From the sequence record NC_016158.1: a stretch of DNA of 49,576 nucleotides. One strand, written 5' to 3'. The stretch is from Escherichia phage HK639. The position numbers and the translations under genes are program-made. Every line of letters begins with the position of its first letter. Positions within the stretch are counted from its first letter, which is position 1. This document shows positions 1 to 49,576 of the stretch, piece by piece. The notes beneath the pieces are model-generated. The model saw only the letters and a list, made by a program, of their open reading frames with translations, did no database searches and was not told the DNA's origin.

Positions 1-50
1 ACGCTGTGGTAGCAGAATGGCATTCATCAAAAGCAACTACGGAGTGAGTA

Positions 51-701
51 ATGGCAAAACCGGACTGGGAGGCCATCGAGACGGCGTACCGGGCCGGAGT
101 GATGTCCCTCCGAGAAATAGCGTCACAGCACGGTATCAGTGAAGGCGCTATCCGTAAGCGTGCCAAGCGCGACGACTGGTCGCGTGACCTCAATGCGAAG
201 ATTCAGCAAAAGGCTGATGATCTGGTACGCAAACAGGAGGTACGCAAGCAGGTACGCAACGAAAGCACTTTGACCGAGCGCGTACTGATAGAGGCGACTG
301 CCGAGGTAATTGCCACGGTACGCATGGAGCACCGGGGAGACATCCGCCGGGCTCGTGAATTGACCAACACGCTATTCGATGAACTTGGTGCGCAGTGCGC
401 AGATGTAAGCGCGCTCGAGCAGTTGGGCGACATCATGTTTGATCCCGACGATAAAGGCCGGGACCGGCTCAATGAAATTTATCAGAAAGTGATCAGCCTG
501 CCTTCCCGCGTTAAATCCATGAAAGACCTGAGCGACAGCCTGAAGACGCTGATCGGCCTCGAGCGTGAGGCATACAGCATCGAGAATAAGGCTGAAACGA
601 AAGAGGTCACCCATAACGTCATGCTGGTGCCAACCAGTGACAACGTGGATGACTGGGAGGCGGCAGCGCAGAAACAACAGGACGGGGTGCTCGGTGGATG
701 A
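51..701 (+). CDS. phage terminase small subunit
   Basis: 216-aa ORF with N-terminal HTH-like segment (SLREIASQHGISEGAIRKRAKRDDW); stop overlaps the start of the large terminase; purine-rich RBS before ATG. Confidence 0.7.
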   Translation: MAKPDWEAIETAYRAGVMSLREIASQHGISEGAIRKRAKRDDWSRDLNAKIQQKADDLVRKQEVRKQVRNESTLTERVLIEATAEVIATVRMEHRGDIRRARELTNTLFDELGAQCADVSALEQLGDIMFDPDDKGRDRLNEIYQKVISLPSRVKSMKDLSDSLKTLIGLEREAYSIENKAETKEVTHNVMLVPTSDNVDDWEAAAQKQQDGVLGG

Positions 702-2269
702 ATTACAAAGCTGTATGGAAGCCACTGCCTGGATCTCAGTCCCTGGCGCTGAGCTGCCCGTGTAACGAAATCCTGTTCGAGGGCACTCGCGGACCGGGCA
801 AGACAGCTGCGCAGTTAGCCAGGTTCAGGCGTAATGTCGGCGTAGGTTATGGCTCGTTCTGGCGCGGCGTCATTTTCGACACCGAGTATAAAAACCTTGC
901 CGACATCATCACTCAGTCGAAGCGCATGTTTCGCCTGTTCAACGACGGTGCGCGCTATCTGTCATCTGCGAGCGAATTGCGATGGGTGTGGCCAACGGGC
1001 GAGGAGCTTCTCTTCCGCTTCGGCAAAGAGGCAGACGACTACTGGGATTTCCACGGTCAGGAATTCCCGTTTATCGGCTTTAACGAGCTGACGAAACAGC
1101 AGTCTCCAGAGTTCTATGAAATGATGTTCTCCTGCCGCCGATCATCGTTCAGGCCGGAAAACTACCCGCTGGAGAATGGCAAGTTATTGAGGCCAATCCC
1201 GCTGGAGACGTTCAGCACGACCAACCCGTTCGGCATCGGGCATACCTGGGTGAAGAAGCGCTTCATTGAGCCAGCGCCGCGCGGAACCGTGCAGCGCGAC
1301 CGGCAAATGGTGTTCAACCCTCAGACAGAACGAGAAGAGGAAATCACGCTGACCCGCGTGGCAATCCACGGCTCGTTCAAAGAGAACCCGTACCTCGATC
1401 CGCAGTACATCGCAACGCTGATGGCCATCAAAGACCCGAATCGCCGTAAGGCGTGGGTTGAGGGCTCGTGGGATGTTACCAGCGGCGGACGTTTCGACCA
1501 TCTGTGGAATGCCTCGCATCATGTCATCAAGCCATTCCGCATACCGGATAGCTGGACGGTCGACCGCTCGCATGACTGGGGCGAATCGAAACCGTTTTCC
1601 AACCTCTGGTGGGCACGATCCGACGGAACCGCCGCAGAACTGCCTGATGGCCGCCAGTTCTGCCCGCCTGCTGGGACGCTGATTCTTATTGGCGAGTGGT
1701 ACGGCTGCCCACCGGACGAGCTGAACAAAGGCCTGAATATGTCATCAACAAACGTCGCTAAGGGCGTTGCCTGGGTAGATAAACGACTGGTGGGCGATGA
1801 ACTTGCTGAGCCTGACGAAATCAAGCTTAACGGGGTGACGCAGGGGCAACTGAACATCATGCCTGGAATCTGTAAGAAGGTTACACCGGGCCCGGCTGAC
1901 AGCGCCATTTACAATACAGGCGATGATGAACTCTCCATTGCGCAGAAGATGGAGTCCCAGGGCGTTAAATGGCTTGAGGCAAACAAAAAGCCGGGATCTC
2001 GCGTTAACGGCGCCGCTCTGTTTGCCGATATGCTCGAAGCTGTCAATGAAGGTAAGAAACTGGAATCCGGCATCCCGGAGAAACCTGCATTTTACGTATT
2101 CGACTACTGCCGTGGCTGGATCAGCCGTGTGCCGGTACTCGTGCGCGACAGTAAAAACCCCGACGATGTAGATACCCAACAGGAAGATCACGACTGGGAT
2201 GCTACCCGATATGCCGTTCTGCATTCACCGCCGAAGAGAGTCGGCAAAGTCACCAATCTGAGGCTCTAA
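698..2269 (+). CDS. phage terminase large subunit (ATPase/nuclease)
   Basis: 523 aa; Walker A-like GTRGPGKT near N-terminus; acidic nuclease-like C-terminal half; position after small terminase. Confidence 0.8.
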   Translation: MNYKAVWKPLPGSQSLALSCPCNEILFEGTRGPGKTAAQLARFRRNVGVGYGSFWRGVIFDTEYKNLADIITQSKRMFRLFNDGARYLSSASELRWVWPTGEELLFRFGKEADDYWDFHGQEFPFIGFNELTKQQSPEFYEMMFSCRRSSFRPENYPLENGKLLRPIPLETFSTTNPFGIGHTWVKKRFIEPAPRGTVQRDRQMVFNPQTEREEEITLTRVAIHGSFKENPYLDPQYIATLMAIKDPNRRKAWVEGSWDVTSGGRFDHLWNASHHVIKPFRIPDSWTVDRSHDWGESKPFSNLWWARSDGTAAELPDGRQFCPPAGTLILIGEWYGCPPDELNKGLNMSSTNVAKGVAWVDKRLVGDELAEPDEIKLNGVTQGQLNIMPGICKKVTPGPADSAIYNTGDDELSIAQKMESQGVKWLEANKKPGSRVNGAALFADMLEAVNEGKKLESGIPEKPAFYVFDYCRGWISRVPVLVRDSKNPDDVDTQQEDHDWDATRYAVLHSPPKRVGKVTNLRL

Positions 2270-2273
2270 TTCC

Positions 2274-3674
2274 ATGCCTGACATTTCAACACCCAATCTG
2301 GACTATGGGAACATGGTCGAGGCGTGGGATATCAACGATGCCCTGATGGGCGGCACGCTCTATATGCGACAGCTGGGCGAGCAATATCTACCGCGCTGGC
2401 CGAAAGAAGACAAAGAGGACTACAAAAAACGCCTCGCCGTGGCCACGCTTCTGCCAGCCTACGAAGAGACCATTAAGCAAAACATCGGGCGTGTATTTGC
2501 TGAGCCCATTAAGCTTGCCGAGAATGTGCCGGATCAGCTGCGAGAGTATGCGAAAAACTTCGACCTTGAGGGGACGCGCCTGGACGTATGGGCGCAGGCA
2601 TTCTTCGGTCTGGCGATGCAGTATGGCCTCTCCCACGCGCTGGTGGATTATCCCAGGGTGGACACCGAAAAGGTGAAAACCAAAGCGGAAGAGAAAGCTA
2701 CTGGCGCGCGCCCATACGTCACCATGCTCAATCCCCGGCAGGTGATCGGATGGAAGTCGAAAATGGTAGACGGCAAAGTGGTGCTGACCGAGCTGCGTAT
2801 CAAAGAGGTAGTTATCGAGGACGGCGACGACTTCGGGCAGACAAAGGTCGAGCAAATTCGTTATCTGACACCTGGAATGGTGCAAATCTACCGCAAGTCG
2901 AAAGGTATCGATGGGGCGGCGAACTGGGAGAAGTTCGACGAATGGACAACATCTCGTAAGGACATAACACTGGTGACGCTCTACACCAAGCGCACCGGGT
3001 TTATGTGTGGTTCACCTCCACTGCTCAATATGGCTCTGCTGAACATCAAGCACTGGCAGAGTCAAAGCGAGCAGGACAACATTCTGCATGTCGCCAGGGT
3101 GCCGTTGCTCACGGTGTTCGGTTTGGAAGAGGGGCAAGAGCTGATAATTGGCTCGTCTTCAGCTACGTCGTTCACTGATCGGCAAAAGCAGGGTCTGGAA
3201 TACGTCGAGCATACAGGCTCCTCCATCGGTGCTGGTAAAGAGTCGCTGGCAGAACTTGTGGAGCAGATGCGCCAGGCTGGTGCGAAGCTGCTGCGTACGG
3301 AAAACACCTCTACCAAATCGGTAGACCAGACCTCCGAAGAGAAAATGCAGGAGCAGTCACCGCTCTACACCATGGCTACCAGCCTTGAAGATGCGATCGA
3401 CAACATTCTGCAAATCATGGCCGAGTACATCGGCGAGAAAGATGGTGGCAACGTTGATGTTCGCACCGAGCTGGATGTTGAGTCGAAAGAATTCAACCCG
3501 CCTGCTGCACTGGCTATTCAGTCCCTGCGCCAGGGCGGTGACCTTCGCCGTATCGATGCGATTAAAGCCCTGCAAAAACTCAACCTGATTGATGCCGATG
3601 CGGATCCTGATACGGTGCTGAGCGAGTTGCTGGCCGAGTCTGCGTCGCTGAGTGAACCACCGCCGGGGGTGTGA
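2274..3674 (+). CDS. portal protein
   Basis: 466 aa, directly downstream of large terminase and upstream of head morphogenesis gene; size and position typical of portal. Confidence 0.6.
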   Translation: MPDISTPNLDYGNMVEAWDINDALMGGTLYMRQLGEQYLPRWPKEDKEDYKKRLAVATLLPAYEETIKQNIGRVFAEPIKLAENVPDQLREYAKNFDLEGTRLDVWAQAFFGLAMQYGLSHALVDYPRVDTEKVKTKAEEKATGARPYVTMLNPRQVIGWKSKMVDGKVVLTELRIKEVVIEDGDDFGQTKVEQIRYLTPGMVQIYRKSKGIDGAANWEKFDEWTTSRKDITLVTLYTKRTGFMCGSPPLLNMALLNIKHWQSQSEQDNILHVARVPLLTVFGLEEGQELIIGSSSATSFTDRQKQGLEYVEHTGSSIGAGKESLAELVEQMRQAGAKLLRTENTSTKSVDQTSEEKMQEQSPLYTMATSLEDAIDNILQIMAEYIGEKDGGNVDVRTELDVESKEFNPPAALAIQSLRQGGDLRRIDAIKALQKLNLIDADADPDTVLSELLAESASLSEPPPGV

Positions 3675-3675
3675 A

Positions 3676-4782
3676 ATGGCCCGCTCCGTTAACGACCGCC
3701 TGCAGGACGAAACGATAGCGCACGGCCTGTATGTAAACCGCTACGGTACTGGCGTCGCTCGTCGGATGGTGGCGCTGCTCAGCAAGATGGATGCCGACCT
3801 GGCTGCCAAACTGCTGGTGCTGCTGGATGGTAAGCGTGCCGATACCTACAGCGCTCGCCGCTTGGCTTCGCTGCTGGCTGGTGTGCGCGTACTGAATCAA
3901 CAGGCCTATGAACCGGTGAATGCTGCGCTGGCACGTGAACTGACGCGCTACGTTGAGTATGAGGTCGGTTATCAGTTTGACCTTTTCAGCAACATCATTC
4001 CGAAGCAGATCCTCAGGCATGTACCGCTCCAGAGCATCGCGCCTGAGCAGGTTTACGCCTCAGCAGTGGCTCAGCCATTCCAGGGGCGCTTGCTGAAGGA
4101 GTGGGGCCAGAAGCTTGAAACGGATCGGCTGGATAAAATCACCAACGCTGTGCGCACCGGTTTCCTTCAGGGTGAAACGGTAGATCAGATCGTTAAACGC
4201 GTTGCCGGAACGCAGAAACTCAATCGTGAAGATGGGGTGATTAACGCCTCACGTCGCGACCTGGCGGTGGTGGCCCGCACGGCTGTAAATCACATGGCCG
4301 CTACTGCGCGTCAGGAGTTCGCACAGGGCAACAGCGATATCGTAAAGGCCAAACAGTGGTCCTCAACGCTGGACACTCATACCAGCCAGTGGTGCATTAT
4401 CCGCGACCGAAAGCTTTACACGCTCGACGGCAAGCCGCTGGGGCATGAAATTCCGTATCTGCGCGGACCCGGCAAAATTCATTTCTGCTGTCGCTCCGGT
4501 GAAATCCTGATTACCAAATCGTGGGAAGAGATGCAGATAGCCTCTGGCGAGCTGAGCATCGCCACGCGCGCCTCAATGGACGGACAGGTGCCATCGCATA
4601 CCAGCTATGCCGAATGGCTCGTCAGGCAACCGTACGCACGGCAGGAGCAGGTGCTGGGCGTTACTCGCGCGCGGATGCTGCGTGACGGCAAAATCACGGT
4701 ACCAGAGATGTTCAACGATGCCGGGGAGTTCCTTACCTTGGACGAACTGCGCCGCGTGGATGCGTCGGCGTTTGAGGGGTAA
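3676..4782 (+). CDS. head morphogenesis protein (Mu F / SPP1 gp7-like)
   Basis: ORF 3652..4782; start taken at ATG 3676 just after portal stop; position between portal and scaffold. Confidence 0.55.
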   Translation: MARSVNDRLQDETIAHGLYVNRYGTGVARRMVALLSKMDADLAAKLLVLLDGKRADTYSARRLASLLAGVRVLNQQAYEPVNAALARELTRYVEYEVGYQFDLFSNIIPKQILRHVPLQSIAPEQVYASAVAQPFQGRLLKEWGQKLETDRLDKITNAVRTGFLQGETVDQIVKRVAGTQKLNREDGVINASRRDLAVVARTAVNHMAATARQEFAQGNSDIVKAKQWSSTLDTHTSQWCIIRDRKLYTLDGKPLGHEIPYLRGPGKIHFCCRSGEILITKSWEEMQIASGELSIATRASMDGQVPSHTSYAEWLVRQPYARQEQVLGVTRARMLRDGKITVPEMFNDAGEFLTLDELRRVDASAFEG

Positions 4783-4784
4783 TC

Positions 4785-4901
4785 ATGCCTCAGATAATGG
4801 TTGGCTTGGTCTCGATTGCATTGGGGCTGGCGGCAATAGTCATATCCTCGCGAAGTATCTACGAAATGTGGCGCTTCATGAGGGAGCAAAAGAACAAATA
4901 G
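4785..4901 (+). CDS. small hydrophobic peptide (38 aa), putative membrane protein
   Basis: MPQIMVGLVSIALGLAAIVISS...; RBS GAGGGG upstream; followed immediately by an intrinsic terminator; below the ORF-track size cutoff. Confidence 0.3.
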   Translation: MPQIMVGLVSIALGLAAIVISSRSIYEMWRFMREQKNK

Positions 4902-4926
4902 GTCGCTTCGGCGGCCTTTTTTATGC
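4902..4926 (+). terminator. rho-independent terminator
   Basis: GGTCGC-TTCG-GCGGCC hairpin followed by TTTTTTAT. Confidence 0.6.
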
Positions 4927-5003
4927 CTGCCGTTGAGCGGATGCGACGCGGTGACCGGGTCGGATGACCTATTACCAATGGCCGGAAGGCTGGAGCAAAA
5001 ACA

Positions 5004-5756
5004 ATGAAACTGAAACTTGATGCTAACGGAAATGTGGTCGTTGAAAACGGTATGCCTGTGTACATCCATGATGACGGCAAAGAGATCCCGTTCGACGCAG
5101 CCGCAGCGATGACCAAAATCACCTCCCTGAACGGTGAAGCTAAAACTCACCGTGAAGCGAAGGAGGCGGCGGAAGCCAGTCTCGCGAAATTCTCTGGCAT
5201 CACCGACCCGGCCAAGGCGCTCGAAGCCCTGGAGATGATGACCAAAATCGACCAGAAAAAACTGATCGATGCTGGTGCCGTTGACCAGGTAAAGGCGGAG
5301 ATCACCAAAGTTTTCCAACAGCAACTCGAAGAGGCGAACAGCAAGACCCAGCAACTGGAAACTCAACTCTACGACGAGATGATCGGCGGCCGCTTCGGTG
5401 GCTCCAAATTCATTTCAGAGAAGATGGCGATCCCGGCTGAGTTCGTGCGTTCGTACTTCGGGCAGAACTTCAAAATCGAAGACGGCAAGGTCGTGGCCTT
5501 CGACGGTCAGGGCAATAAGGTGTTCTCTCGCACCAAGCCTGGCGAGCTGGCTAGCTTCGACGAAGCGCTGGAGTCACTGGTCGAGTCGCATCCGCAGAAA
5601 GATTACATCCTCAAAGCGTCCGGTAACAGCGGCGGCGGTTCTCACCAGTCGCAGCACCAGGCCGGGCAAAAAACCATGAAACGCGATGCGTTTGATGCAT
5701 TACCTCCAGCAGAGCAACAGGCTGTGATTGGCGGCGGCACAAGCATCGTTGATTAA
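5004..5756 (+). CDS. scaffolding protein
   Basis: 250 aa, Ala/Glu/Lys-rich coiled-coil-like composition, directly upstream of the major capsid gene. Confidence 0.6.
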   Translation: MKLKLDANGNVVVENGMPVYIHDDGKEIPFDAAAAMTKITSLNGEAKTHREAKEAAEASLAKFSGITDPAKALEALEMMTKIDQKKLIDAGAVDQVKAEITKVFQQQLEEANSKTQQLETQLYDEMIGGRFGGSKFISEKMAIPAEFVRSYFGQNFKIEDGKVVAFDGQGNKVFSRTKPGELASFDEALESLVESHPQKDYILKASGNSGGGSHQSQHQAGQKTMKRDAFDALPPAEQQAVIGGGTSIVD

Positions 5757-5773
5757 TCGAAAGGAATAAATAC

Positions 5774-6910
5774 ATGTCTAATACTTTGACTGGCCTGATC
5801 CCGACCATTTATACGGCGCTTAACCGCGTTTCACGTGAGCAGGTAGGTTTTATCCCGGCAGTGGCTCGTAACGCTAAGGCCGATGCCGCGGCCAAAGACC
5901 AAACCGTGACCGCACCGGTAGCACCAAAAACCACCACCGTTGATATCACTCCGGCGGCAACCGCGCCAAACGACGGTGATCAGAACATTGGTACCGTGGA
6001 TGTCAAAATCACCAAATCAAAAATGGCTCCGGTCAAATGGAACGGTGAAGAACAGTTGGCGATGGGGCCATCAGGTAACTACGACGTTATCCTTGCCGAT
6101 CAGTTTTCTCAGGCCTTCCGCGCGCTGAGCAACGAAATGGACGCAGACCTGGCTGCGCTGTTCTACAAATCTTCCCGTGCAGTTGGTTCACCAAAAGAGA
6201 CGCCATTCAGCATTAAAGACGATCTGTCTGATGCAGCGCTGGCGCGTCAGATTTTAGTGGATAACGGTGCACCGACTACCGACATGCGCATGGTGCTGGG
6301 CGGCGAAGCGATGGCCTCAATTCGCGGAAAACAGTCGGTTCTGTTCAAAGCGAACGAAGCAGGTACCGATCAGCTTCTGCGTGAAGGTATTATTGGCCGC
6401 GTGATGGGCTTTAACCTTCACGAATCCGCCAACATCAAGCGCACAGCGAAAAGTACGGCGGCGGGCTATACGGTCAACGGCGCGAAGCAGGAAGGCGATA
6501 TCATCATCGCTATCTCCACAGGTACCGGTGGTATCGCAGCAGGCACTGCGGTTAAGTTCGATGGCGACTTTAACCAGTATCTGGTTGTGGCCTCTACGGC
6601 CTCAAGCATCACTATCGCAGCACCGGGACTGCGCCAGGATCTGGCAGACCAGACAGCTATTACCGTTGTGAGCGAATTCACACCAAACATGGCATTCGAC
6701 CGCAATGCTTTCCTGCTGGCGTGCCGCACCCCGGCAATGCCAAAAGGCGGAGACACCGCCGACGATGTGATGAATGTTACCGACCCGGTGTCAGGCATCA
6801 CCTTCCAGATCGCGCTCTATCGCCAGTACCGTCAGGTGCGTTACGAGGTTGGCGTGGCATGGGGTGTGGCATCTGTTCAGCCTGAACACTCCACCATCAT
6901 CATGGGTTAA
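5774..6910 (+). CDS. major capsid protein
   Basis: 378 aa; RBS AAAGGA; follows scaffold gene; strong terminal codon usage consistent with highly expressed structural gene. Confidence 0.7.
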   Translation: MSNTLTGLIPTIYTALNRVSREQVGFIPAVARNAKADAAAKDQTVTAPVAPKTTTVDITPAATAPNDGDQNIGTVDVKITKSKMAPVKWNGEEQLAMGPSGNYDVILADQFSQAFRALSNEMDADLAALFYKSSRAVGSPKETPFSIKDDLSDAALARQILVDNGAPTTDMRMVLGGEAMASIRGKQSVLFKANEAGTDQLLREGIIGRVMGFNLHESANIKRTAKSTAAGYTVNGAKQEGDIIIAISTGTGGIAAGTAVKFDGDFNQYLVVASTASSITIAAPGLRQDLADQTAITVVSEFTPNMAFDRNAFLLACRTPAMPKGGDTADDVMNVTDPVSGITFQIALYRQYRQVRYEVGVAWGVASVQPEHSTIIMG

Positions 6911-6951
6911 CCCAGGGGGGGCTTCGGCCCCTTTGTTATTCAGGAGGCCCA

Positions 6952-7137
6952 ATGGCCGGATTAACCAAAGAGCAGCGCGCGCAGCGTGACGCGGAAAAGC
7001 TTGCAGCTCAGCAGGGTATTGAGCTGGTGGTCATGGTGCGTGACACCCCAGAGTTCCCCGGCGGCCCGCTGAGCGCTGAGGTTCACCATGACGAAGTGGA
7101 TAACTGGCAGGCGCTGGACTGGCGTCTGGAGGAATAA
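6952..7137 (+). CDS. small head-associated protein (hypothetical)
   Basis: 61 aa, RBS AGGAGG, tightly packed between capsid and connector genes. Confidence 0.45.
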   Translation: MAGLTKEQRAQRDAEKLAAQQGIELVVMVRDTPEFPGGPLSAEVHHDEVDNWQALDWRLEE

Positions 7138-7139
7138 CC

Positions 7140-7622
7140 ATGCTGGTTGCTGATCCCCACTCTCCAGACTTTAACAGCTACGCCAGCGCGTCCGACCTGC
7201 GGGTCTTTGCCGCCGCGCGCGGATACACCATACCTGCCGAAGATGGCGAGTGTAGCCAGATGCTGATGCAGGCAATGGACTTTCTGGAAGGGAAGGCCTG
7301 GCGCGGTCAGCGCTCCAGCGCATCTCAGCCTCTATCCTGGCCTCGCTCAGGCGTACGCTTCGATGGTGTGGAGCTGCAGGATGATGCTATTCCACAGCGC
7401 CTGATTGATGCCCAATGCCGCCTGGCTATTGAGTCGCAGGAGATTGACCTCACGCCGTCGGTCTCCGGTGGCGGCGCGGTCATAGCTGAGAGCGTACAGG
7501 GGGCCGTCTCTGTGCAGTACGAGCCGGGAACGAATAAGGCTACTCCATCATTCCCTTGGTTCTATTCCTCGCTGCGCGGGCTTGTGGTTGGCGGCAACCA
7601 GGTCCGGATCGAAAGGGGGTAG
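7140..7622 (+). CDS. head-tail connector / adaptor protein (putative)
   Basis: 160 aa ORF in head-tail joining block; RBS GGAGGAA. Confidence 0.45.
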   Translation: MLVADPHSPDFNSYASASDLRVFAAARGYTIPAEDGECSQMLMQAMDFLEGKAWRGQRSSASQPLSWPRSGVRFDGVELQDDAIPQRLIDAQCRLAIESQEIDLTPSVSGGGAVIAESVQGAVSVQYEPGTNKATPSFPWFYSSLRGLVVGGNQVRIERG

Positions 7623-7623
7623 C

Positions 7624-7977
7624 ATGGCAATCGACTATCGCCGCATGCGCGCCACGGCAACTCGGCTGCTGAGGGAGAATGGCAAGTCCTACCAATTGAC
7701 CCGCGGCGGCACTACCACTCGCGATCAGTTCGGGAAAGAGGTCACCACCCCGGCAATTACCGCGACCGTGACCGGAGTTATCACCGAATACTCCTCCCGA
7801 GAAATCGACGGCTCCATGATCGCCACCGGCGATAAGAAGCTGGCGGCCACATTCGAAACGGAAGTGCGCATTGATGACCGCATTGAAATCGACGGCAAAA
7901 AGTGGCGTGTGGTGCAGCCGAATCCGGTTAAGCCTGCTGATGTGCTTATCTCCTACAACATCCAACTGAGGGCGTGA
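7624..7977 (+). CDS. head-tail joining protein (putative)
   Basis: ORF track 7582..7977; start chosen at ATG 7624 preceded by GGGGG RBS, non-overlapping with upstream gene. Confidence 0.45.
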   Translation: MAIDYRRMRATATRLLRENGKSYQLTRGGTTTRDQFGKEVTTPAITATVTGVITEYSSREIDGSMIATGDKKLAATFETEVRIDDRIEIDGKKWRVVQPNPVKPADVLISYNIQLRA

Positions 7978-7979
7978 GT

Positions 7980-8579
7980 ATGGCCAGTACTGCTAATCAG
8001 CCGTTCCTGGCTGCCATTCAGTTGTTCGTGGATAGCTCAAAAGAGGAGGTGGATGAGGTGGTACGCAGGACGGGTATTAAAATCCTCGCTCAGTTGGTGG
8101 AGATGTCTCCAATTGGTAACCCCGACCTCTGGCAGGTGAACCAGACAGCATCGGCCTATAACGATGCAGTTCGGGAGCATAACGCGAACCTACGTGATAA
8201 TCCGGCTAACCTCACCAAAGCCGGGCGGCTCAAGCGCGGCCTGCGCGTAAACGACTCGATGGACATCAAAAAGCCTGAGGGTTATGTCGGTGGTCGGTTC
8301 AAGAACAACTGGTATGTCGGGTTCGATAGCCAGCCAACGGAGACGAACGATACCCCGGACGCTTCGGGGCAGGGTTCCAACTCCCGCGGGCTGGCGGTGC
8401 TCGAAGTGTTCCGGGTGGGGCAGGTGAACTCGATTTACTTTACCAATAACCTGCCATATGCGGCAGCGCTGGAAAACGGTCATTCCACCCAGGCGCCGGG
8501 CGGGATGGTGGGCATTACAGCTATCGACGCGGCGCAGCTATTCCGTGAGGCAATGAGCGAGGTGCGCAATGGCCGGTGA
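7980..8579 (+). CDS. tail completion / neck protein (putative)
   Basis: ORF 7974..8579; ATG at 7980; position in head-tail joining block. Confidence 0.45.
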   Translation: MASTANQPFLAAIQLFVDSSKEEVDEVVRRTGIKILAQLVEMSPIGNPDLWQVNQTASAYNDAVREHNANLRDNPANLTKAGRLKRGLRVNDSMDIKKPEGYVGGRFKNNWYVGFDSQPTETNDTPDASGQGSNSRGLAVLEVFRVGQVNSIYFTNNLPYAAALENGHSTQAPGGMVGITAIDAAQLFREAMSEVRNGR

Positions 8580-9018
8580 TCAGTCAATGCGTATCGCTGG
8601 CCTGCTGGAAGGTCGCGTCGCGGTTATCTGCTCCTCGCTCGGGCTGCCGCTGGCCTGGCCGAACATCGCGTTTACTCCACCGGATAATGCGCCGTACGGG
8701 CGTGTTTACGTTCTTCCGGCGCAAACCGTGGGGCAGGATCTGGAAGGTCAGTTGCGTACATATCAGGGGATCTTGCAGGTAAACATCATTACTCCCGCAG
8801 GCTCAGGCGTGAGCCAGGCGAGAGGGCTGGCCCAGTCGGTGGCAGATGCATTCCCTGAAGGACTGCCGCTGGTGGACGGTGATCTGACGGTTTACATCAA
8901 CGGGCCGCCGCAGGTGAGACAACCCATCCAGGACCGGCCAACCTCGGCGCCCAACGGGTCCAGTGGCTCCATAACCTACACCATTCCCGTCAGCATGCAG
9001 TACCGCGCTGACTACTGA
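8569..9018 (+). CDS. tail terminator-like protein (putative)
   Basis: 149 aa immediately upstream of major tail protein gene. Confidence 0.45.
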   Translation: MAGDQSMRIAGLLEGRVAVICSSLGLPLAWPNIAFTPPDNAPYGRVYVLPAQTVGQDLEGQLRTYQGILQVNIITPAGSGVSQARGLAQSVADAFPEGLPLVDGDLTVYINGPPQVRQPIQDRPTSAPNGSSGSITYTIPVSMQYRADY

Positions 9019-9064
9019 CCCGCCAGATGGCGGGTTTTTTATTAGCTAAATTCAGGAGAGTGCT

Positions 9065-9997
9065 ATGGCATTCGCAATCCCTAACGGCTCGCGTGTGAAC
9101 GTGGCCAAGGCCTATCAAGCCCCAATCACCTTTACCGCAGCCTCTAACGCGACGGAATGCGAACTGACCGTTGCATCGGCCTCCGGCATTCTGGCCGGTG
9201 ACGTAGTTCAGGTGAGTTCCGGCTGGTTAAAGCTCGATAACATGGTGCTGCGCGTAAAATCGGTGACCAGTAATAAAATCGTGCTGGAAGCACTCGATAC
9301 TACCGACACCACCAAATTCCCGGCAGGCACTGGCGCGGGAACGCTGCGCAAAATCGACTCATGGATCACCATGCCTCAGGTGATGACACTATCAACTGAA
9401 GGTGGTGACCAGCAGACCATCAGTGTGCAGTTCCTCGAAGATGACAAAGCGCGAACTATCCCAACGTTTAAAAACGCGGTGGTTCAGGTTTACACCTTTG
9501 CGCATGACCCTCAACTGGCGATCTACAAACGCCTCATTGACCTGGATGACTCCAGCGATACAACGGCGGTCTGGTTCCATAACCCACGCGGCAAAGCCGA
9601 TCGTTTCTACTCAGCCAAAGTATCGTTCCAGCGCGTACCGCGCACGGAAATCAACGCCGTGGAAAGTAACGAAGCGCGTATGAACTTCGAATCGGACATG
9701 CAGATTTACCCGATCGCCGATTCATCCGTGACGCCGCTGGCGTTCCTGACCGACCTGCCGGCCACCAAATCGGTTGCCACAGGCGCAGCGCTGGATCTGG
9801 CGGTGGTAATGAAGGGCGGCTCAGCACCTTACACCTACGTATGGAAGAAAGGCAGCACCGCTATTCCGGGCAAAACCGCATCGACGTTCAACATTTCGTC
9901 TGTCGCATCCGGTGATGCTGGCGTTTACACCTGTGAAGTCACCGACGCCGCGGGAAAAACCATCACCTCGGCTGCGTGTACTGTCACGGTCAGCTAA
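9065..9997 (+). CDS. major tail (tube) protein with C-terminal Ig-like domain
   Basis: 310 aa; RBS AGGAGA; C-terminal ~90 aa Ig-like segment (YTYVWKKGSTAIPGKTASTFNISSVASGDAGVYTCEVTDAAG); followed by terminator. Confidence 0.75.
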   Translation: MAFAIPNGSRVNVAKAYQAPITFTAASNATECELTVASASGILAGDVVQVSSGWLKLDNMVLRVKSVTSNKIVLEALDTTDTTKFPAGTGAGTLRKIDSWITMPQVMTLSTEGGDQQTISVQFLEDDKARTIPTFKNAVVQVYTFAHDPQLAIYKRLIDLDDSSDTTAVWFHNPRGKADRFYSAKVSFQRVPRTEINAVESNEARMNFESDMQIYPIADSSVTPLAFLTDLPATKSVATGAALDLAVVMKGGSAPYTYVWKKGSTAIPGKTASTFNISSVASGDAGVYTCEVTDAAGKTITSAACTVTVS

Positions 9998-10003
9998 CCA
10001 CTC

Positions 10004-10027
10004 GGGCCCGGTACGCCGGGCTTTTTT
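10004..10027 (+). terminator. rho-independent terminator after major tail gene
   Basis: CCCGG-TACG-CCGGG hairpin plus TTTTTT. Confidence 0.6.
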
Positions 10028-10140
10028 ATGCGCATCGCACGCGCACATCGAAGAAAGTCTTTCAGCTGTGAGCCTGGGCAAACCGTTAACTTTCGGCGGA
10101 TTTGCCGTGCGACAGGCTCACGTCTAAAAGGAAATGAGAA
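10015..10140 (+). promoter_or_regulatory. conserved leader element, copy A (duplicated at 47237..47378)
   Basis: About 130 nt alignable to the region upstream of the Rha gene: shared GGGCTTTTTTATGCGCATC-CACGCGCA, CTTTCAG, GAGCCTG...CAGGCTCAC inverted repeat and TCTAAAAGG immediately before ATGAAT. Confidence 0.6.
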
Positions 10141-19171: not shown

Positions 19172-22100
19172 ATGGAAGCGATCACTGGTGCAAAGGGTGG
19201 CAGCCAGAAGCAGCACACACCTGTAGAACAGCCCGATTCGGCGCAGTCAATGGCGCGCTGCCGCATGCTGCTGGCGCTCGGGGAGGGGGAGTTTGCTGGT
19301 GGCCTGGATGCGACCCGGATATTCCTGGACGGTACGCCGTTGGGAAACCCCGACGGAACGATGAATTTTGAAAATGTGTCATGGGATTTCCGGCCTGGCA
19401 CACAGACCCAGACACCAATACCGGGATTCCCTGCAGTCGAGAATGAAACTACGGTTGGCGTATCGCTGACAAAGGCCACACCATGGACGCGCGCGCTGAG
19501 TAATACCCAGATTGACGCGGTTCTCGTTCGTATTGGTATACCTGGATTGCAGCAGCAGGAAAACGACGGAGACATTGTCGGAACTACTGTCACATATCAC
19601 ATCGACATTGCGGTTGATGGCGGGGCATACCAGACAATGCTAACCAAAACGGTTACTGAAAAACTCAGTTCGCTGTATGAGCTGACCCATCGCATTAATC
19701 TTCCGAAAGCCAGTACGGGCTGGCAGATTCGCGTGGTACGCGACACTGACGACAGCACCAGCCAGATGTTGCAGAATAAAACGCAGGTACAGGCAATCAC
19801 TGAGGTGATTGATGCGCGCCTGCGCTATCCCCATACGGCGCTGCTGTATGTGTCGTTCAACGCCAAATCGTTCAACAATATCCCGAAGATTTCCTGTAAA
19901 CCGAAGGGGCGTATTATCCGCATCCCTTCGAATTACGATCCGATAGCCCGAACCTATAGCGGCACATGGGACGGGACATTTAAGTGGGGCTGGACGAATA
20001 ACCCAGCGTGGATCTGGTTCGATGTGCTCACTGAGCCGCGTTTCGGACTTGGCCGCCGTGTGACGCCAGAAATGCTCGATAAATGGGAGCTTTATCGCAT
20101 AGCGCAGCGCTGTGATCAGCTTGTACCAGATGGAAAAGGCGGTAGCGGTACAGAGCCGCGCTTCATGTTTGACGTGTACATTCAGGCGCAGGCCGACGCC
20201 TGGCAGGTGATCAAGGATATCGCCGCAGGCTTTAACGGCATGACGTTCTGGGGCAACAACATGTTCAATGTTGTCTCTGACATGCCGGCGGACACGTCGA
20301 AGCTGCAAATCCTTACCCGCGCTTCGGTGGTGGGCAAGCCGGTTTACTCGAGCGGCAGTGAAAAGACCCGCTTCTCCAGCGCGCTGATTAACTTCAGCGA
20401 CCCTGACAATCACTATCAGGACCGCACGACAGCGGTGATGTTCCCGGATCTGGTTAAGCAGTTCAAGTTTAAGCAGACGCAGATCACCGCAATCGGCTGT
20501 ACGCGCGAGAGCGAAGCGCAGCGCCGTGGCGGGTGGGCGGTGTATTCCAACTCACTCGACAGGATGATTACGCTACAGACCGGGCTTGATGGCTATGTCT
20601 ACGTGCCGGGTACCGTATTTGCATTTGCCGACGAACGCCTTTCAGGGCGTGTTTATGGTGGGCGCATCACCGAGTACAATTCCGGGATTAAGGCAGTGAC
20701 CACTGACCGCGGTACCAGCGCGGTGGCTGGCGATACACTGATGATTCGCACGCAGGGCGGTGCCGTTGAAAGCAGAGTGATTCAGGCCGTAAACGGCACG
20801 CAGCTGGTGGTTGCCACGCCTTTCACGGCAGAGCCGTTACCAAACGCTGTATTCGTCATCGATGCCGGGCAGTTGCGCCTGCAATACTTCCGCGTTACGA
20901 ACCTGAGATTTGATGATGAAGAAAACACCTTCACAATCACCGGGGCTGAGTATAACGCATCAAAATATGATGCGGTCGATAACAATGCCCGCCTGGATGC
21001 GCCGCCAGTCAGCCTGTTACCGACTGGTGTTGTAAGCCAGCCTGCCAACATCGCGGTAGCGAGCTATGACGCAGTACGCCAGGGGCAGCGAGTGGCCACC
21101 TTGACTGCATCATGGGATGCGCCGGTCGACAAGAACGGCAAACCACAGGCAGATGTCATAGCCTATCGCGTGCAGTGGAAGCGCGGCGACAATGAGTGGG
21201 TTAACGTGCCGGATACAGGGCTGCGCAATATCGAAGTTCCTGGCATCTTCGATGGTGATTATCTGGTACGTGTACGCGCCATCAACTCAGGAGGTGCGTC
21301 TAGCCTCTGGACAACGTCTGCTCTTACACACCTAAAGGGGCGCGCTGGTGACGTTCCAAAACCTGTAGGGCTAACAGCATCTGAAGATGTCGTTTTTGGG
21401 ATCAATATCACTTGGGGATTCCCTGCTGATACCTCAGACACATTAAGCACAGAGCTGCAATACAGCGTTACGGCTGACGGTTCAAATCCTATTTTGTTGG
21501 CGTCTGTACCTTATCCTCTAAAACTTTATCAGCAGATGGGCCTTAAGGCCGGTCAGGAATTCTGGTACCGCGCACAGCTGGTTGACCGAACCGGTAACGA
21601 ATCAGGATACACAGAATGGGTTCGTGGGCAGGCAAGTATAGATGTTTCTGATGTCTCCAGTGTGATTTTGGAGGACATGAAGGAATCTCAGACGTTCAAA
21701 GACCTGATCGAGAGCGCAGTGGACAGCAATGCAAAAATTGCTGGCATGGCTGATGATATCCTGCAGGCGAACAATCAGCTCGAACAGCAGGCGCTGGATA
21801 TTCAGGAAAATTCTGATGCTCTGGCGCAAGCTGCGGTGAAGATCGACGAAATGTCTGTCTCCATGGACGGCATGACGGGAGGCGTGAAGAACTCGGCCAT
21901 AGCTATCATCCAGGGCAACCTCGCACAGGTGGCAGCGCGTAAAACACTGACTGCGTCGGTCGCCGGTAACAGCGCGCAGCTTGACCGAATTGATGAAGTG
22001 ATCGTTAACGAGAAGGAGGCAACGGCGCGCGCTCTGCTGAGCCTGCAGACGGACGTTAACGGCAACAAGGCATCCATCAACAGCCTCAATCAGACGTTCT

Positions 22101-22636
22101 CGGATTACCAGCAGGCTATGGCCACGCAGGTAAACAGCATCACGGCGACCGTCAATGGCCACACTTCTGCGATCACCACCAACGCGCAGGCCATTGCCAA
22201 CGTCAACGGCGACCTGAAGGCGATGTACAACATCAAGGTTGGTGTCTCCAGCAACGGGCAGTATTACGCCGCGGGGATGGGGATCGGCGTGGAGAATACG
22301 CCATCCGGCATGCAGTCGCAGGTTATCTTCCTGGCTGATCGCTTCGCAGTCACCACGGCGGCCGGAAACAGCGTGGCTTTGCCATTCGTGATCCAGAACG
22401 GGCAGACATTCATCCGGGCCAGCTTCATTCAGGACGGCACCATTGACAACGCCAAAATCGGCAACTATATCCAGTCGAATAATTATGTGGCTGGATCTGC
22501 AGGCTGGAAGCTTGATAAGGGAGGGACGTTCGAAATTAACGGTGTGGCCGGGGGCGGGAGGATGCTGATATCCAGCACTCTCATTCGCATCTACGACAGC
22601 AACAACGTGCTGCGCGTCAGAATGGGGTTATGGTAA
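19172..22636 (+). CDS. J: tail tip / host specificity protein J
   Basis: 1154 aa; position after I; lambda J-like length and architecture with fibronectin-like repeats and C-terminal receptor-binding region. Confidence 0.85.
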   Translation: MEAITGAKGGSQKQHTPVEQPDSAQSMARCRMLLALGEGEFAGGLDATRIFLDGTPLGNPDGTMNFENVSWDFRPGTQTQTPIPGFPAVENETTVGVSLTKATPWTRALSNTQIDAVLVRIGIPGLQQQENDGDIVGTTVTYHIDIAVDGGAYQTMLTKTVTEKLSSLYELTHRINLPKASTGWQIRVVRDTDDSTSQMLQNKTQVQAITEVIDARLRYPHTALLYVSFNAKSFNNIPKISCKPKGRIIRIPSNYDPIARTYSGTWDGTFKWGWTNNPAWIWFDVLTEPRFGLGRRVTPEMLDKWELYRIAQRCDQLVPDGKGGSGTEPRFMFDVYIQAQADAWQVIKDIAAGFNGMTFWGNNMFNVVSDMPADTSKLQILTRASVVGKPVYSSGSEKTRFSSALINFSDPDNHYQDRTTAVMFPDLVKQFKFKQTQITAIGCTRESEAQRRGGWAVYSNSLDRMITLQTGLDGYVYVPGTVFAFADERLSGRVYGGRITEYNSGIKAVTTDRGTSAVAGDTLMIRTQGGAVESRVIQAVNGTQLVVATPFTAEPLPNAVFVIDAGQLRLQYFRVTNLRFDDEENTFTITGAEYNASKYDAVDNNARLDAPPVSLLPTGVVSQPANIAVASYDAVRQGQRVATLTASWDAPVDKNGKPQADVIAYRVQWKRGDNEWVNVPDTGLRNIEVPGIFDGDYLVRVRAINSGGASSLWTTSALTHLKGRAGDVPKPVGLTASEDVVFGINITWGFPADTSDTLSTELQYSVTADGSNPILLASVPYPLKLYQQMGLKAGQEFWYRAQLVDRTGNESGYTEWVRGQASIDVSDVSSVILEDMKESQTFKDLIESAVDSNAKIAGMADDILQANNQLEQQALDIQENSDALAQAAVKIDEMSVSMDGMTGGVKNSAIAIIQGNLAQVAARKTLTASVAGNSAQLDRIDEVIVNEKEATARALLSLQTDVNGNKASINSLNQTFSDYQQAMATQVNSITATVNGHTSAITTNAQAIANVNGDLKAMYNIKVGVSSNGQYYAAGMGIGVENTPSGMQSQVIFLADRFAVTTAAGNSVALPFVIQNGQTFIRASFIQDGTIDNAKIGNYIQSNNYVAGSAGWKLDKGGTFEINGVAGGGRMLISSTLIRIYDSNNVLRVRMGLW

Positions 22637-22932
22637 TGCCACAGGGTTTGCAGTGCTGGGACAGTGCAGGGCGGGTTGCAGTGGATTTAAGCGATTACGC
22701 GATCCGTTACATGGGCAGCGCAACGGTTTCGCTTGCTTCAGGAGAGACGTCAAAAAATGTCGCTTTTTCTGGCGCAACACAGGACGGGACGTTTGTCACA
22801 ATCGTTTCAACTGGAGTGACTGTAAACGAGTATTTTTGCCGCGCTTATAACGGCGGCTTTACTCTCTACTATCTCCCCACGGGTGGAAGTGCAGCAATCA
22901 CTCTCAATGTTGAGGTTTATAACTTTCAATGA
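22636..22932 (+). CDS. hypothetical tail-region protein with SAG motif
   Basis: ORF 22630..22932; ATG 22636 overlaps J stop (TAATG); motif QCWDSAGRVAVDL shared with next gene. Confidence 0.45.
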   Translation: MPQGLQCWDSAGRVAVDLSDYAIRYMGSATVSLASGETSKNVAFSGATQDGTFVTIVSTGVTVNEYFCRAYNGGFTLYYLPTGGSAAITLNVEVYNFQ

Positions 22933-23570
22933 GCGGATTCGAAGTTTACAACAGCGCCGGGAAACTGCTGGTGGACTCGCAAAACAGGTCGACCATGTTT
23001 TACGATCAGCGCGCGCTGGGGGCCGTAACCGACAAAGGCTTTTACCGTGTTGATAGCCCGTTTGGTGATGGCAGCACACTCGGCGGCACTCCTCAGGCAT
23101 TCTGGAATGACGGGCGCTTAAGGTGGCTGCAGCTGGGTACGAACAAATACGGTTTTCCTGGTGCTGATATGCTTGAAGATAATGCTGGAAGCATGATCCG
23201 AACAGCGCGAAATATTGGCATCCAGAGCGGCTATCTCGATGTGTTTGATAGCGCCGGCAGCCTTATCTGGAGTGCAGCATCAGCCTCTAAGATGCCGAGA
23301 GTTGTTGGGTTCTTTGACGTACCAGCGAACTATGACCTGCAGAACAATACCTTTTCAGTCAGTTTAAGCTTCAACCCCTGGATTTTGATAAACAACTGCC
23401 CGGGGAATCTCAGCGATGATGGCACGGTTGTCGGGTATTCAGGAGTGGTGCTCAAATGGACTGGCTCACAGCTGCAGGGCAGATATATATCAAAAAATCA
23501 GCGCAACTGGAGCCAGACGTTTCAGGGACGGGGCTTAAGAATCCCCATCGCTCAGTTTGTTGGAATTTGA
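22929..23570 (+). CDS. hypothetical tail-region protein with repeated SAG motif
   Basis: 213 aa; EVYNSAGKLLVDS and VFDSAGSLIWSA repeats. Confidence 0.5.
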   Translation: MSGFEVYNSAGKLLVDSQNRSTMFYDQRALGAVTDKGFYRVDSPFGDGSTLGGTPQAFWNDGRLRWLQLGTNKYGFPGADMLEDNAGSMIRTARNIGIQSGYLDVFDSAGSLIWSAASASKMPRVVGFFDVPANYDLQNNTFSVSLSFNPWILINNCPGNLSDDGTVVGYSGVVLKWTGSQLQGRYISKNQRNWSQTFQGRGLRIPIAQFVGI

Positions 23571-23897
23571 CACGGGAGGAACGCGTGGATAATGAGTCGC
23601 GATCATATCTTGTTTCACGCCCTTTGCTGAATTAAAGCGATAAACCACATCCAGCTTTTCCGTTTTTTTATAGCAAATATTACTTAACCGTTTATTAATA
23701 TGGCGGCTGAATATTCCGTTGCTACTGTCTGAAATAATATCCACCTCTCTGGTGGCGCAGTCGATATTTACATGAATATCACCACCCAGCGATAAACGAG
23801 CTGCATCAACCGGGTAATCCATCTGGAATGCGTTATCTGTGTGTGTGTTCGTACATCCAGCCACCAGCAAAAGCGCTGCAGCAAATAAAAGTTTCAT
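23535..23897 (-). CDS. lipoprotein (moron), candidate superinfection-exclusion protein
   Basis: 120 aa; MKLLFAAALLLVAGC lipobox signal; opposite strand to all flanking tail genes; AT-richer; RBS AGGAATG. Confidence 0.55.
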   Translation of the reverse strand: MKLLFAAALLLVAGCTNTHTDNAFQMDYPVDAARLSLGGDIHVNIDCATREVDIISDSSNGIFSRHINKRLSNICYKKTEKLDVVYRFNSAKGVKQDMIATHYPRVPPVSNSNKLSDGDS

Positions 23898-24023
23898 TTC
23901 AACATTCCTGTTTATGCGGGAACTTCCATTTTATTTGAGTTTAAAAAATAGTCAGATTGATATGAGCGATCAATTTTACACGATTGATCGCTTTTAACGA
24001 TCGTTATTATCGTGAGGTAGTTC

Positions 24024-25277
24024 ATGCTTTATAACACCGGCACCATCGCAATTAACGGAAATACCGCAACCGGCACCGGCACAAACTGGACAGCTCCCGC
24101 CAGCCAGGTTCGCTCTGGCCAGACAATTATCGTCATGTCTAACCCGGTGCAGCTGTTCCAGATTTCATCCGTGAACAGCGCCACGTCAATGACGGTTACG
24201 CCTGCCGCTTCCCCGGCGCTGAGCGGCCAGAAGTATGGAATTCTTGTGTCGGACATTATCTCAGTCGACGGCCTGGCACAGGCCATGTCGCAGCTCATCA
24301 AAGAGTACGACGAGAACATTGGCGCGTGGGAGACGTTCGCTACTACCTCAGCAAACCAGACCATCACCGTAACCATCAACGGCACCCCTGTAACGATCCC
24401 CGGCATCGGCAAACTAGCTCTGAAAGGGAGTAACGGTGCGCTGGCTGTTGCTGACGGCGGAACCGGAGCAACTAAGGCAGAAGACGCTCGCACAAACCTC
24501 GGTTTGGGAAGTAGCGCCACGAGGAACGCATACAGCTCCACCGGGGATATGCTTTCAGTAGGTGATTTTGGATTAGGATCGACAAGTGCTCCCGGACTTA
24601 ATGATGCTAATTTGGGACGTCAGACAGCTTTCTCTGCGGCTGGCGGTGCTGGTGCAGTTAACTTTTTCGATGCGTATTCTCCGTTGCTATCAATGGTAAG
24701 AACCACTTCAACAGCGGTACAGATGCAGATAACAGCAGCTGGTAAATCTGCAGTTAGAGGGTGTAATGCGGGGAACTGGACACCGTGGTACGAACTTTAT
24801 TCAACTCAAAATACAACGAAATCCAGCGATGGAACCCTTAAGGCTGCGTCTCCGGTTGCCCGTATCGTAGCGAGCCAGGAAGCCTGCCAGCGCGCCGATA
24901 TAGCGGAGGATGGCTTCTCCTGGTGCGGCTGTGGGACGGCGAACACTGAGGCGGAGGGAATAACCATTTCTCGCCTCGAGGTGGGCGTTTACGTGCTGGC
25001 AGGTTCGGCAGGCTTGGCGTCCGAGGGATGGCAGCTACTGCCACCAATGGACCCCGGCGGCATGGGAGAGCTGGGAGTGGTTGAGGCAGAGCAAACCGAT
25101 AGCGGCGAGCTGACAATCCGTCTTTTCAAGCGAAAATATATCCTGAGCGATGAAGGTGAGGTCATCAAAACCAAAGGTGAACCGATTGACGTCCCGGCGA
25201 ACAGCTGGATCGATGTTCGTCTGGATATGCCAGCGGATAGCATCTGGAACACCAAAGTTTCCGGTTCTTCTCTCTAA
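24024..25277 (+). CDS. side tail fibre protein
   Basis: 417 aa; conserved phage tail-fibre N-terminal region followed by Gly/Ala/Thr/Ser-rich repeats; RBS GAGGT. Confidence 0.7.
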   Translation: MLYNTGTIAINGNTATGTGTNWTAPASQVRSGQTIIVMSNPVQLFQISSVNSATSMTVTPAASPALSGQKYGILVSDIISVDGLAQAMSQLIKEYDENIGAWETFATTSANQTITVTINGTPVTIPGIGKLALKGSNGALAVADGGTGATKAEDARTNLGLGSSATRNAYSSTGDMLSVGDFGLGSTSAPGLNDANLGRQTAFSAAGGAGAVNFFDAYSPLLSMVRTTSTAVQMQITAAGKSAVRGCNAGNWTPWYELYSTQNTTKSSDGTLKAASPVARIVASQEACQRADIAEDGFSWCGCGTANTEAEGITISRLEVGVYVLAGSAGLASEGWQLLPPMDPGGMGELGVVEAEQTDSGELTIRLFKRKYILSDEGEVIKTKGEPIDVPANSWIDVRLDMPADSIWNTKVSGSSL

Positions 25278-25391
25278 CTCCAGTGACAACCTGCCGAAAT
25301 TCAGCCTTAAAAATTAATAGGCGAACCCAAATAGATCTACACCTCCTTTAATAGTACTGTATGTATAAACAGTGCTAAAGAGGTGCAGAAC

Positions 25392-25781
25392 ATGGGATTC
25401 CCATCTCCAGCAGCAGACTATGTTGAAGATCGCATATCGCTCGACAAACGGCTTATCGCGCATCCGGCAGCCACGTACATGATGATAGCGGGCTCTACAT
25501 ACCTGCGAGCTGGCATAATGAAGGGCGCAATGCTTATCGTCGACTCGTCGCTGACACCAAAAGACGGTTCTCTTCTGGTGTGCGCTATAGACGGTGAGTT
25601 CAGGATTATGCGTTACAGGACGCATCCGCAGCCTTGTCTGGAAAACCCTGAAAATGGAAGGAGGGAGTCGTTACCGTTGAAAGACGATGTGTCGGATACA
25701 TCGCGGCCGGTGTTTGGGGTGATCACCTACAGCATCAACGATGCGCGTTCTGGTGAGTTCGACGACTGCCCGGTGATGTAA
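25392..25781 (+). CDS. UmuD'-like protein (S24 LexA/UmuD fold, begins at position equivalent to UmuD cleavage site)
   Basis: [29 protein letters not shown] resembles E. coli UmuD residues from Gly25 ([28 protein letters not shown]); C-terminal VFGVITY resembles VFGVVIHV; GDSM and VKKL catalytic motifs not conserved (GSTY, IMRY). Confidence 0.65.
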   Translation: [129 protein letters not shown]

Positions 25782-25938
25782 TGGGGAAACTGCATAGCTA
25801 TGCCAGGCTGCATGGCTGTGCATTCTCTGTGTCACAGATGTGTCATGCATTAATGAGCAATAACGAAACGCGGAAGCATAGAACGACACGCAATGACACA
25901 AATCCGGCGCGAGCGCGGAAAAACTAATGATATTACAG

Positions 25939-26006
25939 TGTGTTAAATGGTGCTCTACGTTCTTCTAAGCCGTAGGTCGTAGGTTCGAATCCTACAGGGC
26001 GTGCCA
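25939..26006 (+). other. tRNA-Arg(UCU)-like 3' segment ending in CCA; candidate attP core
   Basis: Anticodon-loop-like CTTCTAA, T-arm GTAGG-TTCGAAT-CCTAC, acceptor AGGGCGT-G-CCA; no matching 5' acceptor strand upstream; 15 nt from int stop. Confidence 0.55.
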
Positions 26007-26021
26007 TTTAAAAACAGTCGC

Positions 26022-27185
26022 TTACGCCAGTTTCAAGCCAGCCTGATTTTCTCCTTGTGTCGTATTTGTGTCATGGTTGCCAAAAATGGCATCAATTTTC
26101 CGTGCGTGTTCGCTTAAGTGGTTCGGTGCCAGGTGAGCGTATCGACGTACCATTTCGATGGACTCCCAGCCGCCCATTTCTTGCAGAACTGACAACGGAA
26201 CGCCGGACTGAATTAACCAGCTCGCCCAGGTATGCCGGAGGTCATGAAAACGGAAGTCTTCTATACCCGCTCTTTCCAGTCCAATGCGCCAGGCGACATT
26301 GTCATCCACTCGCATTTTGCGGACAGCCGGAGTGACGGTTTTATCCGGGCGCGTTGATGGCTTCGTGTGAACGAATACCCACCTGGAACTTTTCCCGATC
26401 TGATCCCTTAACACCCTGCATGCGGTATCATTCAGAGCCACGCCGATAGCCTTGCCCGCCTTCGCGTTCTCCGGATTTACCCATGCAACCTTTCTCTGCA
26501 TATCGACCTGCTGCCACTCCAGATCAATGATGTTGGAGCGGCGCAGGCCGGTTGCCAGTGCAAATATCACCACCGGCTTTATCGACTCCGGCATGCAGGA
26601 GATAAGCCGTTCTGCCTCGTCCCTGGTCAGCCATCGGATGCGTTTGCTGATCGGCTTTTTCGTTTTTATAACCGGGGCCGTTTTAATCCAGCCCCAGTCA
26701 TTAGCCGCAGCCTTGAACAGAGATCGCATGAAAGAAAGGTGCTGACTCTTTGTGGCCTGGCTTACCGGTTTCTCAACATACGGAGGCGGTTCCTTCCCCC
26801 GGCGTATAGCCGCGTCCCTGCGCGACTCCCAGACCTGAATATGCTTACGGTTGACCATCTTCGAAACAGCCTCATGAACCTGATCAGCTGTGATGGTTGA
26901 AATATCCCGGCCGGAGAAATGCCGCAGGAAATATTCGATTTTGGTCTTATCGTCATCGAGTGACCGCTTATGCTCCTTCTCACGGAGCCACCTGATGCAA
27001 CATTCCTCAAACGTCCTCGTCGGTAGTTCCCCAATTTTATCCACCCGCCACGCTTCAGCCTTCAGCTTGTCGTGCAGCTCCTGCGCTTGTTTCTTGTCCC
27101 CCGTACCAAGAGATCGTCTAATTCTTTTCCCTGACGGCGTAACGAAATGACAGTGCCAGACGCCGCCTCTGAGGGTGATTGACAT
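26022..27185 (-). CDS. int: tyrosine integrase
   Basis: 387 aa; C-terminal catalytic signature [39 protein letters not shown] (R..H..R..Y). Confidence 0.9.
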
Positions 27186-27397
27186 AAAATTTCTCCTTTA
27201 TGTTCACCCGCGCTCGCAGGAACAGGATCGCGCGGGTCATGTAAATACGCAATACAGGCAACGTCGGTCGTGCGGTATTTGTTCCCGATCTTCTTCCCGG
27301 CCAGCTGCCCCGAATCGATAAGACGGTAAACAGTTCTCGGTGAGACTTTCAGGAGTTTCGCTGCCTTTTGCGCAGTGAGTGGCTCTGCTGTAACCAT
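27062..27397 (-). CDS. xis: excisionase (HTH)
   Basis: HTH segment [28 protein letters not shown]; immediately upstream of int; 3' end overlaps int start in another frame, so true stop/length uncertain. Confidence 0.65.
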
Positions 27398-27405
27398 CTC
27401 CCCTC

Positions 27406-27606
27406 CTATGACATTGTTTTATAAAACTGCGGGCCGTCGGGTGTGGCCGCGCGTAATTCGTTTTCCGCGTGCACTGAATAATTGCCGTCATCCCATCGCA
27501 CCCAGGCTTTCGGGTGATCGCCTTCCGGCTCCAGTTGACTATCAACCACGCCATGGATACCGCCGGTCTTCTTTTGGACTAATGCGCCCACATTAAAAGC
27601 AGCCAT
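27406..27606 (-). CDS. hypothetical small protein
   Basis: ORF 27406..27708; start at internal ATG 27606 preceded by GGAAGG RBS (66 aa). Confidence 0.4.
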   Translation of the reverse strand: MAAFNVGALVQKKTGGIHGVVDSQLEPEGDHPKAWVRWDDGNYSVHAENELRAATPDGPQFYKTMS

Positions 27607-27706
27607 TGCACACCTTCCGGTTCGTGAAGAAATGAGATTAGAGCGCCCAGCGCCATAAGTGCGGCGATGAGCCAGGTCATGGGGTTTTATTGCATGGTGA
27701 AATCCC

Positions 27707-27732
27707 AATAAAAAACCCGCCAGAGCGGGTTT
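27707..27732 (-). terminator. rho-independent terminator (minus strand)
   Basis: Minus strand reads AACCCGC-TCTGGC-GGGTT followed by TTTTTTATT. Confidence 0.55.
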
Positions 27733-27749
27733 AGAGGTGCGAGTAAATG

Positions 27750-27938
27750 CTATTCGTTTCGAGTGCTTGCTTCAGCCTCCCACTCGGTAAATGCAGTTTG
27801 CTTGTTGCGCGTTATGATGTTGAACTTTCTTTCTAAATCAAAAACAGACCATTCACCGTTGGGTTTCTCTTCACATCTGACTAGATATGAAACTCCATTT
27901 ACAACAATTCGTCTGTCAATCTGGATAAATTTTTTCAT
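27750..27938 (-). CDS. hypothetical small protein (AT-rich moron)
   Basis: ORF 27750..28016; start taken at Met27 (27938) preceded by GGGGTGA; 62 aa; locally AT-rich. Confidence 0.4.
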   Translation of the reverse strand: MKKFIQIDRRIVVNGVSYLVRCEEKPNGEWSVFDLERKFNIITRNKQTAFTEWEAEASTRNE

Positions 27939-28062
27939 TGTCACCCCATCAGAAAAGCAGAAATACTGTGTACATCGAATATTATTCCTGCATTCCAGCG
28001 AAACGGCAAAGTACATAATATTGTCTCACCAATAGCCAGCTCATAACTGGCTATCAGTTGCG

Positions 28063-28293
28063 TCAGTCGTCTTCATCTTCCTCCCAGTCCTCGTCGTAAT
28101 ATGGCGAGGCGAGAAGCGGATTGGTTGCGGATAGAACCTCTCCAGCGGCACCCTGCCGCTGAAGTCGACGAAGCGCTTCGTATAGCTCAAAGGCCTCGGT
28201 TCGCTCGTCACCTATATCGAGGGCGCATGCAACCTTGTGCGCCTCGGTGACTAGGGTTGATAGCTGGTTTCGGATGTCATGAATGGTGCTCAT
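28063..28293 (-). CDS. hypothetical acidic small protein
   Basis: ORF 28063..28515; start at ATG 28293 after GAGGAG RBS; 76 aa with acidic tail DEDWEEDEDD. Confidence 0.45.
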   Translation of the reverse strand: MSTIHDIRNQLSTLVTEAHKVACALDIGDERTEAFELYEALRRLQRQGAAGEVLSATNPLLASPYYDEDWEEDEDD

Positions 28294-28301
28294 AGTTCTC
28301 C

Positions 28302-28541
28302 TCATGCCGCGCGCTGGGCACGCAGCTTCTTCAGGTGTTCTGCTGTTTCGATTTCTTCGGCGATCCGCTCGGCCTGTGCTTTGGTCAGCGGTTCGAATTC
28401 GTGCTGAAAGCGGCCCATGCTGGCGATGCAGGTGCGGCCGTTGCGGATGTAGTGGATTACTTCGTGGGTAGCGCGAAGGATTTTGCAGGGCGCGCCGTGG
28501 GGATCGGCGTACCACGTATTAGGCTGGATTATCCTGAACAT
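28302..28541 (-). CDS. hypothetical protein
   Basis: 79 aa ORF in leftward early operon, tightly packed. Confidence 0.45.
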   Translation of the reverse strand: MFRIIQPNTWYADPHGAPCKILRATHEVIHYIRNGRTCIASMGRFQHEFEPLTKAQAERIAEEIETAEHLKKLRAQRAA

Positions 28542-28866
28542 TTGCTGACTCCTTCAAAAGAAGGTAGACGATTGCCACAGCGCGCAGAGGGTTACGGTGA
28601 GTGGAGCTGATGCCCGATTCGTGGGATGCCTGCCAGACGGTCTTACCTGATGGGGTGAGGCCGATCCGGTGCTTCTTCATTGCCGGGAATAGCTCTTCGG
28701 CACGACGCAGCGGGAAATAACCAGTGTTCTGCACCGTGTTAAACCAATTCCACGACAAATTGGCGCCGGTACTTTCATGCGGGTGAATGGTGGCGCTGTA
28801 TTTTGGCTTAAGGAAATAGGCCAGCCTGACGCTGATTTCCCCATCACTCAGCTTGCTGTAATCCAT
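28519..28866 (-). CDS. hypothetical protein
   Basis: ORF 28519..28893; start at Met10 (28866) with GGAGGAGGAG RBS. Confidence 0.45.
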   Translation of the reverse strand: MDYSKLSDGEISVRLAYFLKPKYSATIHPHESTGANLSWNWFNTVQNTGYFPLRRAEELFPAMKKHRIGLTPSGKTVWQASHESGISSTHRNPLRAVAIVYLLLKESANVQDNPA

Positions 28867-29060
28867 CACTCCTCCTCCACATACAGCGACCAACCACTGA
28901 TGGCGTCAACCCATCGCTTTGTTTTGCGCCCAAGGCCATGCGTCCCCATGCGAAGTACTGCCTCTTTCCCGGCAACATCGACAACTTTGTAGAGGAAGCC
29001 CCGCGGCGACTGCCAGATCTCGCCAACTTGGAAGCGCTCACCTTTAAGTACTTTCGACAT
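28866..29060 (-). CDS. hypothetical small protein
   Basis: 64 aa ORF, overlapping stop/start with neighbours. Confidence 0.4.
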   Translation of the reverse strand: MSKVLKGERFQVGEIWQSPRGFLYKVVDVAGKEAVLRMGTHGLGRKTKRWVDAISGWSLYVEEE

Positions 29061-29151
29061 AATCAGTGCTCCCTGAACTGTTCATTGATGCGGCTGACGG
29101 CAAACGCCAGCAAATGCAGGGGCCGCATTAGCGACCCGGTGATTTGTGCTG

Positions 29152-29811
29152 TCATGCGGCCTCCGTTTTGATCACGTCGATCGCGCATCCTGGCAGCAAC
29201 TGAACCGCCGACGTCGGGCACTGGTTGCCCCAATGATCCCACCCCGGCGCACCGCAACGACTGAACAACTCGATGCGCGGTACGTCGCCGTAGAGCAACT
29301 CAAGACGGTGGCGAACCTCCCACGGCTTTTCACTGTGGGCACCGAGCGGGCTGTAAACCACCTGCTTAATCCCGGCGTGCTGTCGCTCAAGCCCAGCGCC
29401 GCGGGTGGCAATCAGCAGGTCTTCGGTATTTGCACGGGTGTGGTTGCCGCCGTTCATGCGCGTCTCGGCGTTAAGCAGGTCGAGGAAGTCGTAAAAGTCG
29501 GTGATTTCACCCTCGGCCAGCGCCTTGTTGATGCGCATCTCGGCGTTCTGATTAAGCTTCACCCAGGTAAAGCCCTTCATCGTGCGAACGGTAAAGCCCC
29601 AGGCCTCGGCAAGTTCGATAGCCTCCTGGTTATGCGTGCCGGTGTACCACATCGCCAGCACCGAGTTTTCGGCGGCAAGCTCCCACACCGGCAGGCGCTT
29701 AATGTCGATTAGCTTCATGGTTGAGTAGTGATCGGCGGCAGCGCCGTTGCTGATGGTGTTGCCGTAAGACCAGGGCGGATCAGCGTAGATAAGAGCGTAT
29801 TTTCCGGTCAT
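29152..29811 (-). CDS. DNA N6-adenine methyltransferase, MT-A70 family
   Basis: 219 aa; N-terminal DPPW motif (LIYADPPWSYGN) characteristic of MT-A70/Dam-like phage methylases. Confidence 0.8.
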   Translation of the reverse strand: MTGKYALIYADPPWSYGNTISNGAAADHYSTMKLIDIKRLPVWELAAENSVLAMWYTGTHNQEAIELAEAWGFTVRTMKGFTWVKLNQNAEMRINKALAEGEITDFYDFLDLLNAETRMNGGNHTRANTEDLLIATRGAGLERQHAGIKQVVYSPLGAHSEKPWEVRHRLELLYGDVPRIELFSRCGAPGWDHWGNQCPTSAVQLLPGCAIDVIKTEAA

Positions 29812-29975
29812 ACATCCTCCCGCTCCGGATCGTTAACATCCCAGCCATTACGCTCAATATTGGTTTGCAGCCGCTTATCTCCTACCTCTTCAATGTTGCG
29901 GCCGGTAATCTCTGCGACCTCAGCGTTTGAGTGTCGCCATAGCAGTGCCAGCTCTTCGAGTGACCATGCTTTCAT
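29809..29975 (-). CDS. hypothetical small protein (55 aa)
   Basis: MKAWSLEELALLWRHSNAEVAEITGRNIEEV...; stop overlaps methylase start (ATGA); below ORF-track cutoff. Confidence 0.35.
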
Positions 29976-30400
29976 AGCACTGACTCCATTTCGTCGATGT
30001 AGAGGCCAGCGGCAATCAGGCGGCTACGGCGGGCGGCACGTTCTATGCACTCCTGCCGTCTGCCTTCTTGTGATTGCTCTATGGCGCGCCGGGTGAATAG
30101 CCGCGATTTACCCTGCGGCGTAATGACCTTTGGCTTGCTGGCCAGGCTAAATTTCCGGTCGCAGATGCCGTCCTCGTTGATCCATTTTTTCGACTCAACG
30201 ATCTGCGCTATCTGTCCGGAGCCGCGGGTAATGCCGTTGGCGACCCGGTTAAATTCGATGAGCGTTACGCCAAACTTCTCGGCGATTTCGCTACCGGTGA
30301 CCGGGCGGCCTCGCGTCTGAATCATCCAGATAACGCGTTCACGGAGGCCGGAGAATTGCCCGGTGCGCCCGGGCCTGCGGTAGAAGGGTGTGCGTTTCAT
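29972..30400 (-). CDS. hypothetical protein, possible HTH
   Basis: 142 aa, basic, in early-left operon. Confidence 0.45.
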   Translation of the reverse strand: MKRTPFYRRPGRTGQFSGLRERVIWMIQTRGRPVTGSEIAEKFGVTLIEFNRVANGITRGSGQIAQIVESKKWINEDGICDRKFSLASKPKVITPQGKSRLFTRRAIEQSQEGRRQECIERAARRSRLIAAGLYIDEMESVL

Positions 30401-30408
30401 GGCTGCAC

Positions 30409-30891
30409 CTACTTGATGATGAGTGAAGGTTTGCCGAGTTTTATTTGCGCGCCAGGTACATCCACGCCAGCTTCTATTTGGTGTTTGATAGCCAATTTGT
30501 CTGGCTTGATGCTCGTCTCGTATTCGACGAATTCAGGAGGAAGTGCGCTGGCATCTGTAATCTCTACTGACTTGGAAGGCGCGCGAACCGTTACCTGATG
30601 AATGCCTGCCTTCAGTGATTTCTTTCCTGCTGTTTCGAGGGAGGTGGCCACATAATCTTTCATGCTCGACACACGGTTTTCTGCGGCTTTTGCGCGCTCT
30701 GCAAGACGCTTGCTTTCTTCTCTCAGCGCCTCGGCATAAGCAGATTCGTTTTTGCAGACAGCAAGGATCTGCTCGACCTTTGCTTCCAGCTCCCACTCAA
30801 TGCCATCAAGGGTGTCGGCTATCATTTCAGGCTCCATGCCTGAATCAGTCAGCTTTGCGAAATCATTGGCGATCTGGTAAAGAGCTGTCAT
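30409..30891 (-). CDS. Gp157-like protein (siphovirus Gp157 family)
   Basis: ORF 30409..30921; start at Met11; coiled-coil-rich; adjacent to RecT as is common for this family. Confidence 0.5.
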   Translation of the reverse strand: MTALYQIANDFAKLTDSGMEPEMIADTLDGIEWELEAKVEQILAVCKNESAYAEALREESKRLAERAKAAENRVSSMKDYVATSLETAGKKSLKAGIHQVTVRAPSKSVEITDASALPPEFVEYETSIKPDKLAIKHQIEAGVDVPGAQIKLGKPSLIIK

Positions 30892-31808
30892 TGCGTAACC
30901 TCTTCGAATTTTGCTTTGCACTTGGCATAGACGGCCTGAACCTCTTGTTGAAGCTGCATTCCGACCGTCATTTTGTAAGCTGCCTGGAAGTGAGTTTTGA
31001 GAGCATGCATGTTTTTCGCCTGCTTCATGTCCTCACATAGTGACTGGATGGTGTTGATAAGTTCCTGTTTTGCGTTTTCTTCTGACTGGATGATTTCGCT
31101 TTCAGGGGTGTATGGCATAACTGGCTCGGTGTATATGCCTTCGCTTTCGTTGAGCACATCGACGGCATTATCCAGTCGGTCGGCACGCGGCCAGTATTTA
31201 TAGGCTCTCTTGACGATCGTCTTCCTGGCCATCTCAGACCAGAAGTTGACCCATGGGCCTTTTGGTGATGTTCCCGCTTTGCTCACTTTCCTGATTTCTT
31301 CTATCTCAGCGAGACTCATCTCTTCAGTGAGATAGTCGCCATCAGCGGTTTTAACTGTGCAGTAGCCACCGATAACGGCACCGCGAGCGTCAGGCGTGGC
31401 AAACGGGTTGTATTTATGAGCTGGCGCCTTATCGAGACCTAATGTCTCGTAGTCGTCGCTTGCATGAACTAGCTTGCACTGACCCCACTTGATGACGCCA
31501 GCCGACTGGGCGATGTGTAGAAGGCCCATATAGCTGATATCGAGGCAGACCATACCGTCGCGCGGAACCAGATAAGCCAGTTTGCTGGCAGGGTTCAGGC
31601 TAATGCCGACAGCTGCAACGTTGATAATCGCGTTCTGGGCGCTGGTGGGGTTGGCAATCGCCGTTTCTGCCAGTTTTTGATTGCGCTGGAATAACTGGAT
31701 GGCGAACTGGCATTCCTTTGCCCAAGTCAGAGACTGGTCGGTAAGGGCTCCGACAAAAAGCGGCTCCTGCTCCTTTACGAACTGAATCAGATCGAAGCTC
31801 ATAATCAC
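30888..31808 (-). CDS. recT: RecT-family single-strand annealing recombinase
   Basis: 306 aa; core AYLVPRDG...GLLHIAQ...KLVHASD resembling RecT/Bet family. Confidence 0.75.
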   Translation of the reverse strand: MIMSFDLIQFVKEQEPLFVGALTDQSLTWAKECQFAIQLFQRNQKLAETAIANPTSAQNAIINVAAVGISLNPASKLAYLVPRDGMVCLDISYMGLLHIAQSAGVIKWGQCKLVHASDDYETLGLDKAPAHKYNPFATPDARGAVIGGYCTVKTADGDYLTEEMSLAEIEEIRKVSKAGTSPKGPWVNFWSEMARKTIVKRAYKYWPRADRLDNAVDVLNESEGIYTEPVMPYTPESEIIQSEENAKQELINTIQSLCEDMKQAKNMHALKTHFQAAYKMTVGMQLQQEVQAVYAKCKAKFEEVTQ

Positions 31809-31811
31809 TCC

Positions 31812-32096
31812 TTAAAACGGGCAGCCGGTACGGTGTTCCCAGTCGTATTCCGCCTGGGCGTAAGCAACTGCCGAAATGAAATCGTTGTAGGCCTCGCCAG
31901 CTTTATCGCTGCGAAGTCCTTCGTATGGGCTGGAGTCAATCGGGACCGAGAAGTGGAAGAGGCCGGACGGCTCTTTTGGCATCATGTCGATGATTTTCTG
32001 CGCCCGGTCGTCGATCCACTTCTCTTTCTCGTCGTCGAGCTGCTGCTCAACCCAGCGCCGATTTTCGATTCGGTCGTAAGTGAGATATGCGTTCAT
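31812..32096 (-). CDS. hypothetical protein
   Basis: ORF 31812..32138; start at Met15 (32096). Confidence 0.4.
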   Translation of the reverse strand: MNAYLTYDRIENRRWVEQQLDDEKEKWIDDRAQKIIDMMPKEPSGLFHFSVPIDSSPYEGLRSDKAGEAYNDFISAVAYAQAEYDWEHRTGCPF

Positions 32097-32174
32097 GGCT
32101 GAACTCCTGAAATTTGGATGTGCAGATCCCGCCCGCAAAAAGCCAGGCCGATCGGTTGAATAGGGTGGTTAATA

Positions 32175-32381
32175 TCAGTGAACCATCGGCTCGCCGCGCT
32201 CATTCAGCAGCACAACGACGGAATCACTTTTGATGATGGTTTTTTCGAAGATGTTGAAGGCGTACAGGCCTTTCTCAACGTTCGCAGAGGCGCGATAAGT
32301 TTTGCCGTGGTGTTGCAGCATTGTGCCCGGTAAAACCTCGCTACGTGGCACTGATGCGGTGCCATAGTGCATTCCGATCAT
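32175..32381 (-). CDS. hypothetical small protein
   Basis: 68 aa ORF. Confidence 0.4.
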   Translation of the reverse strand: MIGMHYGTASVPRSEVLPGTMLQHHGKTYRASANVEKGLYAFNIFEKTIIKSDSVVVLLNERGEPMVH

Positions 32382-32536
32382 ACCTTCACCTCAACCTGTT
32401 TCAGGAGGCCAGCGATATGCATCTGCCAGCGGTTCAGCGTCAGCTTGTCGCGCGGTGTCGACACCGACGTCAGCTGCCATTCGTTATCGTTGAGCTTTTT
32501 GGCGGTGTACTGCTTGCCGTTGTGGGTGACTGTCAT
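32378..32536 (-). CDS. hypothetical small protein (52 aa)
   Basis: MTVTHNGKQYTAKKLNDNEWQLTS...; RBS GGGAGG; stop overlaps next start; below ORF-track cutoff. Confidence 0.35.
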   Translation of the reverse strand: MTVTHNGKQYTAKKLNDNEWQLTSVSTPRDKLTLNRWQMHIAGLLKQVEVKV

Positions 32537-33048
32537 GATGCCTCCCTGGCTTTGGCATTTGCCGCATTGATGGCGTCAATGTTCATCAGGCAGTAGATAG
32601 CGCATTCTGCGTCGTAATCACTCAGCCCGCCGCTTGCCAGCTTGTTAAGTGCAGTGCCAGTTAAGCCGATCTTGAAGCAGATAGAGCCGTGCTTAGGGCC
32701 ATATCCATAACGATGATCTTCACGCTGGTCGCTCCATTGGGCGTAGTTTTTAGTGCCAAAATAACGCTCGCTCAGGCGCGGAAACCCGGATGCAATGTCG
32801 TTAATCGCATCTTCAACACACCCGCGCCGCTCCATGCTTTGCTTCGGGTCTCCGAAATTAACGATCGTCATGCCATGCTGGACCATCTCAACCGTAAGGC
32901 CTTTATTGGCCTGGTTGATTCCTTCAGACACGGCAATCAACTCCTTTCCGATACGTGAGGTATCGTCAACAAACTTCGCCTTCAACTGAGCCAGCTCAGC
33001 TTCAATTGCCATTTTCTTTTTGGTCAATTCGATAAGAGTCATAATCAT
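32533..33048 (-). CDS. hypothetical protein
   Basis: 171 aa, N-terminal coiled coil. Confidence 0.45.
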   Translation of the reverse strand: MIMTLIELTKKKMAIEAELAQLKAKFVDDTSRIGKELIAVSEGINQANKGLTVEMVQHGMTIVNFGDPKQSMERRGCVEDAINDIASGFPRLSERYFGTKNYAQWSDQREDHRYGYGPKHGSICFKIGLTGTALNKLASGGLSDYDAECAIYCLMNIDAINAANAKAREAS

Positions 33049-33177
33049 CTCCGCGCTTAAGGCCGCGCCGCCGAACGTTAAACAAGACTTCTGCGCTTGT
33101 GCGAAAAATATGCTGGCGGTGGATGGCCGCCGGTTGTCATAAATGGGCAGACTCGAAAATCTGCCTATGTATGGCCG

Positions 33178-33202
33178 ATAAAAAACCCGCCGGAGCGGGT
33201 TA
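33178..33202 (-). terminator. hairpin with T-run (minus strand) at end of membrane-protein gene
   Basis: Minus strand AACCCGC-TCCGGC-GGGTT followed by TTTTTTAT; overlaps the gene stop. Confidence 0.45.
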
Positions 33203-33649
33203 CTTAATTAGTGAGGCTGCGTATTCGAGGAGATACAGTTTTGGGGCCAGCCAGATTTTTAGCCACGTCAGGTCAGATAAGATGACGAAGGCGATGACCG
33301 AATACAGGAACATAATGGTTCCAAAAAACACTGACGAAGCACTGATAGTGCCGTCTTTGTCCCAGACCAATGTTGGTCTATATTTTGGCTTGCCGCGTTC
33401 CCATGAATATCCCTCTTCGCCATAAACTCCGTCCTGCTCGCGCTTCATCATTACCCTGAAGAATTTAATCGCAACCGGGATAGTCGCCAGAATAACCAGC
33501 GTGAGCATCATGCTTTTGGTGAATTTCCATACCAGCAACTGATGCACAACCTCCGGGATCTGCGCTTGGCTAAATGACACCGCAGCATCGATGCCATTCG
33601 CCGCTTTCTGTAATAGATCAACGAGAATTTTGTTCGCTTGTTCGTTCAT
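33200..33649 (-). CDS. membrane protein (two predicted TM helices), possible exclusion-type protein
   Basis: 149 aa; hydrophobic stretches MMLTLVILATIPVAIKFF and VFFGTIMFLYSVIAFVIL. Confidence 0.5.
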   Translation of the reverse strand: MNEQANKILVDLLQKAANGIDAAVSFSQAQIPEVVHQLLVWKFTKSMMLTLVILATIPVAIKFFRVMMKREQDGVYGEEGYSWERGKPKYRPTLVWDKDGTISASSVFFGTIMFLYSVIAFVILSDLTWLKIWLAPKLYLLEYAASLIK

Positions 33650-33693
33650 AATTGCCCTCTGTCGTTACCCGCAGATGCGGGAGAAATGCTTTG

Positions 33694-33763
33694 TGGTGGA
33701 GTGCTCCGGATTCGAACCGAAGTTTTCATGGGTGATCAGTCCATGCAGGCCCAGCCACACCCC
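33694..33763 (-). other. tRNA-like element (T-arm, acceptor 3' strand, CCA) of non-canonical structure
   Basis: Minus strand reads GGGGTGT...TTCGG-TTCGAAT-CCGGA-GCACTCC-A-CCA; 5' GGGGTGT can pair with 3' GCACTCC via two G-U pairs; only 35 nt between, so no canonical D/anticodon arms. Confidence 0.3.
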
Positions 33764-33887
33764 ACTACAAAACATTCCAGTTATTGCCGGGGTATTTATC
33801 CGCGCCCGGCGCGCGCTTTCCCGCTATTCCCCAACAGCAAGAAATCGCTTACTCTTTAATCTCCCCAACAGTAGAAAGGATATATTC

Positions 33888-34109
33888 ATGCAAACCATGC
33901 GGACCGTGTGCCCTGACTGCGGAAGTGAGATGTTCAACCAGCCCGATGATTTTGACTTTGAGACAAATTTCACCGGCGTCAGTTGTGCTGACTGTGGTCG
34001 AGAAATCACTAAGGACGATGTTGTCAATCAGGCCACGGACACGGTCAAAAAACAGATCGACGACATGCTCAGGAATTCCCTGAAAGGAACTGGCTGGAAG
34101 TTCAAGTAA
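33888..34109 (+). CDS. zinc-ribbon protein (CxxC...CxxC), orientation uncertain
   Basis: 73 aa MQTMRTVCPDCGSEM...VSCADCGREI with RBS AAAGGA; antisense ORF 33849..34196 (113 aa, RBS GAGGGG) is an alternative reading. Confidence 0.35.
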   Translation: MQTMRTVCPDCGSEMFNQPDDFDFETNFTGVSCADCGREITKDDVVNQATDTVKKQIDDMLRNSLKGTGWKFK

Positions 34110-34236
34110 CCTTAAAAGCTCCCCGAACTGAGTAAGAACCTCACTGGCGTCTACGTTAAGCAGTAGTGGCGCCGTTTTTTTATCTGCCATACACACCCCT
34201 CTGTTTGTTTACCGTCAGCCCCTCGCAAAGAGCTGC

Positions 34237-34253
34237 TGGTAAATCGTTTAGCC
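34237..34253. promoter_or_regulatory. imperfect inverted repeat TGGTAAA-TCG-TTTAGCC
   Basis: Same half-site family as the perfect palindrome at 34744..34760. Confidence 0.35.
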
Positions 34254-34486
34254 ATAATTGCCGCTCTTCCTGAGCCCGCCTATGGTCCGACGCATGGTTT
34301 ACTGTCGCGCCGTTCGACTGACCGAATCTCCACTTCGCCGCTGGCTAACTTCCCTCAGCTATCGATGTTTCGTTTCGATGGATTAAAGATAACCTTAGTT
34401 ATGAGTGATGGCAATAACCTAATTTATAATATCAATCACATAAGTTATAAATTAATGATAACTAAATGAATTTATTTTTGTAAATC

Positions 34487-34723
34487 ATGAGTGCTATGCT
34501 CACAAAAACAGCAGGAGGGATGTGCATGGTTCTGGATGAAGAGCGTATAAGCATGAAAATTCAGGCGATGGGGCGGGCGGTGATGGAATTGTCACTGGCT
34601 GATTTACCCATGACCCAGCAAAACATCATCGACAAGCTGGAGCAGTACCGGAAGGAAACAGGAAACGTGATAGGGAAGGGCGTGAACAGGGATGCGGCTG
34701 AGATAGTGTGGAAAGGCTTATAG
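34487..34723 (+). CDS. hypothetical small protein (true start may be internal Met)
   Basis: 78 aa; preceded by very AT-rich promoter-like region; weak resemblance of C-terminal part to Hha/YmoA-like proteins, not verifiable. Confidence 0.4.
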   Translation: MSAMLTKTAGGMCMVLDEERISMKIQAMGRAVMELSLADLPMTQQNIIDKLEQYRKETGNVIGKGVNRDAAEIVWKGL

Positions 34724-34743
34724 ATGGTTAACGGTGTCACCAA

Positions 34744-34760
34744 TGGTAAATCGTTTACCA
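34744..34760. promoter_or_regulatory. perfect 17-bp palindrome TGGTAAA-TCG-TTTACCA (candidate operator)
   Basis: Followed by two more GTTTACCA copies at 34772..34779 and 34793..34800. Confidence 0.45.
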
Positions 34761-34926
34761 AGGATGACAGCGTTTACCAGAGGGATCGGGTTGTTTACCA
34801 GCTGGCGGGGAATAGACGCCGTTAATGCCAGCATCCCATAATATTCAATTGGTTACGCTGACGTGGTGGTGGTGGTCGAATGGGGATCGGCAGACACAAA
34901 AAACCCGGCGCGGGGCCGGGGAGGGG

Positions 34927-35325
34927 TTAGTTCATTGGAAGAGAAATTCCAGAAACTCCCGCTTGTGCAAGTAGGGTATCAGCGAAGAATTTAAAATAAG
35001 TTTTCATGAACGACGAAAAATACCATGTATTTTCAATAAGAAACGTTTCATCTACAGTTTTATCTTTTGGATATGTATAGACCATCTTCATATCTATTTT
35101 TAAAGAAAACACTTTTGTAGATTTATCAGGACCATAGCTATCAGCAAAGGGACTGGCATGAACGATAATCACTGATAGATCAGGGTTGGAAAGTAGAGTC
35201 CCGCCAGCCTCAAAATTTAAATCGCCATACTCGAAAGTAACCTCTCCGCCATAAGAGTCTCCTAAGCGCGAAATTGCGCTATTAGTTACTGATGCTTCAA
35301 TGAGTTGCAATTCGCTTAATAGCAT
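34927..35325 (-). CDS. hypothetical protein, third gene of Gp49/HigB-like operon
   Basis: 132 aa; start overlaps stop of upstream HTH gene; AT-rich; no recognisable domain. Confidence 0.5.
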   Translation of the reverse strand: MLLSELQLIEASVTNSAISRLGDSYGGEVTFEYGDLNFEAGGTLLSNPDLSVIIVHASPFADSYGPDKSTKVFSLKIDMKMVYTYPKDKTVDETFLIENTWYFSSFMKTYFKFFADTLLAQAGVSGISLPMN

Positions 35326-35750
35326 TTCGTTTGATATTCCGCATTGCTTGTTTTAATAGTAATTTTAATGGTCTGGCCCGGGTTATCGCTAACATCGGCC
35401 GCTTTCCATGAGAGTCGTTTCATATCTGGAATGATGGCATGCGAGACGTCCACTCCTTCTCTTAATATGACAACTTTCGCCACGGCCCCTAAAGCATAGG
35501 CCATATCAGAAAGGGTTTTGAGAGTCATATTCCGAGTGCCGTCGAGCAGCTGGCTTACATGACCTTTAGATTTACCCAATTTTTTAGCTAGCTCGGACTG
35601 AGAAATGTTCGCGTCCTGCATTGCTAAAAGAAGGTCTTCAGTTGTGTTAAAGATCAAGCGCTCACACGCCATCTCTCGCTCACTAACCTCCGGGAAATCA
35701 AAATTATCATCACTAAACAGATTGTTAGCAATCATCATGGCCTCGCTCAA
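35316..35750 (-). CDS. HTH XRE-family protein (HigA-like antitoxin candidate)
   Basis: HTH segment ISQSELAKKLGKSKGHVSQLLDGTRNMTLKTLSDMAYALG; overlaps upstream toxin-like gene. Confidence 0.65.
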   Translation of the reverse strand: MSEAMMIANNLFSDDNFDFPEVSEREMACERLIFNTTEDLLLAMQDANISQSELAKKLGKSKGHVSQLLDGTRNMTLKTLSDMAYALGAVAKVVILREGVDVSHAIIPDMKRLSWKAADVSDNPGQTIKITIKTSNAEYQTKCY

Positions 35751-36018
35751 TTCTTTCCCAATTATTTTTCACCTTTTGGACATCTGAGTCATCAAGTCGG
35801 TCAAAATCTTTGTATATGTAATGACTAATAAAAATCGTCATATCATGTCTGTCAGACTCCCAGTAGTAACCTCTAATCGGAATCTTCTTTATAGCCCAGA
35901 AATTCTTAGCTGGCTTTCCGTTAAACGATGGCAAAATTCCTTCTTTGCGAACACTCAAGTCAGGCGTCCTTTTGCCAGAAGCCAAGCGCTCAAGTTGCAG
36001 GATGAGTGATATCTGCAT
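35725..36018 (-). CDS. Gp49/HigB-like toxin candidate (RelE/ParE superfamily)
   Basis: Track ORF 35725..36129 begins at non-ATG codon; ATG at 36018 with AGAGG RBS gives 97 aa; C-terminal IPIRGYYWESDRHDMTIFISHYIYKDF fits recalled Gp49/HigB pattern. Confidence 0.5.
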   Translation of the reverse strand: MQISLILQLERLASGKRTPDLSVRKEGILPSFNGKPAKNFWAIKKIPIRGYYWESDRHDMTIFISHYIYKDFDRLDDSDVQKVKNNWERIERGHDDC

Positions 36019-36145
36019 ACTTTTCTGCCTCTTTGCAGGAGTAACGCTTTTCAGCGATTCGCTCAGGGATTTCAATGCTCCCTTACAATGCACTATCCGA
36101 TAACACTCACCCTGTATGGAGCCTTTCAATTTATCACCATCTAAG

Positions 36146-36165
36146 AGTTAATATATATATTAACT
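36146..36165. promoter_or_regulatory. 20-bp perfect palindrome AGTTAATATATATATTAACT (candidate operator/promoter of toxin operon)
   Basis: Between cI stop and the HigB-like gene; self-complementary across full length. Confidence 0.5.
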
Positions 36166-36291
36166 TGAAGGATACAAGTTAGTTTGACTTAAAATGCTTA
36201 TTAATATGTATGACTCTTCACACCGAGATGTGCCCTTCGATATTGTCACCAGCTATGCGCCGACCAGAACACCTTGCAGAAGCCCCAGCTG

Positions 36292-36981
36292 TCAAAGCTT
36301 GTTGTAAGCAATGGACTCATGGATCAGCGCCTTACCCATGATGTACAGCTGGTCCTGATTTTCTTCTGTCACATACCAGTCTTTGTACGCCGGGTTATCG
36401 GAAAGTACAGCCAACTGCAGACCCTGCATTTGCAGGCGCTTAACGTGGAAGTGCTGCCCGAAGACAAACGCATACACCCCGTCAACTTTGAAGTTCCTCA
36501 CTGAAACGTCAAAGAAGAGGCGATCGCCAGACTGTATTGTCGGGCACATGCTGTCGCCGTCTACGGTCATCACCTTCACATCATTTTGAGTGCGGTTCCC
36601 GAAAAGAGATCTGGCATGCTCAGTTGTGAACTCAATAGCATGCAGGACCTCAACAAATTCAGAAATCATAAAAGACCCCGGACCAGCGCTTACTTTCAGG
36701 TCTAAAACATCAACCCGAAAGACATCAATTGTTTCCGAGACCGGTTGGGCCGCCGATGGCACATTACCATCAATCCGCATTTCCCCCACTCCAGAACTAA
36801 GCCATTCCGGCCTTACACCCAGAGCATGAGCTAGCTCGACCATCTTACGGCTGCCGCTCGTTTTACCTGATGTCATCTTTTGAATTGCAGGCTGGGATAT
36901 ACCGACTTTATCAGCCAACTGTCCTTGAGATATGTCAGCGGCCGACATAGCCGCGTTCAGTCGTTCTGCAAATGTTTTCAT
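36292..36981 (-). CDS. cI: CI-type prophage repressor (HTH plus S24 peptidase domain)
   Basis: N-terminal HTH QGQLADKVGISQPAIQKMTSGK; C-terminal S24 domain with GDSM motif (VDGDSMCPTI) and conserved Lys region; divergent from cro. Confidence 0.85.
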   Translation of the reverse strand: MKTFAERLNAAMSAADISQGQLADKVGISQPAIQKMTSGKTSGSRKMVELAHALGVRPEWLSSGVGEMRIDGNVPSAAQPVSETIDVFRVDVLDLKVSAGPGSFMISEFVEVLHAIEFTTEHARSLFGNRTQNDVKVMTVDGDSMCPTIQSGDRLFFDVSVRNFKVDGVYAFVFGQHFHVKRLQMQGLQLAVLSDNPAYKDWYVTEENQDQLYIMGKALIHESIAYNKL

Positions 36982-36992
36982 CTTATCAATAT

Positions 36993-37056
36993 ATAACCGA
37001 GGTTATGTAGAGTAAAATAACAAAGGTTATGGACAATGCCCATAACTTGGGTTATC
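36993..37056. promoter_or_regulatory. oR-like operator region with ATAACC/GGTTAT half-sites
   Basis: ATAACC-GA-GGTTAT (36993..37006), lone GGTTAT (37025..37030), ATAAC-TTGG-GTTAT (37043..37055) in the cI-cro intergenic region. Confidence 0.55.
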
Positions 37057-37091
37057 TTTTCATTAATCCAGTAATCGGATAGGTAAAATCC

Positions 37092-37319
37092 ATGAACAAA
37101 GTTATTCAACGAGCTTTAGAAATCGTTGGCAGCCAGAAGCGACTCGCAGATATTTGCGGCGTTAGCCAGCCAGCGGTTCACAAGTGGCTTAACGGTGGTT
37201 CCGTATCTCCGGAAAAAGTAACAGCCATCGTAAACGCTACTGGTGGCGAGATTAAGGCACACGAAATTCGACCTGATCTTCCCGACCTGTTTCCACACCC
37301 AGAGAACCATGCCGCTTAA
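37092..37319 (+). CDS. cro: Cro-like HTH regulator
   Basis: 75 aa; HTH RLADICGVSQPAVHKWLNG; divergent from cI across operator region. Confidence 0.7.
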   Translation: MNKVIQRALEIVGSQKRLADICGVSQPAVHKWLNGGSVSPEKVTAIVNATGGEIKAHEIRPDLPDLFPHPENHAA

Positions 37320-37348
37320 CGGCGGCCCTAACCACGAAAGGGAAAGCA

Positions 37349-37894
37349 ATGCATTCACTTGCGTATCAACAAGGTAACAAATTTTCGCCAACGGCGATGA
37401 TTTACCAGAATCGCCGGGAGCCTGATTCCGCGGCGTTAAACATCGATGGGATTCGCGCAGCGGTTCGCGCCTGGGCAGCTGATTGCCGCAGCCGTGAATT
37501 TGTCGCCGCTCTGATTGTTGAAGAGTGGCGGGCAATCGGCGGCACCGGACTTGATATCCCGACTGACTCACACCGCCAGATGCAGAAGGTGTTCCGCTGG
37601 ATCGACGGGGACACCGAATATGCGGCCAACAACATTCGCCAGCTGGCACCGGCAATCATGGCCGTGCTGCCGCTGGAGTACCGCAACCGCCTGGCACCGC
37701 AGAACGACACGATGTCGCTAATCGCCTCTGCAATGAAAGAGTGTGCCGAGGCTAAACAGGCCGTGCTGCTGGACGCTCCAGAGCATCAGAAGCTGAAAGA
37801 GGTAAGCGAGGGTATAGCGTCGCTGTTCCGCCTCATGCCGGAGCAGGTAGGGCCGTTGATGACGATGGTGACGTCGATGCTGGGGGTTATGTGA
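37349..37894 (+). CDS. CII-like / YdaT-like regulatory protein
   Basis: 181 aa directly after cro; position and size consistent with CII-like family. Confidence 0.5.
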   Translation: MHSLAYQQGNKFSPTAMIYQNRREPDSAALNIDGIRAAVRAWAADCRSREFVAALIVEEWRAIGGTGLDIPTDSHRQMQKVFRWIDGDTEYAANNIRQLAPAIMAVLPLEYRNRLAPQNDTMSLIASAMKECAEAKQAVLLDAPEHQKLKEVSEGIASLFRLMPEQVGPLMTMVTSMLGVM

Positions 37895-37979
37895 GAGGCA
37901 CCAGAAAAGAAAAAGCCCTTGAAGCGGTCACTTCAAAGGCCTTCCAAACACTGTGTTACGCCAAGTAACGGGATTAATT

Positions 37980-38384
37980 ATGGCAGGACAAACAAAGCAA
38001 GTAAACACCGAGCTAAGGGCTGGTGACAGGTTCGAAACTGCATACCCATTTATCTATGTGTGCACAGATTACCAGTCATACGACGGCAACGTGCATACCG
38101 ATGAGCGTTGGATTGGCGGTTGCCACAAAAATTATGAGCCCGCTGACTGTGGGTATGGTGATCAGTGCTTTTACACCGCTGATGCTGAAGGAAAGCGAAT
38201 TCTTGAGGTTTTGGCTGTCGTGGAAATGCCAGGTAATTGGCAGAGAAGAATTATTTACGCCTGTCATCTCATAGAACCTGAAGGTAAGGAGAGGAAAGGC
38301 AGAAAGGCTTACACAGTAACTGAATCCAGATTCTTAAAAATGGCTTCTGGTTATTTTGCAGATTACGAATTGGAGGATGCCTAA
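37980..38384 (+). CDS. hypothetical Cys-rich protein (inserted between cII-like and O-like genes)
   Basis: ORF 37953..38384; 6 Cys plus His in 134 aa (YVCTDY, GGCHKNYEPADCGYGDQCFY, YACH). Confidence 0.45.
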   Translation: MAGQTKQVNTELRAGDRFETAYPFIYVCTDYQSYDGNVHTDERWIGGCHKNYEPADCGYGDQCFYTADAEGKRILEVLAVVEMPGNWQRRIIYACHLIEPEGKERKGRKAYTVTESRFLKMASGYFADYELEDA

Positions 38385-39247
38385 TGGCTCGCTCAAGAAA
38401 CATTAAGCCAGGCTTTTTCACAAATGACGAGCTTGCAGAATGCCAGCCACTGGCGCGCATCCTCTTCGCTGGCTTGTGGACTATCGCCGATAAAGAGGGG
38501 CGCCTGGATGACCGCCCTAAGAAAATTAAAGCCATGGTGCTGCCTTTTGATGATGTCGATTGTGACGCTTTGTTGCAGCAGCTGCATCAGCACAAATTCA
38601 TCAACCGTTACCAGGTAAAAGGCGATTCCTACATTCAAGTTTCTAACTGGAAAAAGCATCAGAACCCGCACTGCAAAGAAGCGGCAAGTGAGATACCAGA
38701 ACCATCTCAGAACCAAAATGGCACCGAACAAGAACAGTGCAATTCAGATGCAAAAGAGGAAAAGGAAGAAGAGGGAAAGCCTCAAGTAATTGAAAATAAT
38801 GAAGCACAAGAAAAGCACGGTGCTAGTAAGGTGCAAGAACAGGTTAAGAACAGTTTAAATCCTGCTGATTCCCTTAACCTGATTCCTGATTCCCCTATCC
38901 CTGATCCGGATTCCTTGGTTAACACCCAAGCCGCTGACGCGTCTTGCGAAGAGGCCAATGCAGATATTCATGAAATATCGAGTCGGTACGCATTCGAGGG
39001 CCAGATCGTACGGCTGAACCACAAGGACTACCAGGCATGGTTAAGCCTGTACCCGCTGATAGACCTGAATTACGAGCTTCAGAAGCTGGATATCGAGTTC
39101 ACTCATGAGAAGCCAAAAAATTGGTTTATCACTGCCAGCCAGAAGCTGAGTTATCAGAACAAGCAAGCGGCAGTGCGCTGCAAACCAGCCGCTAAGCCGG
39201 ATCTGGACTTCAACAACACCGACTGGGCTTATGGGGTGATTCGATGA
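38384..39247 (+). CDS. replication initiator (O-like, replisome organiser)
   Basis: 287 aa; immediately upstream of lambda P-like gene; contains internal iteron-like repeats; acidic linker. Confidence 0.65.
   Translation: MARSRNIKPGFFTNDELAECQPLARILFAGLWTIADKEGRLDDRPKKIKAMVLPFDDVDCDALLQQLHQHKFINRYQVKGDSYIQVSNWKKHQNPHCKEAASEIPEPSQNQNGTEQEQCNSDAKEEKEEEGKPQVIENNEAQEKHGASKVQEQVKNSLNPADSLNLIPDSPIPDPDSLVNTQAADASCEEANADIHEISSRYAFEGQIVRLNHKDYQAWLSLYPLIDLNYELQKLDIEFTHEKPKNWFITASQKLSYQNKQAAVRCKPAAKPDLDFNNTDWAYGVIR
38859..38926 (+). repeat. iteron-like direct repeats (candidate ori) inside O-like gene
   Basis: Four copies of CTGATTCC-like motif: CCTGCTGATTCCC, CCTGATTCC, TGATTCCCC, CCGGATTCC. Confidence 0.5.
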
Positions 39248-39933
39248 AATCTCTTGCAGAGCAGATGCGTAACCACGACCGCGAGCAGATGAGCCGCATG
39301 GCCCATAACCTGCCAGAGCAGTACCAGGAGCGTGCGCCGGTCGAACAAGTGGCGCAGGTATTCAACAAGCTGTTCAACGAGCTGCGCGCCGCTTTCCCGG
39401 CCAGTATGGCAAACTTCCGCACCCAGGATGACCTGAACGAATTCCGCCGTCAGTGGCTGCTGGCGTTTCAGGAGAACGGGATCCACACCATGGCTCAGGT
39501 CGATGCCGGCATGCGTGTAGCTCGCCGCCAGGAGCGTCCATTCCTGCCGTCTCCGGGCCAGTTCGTCGCCTGGTGCAAACAGAGCGGCGGCGCGCTGGGT
39601 ATCACCGTTGACCAGGTGATCACCGAATACTGGGACTGGCGTAATCGTTCGTTCGAATTCACCTCTAGCGAGCAATTTCCCTGGTCTCAGCCGGTCATGT
39701 ACCACATCTGCGTAGAACTGCGCCACCGCAGCACTGAGCGCCAGTTAACGCATGGTGAGCTGTCGCGCGAAGCAGGCGACCTGCTGGACATGTGGGAGAA
39801 GCGAGTCATGGAGGGTAAGCCAGTGCCGCCGGTACGCCGGGCAATTGCAGCGCCTGCCGCAGAGCATGGGCCTACGCCGATCCAGCTGCTCCAGGCGAAG
39901 TACAACCGCAACAAATCGAACGGGATGGTGTGA
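39244..39933 (+). CDS. P: replication protein P (DnaB helicase loader)
   Basis: Strong resemblance to recalled lambda P: MKSLAEQMRNHDREQMSRMAHNLPEQY..., RRQWLLAFQENGI, AGMRVARRQERPFLPSPGQFVAWC. Confidence 0.85.
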   Translation: MKSLAEQMRNHDREQMSRMAHNLPEQYQERAPVEQVAQVFNKLFNELRAAFPASMANFRTQDDLNEFRRQWLLAFQENGIHTMAQVDAGMRVARRQERPFLPSPGQFVAWCKQSGGALGITVDQVITEYWDWRNRSFEFTSSEQFPWSQPVMYHICVELRHRSTERQLTHGELSREAGDLLDMWEKRVMEGKPVPPVRRAIAAPAAEHGPTPIQLLQAKYNRNKSNGMV

Positions 39934-39934
39934 G

Positions 39935-40279
39935 ATGACCATAACAATCCGTGGGCAGATTCTTGCAGCCCTGCGTAATAACCCGGGCCTGAGCAGTGCT
40001 CGCATTGCCACCATGATCGGCATGACCACCAAAAAGATTTCCGGCCCGCTAAGCACATTGTTTGCAGACGGCCTGATCGAGTTCGAAGGCAAGCACGGCC
40101 AGCGGCTTTATCGGCTGACAAGCTACGGCATGAAATACGCACCGGAAACCATACCGGCCATGCCGAAGGGAAATTCGAAGCTGGTGCAGCGCACAGAGGC
40201 AAACGTGACCTGCCAGGAGTGCCGCAACAGTCCGGCGATGAGAAGGGTATTGATGGTTTGGGGGAGGGTAGGGGGATGA
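39935..40279 (+). CDS. hypothetical winged-helix-like protein
   Basis: ORF 39752..40279; start at ATG 39935 just after P stop; 114 aa. Confidence 0.45.
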   Translation: MTITIRGQILAALRNNPGLSSARIATMIGMTTKKISGPLSTLFADGLIEFEGKHGQRLYRLTSYGMKYAPETIPAMPKGNSKLVQRTEANVTCQECRNSPAMRRVLMVWGRVGG

Positions 40280-40815
40280 AATTATTTGAGATGGAAGGTT
40301 TTCTCCGTGGCAAGTGCATTCCACGCGATGTGAAGGTTAACGAAACCAACGCCGAGTATCTTGTGCGTAAATTTGCCGAAGCAGATGCCATGTGCGCGGC
40401 GCTGGCTGCGGAGAATGCGGGGCTGAAGGCGGTGTGTGAAGACCGTCGCGCGTTCATCATGAATGGGGTTCAGCTGGGTTATATCCAGGTTCCGACAGTG
40501 GAAACAGACCCGGCACTTGAAACCATTCGCGTTGCTGTGTCACCCCAAGAGCCAACCCCAGCAACCGACGCTTTCCTGGCTGAAGTGCGGGCTCAGGGTG
40601 TGGAAGAGTTTCTGAGAGATAGCCAATTACCTTATCAAATTGCAACTGTGTTGGCTGATTACGACGACGTCGATGATGCAACGCTCCAGACCGTTATTTG
40701 GTCTGGGCAGCCGCCAGAGCCTGATGGCGACGTTTGGCACCTCGAATATGTGTCTCGCGGTAACGCAATTGTGCGCGCTGTTTTGAAGGAGCTTCGCAAA
40801 GGAGTGCAGTCATGA
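40276..40815 (+). CDS. hypothetical protein
   Basis: ORF 40219..40815; start at ATG 40276 after GGGGG RBS. Confidence 0.45.
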   Translation: MKLFEMEGFLRGKCIPRDVKVNETNAEYLVRKFAEADAMCAALAAENAGLKAVCEDRRAFIMNGVQLGYIQVPTVETDPALETIRVAVSPQEPTPATDAFLAEVRAQGVEEFLRDSQLPYQIATVLADYDDVDDATLQTVIWSGQPPEPDGDVWHLEYVSRGNAIVRAVLKELRKGVQS

Positions 40816-41042
40816 GACTGAAAATGCACACGCCAGACGGATCGGTGATTGTCGAAAGTAACCTGGTAACGCAGTTTTACCCTGATTTCGAAAGCGGCGG
40901 CGAGCTGACCACCATCGAAACGGTATCGGCCACAGGAGAAACTTTCTCGGTGAAAGTAAAGCACTCGTTTATGCAGGTGACTGGAGCACTGGCTACAGCC
41001 TGGAGCGTTGACGAGAAGAAAGCAACAAGGGGCGCCCAATGA
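40812..41042 (+). CDS. hypothetical protein
   Basis: 76 aa, overlapping stop/start packing. Confidence 0.4.
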   Translation: MRLKMHTPDGSVIVESNLVTQFYPDFESGGELTTIETVSATGETFSVKVKHSFMQVTGALATAWSVDEKKATRGAQ

Positions 41043-41551
41043 GCAACATCGACAAACATGCCGTCCAAGCAGTTGCCGATTTGAAAGCTGGTTACACCCT
41101 CGGTCACGCTGATGTGGCAATCCTGAACGAGCTGGCGCGTATAGCACTGGCATCGCTCGAAGTGGAGGCTGTGGCGTGGCTACTGTCAGGCGGCGGCGCA
41201 AAAAACAACGTCAGCTTCGATAGTGGCAATGCTTATGCCGACCCGCTGCGAGAAGTAACGCCGCTTTACACCGCCCCGCCAGCGCCGGTATCTGTGCCCG
41301 CTGCGATGGAAATGGATGATGACTTTGACAGCGCGTTTGAACACGGAAAAGCTGTCGGCTGGAACGCCTATCGCGCAGCCATGCTTCAGTCGTTCGGTAA
41401 TTCCGAACAACTCAACTCTCCGGTGATTCCGGATGGTTGGGTGCTGGTGCCAGAAGAACCCACCCATGAAATGCTTGAGGCTGGTGATGAACAATTCGGA
41501 ACTTACGATGTGTATCGCCGGATGATAGCAGCATCACCGCAGCAGAAGTGA
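41039..41551 (+). CDS. hypothetical protein
   Basis: 170 aa, overlapping stop/start packing. Confidence 0.45.
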   Translation: MSNIDKHAVQAVADLKAGYTLGHADVAILNELARIALASLEVEAVAWLLSGGGAKNNVSFDSGNAYADPLREVTPLYTAPPAPVSVPAAMEMDDDFDSAFEHGKAVGWNAYRAAMLQSFGNSEQLNSPVIPDGWVLVPEEPTHEMLEAGDEQFGTYDVYRRMIAASPQQK

Positions 41552-41559
41552 TCTATAAT

Positions 41560-41585
41560 CCCCTCAAATAACCGAGGGGGTTTTA
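41560..41585 (+). terminator. hairpin with T-run
   Basis: CCCTC-AAATAACC-GAGGG followed by GGTTTTA. Confidence 0.4.
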
Positions 41586-41767
41586 TGTCTAACGAAGAAA
41601 TGACTCCAGCAGAAAAATATAAAGCTTCAATGAAAAGACATAAAAAGTTCTGGAGGAAATCACAAATTGCAAATGCGAAACGGTTTGATGCTGGAGAGGT
41701 TGAATCTGTTGATGGTTTTAGATCTCCTTATGAGACCAGAAAGAAGAGAGGGAGGACTGCTGACTAA
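41585..41767 (+). CDS. hypothetical basic small protein
   Basis: 60 aa, Lys/Arg-rich. Confidence 0.35.
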
Positions 41768-42009
41768 TGTCTGACTGGAACATTGCAGCAAAGCCGCAGG
41801 AAGACCGCGATAAGGTTAACGTTGACCTGGCAGCCTCCGGCGTGGCCTACAAAGAGCGCCTGAATATGCCGGTTATCGCCGAAGTGGTGATGCGTGAGCA
41901 GCCGGAGTATTTGCGTGATTACTTCCTTGAGCGCCTTAAGTTTTATCGTGAGAAGTCGATAACTTTGCCGAAAGGTAGCGATCCGGCTTACCTGAAACAG
42001 GATGACTAA
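41767..42009 (+). CDS. hypothetical protein
   Basis: 80 aa ORF. Confidence 0.4.
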
Positions 42010-42011
42010 AA

Positions 42012-42233
42012 ATGAAAGTTGCATTACTAAAGAACCCAAAAATCGTTATGGAAGCAGAATTCACTGACGGATCGCCGGAAAGGTTAGTTTTCCTCAAAGA
42101 CCAAGTCACGGAAGTCATTTTTGACGGCGCCGCTGATGATGAGCTGTTCGAGTTTATTTTCGATGAAAGAACAGCCAAGGGATTTTATTTCCATGACTTT
42201 GACGGAGAAAGATATACCTTCCTCGGAGAATAA
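42012..42233 (+). CDS. hypothetical acidic protein
   Basis: 73 aa ORF. Confidence 0.4.
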   Translation: MKVALLKNPKIVMEAEFTDGSPERLVFLKDQVTEVIFDGAADDELFEFIFDERTAKGFYFHDFDGERYTFLGE

Positions 42234-42420
42234 TCAGCCTTTGATTTTCTGGAATCAAACCGCCATAATCATGTCATCGGAGCCTGAACAACTCCGGTGA
42301 CTTCTGCGCATTTAAGGGGACTTAAATGCGACCACAATCTGAACTCCTCACCTTGTCACAGATGCAGAAATGCACCTGCGATTTTCTGCATTCTGCGTTT
42401 GACCTCTTCGGAGGTGAAGC

Positions 42421-42855
42421 GTGGCTGTAAAATTCCTGCTGCGCGACCAGCGCATCCGCCAAAACCTCATCGATTACATCAATCAACAGCCGCTGAATGC
42501 TGAGTTTCCTCTCGTCGTTTCTTTCTCAGACCCTGACCGGACATTGCCACAAAACTCACTCTTCCACGCGCTATGTGGCGACGTGTCAAAGCAACTGCAA
42601 TGGGCAGGGAAGCGCCGGAACCTCTCGGAATGGAAGGTTCTGTTTGTCTCCGGGCATGCGGTCGCAACTGGCAAACCCGGTGAAGTTGTGCCGGGTATTG
42701 AGGGAGAGTTCTGCGCCATCCGAGAAAGCACCTCGAAGATGGGCATTAAGCGCATGAACAGCCTGATTGAGTACACGCAGGCCTTTGCCGTAGGCAATGG
42801 CGTTCAGCTCCGCGAAGTGCGCTATTCGCTGGACTATTTCGGGAGGGTTGCATGA
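42421..42855 (+). CDS. ninB: NinB-like recombination protein
   Basis: Conserved blocks [20 protein letters not shown] and GKPGEVV...STSKMG versus recalled lambda NinB; track start is a non-ATG codon. Confidence 0.65.
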
Positions 42856-43022
42856 ACAGCCCTATCGCACGCGTCATCTCAAACGAAATCTTCCGCGTTC
42901 CGGCGCGCCGTCAGCGCAAGCCTGCGGTTAAGCCTTCCGACATCCCGACTTTCAAGGACTACACCGCCCGCCTGGTGGATCAGAAATGGCTGCGTCTCGC
43001 GGCACGGAGGAAACATGCGTAG
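42852..43022 (+). CDS. hypothetical small protein (56 aa)
   Basis: RBS GGGAGGG; [24 protein letters not shown]...; overlaps neighbours; below ORF-track cutoff. Confidence 0.35.
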   Translation: MNSPIARVISNEIFRVPARRQRKPAVKPSDIPTFKDYTARLVDQKWLRLAARRKHA

Positions 43023-43299
43023 CACCTACCGCAATAAAAAATGGCTAGCCGCAGTCGGCCAGATTGAGCAATGCGTCCTGTGCGGAGCGTGGGGCGTGCA
43101 GGTGGCGCACCGCAACGAGGGTAAAGGTATCGGAATGAAAACAGACGACTGCGCCACCGCTGCTATCTGCGTCACCTGTCATTCAGAGATTGATAACGGG
43201 AAGGGGCTGAGCCGTGACGAGCGCCGCCAGTTAATGGATCGAGCCATTGTCTTAACCGTTATCCAGATCGCCCGTCGTGGCCTAGTGGTGCCCGCATGA
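43015..43299 (+). CDS. Nin-region zinc-binding protein (Cys/His-rich)
   Basis: 94 aa; CVLCG...H...CVTCH motif. Confidence 0.5.
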   Translation: MRSTYRNKKWLAAVGQIEQCVLCGAWGVQVAHRNEGKGIGMKTDDCATAAICVTCHSEIDNGKGLSRDERRQLMDRAIVLTVIQIARRGLVVPA

Positions 43300-43655
43300 A
43301 TATTTACGATATCACTCCTGTCAGCAAGCCCCGTATGACACAACGAGATCGCTGGCATAAAAGACCTGCGACAGCGGCATATTGGGCTTTTAAAGCAGAA
43401 GTTAGCCTGCTTGGAATCAGCATTCCTGAATCCGGTTATCACATCACCTTCATCATTCCCATGCCAAAAAGCTGGAGCCAGAAGAAGCGTGCGCAACTTA
43501 ACGGCCAGGCTCATCAGCAGAAACCGGATAAAGACAACCTGGAAAAGGCGCTTCTCGATGCCATTTTCGACGACGACAGCCGCGTCTGGGATGGCCGGGT
43601 GACAAAACTTTGGGGAGAGAAGGGACAGATCATTATTGGGGAGTGCGCGCCGTGA
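43296..43655 (+). CDS. rusA: RusA-family Holliday junction resolvase
   Basis: 119 aa; KPRMTQRDRW, PDKDNLEKALLDAI and D..R.W motifs typical of RusA. Confidence 0.8.
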   Translation: MNIYDITPVSKPRMTQRDRWHKRPATAAYWAFKAEVSLLGISIPESGYHITFIIPMPKSWSQKKRAQLNGQAHQQKPDKDNLEKALLDAIFDDDSRVWDGRVTKLWGEKGQIIIGECAP

Positions 43656-43767
43656 CCAGAGACGAGATAACCCGGTACCAGGCCGAAAGCGTTAAGCGCG
43701 CCAACCTGCCGCCAGTAGCAAAGCACAGCCAGACCAAAACCAACCAGCCACATAAGGAAGCCGCATA

Positions 43768-44265
43768 ATGAAACTGGAATTAACCAACGACCAACATCAA
43801 TGGGTAGACCAGTGGCTCCAGTTGTGGGGCGCATGGTGCCAGACCGGCAAGATTGATAAAGCGATGATCAACATGATTGCCAGATTCATGGCTACCGTCG
43901 AGCCCCAGCAAGCATCACGGCCGGTATGTAGTGATGATGACGGAATGCTCATTGATGCTGTCATTCGCCACTACCTGAAGAATGTGGATGAAAATGCCTG
44001 GCGGGTTATCTTCGCCTACTATGTCTGCAACTCCAGCGAGATCCGAATTGCATCATGGCAGCATGCAGTAAGTAAGCCTCGCCTTATGAAGACGCGTGGC
44101 GGAAATCAGTACAAACACCCAAGCATCTCGACAATCCGTAGAGAGGTGAAGCAAATCATCAATGCTTCATTGTTCTGTTTATACCAACCGCTTCAAAATG
44201 CGTTTAACGATCGCGAAAATGTGAGGAAAGTTGCAAATAAATCACACAACGTGCTTGCAATTTAA
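43768..44265 (+). CDS. Q: late gene antiterminator Q-like protein
   Basis: 165 aa; last gene before tRNA/terminator region and lysis cassette; Cys/His residues. Confidence 0.6.
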   Translation: MKLELTNDQHQWVDQWLQLWGAWCQTGKIDKAMINMIARFMATVEPQQASRPVCSDDDGMLIDAVIRHYLKNVDENAWRVIFAYYVCNSSEIRIASWQHAVSKPRLMKTRGGNQYKHPSISTIRREVKQIINASLFCLYQPLQNAFNDRENVRKVANKSHNVLAI

Positions 44266-44330
44266 TGAACAAATGAGCAAACTAATTCGTATATGTTGCC
44301 ATTGTTGTGTGTAACATGAATAAATTCCAA

Positions 44331-44357
44331 GCCCCGCCATCGTGCGGGGCTTTTTCG
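44331..44357 (+). terminator. rho-independent terminator downstream of Q
   Basis: GCCCCGC-CATCGT-GCGGGGC plus TTTTT. Confidence 0.65.
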
Positions 44358-44362
44358 TTTCA

Positions 44363-44437
44363 GGGTCAGAAGCACAGCGGTTGTGCGTTCGGCTGTTAAC
44401 CGAATGGTCGAAGGTTCGAATCCTTCCTGTCCCGCCA
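44363..44437 (+). tRNA. tRNA-Asn (anticodon GUU), phage-encoded, one U-U mismatch in acceptor stem
   Basis: Manual fold: acceptor GGGTCAG/CTGTCCC, D-stem GCAC/GTGC, anticodon stem TTCGG/CCGAA with loop CTGTTAA, T-arm GAAGG-TTCGAAT-CCTTC, discriminator G, CCA. Confidence 0.6.
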
Positions 44438-44442
44438 ATTCT

Positions 44443-44517
<75 letters not shown>

Positions 44518-44703
44518 GTTTAAGCTTTTCGGTCTGCGATGATGGGGTCCCCGGAGTGACTGAAAAGCGACCTAGTTTTGAATGGGCGCTGCTTTTTGCA
44601 AAATTGCTGTGTGAAAATGCTGACCTTTGGGTTCAGCGCTCATCCAAAAGCATCTCGTTAAAATCCAGTTAACCTCGGGTGGTTTGTTGGGTGAGGTGCC
44701 TCA

Positions 44704-44728
44704 AATTCAAATAGCCTCGCTTCGGCGA
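44704..44728 (+). terminator. rho-independent terminator
   Basis: CCTCGC-TTCG-GCGAGG plus TTTTTTC. Confidence 0.65.
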
Positions 44729-44776
44729 GGTTTTTTCATTTGTAAGACAACCATCAGGAAGCAATGGCTAATCTCA

Positions 44777-44806
44777 TTGACTGCAGGAATAAGTTCGGCG
44801 TAATTT
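44777..44806 (+). promoter_or_regulatory. candidate late promoter (pR'-like): TTGACT-18 bp-TAATTT
   Basis: -35 TTGACT and -10 TAATTT resemble recalled lambda pR' hexamers; about 170 nt upstream of a strong terminator. Confidence 0.35.
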
Positions 44807-44952
44807 ATTTCTGTGGTGAATCCTTTCTAAGCGAAAGGGCGTTCCAGCCAACTGCTATCTGCAGGTATGCGCGCGACTTTGCTGGCTGGAGTAGAGTCAC
44901 CGGGAGGCACCCGGCACCATGACAACAACAATACAGTTTCAAATTCCTTGAG

Positions 44953-44981
44953 AGCCTGCCGTAAAAAGCAGGCCTTTTTTT
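44953..44981 (+). terminator. rho-independent terminator (tR'-like candidate)
   Basis: GCCTGC-CGTAAAAA-GCAGGC plus TTTTTTT. Confidence 0.6.
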
Positions 44982-45136
44982 ATGAAATTGCGAACTGCTG
45001 CTACGCTTGAAAAGTGGGTTGAAGATAACTGCCTGATGGTTCTCCTGAACCATAGTGAATCAGCCTGATACTGTCTCACTCTGGTCAGTTAGCAAAACTC
45101 ACGACTACCTACCTTACTTACTAATAGTCACTCATT

Positions 45137-45165
45137 AGCCCGCCTTCAAAAGCGGGCTTTTTTTA
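45137..45165 (+). terminator. rho-independent terminator upstream of holin gene
   Basis: GCCCGC-CTTCAAAA-GCGGGC plus TTTTTTT. Confidence 0.6.
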
Positions 45166-45216
45166 TCTCCCCTCAATTTTTCTGAGAGGATTCGCAGCAA
45201 TAACAGAGGGGGCGTA

Positions 45217-45606
45217 ATGTCCGATCCATTAACCGGCACTGGTGCAGTTCTCGGGGGCGGCCTGTTGGGCTCAGTCCTGTACGGTGTCTTTACTCATACA
45301 GATTTCGGCGTGGTGTTTGGAGCGTTTGGTGGTGCGGTGTTTTACGTCGCGACAGCTGCAAACCTTACGCGTGCTCGCCTGGCTGCATATTTTCTGACTT
45401 CATTCATTGTTGGAGTGCTAGGCGCCGGGTTTGTTGGCTCATGGCTAAATGCTGCCTCGAGTTATGAAAAACCACTGGATGCACTCGGAGCAGTGATTCT
45501 GTCTGCGCTGTGTATAAAAATCCTAACTTTTCTTAATAACCAGGATTTGAACAGCCTGTTCGGCTTTTTCTCACGGTTACGCGGAGGAGGGGGGAATGGT
45601 AATTGA
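45217..45606 (+). CDS. holin (multi-TM membrane protein)
   Basis: 129 aa with several Gly-rich hydrophobic helices; first gene of lysis cassette. Confidence 0.6.
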   Translation: MSDPLTGTGAVLGGGLLGSVLYGVFTHTDFGVVFGAFGGAVFYVATAANLTRARLAAYFLTSFIVGVLGAGFVGSWLNAASSYEKPLDALGAVILSALCIKILTFLNNQDLNSLFGFFSRLRGGGGNGN

Positions 45607-45874
45607 CCCGTCAGCTGTCTTTAATGCGTTTATCTGCTCGGTGATCGTCGTCGTTCTGATGTTCTACCAGCGCCATGGTGCCCGGCACCGTCCTTTCATC
45701 TCAATCCTGGCGTATATAACCATCCTGGTTTACGCCGTAATCCCGTGGCAATTCATCTTCGGCCTCTATCGTGACTCCAGTTGGCTGGTGGTGGTGGCAA
45801 ACCTCCTGATATGCGCAGCTGTTATGAAGGTCCGGGGAAATCTGGCGCGTCTGGTTGATCTTCTGAGGCACTAA
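45596..45874 (+). CDS. holin/antiholin-like membrane protein
   Basis: 92 aa, three hydrophobic segments; between holin and endolysin. Confidence 0.5.
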   Translation: MVIDPSAVFNAFICSVIVVVLMFYQRHGARHRPFISILAYITILVYAVIPWQFIFGLYRDSSWLVVVANLLICAAVMKVRGNLARLVDLLRH

Positions 45875-46503
45875 TGAACCAAATACTATTTCAAAAGGCG
45901 GCAGGTATAAGCGCCGGTCTAGCCGTGCGCTGGTTTCACTATATCGATGCTGCAATGAAGGAATTCGGCATAACCGCGCCGCTCGATCAGGCCATGTTTA
46001 TCGCGCAGATGGGCCACGAGTCCGGCGGCTTCACCCGGCTGGTGGAAAACCTGAACTATTCGGCAGAAAACCTGGTATCTACGTTTGGCAAGCATCGCAT
46101 TACTGCACAGCAGGCCGCCGCACTCGGCAGAACGGCAACGCAACCGGCAAATCAAAAAGCGATAGCCAATCTGGTTTATGGCGGTGAGTGGGGCAAAAAG
46201 AACCTGGGCAACCAGGTTGCTGGTGATGGCTGGAAATATCGCGGTCGCGGCCTGAAGCAAATCACCGGGCTCAGCAATTACCGCAACTGTGGCCACGCGC
46301 TGAAGTTGGACCTTGTAACCCAGCCTGAATTGCTGGAACAGGATGAATATGCTGCGCGCTCCGCTGCATGGTTCTATGTCTCGCACGGATGCCTGCTCCA
46401 TTCCGGCGACGTGGAGCGCGTGACGCTGCTTATCAACGGCGGCCGTAACGGGCTGGAACAACGGCGCACCCTGTTTAACCTGGCGAAATCTGTGCTGGTG
46501 TGA
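45874..46503 (+). CDS. endolysin, glycoside hydrolase family 19 (chitinase-like)
   Basis: FIAQMGHESGGF and YRGRGLKQITG motifs typical of GH19 phage endolysins. Confidence 0.75.
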   Translation: MNQILFQKAAGISAGLAVRWFHYIDAAMKEFGITAPLDQAMFIAQMGHESGGFTRLVENLNYSAENLVSTFGKHRITAQQAAALGRTATQPANQKAIANLVYGGEWGKKNLGNQVAGDGWKYRGRGLKQITGLSNYRNCGHALKLDLVTQPELLEQDEYAARSAAWFYVSHGCLLHSGDVERVTLLINGGRNGLEQRRTLFNLAKSVLV

Positions 46504-46510
46504 GGTCACT

Positions 46511-46786
46511 ATGGGGTTTGAAACTTTAATTGGTATTGCTGCAGCAGTCATTGCCGCCATCGCTGGCGCTTTCGGCCTGGGCCATATTCGCGGCTCAAGC
46601 AAAGCAGAAGCAAAAGCAGTTCAGCAGCGCACCGAAGATAACGCAGCTGCAACGGTCGCAGCAGCAGATCGCCGTGTAGAGACAACGAAAGAGGCCAGCA
46701 ATGTACAGCAAACTGTTAACCATATGTCTGGCGATGATGTTGATCGCGAGCTGCGCGAAAACTTCACCCGCCCCGGTGGTGATTGA
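46511..46786 (+). CDS. i-spanin (Rz-like)
   Basis: N-terminal TM helix (LIGIAAAVIAAIAGAF) then charged coiled-coil-like region; embeds o-spanin start in another frame. Confidence 0.6.
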   Translation: MGFETLIGIAAAVIAAIAGAFGLGHIRGSSKAEAKAVQQRTEDNAAATVAAADRRVETTKEASNVQQTVNHMSGDDVDRELRENFTRPGGD

Positions 46787-46928
46787 TACGGGCTGCCTGT
46801 GGACCCGGATTATCTATCTGACAAACCACGATATCGACGTTATGGACCGCCAGACGAAGAAAGACATCCTGGCGCATAACAAAGCGTGGCAGGCGAACTG
46901 TCAGAAACCAACAGAGAAAAAAATATGA
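46701..46928 (+). CDS. o-spanin (Rz1-like lipoprotein), overlapping i-spanin
   Basis: 75 aa; lipobox LIASC; starts inside Rz-like gene in +1 frame. Confidence 0.6.
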   Translation: MYSKLLTICLAMMLIASCAKTSPAPVVIDTGCLWTRIIYLTNHDIDVMDRQTKKDILAHNKAWQANCQKPTEKKI

Positions 46929-47206
46929 GCGAAGCTAAACCGCAGGACGGCACTACCGTTAAAGGCTATCGAACCTTATCGCCTGGTGATATTGAGCGTA
47001 TGAATCGCCTGAAGGGTGTCAGCCGACACTTCTGTAATTTACATGATACAGAACGTGAGCATGTCAACGATGAGTTATCTGCTACCGGCAACCACTCAGC
47101 TGAAGCAAACGAAGCTGCCCGCTGTCTCGCTATTGCGCGCACCAAAATGCAGGAAGCCTGCATGTGGGCATGTCGTGCCGTAGCCCGTCCAGACGCTGAC
47201 TGTTAG
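46925..47206 (+). CDS. hypothetical protein following lysis cassette
   Basis: ORF 46886..47206; ATG 46925 overlaps o-spanin stop (ATGA); 93 aa. Confidence 0.45.
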   Translation: MSEAKPQDGTTVKGYRTLSPGDIERMNRLKGVSRHFCNLHDTEREHVNDELSATGNHSAEANEAARCLAIARTKMQEACMWACRAVARPDADC

Positions 47207-47223
47207 CCAAAAAACAAACATAG

Positions 47224-47249
47224 AGCCTCGCAATAGCGGGGCTTTTTTA
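47224..47249 (+). terminator. rho-independent terminator
   Basis: GCCTCGC-AATA-GCGGGGC plus TTTTTT. Confidence 0.6.
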
Positions 47250-47378
47250 TGCGCATCTCACGCGCATCTCAACGAGAGCCTTTCAGTAAGCGAGCCTGAG
47301 AAATGCCGTTATAGGTGGCGACCTCTCTCGGGCGGCTTTTCTGTGAGACAGGCTCACTTTCTAAAAGGTAAAGACGCT
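47237..47378 (+). promoter_or_regulatory. conserved leader element, copy B (paralogue of 10015..10140)
   Basis: Alignable to copy A; contains direct repeat GCGCATCTCA x2 and inverted repeat GAGCCTG...CAGGCTCAC; ends TTCTAAAAGG before ATGAAT. Confidence 0.6.
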
Positions 47379-47903
47379 ATGAATAATCCGTCAGTTATTC
47401 CGGCCTTTGACTTCCGAGAAATGGTGCAAGCCAAAAACGGAGAGGTCGTTACCACATCCCGAAAAGTTGCCACGTACTTCGGAAAGCGACATGGTGATGT
47501 GCTCAGGAAAATCGAGCAGGTTAAGGCCGATTGCTCAAGTGAGTTTAGCCAACGCAATTTTGCGTCGGCCGATTATATCGATGAGCAGGGTAAGGTTCGC
47601 CCGATGTATAGCCTGACGAAAGATGGCTGGATCATGGTTGTGATGGGGTTCACCGGGAAAGCTGCTGCGGCTATCAAAGAAAGCTACATTTCAGCTTTCA
47701 ATTGGATGTCTGAGCAACTTAGCCGTCGCCTGGCCATGGGTGAAGAAATGCAGCACCGCTACGCCATCAAAGAAACGCGCTCAAAGTTGAAGGGCACGAT
47801 CGGCAGCCGGTTGATGAACGAGCGGAAGAAAGAGAAACGTGTTCTGGCTGTGGAGCATGAGCACATCATGCAGGTAACGCAGCCTGAATTGCTGATCGAA
47901 TAA
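47379..47903 (+). CDS. rha: Rha-family phage regulatory protein
   Basis: ORF 47343..47903 with start at Met13; N-terminal VVTTSRKVATYFGKRHGDVLRKIEQ signature of Rha domain. Confidence 0.7.
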   Translation: MNNPSVIPAFDFREMVQAKNGEVVTTSRKVATYFGKRHGDVLRKIEQVKADCSSEFSQRNFASADYIDEQGKVRPMYSLTKDGWIMVVMGFTGKAAAAIKESYISAFNWMSEQLSRRLAMGEEMQHRYAIKETRSKLKGTIGSRLMNERKKEKRVLAVEHEHIMQVTQPELLIE

Positions 47904-47958
47904 GCCATTACAGAAGCTCCTTAATAGAGAAAACCAGAGCCATGAAATAGCATGGCCT

Positions 47959-49029
47959 ATGCCGGTTTTATTTGAAATATTTATCATCGCTTGTGGTGCA
48001 ATTATGAAAGGCTTATTTATCCCTGGTGTGACTGAGCTTGGCGCATCATCAGATAGTTTTCCATCCGGCATAGTTATTCCCGGTGCTAATGTTATGACGC
48101 TGCCGCCTGGCGAGTGGGTTGACCTTAGCGATATCGATCTTACCTCCTCTGCACTGGATTATCGGGTTTCGTTCAGCTGCGCAAGCAACCATGCATACTA
48201 CTCAGCTGACGGAACTATTCAGTTCGCTGCACCTGACGTATGGCCGCTTGAGTACCGAAATGGTGTGGCAGTTGGAAGGCATGAGCCTGAAGTGCAGGCG
48301 ACCAACACCTACTATACGGGGGGGGTAGGGGCAGTGCGTGCGGCAATAAGTAATTCCGCAGAAAGAATACTGAATACCCCGACATTCAGGCTTACAGAAT
48401 CTAATTTGGAAGGGCAACACTACGCTGCATGTCCGCAGAAAGTTACGGCGGGAAAGAAGTACAGCTTTAGCGGTTTTATTCAAAAAACAGAGAAGTCGAG
48501 AGGGTATGCATTTATCCTTTTAGCGCACCAATTGATTGTTGATGCGCAGATTTTATCTGTAATAAATATCTCTGATGCGTCAGTGTCATTCACCGGTATT
48601 TCTGATGGACTCACTACAACCGCAGAGTTTATCTCTCCCGGCGTAATACGGTTTTCCGGGACTGTTATTGCGACAAAATCCGTAGAGTCACCTTCCTATA
48701 TAATCTATATGGGGCCATCAACCAGTATCACACCCGGTGGCGCAACCTACGTTGGAGATTCATCATATTCTCTGGAGTTTGCAGCACTGCAGCTTGAAGA
48801 TAATCCCTGTTCAACATCACCAATCATTGCATCCAGCGCTGCTGCAACACGATCCAAGGCTTTTGCGAACATCAAGAACCCCAGCAGAATTGCAACCTCT
48901 GTGCGTTTGCACTATAGCGACGCAACGACCAAGCAAATCGATTTTGGCGGTGCAGAAGAGGTTGAAATACCAGCATCAACGACTGACTGGGGTAAGCGCT
49001 ACATCCAACGAATCGAGTACATAAGATAA
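47959..49029 (+). CDS. hypothetical protein (356 aa; start may be internal Met at 48004), Ser/Thr/Gly/Ala-rich
   Basis: Long ORF after Rha, AT-richer 5' region, no clear RBS; composition reminiscent of fibre or surface-binding proteins. Confidence 0.4.
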   Translation: MPVLFEIFIIACGAIMKGLFIPGVTELGASSDSFPSGIVIPGANVMTLPPGEWVDLSDIDLTSSALDYRVSFSCASNHAYYSADGTIQFAAPDVWPLEYRNGVAVGRHEPEVQATNTYYTGGVGAVRAAISNSAERILNTPTFRLTESNLEGQHYAACPQKVTAGKKYSFSGFIQKTEKSRGYAFILLAHQLIVDAQILSVINISDASVSFTGISDGLTTTAEFISPGVIRFSGTVIATKSVESPSYIIYMGPSTSITPGGATYVGDSSYSLEFAALQLEDNPCSTSPIIASSAAATRSKAFANIKNPSRIATSVRLHYSDATTKQIDFGGAEEVEIPASTTDWGKRYIQRIEYIR

Positions 49030-49313
49030 TGAGCAGGCTGACATATTTACGATTCCCTGATGAGGCTACTGCGAGAGCAGCCACTGGTTGGTGGTCTGAG
49101 GGGGCTGGATGGGCAGTACCGACTAAGTCTATTCAGTTTTCTGTGCGGGGCGTTCTGTATAACAGTGACGGTGAATATGACGAGGCCGGAAATGTGATAA
49201 AGGAGCCGACCCTAAAGGACGGTTATCACATTGATGTTATCTATGGCCTCATACCTGAAGCTGCGCAGAAATTTATCATCAATCCATCAACACCTGAATA
49301 CGTACTGGCGTAG
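49029..49313 (+). CDS. hypothetical protein
   Basis: 94 aa; start overlaps preceding stop. Confidence 0.4.
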   Translation: MSRLTYLRFPDEATARAATGWWSEGAGWAVPTKSIQFSVRGVLYNSDGEYDEAGNVIKEPTLKDGYHIDVIYGLIPEAAQKFIINPSTPEYVLA

Positions 49314-49322
49314 GGGGGGCAC

Positions 49323-49559
49323 ATGGCAACAGAAAGAATGACAATCGGTAGTGAGCCAGTTCAGATAACTGACGGCACTAACAGCGCCCTAATTTCAGTT
49401 TTTGGCGGCTACCCTATCAGTTTTGCTGATTCAGATGTTGAGCCTGACAAATCAGTGGGCGACATCATCAGGGATAAGATGGTGGTAAACCCGCCATTAA
49501 AAGTTTGGCTGTGGTCTGATGGGCCAGGGCCTCATGAAGTTGCAGTAACCCGATGGTAG
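49323..49559 (+). CDS. hypothetical protein
   Basis: 78 aa ORF ending 17 nt before window end. Confidence 0.4.
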   Translation: MATERMTIGSEPVQITDGTNSALISVFGGYPISFADSDVEPDKSVGDIIRDKMVVNPPLKVWLWSDGPGPHEVAVTRW

Positions 49560-49576
49560 CCATGAGTGATACCACC

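Follow-up and report, generated by a model that had tools for sequence, protein, structure and literature searches.

What do two non-coding stretches of Escherichia phage HK639, one ahead of a gene in the tail region and the other ahead of a gene placed after the lysis cassette, have in common, and what might they do for the genes that follow them? The window analysed is the whole sequence of 49,576 nt (NC_016158.1). An earlier note, made from the letters of this window, had described the stretches preceding the genes at 10141 and 47379 as homologous, and had proposed that they were a portable expression cassette, namely a promoter with regulator-binding repeats, or a cis-acting attenuator or riboregulator. 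The homology is real and lies where it had been placed. Pairwise alignment gave a mean identity of 74% over 250 nt, high throughout the element, with a similarity that ends at the upstream gene on the 5' side and just past the Shine-Dalgarno (SD) sequence on the 3' side; positions 10018-10045 (GGGCTTTTTTATGCGCATCGCACGCGCA) recur at 47239-47266 with a single G-to-T change. Both copies begin, as had been seen, with the 3' arm and T-run of an intrinsic terminator (in BLAST comparisons homology to other copies starts around 10012, inside the terminator 3' arm of copy A), both contain a long-range inverted repeat (GTGAGCCTG...CAGGCTCAC in A, GAGCCTG...CAGGCTC in B), and both end with TCTAAAAGG, 9-10 nt ahead of the ATGAAT that opens each gene. 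The two genes are indeed unrelated, one coding for a PHROG 29765 protein (A) and the other for a Phage_pRha protein (B). A covariance model built from other phages found only two copies in the window, both on the + strand: A at 10019-10142 (143.1 bits, E 2e-37) and B at 47240-47379 (109.1 bits, E 5e-28). The third-best match in these 49.6 kb was the reverse strand of copy A, at 15 bits.

As detailed in Table 1, the element occupies about 125-140 nt, in which the intrinsic terminator is followed by a hairpin, P1, and then by a long hairpin made of helices P2 to P5. Two pseudoknots complete the fold. In PK1 the loop of P1 pairs with a bulge of 6 nt that separates the 3' strands of P4 and P3; in PK2 the partners are the apical loop and the linker that immediately precedes P2. 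The strands succeed one another in the order P1, PK2-5', P2-P5, PK2-3', PK1-3' and the 3' strands of P3-P2. Judged by helix lengths, P2-P3 would lie alongside PK2-P5-P4. Neither the two pseudoknots nor the pairing of the SD sequence figured in the earlier note.

Table 1. Parts of the two copies of the element in HK639, with their terminators and cargo genes (positions in the window)
Feature	Position	Strand	Details
Copy A: intrinsic terminator after major tail gene	10004..10027	+	GGGCCCGG-TACG-CCGGGCTT hairpin and T-run; terminator scan
Copy A: hairpin P1	10029..10045	+	UGCGC/GCGCA stem, 7-nt loop AUCGCAC
Copy A: PK1 5' strand	10035-10040	+	UCGCAC in P1 loop
Copy A: PK2 5' strand	10053..10057	+	GAAAG in linker, directly 5' of anti-SD strand; pairs with CUUUC 10090-10094
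Copy A: P2 5' strand (anti-SD)	10058..10065	+	UCUUUCAG
Copy A: P3 5' strand	10067-10076	+	
Copy A: P4	10077-10082 with 10101-10106	+	
Copy A: P5	10083-10087 with 10095-10099	+	
Copy A: apical loop	10088-10094	+	contains PK2 3' strand CUUUC 10090-10094
Copy A: 6-nt bulge, PK1 3' strand	10107..10112	+	GUGCGA, complement of P1 loop UCGCAC
Copy A: P3 3' strand	10113-10122	+	
Copy A: P2 3' strand	10124-10131	+	CUAAAAGG, includes SD AAAGG 10127-10131; start codon 10141
Copy A: cargo gene	10141..10821	+	226 aa, PHROG 29765, Phage_Tail_Tip-like segment at residues 77-128
Terminator 3' of copy A cargo	10848..10875 (hairpin 10848-10865)	+	AACCCGC-TACG-GCGGGTT and T-run
Copy B: intrinsic terminator after Acb2/Tad1-like gene	47224..47248	+	AGCCUCGC-AAUA-GCGGGGCU and T-run; read from sequence
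Copy B: hairpin P1	47250..47266	+	loop AUCUCAC; PK1 5' strand UCUCAC 47256-47261
Copy B: PK2 5' strand	47273-47278	+	CGAGAG
Copy B: P2 5' strand	47279-47286	+	CCUUUCAG
Copy B: P3 5' strand	47289-47298	+	
Copy B: P4	47299-47303 with 47338-47342	+	
Copy B: P5	47305-47310 with 47331-47336	+	
Copy B: apical loop		+	enlarged, extra mini-hairpin AGGU-GGCG-ACCU; PK2 3' strand CUCUCG 47325-47330
Copy B: bulge, PK1 3' strand	47343-47348	+	GUGAGA
Copy B: P3 3' strand	47349-47358	+	
Copy B: P2 3' strand	47361-47368	+	CUAAAAGG; SD AAAGG 47364-47368; start codon 47379
Copy B: cargo gene, Rha-family regulator (Phage_pRha)	47379..47903	+	PF09669, E 5e-28; PHROG 518

The check that the earlier note had called for, folding and covariance analysis with relatives from other phages, turned out in favour of an RNA. 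Among 108 distinct viral sequences, 90.8% of the cells were paired, versus 40-46% when the partners were slid, and both sides changed in 36 of the 45 pairs; none of 500 shuffles reached any of these measures. An independent set from bacterial genomes gave 92.1% versus about 40%. These sequences share descent and recombination, so that independent compensatory events are fewer than the cell counts. RNAalifold found P1 to P5 unaided, with compensation in 19 of 25 pairs. The P1 stem was 98% paired (one variant, L235, has a GUAC/GUAC stem instead) and P2 98.4% paired family-wide, with compensated variants such as CCUAUAGG/CUUAUAGG (L050), CCUUA/UAAGG (L233) and CUUUGA/UCAAAG (L031); 9 of the 10 pairs of P3 and 9 of the 11 pairs of P4 and P5 changed on both sides. 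On these comparative grounds, the element is a structured RNA of the + strand, every helix of which is backed by compensatory changes. Nearly every nucleotide from the terminator to the start codon is paired, and strongly conserved unpaired nucleotides are few across the family.

Both pseudoknots behave in the same way. PK1 was paired in 98.3% of cases in the 108 viral sequences and 96.2% in the bacterial-genome set, values obtained with an alignment whose model left PK1 out. All six PK1 pairs show compensatory changes, and at least 11 complementary variants exist: UCGCAC/GUGCGA, UCUCAC/GUGAGA, UCGUAC/GUACGA, UCGCGC/GCGCGA, UCGCAU/AUGCGA, CGCUC/GAGCG, CCACC/GGUGG, UCACAC/GUGUGA and CCCAC/GUGGG, as well as CGCCCG/CGGGCG and UUCCCC/GGGGAA, where both partners are wholly rewritten. 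PK2 covaries among element types, with at least 10 variants (GAAAG/CUUUC, CGAGAG/CUCUCG, CCCGAG/CUCGGG, CUCAGAA/UUCUGAG, CCAAGAA/UUCUUGG, CGAUAA/UUAUCG, UCCCUAAG/CUUAGGGA, CCACAGAG/CUCUGUGG, CCUGCAGAG/UUCUGCAGG and CCGCAGA/UCUGCGG). Counted column by column, its pairing was 78% and 67.5% in two alignment column blocks, figures that are blurred because the register differs by one position from type to type; it was analysed instead with a register-free custom script, with shuffled loops and cross-type pairs as controls. The mean duplex was 5.7 bp with the own loop and 3.9 bp with shuffled loops; the cross-type control discriminates weakly, purine and pyrimidine runs being common to many types.

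These data bear on the proposal that the element acts as DNA, be it a promoter equipped with operator repeats or a recombination linker that plays no part as RNA. Dimeric proteins might in principle recognise inverted repeats, and the existence of hybrid and truncated copies shows that recombination does occur inside the element. A protein-binding operator displays conserved half-sites, symmetrical on both strands; here the arms vary and only the pairing is kept, and G-U cells outnumber A-C cells by 333 to 86 when the + strand is read. Since sequence varies, complementarity is maintained and the many G-U pairs make sense on the + strand only, the inverted repeats are to be viewed as RNA helices and not as protein-binding palindromes. 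A pure recombination linker would keep its sequence rather than its pairing, and two pseudoknots are senseless in duplex DNA. The promoter proposal fares no better: a consensus scan, which atypical promoters could escape, revealed no sigma-70-like promoter in 10000-10140 or in 47220-47380. Action at the DNA level thus appears largely refuted by covariation, and we give it a very small probability.

A functional RNA read from the other strand, for instance an antisense small RNA covering the ribosome-binding site of the cargo gene, deserves mention because single-sequence folds are more stable on the minus strand (z of -5.2 and -4.8, versus -2.9 and -2.1 on the plus strand). But the excess of G-U over A-C positions on the + strand, the latter being the G-U pairs of the minus strand, is about 4 to 1, the covariance model gives the minus strands 15 and 9.5 bits only, and the orientation of the element is invariant, the cargo gene always being on the same strand. 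Neither a promoter nor a U-tailed terminator was found for such an RNA, which makes it scarcely probable.

The least credible reading is that of a leader peptide. Copy A does contain an upstream ORF of 39 codons, beginning at the ATG in UUUUUUAUGCGC, the stop codon of which overlaps the start of the cargo gene (ATGA), an arrangement suited to translational coupling. However, this ORF is not conserved. Its ATG is missing in 47 of 164 distinct elements; in the others the ORF closes after 7-40 codons (16 in copy B) or enters the cargo gene in varying frames, so that these 164 elements share no fixed frame or stop with respect to the main gene. No SD sequence precedes it, and substitutions track base pairing, not codons. 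Coupling through ATGA was therefore rejected.

If the element is an RNA, on which transcript is it carried? Of 150 distinct contexts, 133 have a terminator-like hairpin and T-run immediately ahead of the element, and P1 begins 1-2 nt past the U-tract; some copies directly follow a stop codon, without terminator. The feature corresponding to the terminator of copy B is annotated as such in phi80, HK106 and epsilon34. Because the terminator precedes the structured part, its firing cannot depend on that structure, and the term attenuator, in its transcriptional sense, had to be dropped. Copies are always found in late operons, where they follow either Rz/Rz1 or the major tail gene. The leader would have no promoter of its own and would arise from read-through of the adjacent upstream terminator by Q-modified polymerase. 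By eye, a conserved AUCAA in the leader resembles the core of an IHF site, but the downstream TTR is absent and this candidate was not retained.

In the basal helix P2, CUUUCAG is paired to CUAAAAGG, a strand that includes the SD sequence, so that AAAGG is inside P2 in both copies, and in the family homology stops a few nt 3' of the SD sequence. As P2 is made of an anti-SD strand and of the cargo gene's own SD sequence, the element both supplies and hides the ribosome-binding site. P2 is weak by nearest-neighbour energies: with the nested structure only, opening the site would cost 1.9 kcal/mol in A and 4.5 kcal/mol in B. Since P2 alone is weak, access of the ribosome would hinge on the pseudoknotted tertiary fold stacked beside it. 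In the most divergent relatives (L031:11857, L019:5364 and L277:7925) the SD sequence is just 3' of P2 and not within it; for that reason, SD sequestration may not be the conserved core function.

A and B thus belong to a single family of structured 5' leader RNAs, and it seems reasonably probable that they act as a portable cis-acting translational control leader on the late transcript; the riboregulator option of the earlier note is consistent with a conserved RNA structure that holds the SD sequence of the cargo gene. Membership in the late mRNA and the effect on translation are deduced from position and anatomy. The leader would fold independently of its neighbours and keep translation of the accessory gene low or conditional; loosening or tightening of the fold by a protein, a small ligand, Mg2+ or processing would tune expression. 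Judging from its sequence and predicted pairing, the leader probably controls the amount of cargo protein made. A simple hairpin being enough to damp translation, the double pseudoknot suggests a more specific role, involving a ligand, a protein or catalysis.

The distribution of the element fits with the idea of a portable unit. BLAST retrieved it from 31 phage records with copy A as query and from 165 with copy B. Carriers include phi80 (two copies), HK620, HK106, epsilon34, Sf101, CUS-3 and Stx2a phages, as well as P22-like phages; several copies may occur in one phage, and each then sits beside one variable gene of an operon. A scan of one genome per species, followed by the covariance model, found it in prophages of about 18 genera of Enterobacterales; it is also present in the common cloning strains DH10B and DH5alpha, via a phi80 remnant. 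Pattern matches outside Enterobacterales were due to chance, the one in Pseudomonas being a REP-like repeat. The leader precedes about 30 unrelated protein clusters (31 by an approximate count), among them Rha, KilA-N, HNH_3, T5orf172 and TerB-like proteins, without common metabolic theme, and its insertion contexts are many. That the same ~125 nt precede so many unrelated genes makes the leader a portable expression unit and a site for homologous recombination; the best reading is that it would double as a recombination hotspot shuffling cargo genes among phages.

The genes concerned resemble morons, the single accessory genes inserted between late genes of lambdoid phages (the concept of Hendrix and Juhala), which are classically preceded by a sigma-70 promoter of their own and followed by a terminator. 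The cargo of copy A is a single extra gene inserted between two genes that are adjacent in related phages, 9065-9997 for the major tail protein and 10887-11225 for the tail chaperone, and a terminator immediately downstream closes the inserted cassette ahead of the chaperone gene. More generally, the element precedes many unrelated accessory genes of the late region. The Rha gene of copy B follows the lysis cassette, an arrangement shared with phi80 and HK620; the terminator scan detected no terminator right after it, and the relatives returned by the Rha search were all at least 93% identical. Unlike in the classical moron, neither copy has its own promoter immediately upstream by consensus scan, and the conserved upstream unit consists of a terminator and a structured leader that supplies the ribosome-binding site.

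T4 offers a parallel for an SD sequence hidden ahead of a potentially harmful accessory gene of a phage operon: its free-standing homing endonuclease genes (mobE, I-TevI) are preceded by gene-specific hairpins that sequester the ribosome-binding site and are relieved by late transcripts starting inside them. The cargo of our element likewise includes nucleases of the HNH_3 and T5orf172/GIY-YIG-like types. In contrast to these simple hairpins, the element is one double-pseudoknotted family of ~125 nt serving ~30 cargo families. Other cis-acting structured RNAs of lambdoid transcripts are the put RNAs of HK022, two plain stem-loops downstream of the early promoters that act on RNA polymerase, and the RNase III hairpin of the lambda N leader, a single long hairpin that also buries an SD sequence; compared by description, neither is known to have pseudoknots or a multi-cargo distribution.

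Is the element a known RNA? None of the 4227 models of Rfam 15 matches it at the gathering threshold. Around each copy, searches at E up to 10 gave weak matches of the terminator type or due to chance, of at most 21 bits for thresholds of 37-380. No RefSeq record annotates the element, and neither literal sequence strings nor topic searches of the literature turned up a paper that describes it. We conclude that it is a previously undescribed family of structured leader RNAs. In the whole window only tRNA and STnc100 pass the Rfam thresholds; the STnc100-like RNA is at 44780-44985. The known small RNAs of prophages (AgvB, AsxR, the Pas RNAs and STnc100) were discarded as candidates because they sit at other loci. 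STnc100/PasD, AgvB and AsxR (RF02076, RF02702 and RF02703) are, like the element, non-coding RNAs of lambdoid prophages, but they differ from it in locus, sequence and structure, act in trans by base pairing, and none overlaps A or B.

The more specific role suggested by the double pseudoknot could be that of a switch, in which binding of a small molecule, or of a phage or host protein, sets the closure of P2 over the SD sequence, the cargo gene being translated only in a particular cellular condition. The architecture is that of a typical translational riboswitch: a conserved complex fold of five helices and two pseudoknots, supported by covariation as in an aptamer, variable-length peripheral stems, and an SD sequence which, as in an expression platform, is the 3' strand of a marginal helix adjoining PK2. 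SAM-II and preQ1-II/III are pseudoknotted translational riboswitches of this kind, with the SD sequence in a marginal helix stacked on a pseudoknot. Unlike them, the element has no Rfam match and no association with metabolic genes, and any ligand is hypothetical; neither the few conserved unpaired nucleotides, which count against a classical small-molecule pocket, nor the heterogeneous cargo hints at one. Neither strand of P2/P3 recurs elsewhere in the window, which offers no candidate for a trans-acting mimic or partner RNA, and no candidate protein emerged. One cargo gene, rha, is reported to be regulated by IHF, as PMC4936722 summarises; some trans-acting input is therefore documented for at least one cargo gene. 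All in all, we consider a switch rather unlikely.

Alternatively, the element could process the long late transcript, as a self-cleaving ribozyme of a new class or in some other way; the transcript would be divided into gene-length mRNAs, and the folded RNA would stay at the 5' end of the cargo message. The double-pseudoknot fold is compact, and a cut at the start of P1 would leave a structured 5' end. The presence of several copies per phage, each beside one variable gene, recalls the prophage hammerhead ribozymes, found in several copies per prophage next to single genes of inconstant identity (PMC3088659). The element lacks a hammerhead core, however, and matches no ribozyme family of Rfam 15 (hammerhead, twister, pistol, hatchet or HDV-like) at E up to 10. 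To our knowledge its strand order is unlike the twister, pistol, hatchet and HDV-like folds, and with so few conserved unpaired nucleotides there is no obvious invariant catalytic core. The pairing of the SD sequence can be explained without catalysis. This makes the ribozyme improbable.

A structural shield, without regulated switching, would be a more modest function: the fold would block RNases entering from upstream, deny Rho any unstructured RNA and make expression independent of context. The nearly continuous pairing up to the start codon and the many insertion contexts with unrelated flanks are as expected for such an insulator. But it leaves the SD helix and two sequence-specific pseudoknots unexplained, and Q-modified polymerase is already resistant to Rho. 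We regard it as quite improbable.

The boldest reading would be a ligand-sensing riboswitch or self-cleaving ribozyme of a new class, a universal portable unit that gates or processes recombined accessory genes in the temperate phages of Enterobacterales. We put this forward only tentatively, as a realistic outside chance; if true, the genes so gated would include anti-repressor-like regulators, nucleases and exclusion or defence-related proteins.

Few genetic systems have been studied as thoroughly as the lambdoid and P22-like phages, yet this element is missing from RNA family databases and genome annotations. Its existence changes the view of moron expression, in that many morons would not have their own promoters but ride on the late transcript behind a standard leader that both carries and masks the ribosome-binding site. 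It offers a physical explanation for the shuffling of cargo genes at a conserved recombination site, and a testable handle on how phages restrain potentially toxic cargo such as nucleases, Rha and KilA-N proteins. To conclude, it appears as a natural context-independent expression module and as a strong candidate for a new class of riboswitch, protein operator or ribozyme.

The two copies of the leader (A before the gene at 10141, B before the Rha gene) share, as the earlier note had noticed, a 5' part made of the 3' terminator arm and its T-run followed by ATGCGCATC(G/T)CACGCGCA, the long-range inverted repeat GAGCCTG...CAGGCTC and a common 3' end, TCTAAAAGG, with ATGAAT 9-10 nt further on. 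Both regions were read and aligned; in the pairwise alignment, similarity spans from the end of the upstream gene to a few bases past the Shine-Dalgarno sequence (SD). The downstream genes are indeed unrelated (a PHROG 29765 protein for A, a Phage_pRha protein for B). In the window, a covariance model built from the copies of other phages recovered precisely these two copies (143.1 and 109.1 bits); its next-best match there, on the reverse strand of copy A, was at 15 bits.

Coordinates of the features discussed (L-numbers are loci with their own coordinates; other positions are those of HK639 unless an accession is given)
Feature	Coordinates	Strand	Remarks
Strong intrinsic terminators	9017-9036, 10004-10023, 10848-10865	+	Before and after major tail gene, after inserted gene
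Leader, copy A	10019-10142	+
Leader ORF, copy A	10028-10144	+	39 codons
Copy A cargo	10141-10821	+	226 aa, PHROG 29765; between major tail protein and tail chaperone
tRNA-Ile (anticodon gat)	33694-33763	-	ARAGORN call
tRNA-Asn	44363-44437		Just upstream of STnc100-like RNA
STnc100-family small RNA	44780-44985	+	52.6 bits (gathering score 47)
Gene directly upstream of copy B	46886-47206	+	Acb2/Tad1 hairpin-domain protein, PF24729, E 3e-17
Leader, copy B	47240-47379	+
Tandem cassettes	L005:11787-12409, L096:1955-2586, L074:5004-6083		Leader plus small gene, then second leader plus second gene
Hybrid leader	L096:2447-2586
Stx2a phage leader region	L219:2480-2650		LC616031.1, before Rha-like gene
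Pseudomonas brassicacearum repeat	L269:6120-6264		31 bits
DH10B A-type copy	NC_010473.1 1370228-1370339

The predicted fold of each copy has a small hairpin (P1) and, 3' of it, a long interrupted one (helices P2 to P5, P2 being outermost). In the nested-helix alignments, which were fitted to the covariance model, standard pairs fill 90.8% of the cells for 108 distinct viral sequences versus 92.1% for 51 distinct bacterial-genome sequences; with the partners slid by 1-3 columns, the values are 40-46% and about 40%. Both partners vary in 36 of 45 pairs (viral) and in 30 of 39 (bacterial); the sequences being kin by descent and recombination, cell counts overstate the number of independent events. 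None of 500 shuffles of either set matched the observed value. RNAalifold, supplied with no structure, recovered P1-P5, with compensation at 19 of the 25 predicted pairs. Family-wide, there are 333 G-U cells versus 86 A-C cells (which would read G-U on the opposite strand), the minus-strand covariance-model scores are 15 and 9.5 bits, and the cargo, i.e. the accessory gene, invariably follows the leader on its own strand. A promoter with regulator-binding repeats, one possibility raised by the earlier note, is contradicted by this covariation of the helices as plus-strand RNA, and a consensus scan found no promoter-like site at either copy (10000-10140 and 47220-47380).

Two pseudoknots complete the predicted fold. 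The PK1 partners are the loop of P1, seven bases long, and a complementary bulge of six bases that separates P4 from P3 in the 3' arm of the long hairpin (UCGCAC/GUGCGA in copy A, UCUCAC/GUGAGA in copy B). The partners co-vary (UCGUAC/GUACGA, UCGCGC/GCGCGA, UCGCAU/AUGCGA, CGCCCG/CGGGCG, CGCUC/GAGCG, UUCCCC/GGGGAA, CCACC/GGUGG, UCACAC/GUGUGA, CCCAC/GUGGG and G-U-containing versions), and pairing of this helix, absent from the covariance model, reaches 98.3% in the viral alignment and 96.2% in the bacterial one. The Stx2a phage leader region, which follows an IS-type transposase insertion adjoining Rz, has lost the P1 stem and kept five of the six bulge-complementary bases. For PK2, the partners are a purine-rich linker, immediately before the anti-SD strand, and its complement towards the 3' end of the apical loop: GAAAG/CUUUC (A), CGAGAG/CUCUCG (B) and, elsewhere, CCCGAG/CUCGGG, CUCAGAA/UUCUGAG, CCAAGAA/UUCUUGG, CGAUAA/UUAUCG, CCGCAGA/UCUGCGG, UCCCUAAG/CUUAGGGA, CCACAGAG/CUCUGUGG and CCUGCAGAG/UUCUGCAGG. 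Because its register shifts by one base between types, PK2 was scored by a script that needs no fixed register; duplexes average 5.7 bp with the own loop versus 3.9 bp with shuffled loops. Since the nested structure leaves all four pseudoknot strands in loops or bulges, both pairings can coexist with it rather than compete. We infer that the helices pack as two stacks, side by side and connected at the P3/P4/PK1 junction, an arrangement that the helix lengths would fit (P4+P5+PK2, ~16-17 bp; P3+P2, ~17 bp).

In P2, (U/C)CUUUCAG is paired with CUAAAAGG, which contains the SD and is followed 7-12 nt later by the start codon. Pairing is 98% family-wide and changes in the SD are compensated: CCUAUAGG/CUUAUAGG at locus L050, CCUUA/UAAGG at L233, CUUUGA/UCAAAG at L031. 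By nearest-neighbour energies alone, the SD of A opens at a cost of just 1.9 kcal/mol and that of B at 4.5 kcal/mol, so that P2 is marginal; as PK2 abuts it, P2 probably needs the tertiary fold in order to close. A caveat to sequestration is that in the most divergent relatives the SD lies just 3' of P2. As judged from this comparative evidence, the element is a conserved, doubly pseudoknotted plus-strand RNA with the SD of the cargo inside. An ORF was also considered in copy A: its ATG is at the P1 start, it covers the whole leader and its TGA overlaps the cargo ATG (ATGA), but it is not conserved in the family.

By BLAST, the A-type occurs in 31 deposited phage records and the B-type in 165, carriers including HK106, epsilon34, Sf101, CUS-3, P22-like Salmonella phages and Stx2a phages. 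Phage phi80 has two copies, before rha and before PHI80_66, and HK620 has one between Rz and the KilA-like hkbK. Viral contigs were also scanned twice with exact patterns, with at least 120 matches each time. A one-genome-per-species scan, checked with the covariance model, yielded ~45 true bacterial loci, in Enterobacter, Leclercia, Kosakonia, Citrobacter, Kluyvera, Buttiauxella, Atlantibacter, Pseudocitrobacter, Pseudescherichia, Siccibacter, Shimwellia, Mangrovibacter, Superficieibacter, Pantoea, Serratia, Rahnella, Brenneria and Escherichia; its pattern matches beyond Enterobacterales were due to chance. The sole covariance-model match outside that order in a named isolate genome, in P. 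brassicacearum, is a REP-like palindromic repeat (GAGCCTGCTCGCGA...TCGCGAGCAGGCTCAC) and not a family member, a handy false-positive example for builders of family models. The A-type is present in 111 of 5,426 complete E. coli genomes and annotated in none of these 111. Records of the cloning strains DH10B, DH5alpha, TOP10 and XL10-Gold have it, presumably within the phi80dlacZ remnant (DH10B, DH5alpha and TOP10 carry a phi80 remnant), and the leader could be looked for in the transcriptome data that already exist for these common strains.

Of 150 distinct contexts, 133 have an intrinsic terminator right before the leader; a few copies come straight after a stop codon, without a terminator. 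Upstream there is usually a gene for an Rz/Rz1 spanin or for the Ig-domain major tail protein; both kinds are late-operon genes, and in HK620 and phi80 they lie downstream of pR'-qut. With three terminators inside the tail-gene block of HK639, late transcription must depend on antitermination throughout. The cargo falls into ~31 unrelated clusters, among them a large family with a tail-tip-like C-terminus, Rha, KilA-N, HNH_3 endonucleases, T5orf172/GIY-YIG-like proteins, TerB-like proteins, membrane proteins and small ORFs. The largest cluster (58 members, common C-terminus) includes the copy A cargo, whose residues 77-128 resemble a tail-tip (lambda J-like) domain, PF09327; a link to a receptor, or a part in exclusion, is no more than a guess. 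The Acb2/Tad1-type gene, flanked by the lysis genes and the Rha cassette, encodes a candidate sponge for immune signalling nucleotides. Besides tandem cassettes, hybrid or truncated leaders (L096:2447, L142, L161, L126, L160, L016) show, by their make-up, recombination within the leader; the one at L096, its 5' half of one type and its 3' half of another, reads as the record of an event inside helix P3.

No Rfam 15 family matches the element, and searches of the open-access literature by topic and literal sequence found no description of it. The prophage small RNAs STnc100/PasD (linked in a 2026 preprint), AgvB and AsxR were ruled out, being at other loci. The window has its own STnc100-like RNA; past the Q-like gene and several terminators, it lies where a pR' leader transcript would be. 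The tRNA-Ile call, unreported by the Rfam tRNA model at the gathering threshold, could be spurious or mark a degenerate tRNA. By comparison with Rfam 15, the annotation in RefSeq and open-access papers, the element would be a cis-regulatory leader RNA outside described families; that it is a genuinely new riboswitch or ribozyme class seems rather doubtful. Operation by a ligand, a protein or self-cleavage is plausible given the complexity of the fold, and a role in processing is conceivable by analogy with the hammerhead ribozymes located beside variable prophage genes (PMC3088659). The few conserved unpaired bases and the mixed cargo point to no particular ligand.

The cis-regulatory leader would work as SD-sequestering leaders do; it resembles morons in position but not in having a promoter of its own. 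With one leader before ~31 cargo clusters and the SD in its fold, the portable unit of the earlier note is supported and its cis-acting riboregulator fits the data, whereas its promoter is not supported. The RNA would be made by read-through of Q-modified polymerase and fold autonomously; once folded, it would limit or condition translation of the cargo, and the leader would also serve as a portable unit for expression and as a site of recombination.

Follow-up and report, generated by a model that had tools for sequence, protein, structure and literature searches.

Two small genes behind the J gene of phage HK639 probably encode a two-subunit receptor-binding module with a repeated β-hairpin

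In published AlphaFold2-multimer models of phage IsaakIselin proteins, RBP-1 forms a dimer with RBP-2 on the extracellular side of PqqU, and SIP-1 is bound on the periplasmic side (PMC12124388). IsaakIselin and JohannLBurckhardt require YncD/PqqU (PMC8594841 Table S5), the Klebsiella phages KLB19 and KLB26 depend on the same protein (PMC13412088), and so does IME347. In phage DEV, one gp54 and one gp55 are placed on each gp56 trimer by AlphaFold3 (ipTM 0.8) and cryo-EM at low resolution; suppressor mutations were located in gp54, which is a protein of the virion (PMC12892993). The F-pyocin proteins PyoF11 and PyoF12 are small, essential, present in particles and predicted to sit on the C-terminus of a J-like fibre (preprint 10.64898/2026.01.28.702463).

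Here we describe a comparable locus of Escherichia phage HK639 (NC_016158.1). The window, that is, the whole stretch of DNA that was analysed (49,576 nucleotides), is the complete HK639 genome, in which two genes behind J, p1 and p2, are annotated merely as hypothetical; both ORFs were found as the first-pass annotation, made from the sequence alone, had described them (Table 1). The genes J, p1 and p2 are translationally coupled by overlapping stop and start codons, TAATG at the J/p1 junction and ATGA at the p1/p2 junction. An alternative ATG of p1 at 22630 would give 100 aa, but the start at 22636 is the likely one because homologues begin with MAQGLQ or MSGLQ and because GGGG is found 8 nt upstream of 22636. 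Neither p1 nor p2 has an evident signal peptide or membrane segment. A 97-aa reverse-strand ORF (22807-23100) was discarded as unsupported; it lies inside conserved plus-strand coding sequence.

Table 1. Features of the HK639 locus (positions in the window; predicted features are named as such).
Feature	Position	Strand	Description
J central tail fibre/tip attachment protein	19172..22636	+	1154 aa; Pfam: Phage_Tail_Tip (7.5e-50), FNIII-A_GpJ (6.2e-45), Phage-tail_3
Module-specific J tail	22544..22636	+	last ~30 aa, ...GGGRMLISSTLIRIYDSNNVLRVRMGLW; fourth hairpin-like motif IRIYDSNNVLRVRMG
p1 (HK639_24)	22636-22932	+	98 aa; exact match ADO67708.1
Hairpin copy 1	22645..22689	+	p1 N-terminus, GLQCWDSAGRVAVDL; motif QCWDSAGRVAVDL, p1 residues 6-18
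p2 (HK639_25)	22929-23570	+	213 aa; exact match YP_004934055.1
Hairpin copy 2	22932..22979	+	N-terminus of first p2 domain, SGFEVYNSAGKLLVDS; motif EVYNSAGKLLVDS, p2 residues 5-17
Hairpin copy 3	23226..23276	+	start of second p2 domain, SGYLDVFDSAGSLIWSA; motif VFDSAGSLIWSA, p2 residues 105-116
Lipoprotein, candidate exclusion factor	23535..23897	-	120 aa; lipobox LVAG/C (cleavage at the slash); phrog_25729
Sigma-70-like promoter match	23928..23955	-	9/12 consensus, in front of the lipoprotein gene; weak, the count of such sites around the locus not exceeding shuffles
Side tail fibre	24024-25277		separate gene, downstream of p1/p2

Both proteins have full-length profile matches to phage protein families, p1 to phrog_7961 (E 1.4e-34) and p2 to phrog_4524 (E 2e-82), and both have homologs in IsaakIselin: p1 is 35% identical to RBP-2 (QXV80561, E 4e-16), and p2 is 49% identical to RBP-1 (QXV80560, E 2e-70) over residues 1-212 of 213. 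PF28254.1 is precomputed on all 109 of 109 p2 homologues, while NCBIfam and a copy of Pfam-A lacking PF28254 contained no family for p1 or p2. PDB searches, by sequence and by fold, gave no significant match, and therefore we claim no link to the LptD-binding RBP whose structure is solved. The AlphaFold models have a pLDDT of 84 for p1 and of 85 for p2 (pTM 0.79). Judging from these homologies, p1 is most likely the small subunit, or adaptor, of a receptor-binding pair, and p2 is probably its large two-domain subunit and main receptor binder. The placement at the tail tip proposed in the first-pass annotation agrees with the homology of p1 and p2 to published J-tip pairs, IsaakIselin RBP-1/RBP-2 and, remotely, DEV gp55/gp54. 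The HK639 sequences form a clade apart from those of Drexlerviridae. Homologues of p1 and p2 occur in strictly lytic phage families.

The first-pass annotation had also reported a repeated "SAG" motif. All three copies are found at the places it had given, each opening a domain of about 100 residues. Thus the repeat is real; "SA", however, varies across homologues, and the conserved feature is a G...[D/N]xxG hairpin with the consensus G-φ-x-φ-aromatic-[D/N]-x-x-G-x-φ, whose leading G, aromatic residue, D/N and turn G are invariant or near-invariant in the homologue alignments. In the p1 family alignment, G, L, Q, C, W, G, V, D and L of copy 1 are invariant; among p2 homologues M1, G3 and N8 are invariant and G11 is near-invariant in copy 2, and G101, V105 and G110 are invariant in copy 3. 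The pattern [VCILMA][WYF][DN]xxGx[LIVM] has five matches in the six-frame translation of the window, three of them within the 313 residues of p1 and p2.

Plain BLASTP of p1 against p2 left the motif unaligned (E 21), and hhalign gave a weak result as long as the alignments were shallow and made of close homologues; the hhalign signal became clear once homologues from Drexlerviridae, Cronobacter and Acinetobacter had joined the alignments. With these diverse family alignments, the best two matches between p1 and p2 were both motif sites (P 6.5e-4 and 3.7e-3). The profile score was 27.4, compared to 12.6±2.1 for column shuffles, and was reached by none of 200 shuffles, so that the motif is significant at the profile level. 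The N-terminal and C-terminal halves of p2 scored 19.3 against each other (shuffles, 11.6±2.4; 2/200 reached this score), copy 2 aligned to the N-terminus of p1 (P 1e-4), and copy 3 aligned to p1 with P 0.0019. The family phrog_2427, which is independent, has two matches here, one in p1 (residues 1-48, E 1.3e-8) and one in p2 (residues 102-177, E 4.7e-4). The sequence similarity demonstrated between p1 and p2 covers the first ~30 residues of each domain, and Foldseek cross-matches between p1-like and p2-like proteins were weak. In the AlphaFold models every copy forms a β-hairpin opening a β-domain, and the three share strand spacing (p1, E8-10/E16-19; p2, E5-7/E13-16 and E104-106/E112-115); the pLDDT of the hairpins is below that of the domain cores (copy 1, 56-75; copy 2, 63-66; copy 3, 66-67). 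As modelled, the motif is an N-terminal β-hairpin heading three domains: p1, the N-domain of p2 and the C-domain of p2.

A fourth, similar hairpin, overlooked in the first-pass annotation, is present at the C-terminus of J. The similarity of HK639 J to the J proteins of HK97, phi80 and HK75 stops at window position 22543, and the last ~30 aa of J travel together with the p1/p2 pair. The tail protein of Presley, an Acinetobacter podophage, has the C-terminus ...LITVYDDNNVLRVRMGLW and is followed by homologues of p1 and p2; the same kind of C-terminus as in HK639 J was found in 575 phage records, and in a scan of IMG/VR the J-type C-terminus lay at most 26 aa from the stop codon in all 120 of 120 matches. 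We propose this tail of J as the docking site of p1 and p2. The hairpin of J was more similar to that of its own small subunit than under permutation (identity 105 vs 90.1±4.3, p 0.0004), a comparison confounded by locus relatedness; this co-variation was discounted as evidence because it is driven largely by repeated close relatives.

The genes p1 and p2 and the reverse-strand lipoprotein gene were kept in all 80 of 80 related IMG/VR loci, with J upstream in 79 of the 80, and lambdoid, HK97-like, Drexlerviridae, Schitoviridae and Saclayvirus phages have the pair behind a J-like protein. Among 82 distinct IMG/VR modules, 61 consisted of a small and a large protein and nine of a single gene of 280-400 aa; the strict motif was found at the N-terminus of the small protein in 42 of the 61 modules, compared to 5 of 1068 control ORFs. 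In P0256, a natural fusion of 313 aa encoded behind a fibre that ends in ...VIKVYDSGGTLRVKIG, there are three domains, each headed by a hairpin. When a hairpin HMM trained on the HK639-type family alone was applied to 14,088 six-frame residues, its top three matches were the N-terminus of DEV gp55, the middle of DEV gp54 and the middle of the T1 large protein; hhalign across receptor classes gave P values from 1e-5 to 1e-3, and there were PHROG cross-matches too. Long multi-repeat proteins found in an exhaustive search (for example, P0248 with FG-GAP-like repeats) were rejected as relatives, their β-core matches being judged spurious.

The lipoprotein gene and p2 share 36 nt at their 3' ends. 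The lipoprotein has a signal peptide and a lipobox and is 33% identical to IsaakIselin SIP-1 (QXV80559, E 7e-15), for which a published Foldseek statement reports TonB likeness. The best PDB profile matches of the HK639 protein were TonB C-terminal domains (7zc8_B, E 0.1, and two more); it carries a YPxxAxxxxxxGxV signature, and its match to TonB in NCBIfam is weak (E 0.029), both E values being marginal. By sequence, it is a candidate for the cognate superinfection-exclusion factor on the periplasmic side of the receptor: as a putative mimic of the C-terminal domain of TonB, it would attach to this receptor from the periplasm in lysogens or infected cells.

All five experimentally typed phages found with the pair need YncD/PqqU. 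In a published classification, a receptor class is defined by large subunits with >30% identity over >99% coverage (preprint 10.64898/2026.04.02.716166), and HK639 p2 falls into the PqqU type at these values. p2 is 44-48% identical to the RBPs of proven YncD phages, Bas11 and IME347 among them, whereas the RBPs of the proven phages share 59-74% identity mutually, and therefore a shift of HK639 to another TonB-dependent transporter is possible; p1 and the lipoprotein are 27-36% identical to their counterparts in proven YncD phages. The HK639 literature searched reports no receptor, and a search for the closest phages by name (LMessi, CharmingMan and others) yielded nothing relevant. By analogy with the typed phages, YncD/PqqU is the reasonably probable receptor of HK639.

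The explanation that we favour, with a probability of about three in four, is that p1 and p2 form a two-subunit receptor-binding module at the tip of J. The two proteins would be bound without covalent links to the C-terminal tip of the J trimer and would make the final, irreversible contact with a host outer-membrane protein, most likely YncD/PqqU. This explanation draws on homology, synteny, the repeat, the hairpins of the single-chain models and the fact that other receptor classes show the layout too; the location of p1 and p2 in the virion and their stoichiometry we infer from DEV gp56/gp55/gp54, PyoF11/PyoF12 and the published IsaakIselin models. The earlier idea of a small repeat family at the tail tip was essentially right, with three related hairpin-headed domains as its members. 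Its suggestion of accessory fibre or receptor-modifying proteins did not hold: the evidence favours terminal receptor-binding proteins, and the side tail fibre and the candidate exclusion lipoprotein are encoded separately. As for the attachment, the three hairpins might dock on the three hairpin-ending C-termini of the trimeric J, a proposal to which we give slightly less than even odds. More tentative still is the generalization that the hairpin is a universal plug for J-tip binders, with exactly three hairpin-headed domains of ~100 residues per module (one plus two, or three fused); such a pseudo-threefold adaptor would give the threefold fibre one asymmetric face for receptor binding.

Alternatively, the pair may bind the receptor while the hairpin has no specific part in J binding and is a relic of domain duplication, the fold-determining first hairpin of a β-sandwich, retained for folding or for dimerisation of p1 with p2. 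The hairpin always stands at a domain start, tight turns of the [D/N]xxG type are structurally common, and the published IsaakIselin model emphasises dimerisation of RBP-1 and RBP-2, all of which would suit a relic. However, the hairpin alone is conserved across the PqqU, FhuA and LptD classes, with the remainder of the domain diverged beyond recognition; the C-terminus of J shows the same pattern and is transferred together with the pair; three hairpin-headed domains are present irrespective of whether one or two genes encode them; and within single-chain models that are confident elsewhere, confidence is lowest in the hairpins. We consider a mere relic unlikely.

It is very improbable that p1 and p2 are chaperones or adaptors of the side tail fibre, similar to Tfa of lambda, rather than J-tip binders. 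Small genes beside fibre genes often encode chaperones, and p1 and p2 do lie between J and the side fibre gene, but they precede the latter, whereas chaperone genes are normally found 3' of the fibre gene. Moreover, identity of the side fibre ranges between 25 and 95% across the related IMG/VR loci while the pair is conserved; in Drexlerviridae the pair stays with J, which it adjoins together with the exclusion gene, and the lateral fibre gene is several genes off; and DEV gp54 and PyoF11/PyoF12, homologous or analogous to p1 and p2, are virion components. We regard it as least probable that p1 and p2 are lysogenic-conversion morons (receptor-modifying or exclusion proteins similar to Lom or Cor) inserted behind J and sharing a motif by chance. 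The site behind J is the classical moron position in lambdoid phages, and annotation of the two genes as merely hypothetical leaves room for this reading, but p1 and p2 are coupled to J via the stop/start overlaps, have no evident signal peptide or membrane segment, occur in strictly lytic families and carry a motif significant at the profile level, and the exclusion-type gene is a separate lipoprotein gene on the opposite strand.

With the J-tip module proposed here, three genes of HK639, a classical lambdoid phage, receive a function and a receptor that can be tested (PqqU/YncD); they are still annotated as hypothetical, and so are their prophage copies, which number in the hundreds in Enterobacter, Escherichia, Kluyvera and relatives. 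It would mean that the receptor module of lytic T1-like phages is also used by temperate lambdoid phages, in which the exclusion gene would serve to protect lysogens. The hairpin and the J-tail boundary at 22543/22544 suggest a cut-and-paste site for phage retargeting. The docking, if true, would explain how a trimeric fibre can carry a receptor binder that is a monomer or a heterodimer. If the hairpin is indeed a universal plug, the PqqU, FhuA and LptD families, which were described as unrelated, would share an ancestral three-domain scaffold and a docking rule. The final ~30 residues of J would then carry this rule among siphoviruses, podoviruses and, probably, myovirus-like phages.

Compared to the described systems, the IsaakIselin (Bas10) locus is similar to that of HK639 in the sizes of the three proteins (about 100, 215 and 110-120 aa), in adjoining the J gene and in the tail of J, ...YDxNxVLRVRMGL[WF]. 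In IsaakIselin, however, the three genes form one opposite-strand operon convergent with J, whereas in HK639 p1 and p2 are co-directional with J and coupled to it, and the exclusion gene alone is reversed. The putative exclusion protein of HK639 is a lipoprotein with a lipobox, while that of Drexlerviridae has a plain signal peptide, and HK639, unlike IsaakIselin, is a temperate lambdoid phage.

DEV shares with HK639 a J-like trimer with a hairpin tail, overlapping start and stop codons and a subsequent 99-aa adaptor and 223-aa receptor binder, with hairpins at the three places known from HK639. The DEV sequences concerned include MSYGFRFYDANG in gp55, GMQVFDADG inside gp54 and, in the J-like protein, the gp56 end ...TIKVFDQAGKLRVHIG. 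DEV gp55 matches phrog_7961 (7.7e-4) and phrog_2427 (3.5e-5), and the Presley p1 homologue matches phrog_4047 (4.7e-6). The hhalign match of p1 to DEV gp55 (P 1.3e-5 over 33 columns) is remote and N-terminal only; the p2 profile gave P 0.067 with gp54, the large subunits having no detectable homology beyond the hairpin regions. A 220-aa protein of Pseudomonas phage phCDa was found by Foldseek with p2 (E 2e-7, TM 0.48). DEV differs in being a podovirus with LptD as the receptor and the fibre beside the tail plug, and an exclusion lipoprotein was not reported for it. By analogy, the HK639 module may operate as that of DEV, with one small and one large subunit per trimer.

In T1, the J protein gp33, proteins of 101 and 229 aa and a small reverse-strand lipoprotein match the HK639 locus in order, sizes and the three hairpin places, which are in the small protein (MAYGISTWDANG) and in the large one (MSYGAFIDVNG and internal GMAIWDASGKL); the J protein ends in ...TISVRDASGRLRVQIG. 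The p1 profile matched the N-terminus of the T1 small protein (P 8.5e-5) and the internal hairpin of the large one (P 3.6e-5). T1 differs in the families (PHROG 557 and 425), in the receptor FhuA and in the 75-aa exclusion lipoprotein, which is Cor-like, not TonB-like. Rtp44/Rtp45 and the Oekolampad RBP (LptD; PMC12685063) likewise combine a receptor binder with a periplasmic exclusion lipoprotein adjoining J. The Rtp-type RBP has 311 aa, about as many as p1 and p2 summed, and three G-I-x-[IV] starts at about 1, 113 and 210, but it is a single monomeric polypeptide with a far more degenerate motif (the hairpin HMM was not significant) and with the J tail ...ITVNLPNGGRVVVGTF; Foldseek with p2 against PDB, expected to include Rtp-type RBP structures, gave no significant match. 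The T1 in-situ, DEV cryo-EM and F7 pyocin structures and the LptDE-RBP paper neither resolve nor describe the attachment of the pair to J.

PyoF11 and PyoF12 are, similar to p1 and p2, encoded by two genes directly after that of a J-like fibre; they differ in their reported folds, which resemble the fibre tips of R-pyocin and Pam1, and in their target, presumably LPS or another surface structure and not a TonB-dependent transporter. In T5, the monomeric pb5 is located at the tip of the trimeric central fibre, and the lipoprotein Llp inactivates FhuA from the periplasm. pb5 and Llp share the logic of the HK639 module, without relation in sequence or fold, pb5 being a single protein of 640 aa. 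Taken together with these systems, HK639 p1 and p2 most likely belong to an already known kind of J-tip receptor-binding module.

Features of the tail-tip locus of HK639
Feature	Position	Strand	Remarks
J, tip attachment protein	19172-22636	+	Pfam Phage_Tail_Tip, FNIII-A_GpJ
p1	start 22636	+	ATG overlaps the J stop codon (TAATG)
p2	22929-23570	+	ATG within the p1 stop codon (ATGA)
lipoprotein gene, 120 aa	23535-23897	-	overlaps the p2 end by 36 nt
side tail fibre gene	24024-25277		phrog_1591; follows the lipoprotein gene
ORF, 132 aa	25383-25781		follows the side fibre
integrase-like ORF	26022-27185		

The window, of 49,576 bp, comprises the entire genome of the temperate lambdoid Escherichia phage HK639, in which two small genes, p1 (HK639_24) and p2 (HK639_25), follow the tail-tip gene J. 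In the protein collection p2 matches HK639_25 (YP_004934055.1) and the 100-aa form of p1 matches ADO67708.1, both at 100%, and both are named "hypothetical protein" throughout. As the p1 ATG at 22636 has GGGG 8 nt upstream and its homologs begin with MAQGLQ, MSGLQ or MPGLQ, the product is likely a 98-aa form. A 97-aa reverse-strand ORF inside p1/p2 (22807-23100) is probably spurious, since it has no family evidence and lies in sequence conserved as plus-strand coding. [quoted passage not shown]

Homology searches identified p2 as a homolog of RBP-1, the large subunit of the PqqU/YncD-type locus of the T1-like phage IsaakIselin (49% identity, E 2e-70), p1 as a homolog of the small subunit RBP-2 (35%, E 4e-16), and the reverse-strand lipoprotein as a homolog of the exclusion factor SIP-1 (33%, E 7e-15). 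The terminal receptor of IsaakIselin is YncD, now PqqU (PMC8594841); in published AlphaFold2-multimer models the extracellular face of PqqU is occupied by an RBP-1/RBP-2 dimer and its periplasmic face by SIP-1, a look-alike of the TonB C-terminal domain (PMC12124388). The phage records with homologs of the pair numbered 57 and 49, and among these all carriers with an experimentally determined receptor use YncD/PqqU: IsaakIselin, JohannLBurckhardt, IME347 and the Klebsiella phages KLB19 and KLB26 (PMC13412088 for the last two). p2 lies within the >30% identity and >99% coverage by which a recent preprint defines receptor classes of this locus. The three best PDB profile matches of the HK639 lipoprotein are TonB C-terminal domains (E 0.1-1.6), and the protein carries a YPxxAxxxxxxGxV signature and two conserved cysteines, which at least favours a TonB-dependent transporter as the putative receptor. 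PqqU itself is the probable receptor, at about 0.6-0.65; we keep it at this level because the HK639 proteins form a clade of their own, with 44-48% identity to the proven YncD binders, as against 59-74% within that group. In the proposed mechanism p2, aided by p1, would bind the extracellular face of PqqU, and the lipoprotein, probably expressed from its own promoter (a weak sequence match), would block the receptor from the periplasm.

Comparison of the exclusion protein (23535-23897, minus strand) with those of loci L001, L086, L087 and L091 showed that members of the lambdoid clade have a lipobox (L-x-G-C) and the Drexlerviridae homologs a plain signal peptide ending in ...NAMA. The invariant cysteines C47 and C75 point to a disulfide formed in the periplasm.

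The first-pass annotation had proposed a repeated "SAG" motif shared by p1 and p2. Its positions for the three copies are correct, and family alignments retain a G, a hydrophobic pair, an aromatic residue, a D/N and a turn G; the "SA" itself varies. A six-frame translation of the whole genome contains the pattern abstracted from the motif five times, three of them within these 313 residues. Pairwise BLASTP of p1 against p2 gave no motif alignment, and profiles from close homologs alone matched weakly. Once diverse family alignments were used, the top two p1-p2 profile matches fell exactly on the p2 N-terminus and p2 residue ~104, and the score of 27.4 was reached by none of 200 column shuffles (12.6±2.1). 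The two p2 halves also align with one another at the motif element (score reached by 2 of 200 shuffles), and the third-party family phrog_2427 matches p1 at residues 1-48 (E 1.3e-8) and p2 in its second half (102-177, E 4.7e-4). The AlphaFold models of p2 and p1 have good overall confidence (pLDDT 85 and 84); in them every copy forms a β-hairpin heading a β-domain, with identical strand spacing in all three, and confidence is lowest in the hairpins (pLDDT 56-75). Thus p2 is a two-domain protein, and p1 and p2 together comprise three hairpin-headed domains. Foldseek gave no PDB match. Among viral models p2 matched 17 proteins with two domains, 204-555 aa long and mostly of 218-307 aa, which belong to phages of Pseudomonas, Xanthomonas, Achromobacter and Acinetobacter and to uncultured phages; p1 matched small proteins as well as fibre and RBP N-terminal domains, with partial overlap between the two sets of matches.

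The J tail shares the pattern (φ-x-φ-Y-D-x-x-[G/N]-x-L-R-V-x-φ-G), and similar C-termini are found in 575 phage records; all 120 IMG/VR sites of the corresponding DNA pattern lie at most 26 codons from a stop. The J genes of HK97, phi80 and HK75 are 85-90% identical to that of HK639 at the DNA level up to 22543 and unrelated beyond, so the exchangeable module includes the last ~30 J residues. In the Acinetobacter podovirus Presley (L004, 26-4675), p1 and p2 homologs come after a tail protein that has only its last ~25 residues in common with HK639 J (...LITVYDDNNVLRVRMGLW vs ...LIRIYDSNNVLRVRMGLW), the last 11 being identical. The pair follows very large tail proteins both in this N4-like phage and in the 102-kb Acinetobacter Saclayvirus CP14 (L090, 1-3145), so the module crosses phage morphotypes and host families. 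Two 65-kb phages, Pantoea phage TacPo2 (L005, 2690-3639) and Escherichia phage PJNS034 (L088, 2714-3666), have the pair with no adjoining J-like gene in the stretch examined; in TacPo2 it comes after a cluster of 11 tRNA genes.

Among 80 related IMG/VR loci, p1, p2 and the lipoprotein are kept in all and J is upstream in 79, the side fibre being freely variable. The full module is rare in E. coli (query coverage of 80% or more in 3 of 5,426 complete genomes), homologs are common in Enterobacter prophages, and the closest megablast match of 22400-23900 in the phage collection is LMessi (94.9% identity). In the close relative LLS (L002, 4096-6639) the same block from J to the lipoprotein is followed by an invertible side-fibre segment and a Fin invertase; at this place (24024-25781) HK639 has a 417-aa side fibre and then the 132-aa ORF, which, judged by eye, is similar to an S24 peptidase/UmuD-like protein.

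The same plan recurs in other receptor classes. As in HK639, T1 (FhuA) and DEV (LptD) have a J-like protein with a hairpin at its end, a ~100-aa protein with a hairpin at its start and a ~225-aa protein with hairpins at the N-terminus and near residue 110. A search of the T1 and DEV loci (14,088 six-frame residues) with an 18-column hairpin HMM, trained on the HK639/IsaakIselin family only, gave as its three best hits the DEV gp55 N-terminus (E 1e-5), the gp54 middle and the middle of the T1 large subunit; the C-termini of both J proteins and the N-terminus of the T1 small subunit were within the top nine. Profile matches across classes have P 1e-5 to 1e-3, and PHROG cross-hits tie p1 to the gp55 family of DEV. 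Downstream sequence was sufficient for 82 distinct IMG/VR modules, of which 61 encode a small protein and then a large one and nine a single protein of 280-400 aa; the strict motif is at the small-protein N-terminus in 42 of the 61 and within the large protein, at residues 85-140, in 31, versus 5 of 1068 control ORF N-termini. An exhaustive p1 profile search yielded 148 clusters, nearly all of stand-alone proteins of ~90-105 aa; one is P0256, a 313-aa protein in which the two subunits are naturally fused, with hairpin-headed domains at residues 1, ~106 and ~200, encoded directly after a 307-aa short fibre ending in ...VIKVYDSGGTLRVKIGDLSA on a metagenomic contig (L094, 4075-5942). The 311-aa LptD binder Rtp44 has three degenerate G-I-x-[IV] starts, similarly spaced.

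We infer that the hairpin may dock the subunits onto J, because it alone is retained as the receptor changes, the matching J tail moves with the pair, the three hairpin-headed domains equal the number of J chains, and single-chain models define the hairpins poorly. A reasonable alternative is that it is a mere folding or dimerization relic of domain duplication.

Systems of this kind are already known, from RBP loci downstream of gpJ (Maffei 2021), from the models for IsaakIselin, DEV and the pyocin, and from a 2026 receptor-prediction preprint, which calls the receptor classes "unrelated". In the literature searched, no description of a shared hairpin or three-domain rule across the classes was found, and we regard it as a modest new lead rather than a demonstrated mechanism. 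The HK639 genes are a new, still unannotated member of this kind in a temperate lambdoid phage, differing from the IsaakIselin locus in gene orientation and in the lipoprotein form of the exclusion factor.

What the first reader, a model, noticed from the sequence alone, without database searches (positions are those of the whole stretch)
23535..24023. Reverse-strand lipoprotein gene wedged between tail genes and the side tail fibre
This is the only minus-strand gene in a 25-kb plus-strand structural block. It is AT-rich and encodes a 120-aa lipoprotein (LVAGC). Its 3' end overlaps the upstream plus-strand gene by about 36 nt. Placement and orientation match Cor/Llp-type receptor-masking exclusion proteins found beside tail-fibre genes in lambdoid and T5-like phages.
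Basis: partly seen in the sequence, partly recalled or inferred. Interest (0 to 1): 0.55.

Follow-up and report, generated by a model that had tools for sequence, protein, structure and literature searches.

The report
TonB-mimic exclusion lipoprotein beside tail genes
A temperate phage carries, beside its receptor-binding genes, a small backwards-facing gene for a membrane-anchored copy of the host TonB docking domain. It probably shuts the phage's own receptor (the PQQ importer PqqU/YncD) from inside the cell so that related phages cannot infect; it is a new lipid-anchored member of a protein family so far predicted only by computation.

Summary
Window 23535-23897 (-) is a real 120-aa gene under purifying selection, with a canonical lipobox (LVAGC), low GC, a 36-nt convergent overlap with the upstream gene and its own conserved promoter.

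The protein has no similarity to Cor or Llp. It is a homologue (32-42% identity) of SIP-1 (QXV80559) of phage IsaakIselin. SIP-1 is the third gene of the receptor-binding cassette of T1-like phages that use PqqU (YncD). The two upstream genes are homologues of that cassette's RBP-2 and RBP-1 (35% and 49% identity).

Two points appear undescribed. Every intact prophage-type homologue carries a lipobox cysteine and faces backwards, whereas all virulent-phage homologues have an ordinary signal peptide and face the same way as the RBP genes.

The likely mechanism is an outer-membrane-anchored TonB mimic that docks on the periplasmic face of PqqU and blocks adsorption. Neither this protein nor SIP-1 has been tested experimentally. 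Verdict: new member of a known kind, moderate interest.

The parts
23535..23897 (-). Gene for a 120-aa lipoprotein with a TonB-C-terminal-domain-like fold (stop codon included). It is a homologue of IsaakIselin SIP-1 (QXV80559).
23853..23897 (-). Codons 1-15: lipoprotein signal peptide ending in the lipobox L-V-A-G-C. The +2 residue is Thr, not Asp, which predicts sorting to the outer membrane.
   Evidence: The lipobox rule is satisfied. A lipobox cysteine is present in all but one (P0029, Cys to Tyr) of the N-terminally complete, non-frameshifted prophage-type homologues, the +2 residue is never Asp, and the spacing from Cys to the YP motif is 13 residues in most.
23928..23955 (-). Sigma-70-like promoter of the lipoprotein gene: -35 CTGACT, 16-nt spacer, -10 TAAAAT.
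   Evidence: Found by the consensus scan. The -10 hexamer is invariant in 7 aligned loci, including the distant Franconibacter locus, and the -35 is kept in 6 of 7. Function is not shown.
23906..23909 (-). Shine-Dalgarno-like AGGA, 8 nt upstream of the ATG.
   Evidence: Read directly from the sequence. It is conserved in the alignment.
23535..23570 (.). 36-nt convergent overlap between the 3' ends of the lipoprotein gene and the RBP-1-like gene.
   Evidence: The same 36-nt overlap occurs in the E. coli and Enterobacter prophages and in phages LMessi, CharmingMan and LLS. It is absent where the lipoprotein is shorter, as in Franconibacter, P0053 and P0058.
22929..23570 (+). 213-aa homologue of RBP-1 (QXV80560), the PqqU/YncD-associated receptor-binding protein (Pfam DUF8377 in precomputed annotation).
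   Evidence: 49% identity to Bas10 RBP-1 and 48% to the IME347 protein, both over the full length. It matches PHROG 4524 at E = 2e-82. DUF8377 is listed for its orthologues.
22630..22932 (+). 100-aa homologue of RBP-2 (QXV80561), the second subunit of the predicted receptor-binding dimer.
   Evidence: 35% identity to Bas10 RBP-2 and 36% to the IME347 protein. It matches PHROG 7961 at E = 1e-34.
19172..22636 (+). Central tail fibre / tip protein J. Its last ~34 codons (from about 22534) belong to the exchangeable cassette.
   Evidence: 37% identity to the Bas11 J-like protein. Nucleotide homology to HK633 stops at 22533. The C-terminal ending ...LRVRMGLW is shared with the YncD-type phages and differs from the Cor/FhuA type.
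23965..23992 (.). Perfect 9-bp inverted repeat (AGCGATCAA / TTGATCGCT, 10-nt spacer). The repeat and its upstream flank hold three GATC sites. It lies between the lipoprotein promoter and the stf start. Role unknown; it may be a terminator or insulator like the one annotated at the same place in HK633.
   Evidence: Read from the sequence. The region is conserved in the E. coli and Enterobacter loci. A terminator-like hairpin was found on the + strand at 23985-24003, and HK633 has an annotated terminator before stf.
24024..25277 (+). Side tail fibre (stf) gene, the downstream boundary of the cassette.
   Evidence: Matches PHROG 1591 at E = 1e-142 and Pfam Phage_tail_C_2. Homology to HK633 stf resumes exactly at its ATG, 24024.

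Best explanation
The gene encodes a secreted, lipid-anchored protein whose folded core (about residues 28-105) is a diverged copy of the TonB C-terminal domain. It is the third component of a horizontally exchangeable host-recognition cassette. The other components are the J tip, RBP-2 and RBP-1, which together target the TonB-dependent transporter PqqU (YncD).

**Proposed mechanism**
1. The gene is transcribed from its own promoter, on the strand opposite to the late tail operon, so it can be expressed in the lysogen (inferred).
2. The product is exported by Sec, acylated at Cys15 and sorted by Lol to the inner leaflet of the outer membrane. The signal is shown by sequence; the localisation follows from the +2 rule.
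3. Held on a ~12-residue tether, the TonB-like domain docks on the periplasmic face of PqqU, as TonB does. This is inferred from homology to SIP-1, for which AlphaFold2-multimer predicted such a complex (PMC12124388).
4. Docking holds PqqU in a state that the phage's RBP-1/RBP-2 dimer cannot bind or use. The lysogen, and debris from lysed cells, then no longer adsorb this phage or other PqqU-dependent phages. This is inferred by analogy with Llp-FhuA and Rtp45-LptD.

IsaakIselin still infects a tonB mutant (PMC12124388). Exclusion would therefore work through the receptor's conformation, not simply by competing with TonB.
For: **Homology and cassette**
- All three genes are homologous to the Drexlerviridae cassette: lipoprotein 32-42%, RBP-1 48-49%, RBP-2 35-36% identity.
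- The tblastn hit in IsaakIselin is bas10_0024 = QXV80559 = SIP-1.

**Receptor**
- IsaakIselin (Bas10) and IME347 depend on YncD/PqqU experimentally (PMC8594841; PMC12172434).
- This RBP family is specifically linked to YncD (bioRxiv 10.64898/2026.04.02.716166).

**TonB-like fold**
- NCBIfam TonB at E = 0.029.
- In the family profile search of PDB, the six best of 12 hits, and eight in all, are TonB; the best is 7zc8_B at E = 0.02.
- hhalign aligns residues 24-73 with TonB 159-212, including the YP...A...G motif.
- The AF2 core has pLDDT 84-93 with beta-beta-alpha-beta topology.

**Periplasmic life**
- Lipobox, or a signal-peptidase-I type signal, in the intact compact (~100-130 aa) homologues; the long-ORF forms carry an internal signal-like segment.
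- Two invariant cysteines, C47 and C75.

**Position**
- Same slot as Cor in HK633/mEpX2, with homology breakpoints at 22533 and 24024.
- The J C-terminus co-varies with the cassette type.

**Independent expression**
- Inverted orientation and a conserved promoter in 13 temperate-phage or prophage loci in addition to the window's own.

**Precedent**
- The third gene of the LptD-type cassette (Rtp45) is an exclusion lipoprotein shown by cryo-EM to bind the periplasmic side of its receptor (bioRxiv 10.1101/2025.07.07.663478).
Against: - No member of this family, SIP-1 included, has been tested for exclusion, adsorption block or PqqU binding. The only support for binding is a published AlphaFold2 model of SIP-1.
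- The receptor of this phage and of its lambdoid relatives (LMessi, CharmingMan, Eeyore, Flotzy, LLS) has not been determined. No receptor data were found for them.
- My own fusion model gave a strand at Ton-box residues 8-10 but with pLDDT below 40, so it is inconclusive. It joined the PqqU N-terminal 27 residues, including the segment I take to be the Ton box, to the mature lipoprotein through a (G4S)6 linker.
- The promoter is a consensus match only. No terminator was found downstream.
Confidence: 0.6

Rival explanations
1. It is a Cor- or Llp-family lipoprotein that masks FhuA.
For: It is a small lipoprotein in the Cor slot between the J-linked small genes and stf. Its orientation is opposite to the receptor-binding genes, as I recall for T5 llp relative to the pb5 gene (own knowledge, not checked here).
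Confidence: 0.03
2. It is a general Ton-box decoy. The TonB-like domain binds the Ton boxes of many TonB-dependent transporters. This would give the lysogen broad protection against TonB-dependent phages and colicins, or alter nutrient uptake, rather than excluding PqqU phages specifically.
For: The fold and the YP motif are those of the domain that recognises the Ton boxes of many transporters. An outer-membrane anchor would place it near all such transporters.
Against: The gene always travels with one particular RBP type, which argues for a receptor-specific partner. General TonB antagonism would starve the host of iron and B12, a heavy cost for a prophage gene. The published model places SIP-1 on PqqU (PMC12124388).
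Confidence: 0.12
3. It is an accessory factor of infection or lysis rather than an exclusion factor. For example, it might modulate PqqU during DNA entry of the phage's own progeny, or act as an outer-membrane spanin-like component.
For: In virulent Drexlerviridae it is co-oriented with the two RBP genes, and probably co-transcribed with them. It is an outer-membrane lipoprotein with a proline-containing C-terminal tail.
Against: An exported protein cannot join virions, which assemble in the cytoplasm. A protein made after infection cannot help the entry that preceded it. The phage has a separate lysis cassette at 45.2-46.5 kb, and this gene is not nested in an Rz-like gene. In temperate phages it is uncoupled from the late operon by inversion and has its own promoter.
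Confidence: 0.08
4. It is a lysogenic-conversion moron that acts on host physiology, for example by throttling PQQ import or changing envelope properties. Any phage exclusion would be absent or incidental.
For: It has low GC, its own promoter and the opposite strand, which are typical moron features. PqqU's physiological role is PQQ uptake (PMC12124388).
Against: Strict linkage to the matching RBP genes holds across virulent and temperate phages and across genera. Virulent phages gain nothing from long-term changes to host physiology.
Confidence: 0.07

Closest known systems
SIP-1 (QXV80559, bas10_0024) of Escherichia phage IsaakIselin, and its Drexlerviridae homologues (IME347, Bas11, NBD2, PHB17, Klebsiella weberviruses)
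   Same: They are homologous: 32-42% identity, with the invariant Y-P-x-x-A-x-R-x-S-x-x-G motif and two invariant cysteines. Both have a TonB-C-terminal-domain-like fold and are exported. [quoted passage not shown] Both are proposed to block PqqU from the periplasm (PMC12124388).
   Different: SIP-1 and all other Drexlerviridae homologues examined have an ordinary signal-peptidase-I signal (...NAMA/LN) and so should be soluble in the periplasm. They are transcribed in the same direction as the RBP genes and convergent to J. The window protein has a lipobox and a 12-residue tether, carries a 15-residue C-terminal extension, is inverted relative to the RBP genes, has its own promoter, and sits in a temperate lambdoid genome.
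Cor of T1 / phi80 / HK022 / HK633 / mEpX2
   Same: It is a small outer-membrane lipoprotein encoded after two small J-linked genes (100 aa and ~212 aa) and before stf. It occupies the identical genomic slot. Cor is an exclusion factor acting on a TonB-dependent transporter, FhuA (PMC13164509).
   Different: There is no sequence similarity. Cor is 77 aa against 120 aa here. Cor is on the same strand as J, whereas this gene is inverted. The partner RBPs and the inferred receptor differ.
Llp of phage T5 (PDB 8A60 with FhuA)
   Same: Llp is a periplasm-facing lipoprotein that binds the periplasmic side of a TonB-dependent transporter and blocks RBP binding by reverse allostery (PMC9586334, as cited). 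This is the best mechanistic analogue.
   Different: The sequence and fold are unrelated. Llp does not appear in any PDB search list here. The receptor is FhuA, not PqqU.
Rtp45, the exclusion lipoprotein of LptD-targeting small siphophages
   Same: It is the third gene of a gpJ-proximal RBP cassette and a lipoprotein. Cryo-EM shows it bound at the periplasmic side of its receptor (bioRxiv 10.1101/2025.07.07.663478).
   Different: It is an unrelated ~6-kDa protein. Its receptor, LptD, is not TonB-dependent, and it works by sterically displacing a loop.
TonB C-terminal domain (E. coli TonB 150-239; FusB; HasB)
   Same: The fold and the YP motif are shared, and TonB C-terminal domains are the top structural and profile matches.
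   Different: This protein lacks the N-terminal inner-membrane anchor and the proline-rich spacer, and it cannot couple to ExbBD. It falls below every curated TonB threshold. It has two conserved cysteines that are absent from the aligned E. coli TonB segment.

Membership tests
SIP-1 / PHROG 25729 (putative PqqU-directed exclusion proteins) | Sequence homology to QXV80559 and its relatives | tested here: met
   PHROG 25729 at E = 1e-67 over the full length. BLASTP gives 32.5% identity (E = 3e-13) to SIP-1, 38% (E = 2e-18) to IME347 and 42% (E = 2e-21) to KL3.
SIP-1 / PHROG 25729 (putative PqqU-directed exclusion proteins) | N-terminal export signal | tested here: met
   A lipoprotein signal with Cys15 passes the PROSITE-type rule. 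SIP-1 itself has a signal-peptidase-I type signal (PMC12124388).
SIP-1 / PHROG 25729 (putative PqqU-directed exclusion proteins) | TonB-C-terminal-domain-like fold | tested here: met
SIP-1 / PHROG 25729 (putative PqqU-directed exclusion proteins) | Encoded next to RBP-1 and RBP-2 homologues, just downstream of gpJ | tested here: met
   with conserved synteny.
SIP-1 / PHROG 25729 (putative PqqU-directed exclusion proteins) | Binds the periplasmic face of PqqU and excludes PqqU-dependent phages | tested here: inconclusive
   No multimer prediction tool or coordinates were available. The single-chain Ton-box/linker/lipoprotein model gave a strand at Ton-box residues 8-10 at pLDDT below 40. No experiment exists for any family member.
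Cor (T1/phi80/HK022-type exclusion lipoprotein) | Sequence similarity to Cor | tested here: not met
   BLASTP against HK633 and mEpX2 Cor gives no alignment at E <= 10. No Cor PHROG appears at E <= 1.
Cor (T1/phi80/HK022-type exclusion lipoprotein) | Small lipoprotein encoded between the J-linked RBP genes and stf | tested here: met
   Same slot as Cor in HK633 and mEpX2, with a lipobox.
Cor (T1/phi80/HK022-type exclusion lipoprotein) | Acts on FhuA | not testable with these tools
   The linked RBP genes are of the YncD type, not the FhuA type, which argues against this.
Llp (T5) | Sequence or structural similarity to Llp (PDB 8A60) | tested here: not met
TonB proper (Pfam TonB_C / NCBIfam TonB) | Score above the curated family threshold | tested here: not met
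   No Pfam TonB_C hit at E <= 1. NCBIfam NF008082 scores 14.2 bits against a cut-off of 265.
TonB proper (Pfam TonB_C / NCBIfam TonB) | N-terminal inner-membrane anchor plus a proline-rich periplasmic spacer | tested here: not met
   The protein is 120 aa and has a lipoprotein signal directly followed by a 12-residue tether and the domain.
Outer-membrane spanin (Rz1-type lipoprotein) | Located in the lysis cassette, usually nested in or next to an Rz gene | tested here: not met
   Holin and endolysin lie at 45217-46503. This gene lies between RBP-1 and stf.

The most novel reading that the evidence does not exclude
The lipid-anchored TonB mimic might not be specific to PqqU. It could occupy the Ton boxes of several TonB-dependent transporters from its position in the outer membrane. 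A single small prophage gene would then give cross-resistance to many TonB-dependent phages and colicins, with a trade-off in iron, B12 and PQQ uptake. The change from a soluble to a lipid-anchored form would be the adaptation that makes low-level prophage expression sufficient.
Probability: 0.1. Interest if true: 0.7.

Novelty: new member of a known kind. Interest (0 to 1): 0.4.

Why it matters
**If the mechanism holds.** This would be a case of a phage copying the docking domain of the host's own energy transducer, TonB, to switch off a TonB-dependent receptor from inside the cell. That solution to superinfection exclusion differs structurally from Cor, Llp and Rtp45.

**Why the temperate version is useful.** A lysogen, or a plasmid clone of one 363-bp gene, can be challenged directly with the available PqqU-dependent phages Bas10, Bas11 and IME347. 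This is the simplest experiment that could turn a purely computational proposal into a demonstrated function.

**Receptor prediction.** The result extends the "RBP cassette predicts the receptor" rule from virulent T1-like phages to lambdoid prophages of E. coli, Enterobacter, Kosakonia, Klebsiella and Franconibacter. It predicts PqqU as the receptor of this phage and of LMessi, CharmingMan, Eeyore, Flotzy and LLS.

**A lifestyle-linked pattern.** The strict split between lipobox plus inverted orientation in temperate phages and plain signal peptide plus co-orientation in virulent phages is a clean example of how one module is rewired for lysogenic expression.

**Practical relevance.** It is modest. 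Such prophage genes could make strains refractory to therapeutic phages that target PqqU.

Tried and rejected
**Family searches that found nothing useful**
- Cor and Llp membership was rejected on direct BLASTP and on the PHROG, Pfam, NCBIfam and PDB searches.
- PADLOC defence models gave no hit for the lipoprotein or either RBP.
- Rfam gave nothing at E <= 1 in 23000-24500, so there is no known RNA element in the spacer.

**Interpretations rejected**
- A spanin role was rejected because the phage has a separate lysis cassette far away.
- The long minus-strand ORFs in the structural block were checked as possible further reverse genes. None has a PHROG hit, so they are shadow ORFs.

**Searches with limited return**
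- The exhaustive profile search of 1.84 billion representatives found only 20 family members and no TonB at E <= 0.001. The TonB link therefore rests on the PDB profile search, hhalign and structure.
- Literature searches for receptor or exclusion data on LMessi, CharmingMan, Flotzy, Eeyore and LLS, and for a prophage lipoprotein form of SIP-1, found nothing relevant.

**Modelling**
- The single-chain fusion of the PqqU N-terminal 27 residues (including the putative Ton box), a (G4S)6 linker and the mature lipoprotein was inconclusive, with pLDDT below 40 on the peptide.
- A full PqqU-lipoprotein fusion model was considered and not run. The tool returns no coordinates or PAE, so an interface could not have been judged.
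Full report

Yes. Window 23535..23897 on the minus strand is a 120-aa ORF, MKLLFAAALLLVAGC-TNTH.... The N-terminus satisfies the PROSITE-type lipoprotein rule: Lys2, an uncharged hydrophobic core, L-V-A-G-C with Cys15, and Thr at +2.

GC is 0.427 in the ORF and 0.333 in the 126-nt upstream spacer. It is 0.51-0.55 in the neighbouring genes and 0.525 for the window.

From 51 to 25277 the long ORFs that match head and tail PHROGs are all on the + strand. The four longest minus-strand ORFs in that block overlap them and match nothing. The gene is therefore the only credible reverse gene in the structural block.

It is a real gene, for three reasons:
- It matches PHROG 25729 end to end, at E = 1e-67.
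- It has 52 homologues in the 5.8-billion-protein collection.
- It evolves under purifying selection, with dN/dS 0.04-0.27 against five orthologues and about 0.05 in the folded core against L011, the only comparison in which dS was not saturated.

An AGGA ribosome-binding site lies 8 nt upstream of the ATG. A sigma-70-like promoter (CTGACT-16-TAAAAT, 23955..23928) has a -10 hexamer that is invariant in seven aligned loci, including a distant Franconibacter one.

**2. What is the genomic setting?**

The window is a complete-looking temperate lambdoid genome. It has terminase, head and tail genes on the + strand, an integrase (26022-27185), a CI-like repressor (36292-36981), a Q-like antiterminator, a holin and an endolysin.

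The local gene order is:
1. J (19172-22636)
2. a 100-aa gene (22630-22932)
3. a 213-aa gene (22929-23570)
4. the reverse lipoprotein gene
5. stf (24024-25277)

Only the 21.5-25.2 kb region has close nucleotide relatives among deposited phages. Against HK633, homology runs to 22533, about 34 codons before the end of J, and resumes exactly at the stf ATG, 24024.

In HK633 and mEpX2 the segment in between holds a 100-aa gene, a 212-aa gene, then cor and a terminator. The window therefore carries an alternative allele of the same exchangeable cassette, and the lipoprotein occupies the Cor position. The last residues of J co-vary with the cassette...LRVRMGLW here and in the YncD-type phages, against ...LRVQVGRLTGVF in the Cor-type phages.

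**3. What is the protein?**

It is not Cor or Llp.
- BLASTP against HK633 and mEpX2 Cor finds nothing at E <= 10.
- The Pfam, PHROG and NCBIfam scans at E <= 1 return no exclusion family.
- PADLOC has nothing.
- Llp appears in none of the three PDB searches.

tblastn against phage genomes finds two groups of relatives:
- five lambdoid coliphages (LMessi 98%; CharmingMan, Eeyore, LLS and Flotzy 80-94%)
- about 37 Drexlerviridae at 31-47% identity, including IsaakIselin/Bas10, JohannLBurckhardt/Bas11, IME347, NBD2, PHB17, Henu7 and Klebsiella weberviruses

In the Drexlerviridae the homologue is the last of three genes (about 100, 217 and 110 aa) next to the J-like gene. The window's 100-aa and 213-aa proteins are homologous to the other two: 35-36% and 48-49% identity, over the full length.

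The IsaakIselin hit is bas10_0024 = QXV80559. PMC12124388 names this protein SIP-1, with QXV80560 as RBP-1 and QXV80561 as RBP-2. Bas10 and IME347 depend experimentally on YncD, now called PqqU (PMC8594841; PMC12172434). A 2026 preprint reports that this RBP family is specifically linked to YncD.

**4. What is the fold?**

An alignment of 21 family members has these invariant positions: P29, A32, R34, S36, G39, C47, C75 and R105. Y28 is nearly invariant. The segment D-Y-P-V-D-A-A-R-L-S-L-G-G reads like the TonB "YP" motif.

Independent lines agree on a TonB C-terminal domain:

| Test | Result |
|---|---|
| NCBIfam scan | TonB at E = 0.029 |
| Family profile against PDB | Six best of 12 hits, and eight in all, are TonB; best 7zc8_B, E = 0.02 |
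| hhalign against E. coli TonB | Residues 24-73 align with TonB 159-212, pairwise E = 0.002 |
| AlphaFold2 model | beta-beta-alpha-beta core, residues 40-90 at pLDDT 84-93; tether and C-terminal tail disordered |
| Foldseek against PDB | Top 8 all TonB C-terminal domains |

Each score is marginal alone, but the agreement is not. This reproduces for the window protein what PMC12124388 reported for SIP-1.

It is not a true TonB. It has no inner-membrane anchor and no proline-rich spacer, and it is far below the curated thresholds. The family is small and phage-restricted, with 20 representatives at 50% identity among 1.84 billion proteins.

**5. What appears new here?**

The family splits cleanly by phage lifestyle.

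*Prophage and temperate-phage members* (Enterobacter, E. coli, Kosakonia, Klebsiella, Franconibacter):
- They carry a lipobox cysteine; the only exceptions are fragments, frameshifted copies and one variant (P0029) in which the cysteine is replaced by tyrosine.
- The +2 residue is T, A, S, N, G, V or L and never Asp, which predicts outer-membrane sorting.
- In most, the distance from the cysteine to the YP motif is 13 residues.
- In all 13 temperate-phage or prophage loci examined besides the window, the gene is inverted relative to J and the RBP genes, with stf downstream wherever the locus extends that far.

*Drexlerviridae members:*
- All have an ordinary signal-peptidase-I type signal (...NAMA/LN).
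- All are co-oriented with the RBP genes.

I found no description of the lipoprotein clade in the searchable literature. That library is incomplete.

**6. What is the most likely mechanism?**

*Shown by sequence or computation:*
- an exported, lipid-modifiable protein with a TonB-like core
- part of a cassette linked to PqqU
- a conserved promoter of its own, on the strand opposite to the late operon

*Inferred:*
- expression in the lysogen
- anchoring in the inner leaflet of the outer membrane
- docking on the periplasmic face of PqqU in the manner of TonB
- stabilisation of a receptor state that RBP-1/RBP-2 cannot bind

PMC12124388 shows that PQQ-induced closure of loops 7 and 8 blocks the phage. 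It also implies that the phage infects a tonB mutant. Exclusion is therefore more likely to act through receptor conformation, as Llp does on FhuA, than by competing with TonB.

The Rtp45-LptD cryo-EM structure shows that the third gene of a sister cassette works from the periplasmic side. My attempt to test Ton-box binding with a single-chain fusion was inconclusive. I put about 0.9 on the homology and fold assignment and about 0.6 on the full exclusion mechanism.

**7. Rival explanations**

- Cor/Llp membership is rejected.
- A general Ton-box decoy cannot be excluded (about 0.1). It would be the most interesting outcome.
- A role in infection or lysis, or a purely physiological moron function, is less likely. 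The protein is exported, it is strictly linked to one RBP type in both virulent and temperate phages, and a separate lysis cassette exists.

**8. Verdict**

The gene is a new, lipid-anchored, lysogeny-adapted member of the SIP-1 family of TonB-mimicking putative exclusion proteins. No member of that family has been tested experimentally.

Interest is moderate (0.4). The core idea is already published for SIP-1. The temperate lipoprotein form adds a clear evolutionary pattern and an easy experimental route.

Noticed in passing
L008:1982-3136 (Escherichia phage KW1E_UTAR); L027:5001-5673; proteins P0059-P0063: A third group of phages carries two tandem paralogues of the TonB-like gene. One is annotated with a long N-terminal extension (196-271 aa), which may be an over-called ORF or a membrane-anchored form. 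The other has a lipobox. They lie among early genes (DNA polymerase A, SNF2 helicase, Dam) and not beside J.
   Followed up: partly
window 23965-23992: A perfect 9-bp inverted repeat (AGCGATCAA / TTGATCGCT); with its upstream flank it holds three GATC sites within about 30 bp. It lies 10 bp upstream of the lipoprotein promoter's -35 hexamer and about 30 bp upstream of the stf start. It is conserved in E. coli and Enterobacter loci. HK633 has an annotated rho-independent terminator at the equivalent position. It could be an insulating terminator or a Dam-sensitive regulatory site.
   Followed up: partly
window 22534-22636 (end of J): The last ~34 codons of J belong to the swapped cassette. The J C-terminus ends ...LRVRMGLW in the window, in the related prophages and in YncD-type Drexlerviridae. 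It ends ...LRVQVGRLTGVF in Cor/FhuA-type HK633 and mEpX2. This suggests the J tip is the docking site for the cassette's RBPs.
   Followed up: yes
window 25383-25781: A UmuD-like (Peptidase_S24) gene stands alone between stf and the integrase. Related prophages carry a full umuD-umuC (IMS) pair at this place (L011, L017, L018, L025).
   Followed up: no
L014:6001-7262 compared with window 22630-23897: Among prophages the lipoprotein diverges faster than its partner RBPs: 67% identity against 85% and 91% for the E. coli locus L014. It is still under purifying selection. The 15-residue C-terminal tail that overlaps the RBP-1 gene has dN/dS of about 1.3 in that comparison.
   Followed up: partly
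L025:5001-6672: In this metagenomic contig the J gene is reduced to a 137-aa tip fragment that abuts head genes. The RBP-2, RBP-1 and lipoprotein genes are nevertheless intact. It may be a decaying prophage that keeps the exclusion gene.
   Followed up: no
L017 and L018 (Franconibacter pulveris CP188026): One genome carries two different prophages that encode the identical 111-aa lipoprotein next to RBP-1/RBP-2 homologues. Here the lipoprotein gene does not overlap RBP-1.
   Followed up: no
window 22929-23570 and its orthologues: Precomputed annotation assigns Pfam PF28254 (DUF8377) to the RBP-1 homologues. The local Pfam-A copy returned no family for the window protein, so the model is probably newer than that copy.
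   Followed up: no
E. coli complete genomes (H66-H68): The cassette is rare in E. coli. Only 3 of 5426 complete genomes carry it, and all three are porcine isolates (strain 210205630, UMNK88, ETEC1749). Close homologues are common in Enterobacter.
   Followed up: no

Follow-up and report, generated by a model that had tools for sequence, protein, structure and literature searches.

The gene at positions 25392-25781 of phage HK639 is, from its sequence, a member of the HumD family, that is, a UmuD homolog borne on mobile elements and made directly in the UmuD' form. We consider it likely that its product is an SOS-induced, pre-activated UmuD' that would partner the UmuC of the host as a Pol V-like translesion polymerase. 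Our analysis covered a window of 49.6 kb (49,576 nucleotides), which is the whole stretch of HK639 DNA and represents a lambdoid temperate phage genome with the terminase at its left end, followed by the late genes. The features of this window on which the argument draws are as follows.

19172-22636, strand not given: central tail fiber J, given for the genome layout
24024-25277, strand not given: tail fiber, the last late-gene feature before humD
25332-25337, plus strand: -35-like TAGATC, 17 nt upstream of TACTGT (family consensus TTGATC)
25355-25374, plus strand: LexA (SOS) box, the first half of which doubles as the -10-like TACTGT
25380-25385, plus strand: Shine-Dalgarno sequence GAGGTG, read from the sequence, 6 nt 5' of the humD ATG
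25392-25781, plus strand: humD, encoding a 129-aa HumD-family protein, a pre-processed UmuD' homolog
25791-25822, plus strand: hairpin with a 13-bp stem directly 3' of the humD stop, resembling a terminator with a weak T tract
25938-26006, plus strand: attP region with the 3' part of a tRNA-Arg(UCU)-like sequence (Rfam tRNA, 16.6 bits, below the gathering score)
26022-27185, minus strand: tyrosine integrase (PHROG 1, E 1.1e-80), given as context outside the humD cassette
36292-36981, minus strand: phage CI-like repressor with HTH_3 and Peptidase_S24 domains, which keeps the GDSM and VKRL motifs

The HK639 protein scores 215.1 bits against the NCBIfam equivalog NF051876, “HumD family translesion DNA polymerase” (cutoff 120), and its residues 1-129 span the model from end to end (positions 1-129 of 129). 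Against the model for canonical Pol V UmuD (NCBIfam NF007621 / PRK10276) it reached 92 bits, below the cutoff of 110, and the LexA model TIGR00498 gave 37.6 bits, below its cutoff of 110.95, with only LexA positions 90-189 matched. Pfam Peptidase_S24 (PF00717) matches at 34.4 bits (cutoff 23.3), and the assignment in PHROGs is PHROG 811 (UmuD-like). With an E value of 2.4e-64 in NCBIfam and of 1.8e-21 against the PDB, the resemblance is beyond chance. By tblastn, the protein is 65% identical to P1 HumD over all 129 residues, 64% identical to both N15 gp26 and phiKO2 Gp23, and 73% identical to HK140_028. From an alignment of 55 sequences, AlphaFold2 produced a model with a mean pLDDT of 72.5; values are 85-89 in the core and below 50 at both termini. 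Foldseek searches with this model retrieved UmuD' chains as the best matches (1umu_A first), followed by LexA C-domains, and the S24 beta-fold catalytic domain is thus detected in HumD by both Pfam and Foldseek.

Two other identities were considered for the protein and rejected. It is not a LexA family transcriptional regulator, as it has no N-terminal winged-helix domain and all of its 129 aa are S24 domain; many NCBI records apply this name to HumD homologs despite the lack of a DNA-binding domain, which is an annotation artifact. Nor is it the UmuD of a canonical umuDC operon, given its below-cutoff score and its 3' neighbors, which are a hairpin, attP, and the integrase instead of umuC. 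The HumD phenomenon itself is already known, with P1 HumD dating from 1999, a curated entry in NCBIfam, and an abundant family: relatives number 299 in IMG/VR, and 437 protein clusters match with E of 1e-10 or lower. The earlier note on this DNA had contained neither this curated, widespread family nor the umuDC-type, LexA-controlled promoter described below.

That note had proposed that the product begins at Gly25 of UmuD, the N-terminus of the processed UmuD' form, and this register is borne out by phmmer searches of PDB sequences. Residue 2 of HumD is paired with residue 25 of chain 8gmt_B (full-length UmuD, 139 aa) and with residue 1 of 1umu_A, a crystal chain of UmuD'; the authentic UmuD of E. 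coli K-12 (from NC_000913.3) carries C24/G25, S60, and K97. The Ala/Cys-Gly cleavage site with its preceding removable segment is absent from HumD, which begins at the Gly of that site. The sequence gives an ORF of 129 codons from the ATG at 25392 to the TAA at 25779-25781, and across related humD loci a GGAGGTG is kept at the place equivalent to the Shine-Dalgarno sequence. The frame is closed upstream by a TAG at 25332-25334, and therefore a full-length cleavable UmuD cannot come from this locus. The sole other in-frame start is a GTG at 25383, which lies three codons upstream of the ATG and inside the Shine-Dalgarno sequence. No upstream start giving a cleavable UmuD was found, and a longer cleavable product is ruled out by the TAG, with the GTG adding three codons only.

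The short form is shared across the family. The M-GFPSPA start and the 129-codon length are common to P1, N15, and HK140, and in 78 of 80 related IMG/VR loci the ORF is intact, begins MGFPSPA, and has 128 or 129 codons, one of the two exceptions being interrupted by a contig end; MGFPSP begins the protein in all 80. Four database homologs (P0009, P0019, P0107, and P0115) have N-termini 6-19 residues longer, which translate the LexA box (e.g., ...ILYAYTV...); these longer N-termini are annotation artifacts.

The Ser nucleophile and Lys general base of the self-cleaving S24 peptidases, such as LexA, UmuD, and lambda CI, are both absent from HumD. In HMMER and MAFFT alignments, Thr36 sits in the UmuD Ser60 column (GDSM to GSTY) with a one-residue deletion just before it, and Met73 sits in the Lys97 column (VKKL to IMRY), the same column that is marked by the engineered K97A chain 8gmt_B (TVAKL). 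The two independent alignments concur on the motif replacements proposed earlier, and alignment with UmuD also confirmed the register and the loss of Ser and Lys. HK639 encodes one intact self-cleaving S24 protein, CI, in addition to the dyad-less HumD, and CI serves as an internal control.

Among the best 120 homolog clusters, the Ser60 column holds Thr in 112, Ser in 5, Ala in 2, and Met in 1, and the Lys97 column holds Lys in 57, Met in 55, Arg in 6, and Ser and Leu in 1 each. The commonest pair in these clusters is Thr with Met (53 clusters); P1 HumD retains Ser and Lys, and N15 and HK140 have Thr and Lys. On these alignments, the loss of the dyad is a clade-wide lineage trait and no peculiarity of HK639 humD. 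The median pairwise dN/dS in the Met73 clade is 0.068 (interquartile range 0.053-0.082; 30 distinct sequences), with dS reaching 0.4-0.75 within the clade and up to about 0.75 against HK639 humD. Judged by these ratios, the Met73 clade is under strong purifying selection, with no decay. Such a pattern is expected if the sole job of the dyad, removal of the arm, is obsolete, and that Ser60 and Lys97 have been lost naturally in a clade under purifying selection agrees with the view that UmuD' can function without the protease site.

By analogy with E. coli umuDC, the humD cassette appears to keep an umuDC-type promoter and operator. The LexA box, TACTGTATGTATAAACAGTG, shares 17 of its 20 positions with the consensus, TACTGTATATATATACAGTA, and 17 nt separate its end from the humD ATG. 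A scan for the pattern CTGT-N8-ACAG found a single occurrence in the 49.6-kb window, at 25357-25372, a count that is not significant alone (0.47 expected; 37 of 100 shuffles have at least one); the case for the box is made by its position, the 17/20 match, and its conservation rather than by this count. The gap from box to ATG is 19 nt for P1 humD, 14 nt for N15, and 19 nt for E. coli umuD. In the 80 related IMG/VR loci, the box is 14-17 nt from the ATG in 52 and 42-46 nt in 3, and 22 further loci have one about 254-283 nt from humD on the 5' side, before a small ORF of the same orientation, giving a LexA box before humD or its small upstream gene in 77 of the 80 viral loci.

Most related loci also have TTGATC and TACTGT separated by 17 nt, a promoter geometry identical to that of E. 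coli umuDC (TTGATC TGCTGGCAAGAACAGAC TACTGT). The -35-like TAGATC of HK639 is weaker than the family TTGATC, which counts against our main explanation. A generic sigma-70 promoter scan near humD returned nothing on the plus strand, because TACTGT is a poor -10; it took the comparison of loci to reveal the umuDC-like spacing. At the other end of the gene, the terminator-like hairpin of HK639 has a counterpart in N15, where a rho-independent terminator is annotated after gp26.

About a quarter of related loci have, ahead of humD, a small ORF (about 79 aa) with a stop codon that overlaps the humD start. Examples are HK140_027 (L001, 2762-3001) and about 22 IMG/VR loci (e.g., L045-L061 and L072-L084); in HK140, the LexA box separates HK140_027 from a divergent dinI. 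Pfam searches with the protein of about 79 aa gave nothing significant (WVELL at 16 bits, below cutoff). The HK639 window does not have the small upstream ORF found in HK140-type loci.

As proposed earlier, humD adjoins attP: it is the last gene before the tRNA-Arg-like fragment, after which come the integrase, the excisionase, and CI. The fragment comprises an anticodon stem-loop, T arm, acceptor 3' strand, and CCA without a valid 5' half. A full tRNA at this place was rejected, as ARAGORN calls none and the Rfam score is sub-threshold; a 3' fragment is as expected for attP. Related Klebsiella phage records have an integrase and a tRNA-Arg annotated at the corresponding place, and the DNA of the integrase is about 96% identical to that of Enterobacter phages ENT1 and BHUENT3. 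In the eight loci whose sequence continues beyond the tRNA fragment (L006, L019, L024, L038, L064, L068, L073, and L075), similarity to the window ends at about 25984-26030, and in six of them it ends at 26008-26011, which indicates the edge of the att core. In most other related loci, similarity ends within a few bases of the humD stop codon, indicating a module boundary. An ORF of 48 codons at 25781-25927 on the plus strand, which starts in the humD stop codon (TAATG), was rejected as a gene, as it has no Pfam match and is unconserved with humD in most loci; it contains the hairpin with the 13-bp stem and is probably a non-coding attP arm or terminator.

A humD with 95% identity to that of HK639 (P0001; L085-L087 in Enterobacter assemblies, with humD at 5001-5390) is the terminal gene of P22-like prophages. 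These prophages carry a tailspike and the O-antigen conversion genes gtrA, gtrB, and a glycosyltransferase, and abut the host genes yedD, amyA, and fliTSD. The humD gene is thus a mobile moron cassette, located att-proximally in several types of phage, and it moves between unrelated temperate phage types and integration sites. Elsewhere in the window, ARAGORN found a tRNA-Ile(GAT) at 33694-33763 (minus strand) in the early-left region and a tRNA-Asn(GTT) at 44363-44437 (plus strand) in the late regulatory and lysis region. An ORF of 120 aa at 23535-23897 (minus strand), lying between tail genes on the opposite strand, carries a signal of the lipoprotein type (MKLLFAAALLLVAGC) and has a full-length match to PHROG 25729, a group of unknown function; this ORF may be a moron, for example for superinfection exclusion.

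The absence of an umuC partner in the phage, also proposed earlier, was upheld by tblastn with the authentic E. coli UmuC over the whole window, which returned a best E value of 1.9. HumD is accordingly an orphan under a LexA box in a lambdoid phage context, as in the HumD family. Enterobacter is the probable host of HK639-type phages, judging from the closest HumD homologs and the integrase region. We scanned species-representative genomes with a DNA pattern for the UmuC N-terminal motif and then by tblastn. The motif was found in many Enterobacter and Lelliottia genomes, including E. cloacae, E. hormaechei, and E. asburiae, with three complete chromosomes among them, and tblastn confirmed full umuD-umuC operons in Enterobacter and Lelliottia, often in two copies. 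The UmuC proteins encoded there are full length and 83-85% identical to that of E. coli, and the UmuD proteins are 74-81% identical, N-terminal arm included. A search for umuC-like genes in phage and hosts thus found none in the phage and full umuDC operons in Enterobacter and Lelliottia species representatives, which could supply the UmuC partner.

In Enterobacter, two separate full-length umuDC operons per genome were seen in five pairs of loci (L102/L103, L115/L116, L120/L121, L123/L124, and L133/L134), and the UmuC in each of these paired operons is about 83-88% identical to that of E. coli. A literature search for chromosomal umuDC in Enterobacter returned only plasmid-borne umuC/umuD, in E. 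roggenkampii.

A comparison of HumD from HK639 with that of P1 shows extensive likeness. Both proteins are 129 aa long, start MGFPSPA, and share a C-terminal tail ending (I/M), at the 65% identity given above; both genes have a LexA box 17-19 nt before the ATG, no adjacent umuC, and a temperate phage as carrier. They differ in that P1 HumD has its Ser in ADSH and its Lys in IKRY, in place of Thr36 and Met73 in HK639, and in their setting: P1 is a plasmid prophage with humD beside lxr and phd-doc, whereas HK639 humD is the last gene before attP in an integrating lambdoid phage. N15 gp26, phiKO2 Gp23, and HK140_028 occupy the same place as HK639 humD, downstream of the tail-fiber genes at the end of the late region, and HK140_028, the 73% identical homolog, overlaps a putative attP that is annotated there. 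Thr takes the place of Ser60 in N15 and HK140, as in HK639, but the N15/phiKO2/HK140 group retains Lys at the K97 position, unlike Met73 of HK639. HK140 also differs in its extra small upstream ORF with a LexA box ahead, next to the divergent dinI, which HK639 does not have.

MucA, ImpA, RumA, and SamA are likewise SOS-regulated, UmuD-like proteins borne on mobile elements. By description, these are full-length precursors that need cleavage and belong to operons with their own UmuC-type polymerase, which sets them apart from HumD. The E. coli UmuD and UmuD' proteins (PDB 1UMU, 1AY9, 1I4V, and 8GMT) have the S24 fold in common with HumD at about 40% identity from Gly25 to the C-terminus, with an identical 11-residue N-terminal stretch in UmuD' and the same promoter/operator geometry. 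Relative to E. coli UmuD, HumD lacks the 24-residue arm and the Cys24-Gly25 site, has Thr for Ser60 and Met for Lys97, and shows a 1-residue deletion before the nucleophile, the TSRP insertion, and a 10-residue C-terminal extension; it also has no umuC operon.

In the mechanism that we favor, host LexA on the SOS box overlapping the umuDC-type promoter would keep humD off in the lysogen, and inactivation of LexA by DNA damage would allow HumD to be made. HumD has no 24-residue arm, so no RecA*-stimulated self-cleavage would be needed and this step would be skipped; the protein would also be without the arm-borne Lon and ClpX recognition signals. It would then dimerize and bind host UmuC, giving a Pol V-like translesion polymerase without the usual delay. 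With nothing to cleave, the Ser-Lys dyad would be dispensable and could have drifted to Thr36/Met73. Dimerization, UmuC binding, and a mutagenic or damage-tolerance activity are predicted here from the biology of P1 HumD and UmuD'. The P1 protein is reported to dimerize, to bind both UmuC and RecA filaments, and to restore mutagenesis.

The published background is consistent with this mechanism. The arm of UmuD carries a Lon degron and a ClpX tethering signal, and its cleavage activates UmuC for translesion synthesis (PMC5342242). In the P1 GenBank record, the humD entry (AAQ14073) bears the note “DNA repair; functionally complements E. coli UmuD'”, with a LexA site marked just upstream, and one article (PMC7092418) describes HumD as an already-activated short UmuD; the primary report on P1 HumD is cited as McLenigan et al. 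1999, J Bacteriol 181:7005 (PMC94175, PMID 10559166). By analogy, the pre-activated UmuD' role proposed for HK639 HumD is supported as the role reported for the P1 protein. Counting against the main explanation, the experimentally reported member, P1 HumD, retains Ser and Lys, unlike the Thr/Met clade, and the identity to E. coli UmuD' is only about 40%.

Two segments of HumD have no equivalent in UmuD. The C-terminal extension consists of 10 residues (120-129; window 25749-25778) past the last residue of UmuD, and in an alignment of 54 family members G121, E122, F123, D124, D125, C126, and P127 of this tail are each at least 94% conserved. The tail has a low pLDDT in the AlphaFold2 model, as expected for a flexible linear motif. 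Residues 103-106 form a 4-residue insertion, TSRP, that is specific to the HumD family and absent from UmuD. The acidic tail (GEFDDCPVM) appears to resemble the C-terminal tip of SSB (DFDDDIPF). The tail and the insertion could mean an additional or different partner, and this counts against the main explanation. Because the dyad is gone, purifying selection is strong, and the near-invariant acidic tail is probably flexible, we also entertain, as a rather improbable reading, that the Thr/Met HumD gained a function beyond replacing UmuD', for example docking to an SSB-tail-binding partner or to RecA* and so tuning translesion synthesis, recombination, or prophage induction for the phage.

It is unlikely, in our estimation, that HumD of the Thr/Met clade mainly modulates SOS or prophage induction instead of serving as a Pol V subunit. 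Such a modulator could act through the RecA* groove of LexA, CI, and UmuD, by titrating UmuD, UmuD', or UmuC into inactive heterocomplexes, or through a partner recruited by the tail. The loss of both catalytic residues in a clade with a dN/dS of 0.07 can be read in its favor; however, UmuD' function does not need the catalytic dyad, as known from engineered UmuD', which counts against it. The family-specific tail GEFDDCPV, with its conservation of at least 93% and a low pLDDT as for a flexible linear motif, also speaks for a modulator, as do the binding of UmuD to the RecA filament (PDB 8gmt, which is among the structure and sequence matches) and the exchange of subunits between UmuD and UmuD', which favor heterodimers (PMC5342242). 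No data point specifically to inhibition, however, and the P1 member of the family is reported to complement UmuD' in mutagenesis, according to its GenBank note and PMC7092418.

The loss of Ser and Lys bears on two further readings. One is that humD is a decaying, non-functional remnant of a umuD that was truncated at its 5' end, e.g., by recombination near att, as might be suggested by the replaced catalytic residues, the lack of umuC in the window, and the location of humD at a recombination-prone prophage end. Such a remnant does not agree with the conservation of the M-GFPSPA start and 129-codon length in P1, N15, HK140, and 78 of 80 IMG/VR loci, with a full-length match to a curated equivalog model, or with a gene equipped with a Shine-Dalgarno sequence, promoter geometry, and LexA box of its own, and dN/dS is about 0.07 with dS of up to 0.4-0.75 within the clade. 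We regard decay as very improbable, and the selection and conservation data effectively refute it. The other reading, that HumD works as an S24 protease and cuts host UmuD, LexA, or phage CI in trans, is hardly credible. Thr can serve as the nucleophile in some hydrolases, which counts for a trans-acting protease. The active sites of UmuD can also cut the arm of the partner in trans within heterodimers (PMC5342242). Against this, the general base Lys97 is Met in HK639 and in 55 of 120 clusters, and a column that varies among K, M, R, S, and L is not what a maintained active site would show; the one-residue deletion just before the nucleophile position also counts against a protease.

The findings on HK639 humD leave current understanding unchanged. 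The clade-wide Thr/Met replacement under purifying selection, the near-invariant HumD tail with the TSRP insertion, and the retention of umuDC-type promoter geometry across the humD cassette may be unreported in the searchable literature. The strategy of P1 HumD is common: many prophages of the lambdoid and P22-like types carry it as an att-proximal moron, in Enterobacter and related bacteria that include species of clinical importance. A LexA-controlled, pre-activated UmuD' would skip the RecA*-cleavage checkpoint and the arm-dependent proteolysis that delay or limit Pol V. If active, humD could aid the replication of damaged phage DNA, and humD prophages could raise or speed damage-induced mutagenesis in their lysogens and hence the evolution of antibiotic resistance.

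Follow-up and report, generated by a model that had tools for sequence, protein, structure and literature searches.

The window analysed here, a stretch of phage DNA taken at its full length of 49,576 nucleotides, carries a short tRNA-like segment beside the stop codon of an integrase gene. Is this segment the core of a phage attachment site, the joint of an integrated prophage, or the remnant of a tRNA gene? We conclude, with a probability of about 0.93, that positions 25782 to about 26110 form the attP of a temperate lambdoid siphovirus, the core of which duplicates the 3' 45 nt of a host tRNA-Arg(UCU) gene. The attP of the window is an ordinary arrangement of known type: a P22/DLP12-type site in tRNA-Arg(UCU), here matched to Enterobacter. 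That a phage copy of a tRNA 3' end rebuilds the tRNA gene upon insertion is well known for such arrangements.

The attP core is the 3' part of an Enterobacter tRNA-Arg(UCU)

The center of the locus contains the following features.

25962..26008, plus strand: attP core, 45 nt corresponding to tRNA-Arg(UCU) nt 32-76, plus a TT common to most attB flanks
26022..27185, minus strand: int, coding for a 387-aa tyrosine integrase of the P22/DLP12 subfamily (Pfam Phage_integrase PF00589, 3.6e-40)
27062..27397, minus strand: xis, excisionase (PHROG 2907, 2.4e-33; Pfam HTH_17, 1.9e-11), with a 124-nt overlap with the start of int

The 45 nt at 25962..26006 (CTTCTAAGCCGTAGGTCGTAGGTTCGAATCCTACAGGGCGTGCCA) comprise the UCU anticodon loop, the 3' strand of the anticodon stem, the variable loop, the T arm, the 3' acceptor strand and CCA. 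The original prediction had named an anticodon-loop-like CTTCTAA, a T arm and an acceptor-CCA at this site, and reading the sequence places them at 25962..25968 (CTTCTAA), 25979..25995 (T arm, GTAGGTTCGAATCCTAC) and in a GCCA end at 26006. It also had the segment ending 15 nt from the integrase stop, which agrees with the gap between the CCA and the end of the int reading frame (26007..26021). Its length estimate of 50-68 nt was too long: the tRNA-derived segment measures 45 nt, and the attP/attB identity, which reaches 26010 with E. mori (TTTA after CCA), totals 47-49 nt.

We searched for the core in a scan of one genome per species. The exact 45-mer (25962..26006) was found in 19 genomes, 14 of them Enterobacter; the remaining carriers are Lelliottia nimipressuralis, Candidatus Erwinia dacicola, Enterobacillus tribolii, Candidatus Symbiopectobacterium and one Enterobacterales bacterium. 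In all 19 genomes GCGCCCTTAGCTCAGTTGGATAGAGCAACGGC or a close variant of it stands before the 45-mer, which is thus the 3' portion of a complete tRNA-Arg(tct) gene. ARAGORN confirmed complete tRNA-Arg genes at loci L128, L069, L105 and L138. The proposed alignment with host tRNA-Arg genes therefore ends in 45 of 45 matches with Enterobacter tRNA-Arg(UCU), beginning at the anticodon loop. By contrast, when the 32 nt upstream of the phage core (25930..25961) are compared by eye with the tRNA 5' half, about 6 of 32 positions match without gaps, and aligning the two takes large gaps and reveals no real similarity.

Three variants of the core differ in their T stem, which reads GTAGG/CCTAC in the window, ACAGG/CCTGT in Klebsiella and ATAGG/CCTAT in the third; the stem stays paired in all three. 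The host is most likely an Enterobacter species, judging from the core identity and from the close relatives of the phage, although some tail genes are nearest to those of Escherichia phages, which counts against this assignment. Integration into argU of an E. coli host was considered and ruled out: across all 5,429 E. coli records the segment is matched at 80-90% only, E. coli argU differs from the 45-nt core at 6 of 45 positions, and a genome search located the int of the window in no E. coli genome.

Lysogen junctions map to the core

We scanned IMG/VR with the core, allowing for the T-stem variants, and obtained 120 stretches. Two context classes among them correspond to prophage junctions: attL, in which a host tRNA 5' half is followed by the core and the int side, and attR, in which the phage left arm is followed by the core and a non-phage flank. 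The attP context (left arm, core, int side) occurs in free phages, namely in the window and in Enterobacter phage ENT1 (L002). Identities between the 300-nt flanks of the four site types are as follows.

Left flank: attP (window) and attR (L116), 89%
Left flank: attB (E. mori, L128) and attL (L069), 91%
Right flank, int side: attP (window) and attL (L069), 100%
Right flank: attB (E. mori, L128) and attR (L116), 99.3%

Together, these four comparisons are the pattern in which POP' x BOB' yields BOP' + POB'. Paired direct copies of the core are found 44-51 kb apart in eight IMG/VR prophage contigs; the copy beside int sits in a full tRNA, and the other copy does not. Two further contigs have shorter core spacings of 24 and 11 kb and are probably remnants. 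The int-side arm is 96-98% identical at many attL sites. These junctions, which the original prediction had suggested looking for, map both attL and attR to the core, and with the host match of 45 of 45 they bear out its reading of the segment as an attP core.

The attB flank of E. mori contains about 25 nt that are like an int 3' end. At 2509..2540 of this locus, just after the tRNA-Arg, TTTAGTATCAGGCGTTTACGCCAGCC resembles the phage spacer plus the int 3' end, TTTAAAAACAGTCGCTTACGCCAGTT. This suggests that an earlier integration has left its scar in the E. mori attB, which may then not be virgin. About 200 nt downstream in the same locus there are an odd tRNA-like call and a tRNA-Thr(TGT).

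Inside several prophage contigs (L022, L057, L081, L103 and L117), the phage left arm and core run into the 3' terminus of another integrase gene, and the same kind of junction recurs at many Klebsiella-type loci (for example L010, L012 and L033). This arrangement indicates tandem elements stacked at one tRNA-Arg(UCU) gene. The flank that follows the tRNA differs among nearly all Enterobacter species representatives, which marks the gene as an integration hotspot.

These data set the integration site to tRNA-Arg(UCU), from nt 32 to the 3' end, both for the phage and for its relatives from Enterobacter and Klebsiella, of which several were deposited unannotated. The core sequence predicts the host genus, and the exact attL and attR signatures allow prophages to be delimited at a very busy integration hotspot. 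The value of the result lies mainly in annotation, with little beyond.

Strand exchange probably occurs in the anticodon loop

Where within the shared sequence do the strands exchange? The elements around the anticodon loop are listed here.

25953..25961, plus strand: candidate left core-type Int site, CTCTACGTT, imperfectly inverted relative to GCCGTAGGT
25962..25968, plus strand: presumed overlap (strand-exchange) region CTTCTAA, the anticodon-loop heptamer
25969..25977, plus strand: GCCGTAGGT as candidate right core-type Int site, in the 3' strand of the anticodon stem and the variable loop

In the sequence, CTACG and CGTAG stand as an inverted repeat on either side of the anticodon loop, and CTCTAC is kept in both Enterobacter- and Klebsiella-type arms. 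Among the left arms listed, four that are unrelated to one another all have the tRNA identity starting at the first base of the anticodon loop (nt 32), as would be expected if the leftmost point of exchange lies there. P22-type integrases are reportedly classed as users of the anticodon loop, other integrase subfamilies using the T loop. We consider it likely from these sequence features that strand exchange takes place within the 7-nt loop CTTCTAA. The paired attL and attR cores are uninformative on the crossover, being identical by design of the search pattern and matching the host variant.

It is unlikely, though by some distance the best of the alternatives, that this is a true attP in which exchange occurs elsewhere in the 47-nt identity, at the T loop or the 3' end. 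Since the identity spans the whole 3' half, any position of exchange is allowed by sequence alone, and the T-stem variants of the phage cores always match the host genus, which would fit an identity requirement in that region. Against this stand the exact start of the block at the anticodon loop, not only in the four unrelated left arms but also in DLP12, the inverted repeat provided by the anticodon stem, which is typical of core-type sites, and the class to which the P22-type integrases are said to belong.

The window is a complete phage genome in vegetative order

We examined the gene order of the window, which contains the following features.

51..701: terS
698..2269: terL
2274..3674: portal
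5774..6910: major head protein
11530..14604: long ORF, by position and size the probable tape measure
19172..22636: J-like tip protein
24024..25277: tail fibre
25383..25781, plus strand: umuD-like, a UmuD/HumD-like S24 peptidase (PHROG 811, 6e-48) and the last plus-strand gene before attP
About 25782..26110: attP
36292..36981, minus strand: cI-like repressor
44363..44437, plus strand: tRNA-Asn(GTT), called by ARAGORN and by Rfam (63.9 bits), upstream of the lysis genes
44780..44985, plus strand: STnc100 sRNA family match, 52.6 bits against a gathering score of 47, about 350 nt downstream of tRNA-Asn
45874..46503: endolysin
47343..47903: Rha-like regulator

The claim that the window is a phage genome in vegetative-map order and not a prophage with host flanks holds: the genes run from terS to lysis, and there is one copy of the core. 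The evidence supports the window being a whole phage genome in terminase-to-lysis order, devoid of host flanks.

We weighed the possibility that the window is instead the end of a prophage, and the site an attL/attR hybrid or a tandem-prophage joint rather than the attP of a free genome. In IMG/VR the window is a contig, IMGVR_UViG_2597490004_000001, with a genome identifier of isolate type, joints that resemble attP do exist in prophage contigs (for example L022, L057, L081 and L103), and the ends of the window are confirmed neither by a terminal repeat, a search for which at the window ends found none, nor by a relative that spans them; no phage record covers the end-to-start join, and matches begin at terS. 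However, the single 49,576-bp contig begins 50 nt before terS and ends past the lysis and Rha genes, it holds one coherent set of phage modules in which no bacterial genes were seen, and the core scan finds a single copy in it. Both flanks of the core are moreover the phage arms of one int/att module, as in Enterobacter phage ENT1. A prophage end is thus very improbable, and we continue to read the site as the attP of a free phage genome.

The genome is a mosaic. The segment 21800..24500, which spans the 3' end of the J-like gene, small ORFs and the start of the tail-fibre gene, is 80-93% identical to Escherichia phages Eeyore, LMessi, CharmingMan and others. Such an Escherichia-like segment together with an int module of Enterobacter/Klebsiella type is strong mosaicism, possibly relevant to host range. 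Unlike the int module, the umuD-like segment (25383..25781) is matched at 86-90% by a few E. coli chromosomes, which places a mosaic boundary at about 25781. Both the tRNA-Asn and the STnc100 match lie in the late-regulatory region.

The site contains no complete tRNA

ARAGORN called two tRNAs in the window, none of them at the attP core. At the site the Rfam tRNA model gives 16.6 bits, below its gathering score of 29, and the acceptor stem is broken, with unpaired positions. The original prediction had described a segment that lacks a matching 5' acceptor strand and had asked for tRNA detection; in keeping with this, the core carried by the phage is a fragment with no paired acceptor stem, and its 5' side is unrelated to a tRNA. 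A complete or degenerate tRNA at the site is ruled out by the missing ARAGORN call and the subthreshold Rfam score.

That the segment is a phage tRNA gene in decay, a pseudo-tRNA or fragment that plays no part in recombination, can be dismissed as extremely improbable: the Rfam tRNA model does align end to end with 25938..26003 at its 16.6 bits, the window does hold a real phage tRNA elsewhere (tRNA-Asn, 44363..44437, 63.9 bits) and a tRNA-Arg gene of a Vibrio phage matches it at 98% over 48 nt, but decay would not be expected to leave 45 of 45 nt identical to an Enterobacter gene beside a wholly unrelated 5' side, the point where the identity breaks coincides with prophage junctions in many lysogens, and the placement right after int is the same as in DLP12 and epsilon34.

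We also examined an 8-nt acceptor-like pairing between TTAAATGG (25943..25950) and CCATTTAA (26004..26011). By chance, 361 nt should hold about one such pair, and the complementarity is not kept in Klebsiella-type arms; it was rejected as a mimic of the acceptor stem. Weak Rfam matches near the site (a xanthine riboswitch and snoRNAs) lie far under their gathering scores and were taken as chance. Elsewhere in the window, ARAGORN reports a 70-nt tRNA-Ile(GAT) on the minus strand (33694..33763), where Rfam has no tRNA at the gathering threshold; this call is probably a false positive.

A complete tRNA-Arg(TCT) is carried by Vibrio phage VPG01 (L003, 169..245) and about 25 other Vibrio phages, which are large lytic phages. 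It has 47 of 48 nt in common with the core of the window, the GTAGG/CCTAC T stem included. This likeness probably reflects tRNA conservation across Gammaproteobacteria rather than a link between the phages.

The integrase belongs to the P22/DLP12 subfamily

We compared the integrase with known members of its subfamily. It is 62% identical to DLP12 IntD over 387 of 387 aa with no gaps, 60% identical to P22 Int over 383 aa and 59.7% identical to epsilon34 Int. Closer relatives are the integrases of Enterobacter phage BHUENT6 (99.5%) and of Klebsiella prophages (87%). The catalytic residues of the R...HxxR...Y signature (Arg-215, His-314, Arg-317 and Tyr-349) are invariant in an alignment of five sequences.

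The arms contain conserved TGTGTCR pairs

Both arms of the site contain repeated motifs, which are given here with their surroundings.

25782..25961, plus strand: P arm of attP, a non-coding stretch between the umuD-like stop and the core
25791..25822, plus strand: terminator-like hairpin (13 pairs) with a T-rich tail, from a consensus scan, after the umuD-like gene
25828..25834 and 25839..25845, plus strand: candidate arm-type pair, TGTGTCA twice at 11-bp spacing (repeat family D1)
25884..25890 and 25894..25900, minus strand: candidate arm-type pair in inverted orientation, CGTGTCG and TGTGTCA (inverted repeats I3 and I8)
25932..25940, no strand assigned: conserved block ATTACAGTG, at least 95% conserved in 48 relatives, a possible accessory-factor site
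26056..26062 and 26067..26073, plus strand: candidate P' arm pair, TGTGTCG and TGTGTCA, within the int codons for DTNTTQG

The roughly 180-250 nt directly to the left of the core are 82-89% conserved at the attR sites of Enterobacter lysogens, and in many relatives the similarity begins just past the umuD-like stop. The hairpin at 25791..25822 is kept in sequence in Enterobacter-type relatives and is only suggestive of a terminator, such sites being no more frequent in the region than expected from shuffling.

The original prediction had regarded TGTGTCA direct repeats in the left arm as possible arm-type sites; the repeats are real and the idea is plausible, but they are located at 25828..25845 and not at 25841..25857, about 12 nt further to the left. 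Across the 49.6-kb window TGTGTCR is not enriched, with 12 matches against 11.8 expected from shuffling, and only local clustering, pairing and conservation argue for a function. A stretch of 246 nt around the core holds five of the 12 exact matches, and together with the degenerate CGTGTCG these five make up three pairs, the members of each about one helical turn apart. The P' pair is 80% identical to the P-arm pair of repeat family D1.

Conservation was assessed in 48 non-redundant relatives, the diverged Klebsiella-type arms included. TGTGTC at 25828..25833 is at least 95% conserved, and so are GACACG (25885..25890) and GACACAAA (25895..25902). CGCGG, ATTACAGTG and CTCTAC are likewise kept, though the P arm has otherwise diverged between Enterobacter and Klebsiella types. 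Conservation of the P' pair is confounded by the int coding sequence.

In alignments, the TGTGTCR pairs fall opposite the TGTCCCA-type pairs of P22, epsilon34 and DLP12, and the P' pairs occupy the same aligned columns. TGTCCCA-type arm repeats like those of the three reference systems are absent from the site, where the homologous positions hold TGTGTCR; the TGTCCCA motif is not known to define the subfamily formally. The six motifs are probably arm-type sites that Int would bind. The motif points to a sub-lineage that may have a different arm-site specificity, common to the Klebsiella and Enterobacter relatives. As to IHF and Xis sites in the arms, inspection by eye gives only resemblances to WATCAANNNNTTR with two mismatches, near 25925..25940.

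The P' repeats correspond to int codons 371-377, which encode DTNTTQG here and VPNMSHS, from TGTCCCA repeats, in P22 and DLP12. Because the P' pair lies inside int codons, the tail of the recombinase and its own presumed binding sites share bases and change together. We regard it as an open proposition, at slightly less than even odds, that the arm code changed from TGTCCCA to TGTGTCR in the Enterobacter/Klebsiella branch, accompanied by changes in the N-terminal (WHCHF versus WYASY) and C-terminal (DTNTTQG versus VPNMSHS) parts of Int, while target and layout were kept and the core became a host-genus barcode. In this branch the core carried by the phage always has the compensatory T-stem variant of the host genus. 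If the proposition is true, the core would have been repeatedly re-copied from the host or selected to match it. The difference in arm motif from P22 and DLP12 may be of use in engineering orthogonal tyrosine integrases, and is an incremental variation on a textbook system.

A model for integration and excision

In our proposed mechanism, the 387-aa Int would recombine the phage core with the chromosomal tRNA-Arg(UCU), which serves as attB. Exchange would most probably take place in CTTCTAA, between the imperfectly inverted core-type sites CTCTACGTT and GCCGTAGGT. The 3' half of the host tRNA would thereby be moved to the far end of the prophage (attR), and the phage copy would take over at attL; since this copy is identical to the displaced host half, the tRNA gene stays intact. 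The TGTGTCR pairs, of which the P arm has two and the P' arm has one within the 3' codons of int, are likely bound by the N-terminal domain of Int to build an intasome, in which host factors may also take part. The directionality of excision would come from the overlapping xis.

Comparison with known attachment systems

We compared the attP of the window with other systems. Within the P22/DLP12 integrase subfamily, the member that has been studied by experiment is P22 (attP, Int and Xis), whose target is thrW. Like the window, P22 has a 387-aa Int, an xis that overlaps int and a tRNA 3' fragment right after int; paired direct repeats occur in its P' arm within int codons, and its P arm contains additional pairs. 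TGTCCCG/TGTCCCA pairs are found in P22 and epsilon34 at a place comparable to 25884..25900 of the window. P22 differs from the window in its tRNA-Thr target, its TGTCCCA-type arm repeats and its Int tail (VPNMSHS rather than DTNTTQG).

The argU/intD/xisD region of DLP12 in E. coli K-12 has been described (Lindsey, Mullin and Walker 1989, J Bacteriol 171:6197, as cited in PMC2629481). It shares with the window the tRNA-Arg(UCU) target, a 387-aa Int, an xisD that overlaps the intD start and, within the final int codons, paired arm-type-like repeats. The distance from the end of argU to the intD stop is 15 nt, again as in the window; the prophage boundary likewise falls at tRNA nt 32/33, with the annotation beginning at argU nt 33. 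In contrast to the window, which is a complete phage genome, DLP12 is a defective prophage; its core follows E. coli argU, with 6 of 45 positions different, and its arm motif is GGGACAT/TGTCCCA instead of TGTGTCR.

The attP of epsilon34 has 43 bp of identity to argU (Villafane et al. 2008, PMC2629481). Its putative attP is annotated 16 nt after int and comprises 43-44 nt of the 3' part of argU, similar to the window. Unlike the window, epsilon34 is a P22-like podovirus of Salmonella, its core corresponds to Salmonella argU and its arm motif is TGTCCCA/TGTCACA.

Further counterparts are Klebsiella pneumoniae prophages (for example ST11-VIM1phi8.1, MK448233) and the Enterobacter phages ENT1, BHUENT3 and BHUENT6, in which the int/att module is as in the window. 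They share the P and P' arm motifs, and a tRNA-Arg gene is annotated beside int. Klebsiella-type cores differ from that of the window in having ACAGG/CCTGT in place of GTAGG/CCTAC in the T stem, and the rest of these genomes is only patchily related to the window.

Phage lambda resembles the window in its overall layout, with a core between arms that hold repeated motifs distinct from the core, in the window candidate arm-type sites, with an int-xis operon that reads toward attP, and with the tail-fibre/moron region on one side of the site and the early left operon on the other. Its attP has the arm sites P1, P2 and P'1-3 and a C/O/C' core, and involves IHF, Xis and Fis. Lambda is unlike the window in that its attB is intergenic (gal-bio) and its common core is 15 bp long and includes no tRNA fragment.

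Follow-up and report, generated by a model that had tools for sequence, protein, structure and literature searches.

The methyltransferase gene and its surroundings

The sequence analysed here, hereafter the window, is the 49,576-nucleotide record of Escherichia phage HK639 (NC_016158.1), which as a whole resembles a complete mosaic lambdoid temperate phage. Isolated phages match its structural half only patchily; its early region resembles those of phi80, Enterobacter phage ENT1, and Klebsiella phage KO-TP1. The gene of interest is encoded on the minus strand, between recombination genes and a 387-aa open reading frame (ORF), and the features relevant to its function are as follows.

30888..31808: RecT-like recombination gene
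30409..30921: Gp157/Mu-Gam-like recombination gene
29972..30400, minus strand: gene for a PNB-2-like winged-helix protein of 142 aa (phrog_1680), two genes upstream of the methyltransferase
29808..29975, minus strand: 55-aa ORF that separates the PNB-2-like and methyltransferase genes and shares 4 nt with each
29815..29821, minus strand: Shine-Dalgarno sequence GGGAGGA 5' of the methyltransferase ATG, by sequence reading
29152..29811, minus strand: MT-A70 family (beta-class) N6-adenine methyltransferase gene, 219 aa, by ORF, Pfam, PHROG, structural model, and homologs
29770..29781, minus strand: motif IV, D11-P12-P13-W14, encoded by GATCCGCCCTGG; read from the sequence and aligned with METTL3 D395-PPW398
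29452..29550, minus strand: two-helix insertion, approximately residues 88-120 (model helices 88-99 and 106-120), between the catalytic and SAM-binding halves
29221..29337, minus strand: C-terminal SAM-binding motifs HSEKPWE ... IELFSR ... WGNQ, residues 159-197, by METTL3 alignment
26022..27185, minus strand: 387-aa ORF, putative integrase

We take the last of these as an integrase because of where it lies and by comparison with KO-TP1 and Klebsiella phage ST13-OXA48phi12.5, which share the gene order of the window and have annotated integrases. With the methyltransferase on the minus strand between the RecT-like/Gp157 genes and this putative integrase, the "early-left operon" of an earlier note on this sequence is a fair label for its surroundings.

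The methyltransferase ORF begins at an ATG within an ATGA that overlaps the stop codon of the preceding ORF, and the encoded protein begins MTGKYALIYADPPWSYGN; its coordinates are exactly those of the earlier note, which had recognized a DPPW-bearing MT-A70 adenine methyltransferase. The Pfam profile search that had been named beforehand as a check returned MT-A70 (PF05063) with E = 5.2e-23 and 82.3 bits, against a cut-off of 23.9 bits, and both an alignment with METTL3 and a METTL3-like structural model agree with this assignment. The protein also matches PHROG 359, "DNA methyltransferase" (E = 6e-100), and the PADLOC family MTase_II (E = 3e-52); a search of NCBIfam gave no meaningful match. 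In the AlphaFold2 model (pLDDT 76, pTM 0.74) the protein is predicted to adopt the Rossmann-like fold of MT-A70 enzymes, and the best PDB match found for the model by Foldseek is the catalytic chain of METTL3 (E = 4e-12, TM ~0.6), followed by Tetrahymena MTA1 (E ~1e-9). A sequence search of the PDB retrieved eukaryotic MT-A70 proteins only, with no solved bacterial or phage homolog among them.

The METTL3 alignment spans the DPPW motif as well as the C-terminal block (SHKPDE...IELFGR...GNQ in METTL3 vs. HSEKPWE...IELFSR...WGNQ in the window protein), which in METTL3 lines the SAM pocket and provides SAM contacts. The order of motifs is circularly permuted, with DPPW near the N-terminus and the SAM-binding motifs following at residues 162-197. 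Among 33 homologs, D11, P12, and W14 are invariant, while the second proline is alanine in some close homologs; H159, S160, K162, P163, E181, L182, F183, R185, W194, and G195 are also invariant, and N196 nearly so. Comparison with three homologs gave dN/dS values of 0.036-0.081, which indicates strong purifying selection. The Pfam match splits at the two-helix insertion (approximately residues 88-120), and the motif order of beta-class enzymes makes this element a candidate for target recognition. The DPPW codons GATCCGCCCTGG themselves hold a GATC site, probably by coincidence.

The MT-A70 identity of this gene is therefore real and far beyond chance, and its intact catalytic and SAM-binding core, purifying selection, orphan state, and operon position are established. 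Methyl transfer from SAM to the N6 position of adenine is the predicted activity of its product.

The orphan state agrees with the earlier claim that no restriction enzyme is adjacent. Neighbors of the methyltransferase are small proteins (phrog_24287, phrog_444, DUF4222, phrog_11492, and phrog_1680), and Pfam, PHROGs, and PADLOC detected no nuclease-like or defense gene among them; a type II restriction-modification system was rejected because the same three resources placed no nuclease gene next to the methylase. A search across the window for a second methylase (Dam PF05869, D12, C5, N6_N4, or DpdA-like) also found none. The 55-aa ORF at 29808..29975 matches only the C-terminal third of phrog_11492; it reads MKAWSLEELALLWRHSNAEVAEITGR... 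and looks like a short helix-turn-helix or Myb-like motif.

A promoter scan of the string formed by the PNB-2-like gene, the 55-aa ORF, and the methylase found no convincing internal promoter, only weak 9-of-12 matches. The strongest nearby minus-strand terminator lies downstream of the methylase at 27732..27713, where a strong terminator-like hairpin, AAACCCGCTCTGGCGGGTTT, is followed by a T-run. This hairpin separates the small early-left ORFs from those just upstream of the integrase, and similar hairpins occur at 33184..33201 and 34904..34920.

The window contains 183 GATC sites, which are unclustered and near expectation (observed/expected 0.95 by base composition, 0.72 by a Markov model); this frequency is uninformative, either way, on whether GATC is methylated. 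The tetranucleotide CTAG is strongly depleted (15 sites; observed/expected 0.34 by the Markov model and 0.08 by base composition), as is usual in enterobacterial genomes.

Relatives of the window protein and their targets

The family has been described before, and the gene is ordinary, widespread, and very common in prophages of Enterobacteriaceae; thousands of near-identical copies carry the routine annotation of MT-A70 family methyltransferase. At 93% identity, the window protein matches a cluster of 1,922 Enterobacter hormaechei sequences that carry the annotation DNA methyltransferase, and it shares 74-92% identity with many "MT-A70 family methyltransferase" entries from Klebsiella, Cronobacter, Kosakonia, Citrobacter, and Salmonella. 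More than 599 loci in IMG/VR match it, the best 80 at 92-95% identity, as do 512 isolated phage records. Its homolog in ST13-OXA48phi12.5, named in PMC7556043, is 87% identical.

Several variations were seen among these relatives. DPAW takes the place of DPPW in ST13-OXA48phi12.5 (L004:3995-4651) and in Cronobacter phage phiES15 (L005:3998-4654). A subset of the 89-93% identical homologs (P0009 and P0054, 283-285 aa) bears a C-terminal extension of ~70 aa (…WPAEVEMVF…KLKFHINRMWLEKTP…) that the window protein lacks. KO-TP1, which is the closest phage with annotation, has two extra genes separating the small ORF from MT-A70 (L001:3882-5165), one annotated as a queuine tRNA-ribosyltransferase (DpdA-like) and the other as PDDEXK_5, and a second methylase (phrog_363) follows MT-A70; this arrangement suggests a 7-deazaguanine-type modification in some relatives.

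The nearest relative with an assayed specificity is p32 of Serratia phage vB_SspM_BZS1, which shares 73.7% identity over 95% of the window protein and resembles it in size, in the helical insertion (conserved in p32), and in its catalytic and SAM motifs. Like the HK639 gene, p32 is an orphan placed between early genes and xis/int. The two phages differ in host genus and in what lies upstream, as BZS1 has no PNB-2-like gene but instead a 60-aa ANR-family regulator and a hypothetical protein. When p32 was expressed in a dam- strain of E. coli, plasmid DNA became resistant to MboI and sensitive to DpnI, and HinfI and Hin1II still cut it, as expected for a GATC-specific enzyme (PMC7556043).

Two further members of the bacterial MT-A70 clade point to the same target. 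M.EfaBMDam of Tn1549, a beta2-class enzyme, is mentioned in PMC7556043 as GATC-specific and 41% identical to p32; a Tn1549-like copy from an enterococcus shares 39% identity over 88% with the window protein, and differs in having only 180 aa and in belonging to the conjugation module of a Gram-positive element, with no phage context. This copy, on the Enterococcus faecium plasmid pJEG050 (L169:16629-17171), is flanked by VirB6/TrbL-like and PrgI genes and is probably of the M.EfaBMDam type. Shiga toxin (Stx) phages encode the other, a type represented by M.EcoPA8orf6770P and M.EcoGV that shares 44% identity with the window protein along 218 residues (E = 2e-60); M.EcoGV is referred to as a GATC Dam homolog (PMC10810198; PMC6602927). 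Most of the helical insertion is missing from the Stx type, where the alignment has a gap of 20-25 residues. By homology, the window protein thus falls in a clade whose assayed members all gave GATC.

Other enzymes are comparable in function or fold. The phage Dam family PF05869 (e.g., M.EcoVT2Dam) is a functional analog that in sister phages occupies the slot downstream of the PNB-2-like gene, never together with MT-A70. It is unrelated in sequence, has an NPPY motif, and in some cases forms a fusion with a C5 cytosine methylase (CobraSix gp41); M.EcoVT2 is listed as GATC-specific (PMC6602927). Eukaryotic METTL3-METTL14, which makes m6A in mRNA, and ciliate MTA1c, which makes 6mA in DNA, have the fold, motif order, DPPW, ELFxR, and GNQ of the window protein at only ~20-25% identity. 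Both act with a nucleic-acid-binding partner, a parallel to the PNB-2 idea considered below. However, the eukaryotic enzymes depend on heterodimer formation with a paralog that is catalytically dead, whereas the single phage copy would have to work by itself or as a homodimer.

The PNB-2-like gene and the modification slot

The earlier note had missed a possible partner of the methyltransferase, the PNB-2-like protein, and with it an alternative substrate, ribosomal RNA. In Shigella phage Ss-VASD the Stx-type methylase is directly adjoined by a 143-aa ORF, to which the product of 29972..30400 is 55% identical over its full length. We identify that ORF as PNB-2 (gp6) because the gp7-gp6 terminator printed by Gong et al. 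(PMC10810198) matches exactly just upstream of it (L002:2531-2561). Window and Stx phages have in common an MT-A70 gene preceded in its presumed operon by a PNB-2 family protein, near the int end of a lambdoid prophage. They differ in that the PNB-2 gene directly abuts the methylase in Stx phages, while the 55-aa ORF intervenes in the window, where the PNB-2-like gene and the methylase are on one strand and linked through that ORF by ATGA overlaps.

Biochemical work has been reported for the Stx phage phiPA8. There, M.EcoPA8orf6770P is almost inactive alone, leaving dam- DNA nearly unmethylated in vitro when purified. Together with PNB-2 it purifies as a 1:1 complex, whose preference for RNA over DNA exceeds 13-fold and which favors 16S over 23S rRNA (PMC10810198). 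The methylase gene raises spontaneous induction, and a DPPW-to-APPA mutant does not restore induction or virulence (PMC10810198). Both the rRNA preference and the induction phenotype have been reported in the Stx phage only.

The structural model of the window's PNB-2-like protein predicts a winged helix-turn-helix followed by a long C-terminal helix. Since Foldseek gave only generic winged-helix matches for this model (TFE-alpha and MarR; E>0.02), we assign the protein no specific function. Its family is small, with 55 representative clusters among 1.84 billion proteins, and we found no convincing natural fusion to MT-A70: the proteins of all 55 clusters stand alone, at ~135-145 aa, and a handful of chimeric matches seem to be truncated or mis-called genes. 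The PNB-2-like protein could be a partner of the methyltransferase, a regulator, or a mere positional neighbor.

The association of the two genes was counted from both sides. Anchored on MT-A70, 82 close loci had enough upstream sequence; a PNB-2-like gene lies 0-1650 nt upstream in 62 of them and is missing in the other 20 (~24%). No PNB-2-like gene is present in BZS1 or phiES15. With that gene as the anchor, 72 IMG/VR loci had at least 2.5 kb downstream, and these were searched by domain-level tblastn within 3.5 kb, with identities checked by Pfam. The families found downstream, in loci that are close relatives and not independent events, were the following.

MT-A70: 31 of 72 loci
Dam PF05869: 28 of 72 loci
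N6_N4: 6 of 72 loci
D12: 4 of 72 loci
None of the four families: 3 of 72 loci

Exactly one amino-methyltransferase family is thus present in 69 of the 72 loci, and never two, which argues for selection at this position for DNA modification. In 38 of the 72 the family is one other than MT-A70, a distribution that does not fit a dedicated PNB-2/MT-A70 pair. Additional genes in these loci comprise C5 cytosine methylases (22), a DpdA-like gene (9), and a small class-I methylase-like protein (6). Among annotated phages, Enterobacter phage CobraSix carries a C5+PF05869 fusion in the slot. The position between the PNB-2-like gene and the methylase is itself variable, being taken by the 55-aa ORF in 31/72 loci and by a 50-aa DUF1317 protein in 33/72. 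No recognizable methylase lies downstream of more distant PNB-2-like genes, at 33-40% identity, in phages LASTA, EhrS_59, and PA-1.

The slot corresponds to 28041..30400 (minus strand) of the window, from the PNB-2-like gene to the int-proximal small genes, and to loci L086-L164 of the comparison. The pattern of occupancy is that of a variable DNA-modification site with seemingly interchangeable occupants, and the PNB-2-like gene seems to close the recombination module as its conserved final member, and does not look like an MT-A70-specific subunit.

Function and competing explanations

By analogy with its assayed relatives, we interpret the gene at 29152..29811 as encoding a SAM-dependent N6-adenine methyltransferase of the MT-A70 family, an orphan carried by the phage, with DNA as the likeliest substrate and GATC as the likeliest target, that is, a Dam mimic; we give this reading a probability of roughly 0.68. 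We infer the DNA substrate, the GATC target, dimer formation, and the timing of expression, in the following way. As a presumed part of the leftward transcript of the early recombination genes, and coupled in translation to the two preceding ORFs, the methylase would be expected soon after infection or induction. It probably acts as a homodimer, as other beta-class enzymes work as dimers (PMC7544214), and would keep phage DNA fully methylated at its 183 GATC sites during rapid replication. DNA as the substrate is favored by BZS1, a phage without a PNB-2-like gene in which p32 nevertheless acts on DNA alone. As a counterpoint, the GATC results for both p32 and M.EcoGV come from over-expression, which Gong et al. 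caution may yield artefactual methylase activity (PMC10810198), and 74% identity is no guarantee of the same target.

What the phage would gain is more speculative: shielding from m6A-sensitive GATC-cutting enzymes, evasion of hemimethylated-DNA sensing, or control of its own genes. In enterobacterial hosts Dam already modifies GATC. An additional, phage-encoded enzyme would thus be useful only against m6A-sensitive enzymes that cut GATC, mainly when Dam is limiting, and the expected effect on host range is small. Of the earlier suggestion that the enzyme is an anti-restriction factor affecting host range, a limited shielding against such enzymes can be retained, while a strong effect is doubtful given that the nearest assayed relative methylates GATC. 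The role of phage Dam-like enzymes is poorly understood according to the authors of PMC7556043.

The likeliest alternative is a 16S rRNA methyltransferase made of two proteins, with the window protein as its catalytic subunit; by analogy with phiPA8, this subunit would bind the PNB-2-like protein, methylate 16S rRNA within the 30S subunit, tune translation, and raise spontaneous induction. The 1:1 co-purification, the preference for RNA and 16S rRNA, and the behavior of the APPA mutant all speak for such an enzyme in phiPA8 (PMC10810198), and the window encodes relatives of both of its components (44% and 55% identical) in the same kind of coupled string, with the upstream gene kept in 62 of 82 close MT-A70 loci. 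Nonetheless, we consider it unlikely for HK639: p32, a much closer homolog (74%), methylates GATC DNA in a phage that has no PNB-2 gene; over half of the PNB-2-anchored loci hold an unrelated DNA methylase (Dam PF05869, N6_N4, or D12); distant PNB-2-like genes have no recognizable methylase downstream, and no fusions occur in the 55 clusters; the two genes are not adjacent in the window; and the modified rRNA base was not mapped by Gong et al. (PMC10810198).

We also weighed a DNA adenine methyltransferase of different or relaxed, non-GATC specificity, which would give broad protection from restriction and affect host range. Phage orphan methylases of this kind exist, such as OS31 p25 and ARM81ld p56 (PMC7556043), with M.EcoGII and Hia5 named as further relaxed examples. 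The insertion, a possible DNA contact, differs from that of BZS1 p32 at ~1/3 of positions, and the slot also hosts genes of anti-restriction type (C5 methylases and DpdA-like genes). Against this, all assayed members of the clade gave GATC, p32 left HinfI and Hin1II sites unprotected, and the relaxed enzyme of PMC7556043 is handled in that study as a distinct enzyme and not placed in the MT-A70 family. A relaxed specificity accordingly seems rather improbable.

Equally improbable, in our estimate, is a combination in which the enzyme has two substrates: GATC sites in DNA when acting alone, probably as a homodimer, and 16S rRNA in the 30S subunit when joined by the PNB-2-like protein, with the latter activity tuning prophage induction. 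If true, this would extend the Stx-phage observation to the insertion-bearing clade that is common in prophages of Klebsiella and Enterobacter. A weaker variant is that the PNB-2-like protein may be a general adaptor or regulator for whichever DNA-modification cassette lies downstream. Finally, the gene is very unlikely to be an inactive remnant carried in a mosaic region: DPAW replaces DPPW in some close homologs and the purified Stx-type enzyme alone is nearly inactive in vitro (PMC10810198), but the window copy has the canonical DPPW and all conserved SAM-site residues, dN/dS is 0.04-0.08, and viral contigs contain more than 599 intact, near-identical copies.

With a GATC-specific DNA methyltransferase as the preferred reading, the locus touches on a published disagreement about this family, between Dam-like DNA methylation on the one hand and PNB-2-directed 16S rRNA methylation controlling prophage induction on the other. 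The slot comparison bears on that debate, in that PNB-2 does not look like an MT-A70-specific subunit. HK639 joins a BZS1-type enzyme with a PNB-2 homolog, which would make it convenient for addressing both claims in one background.
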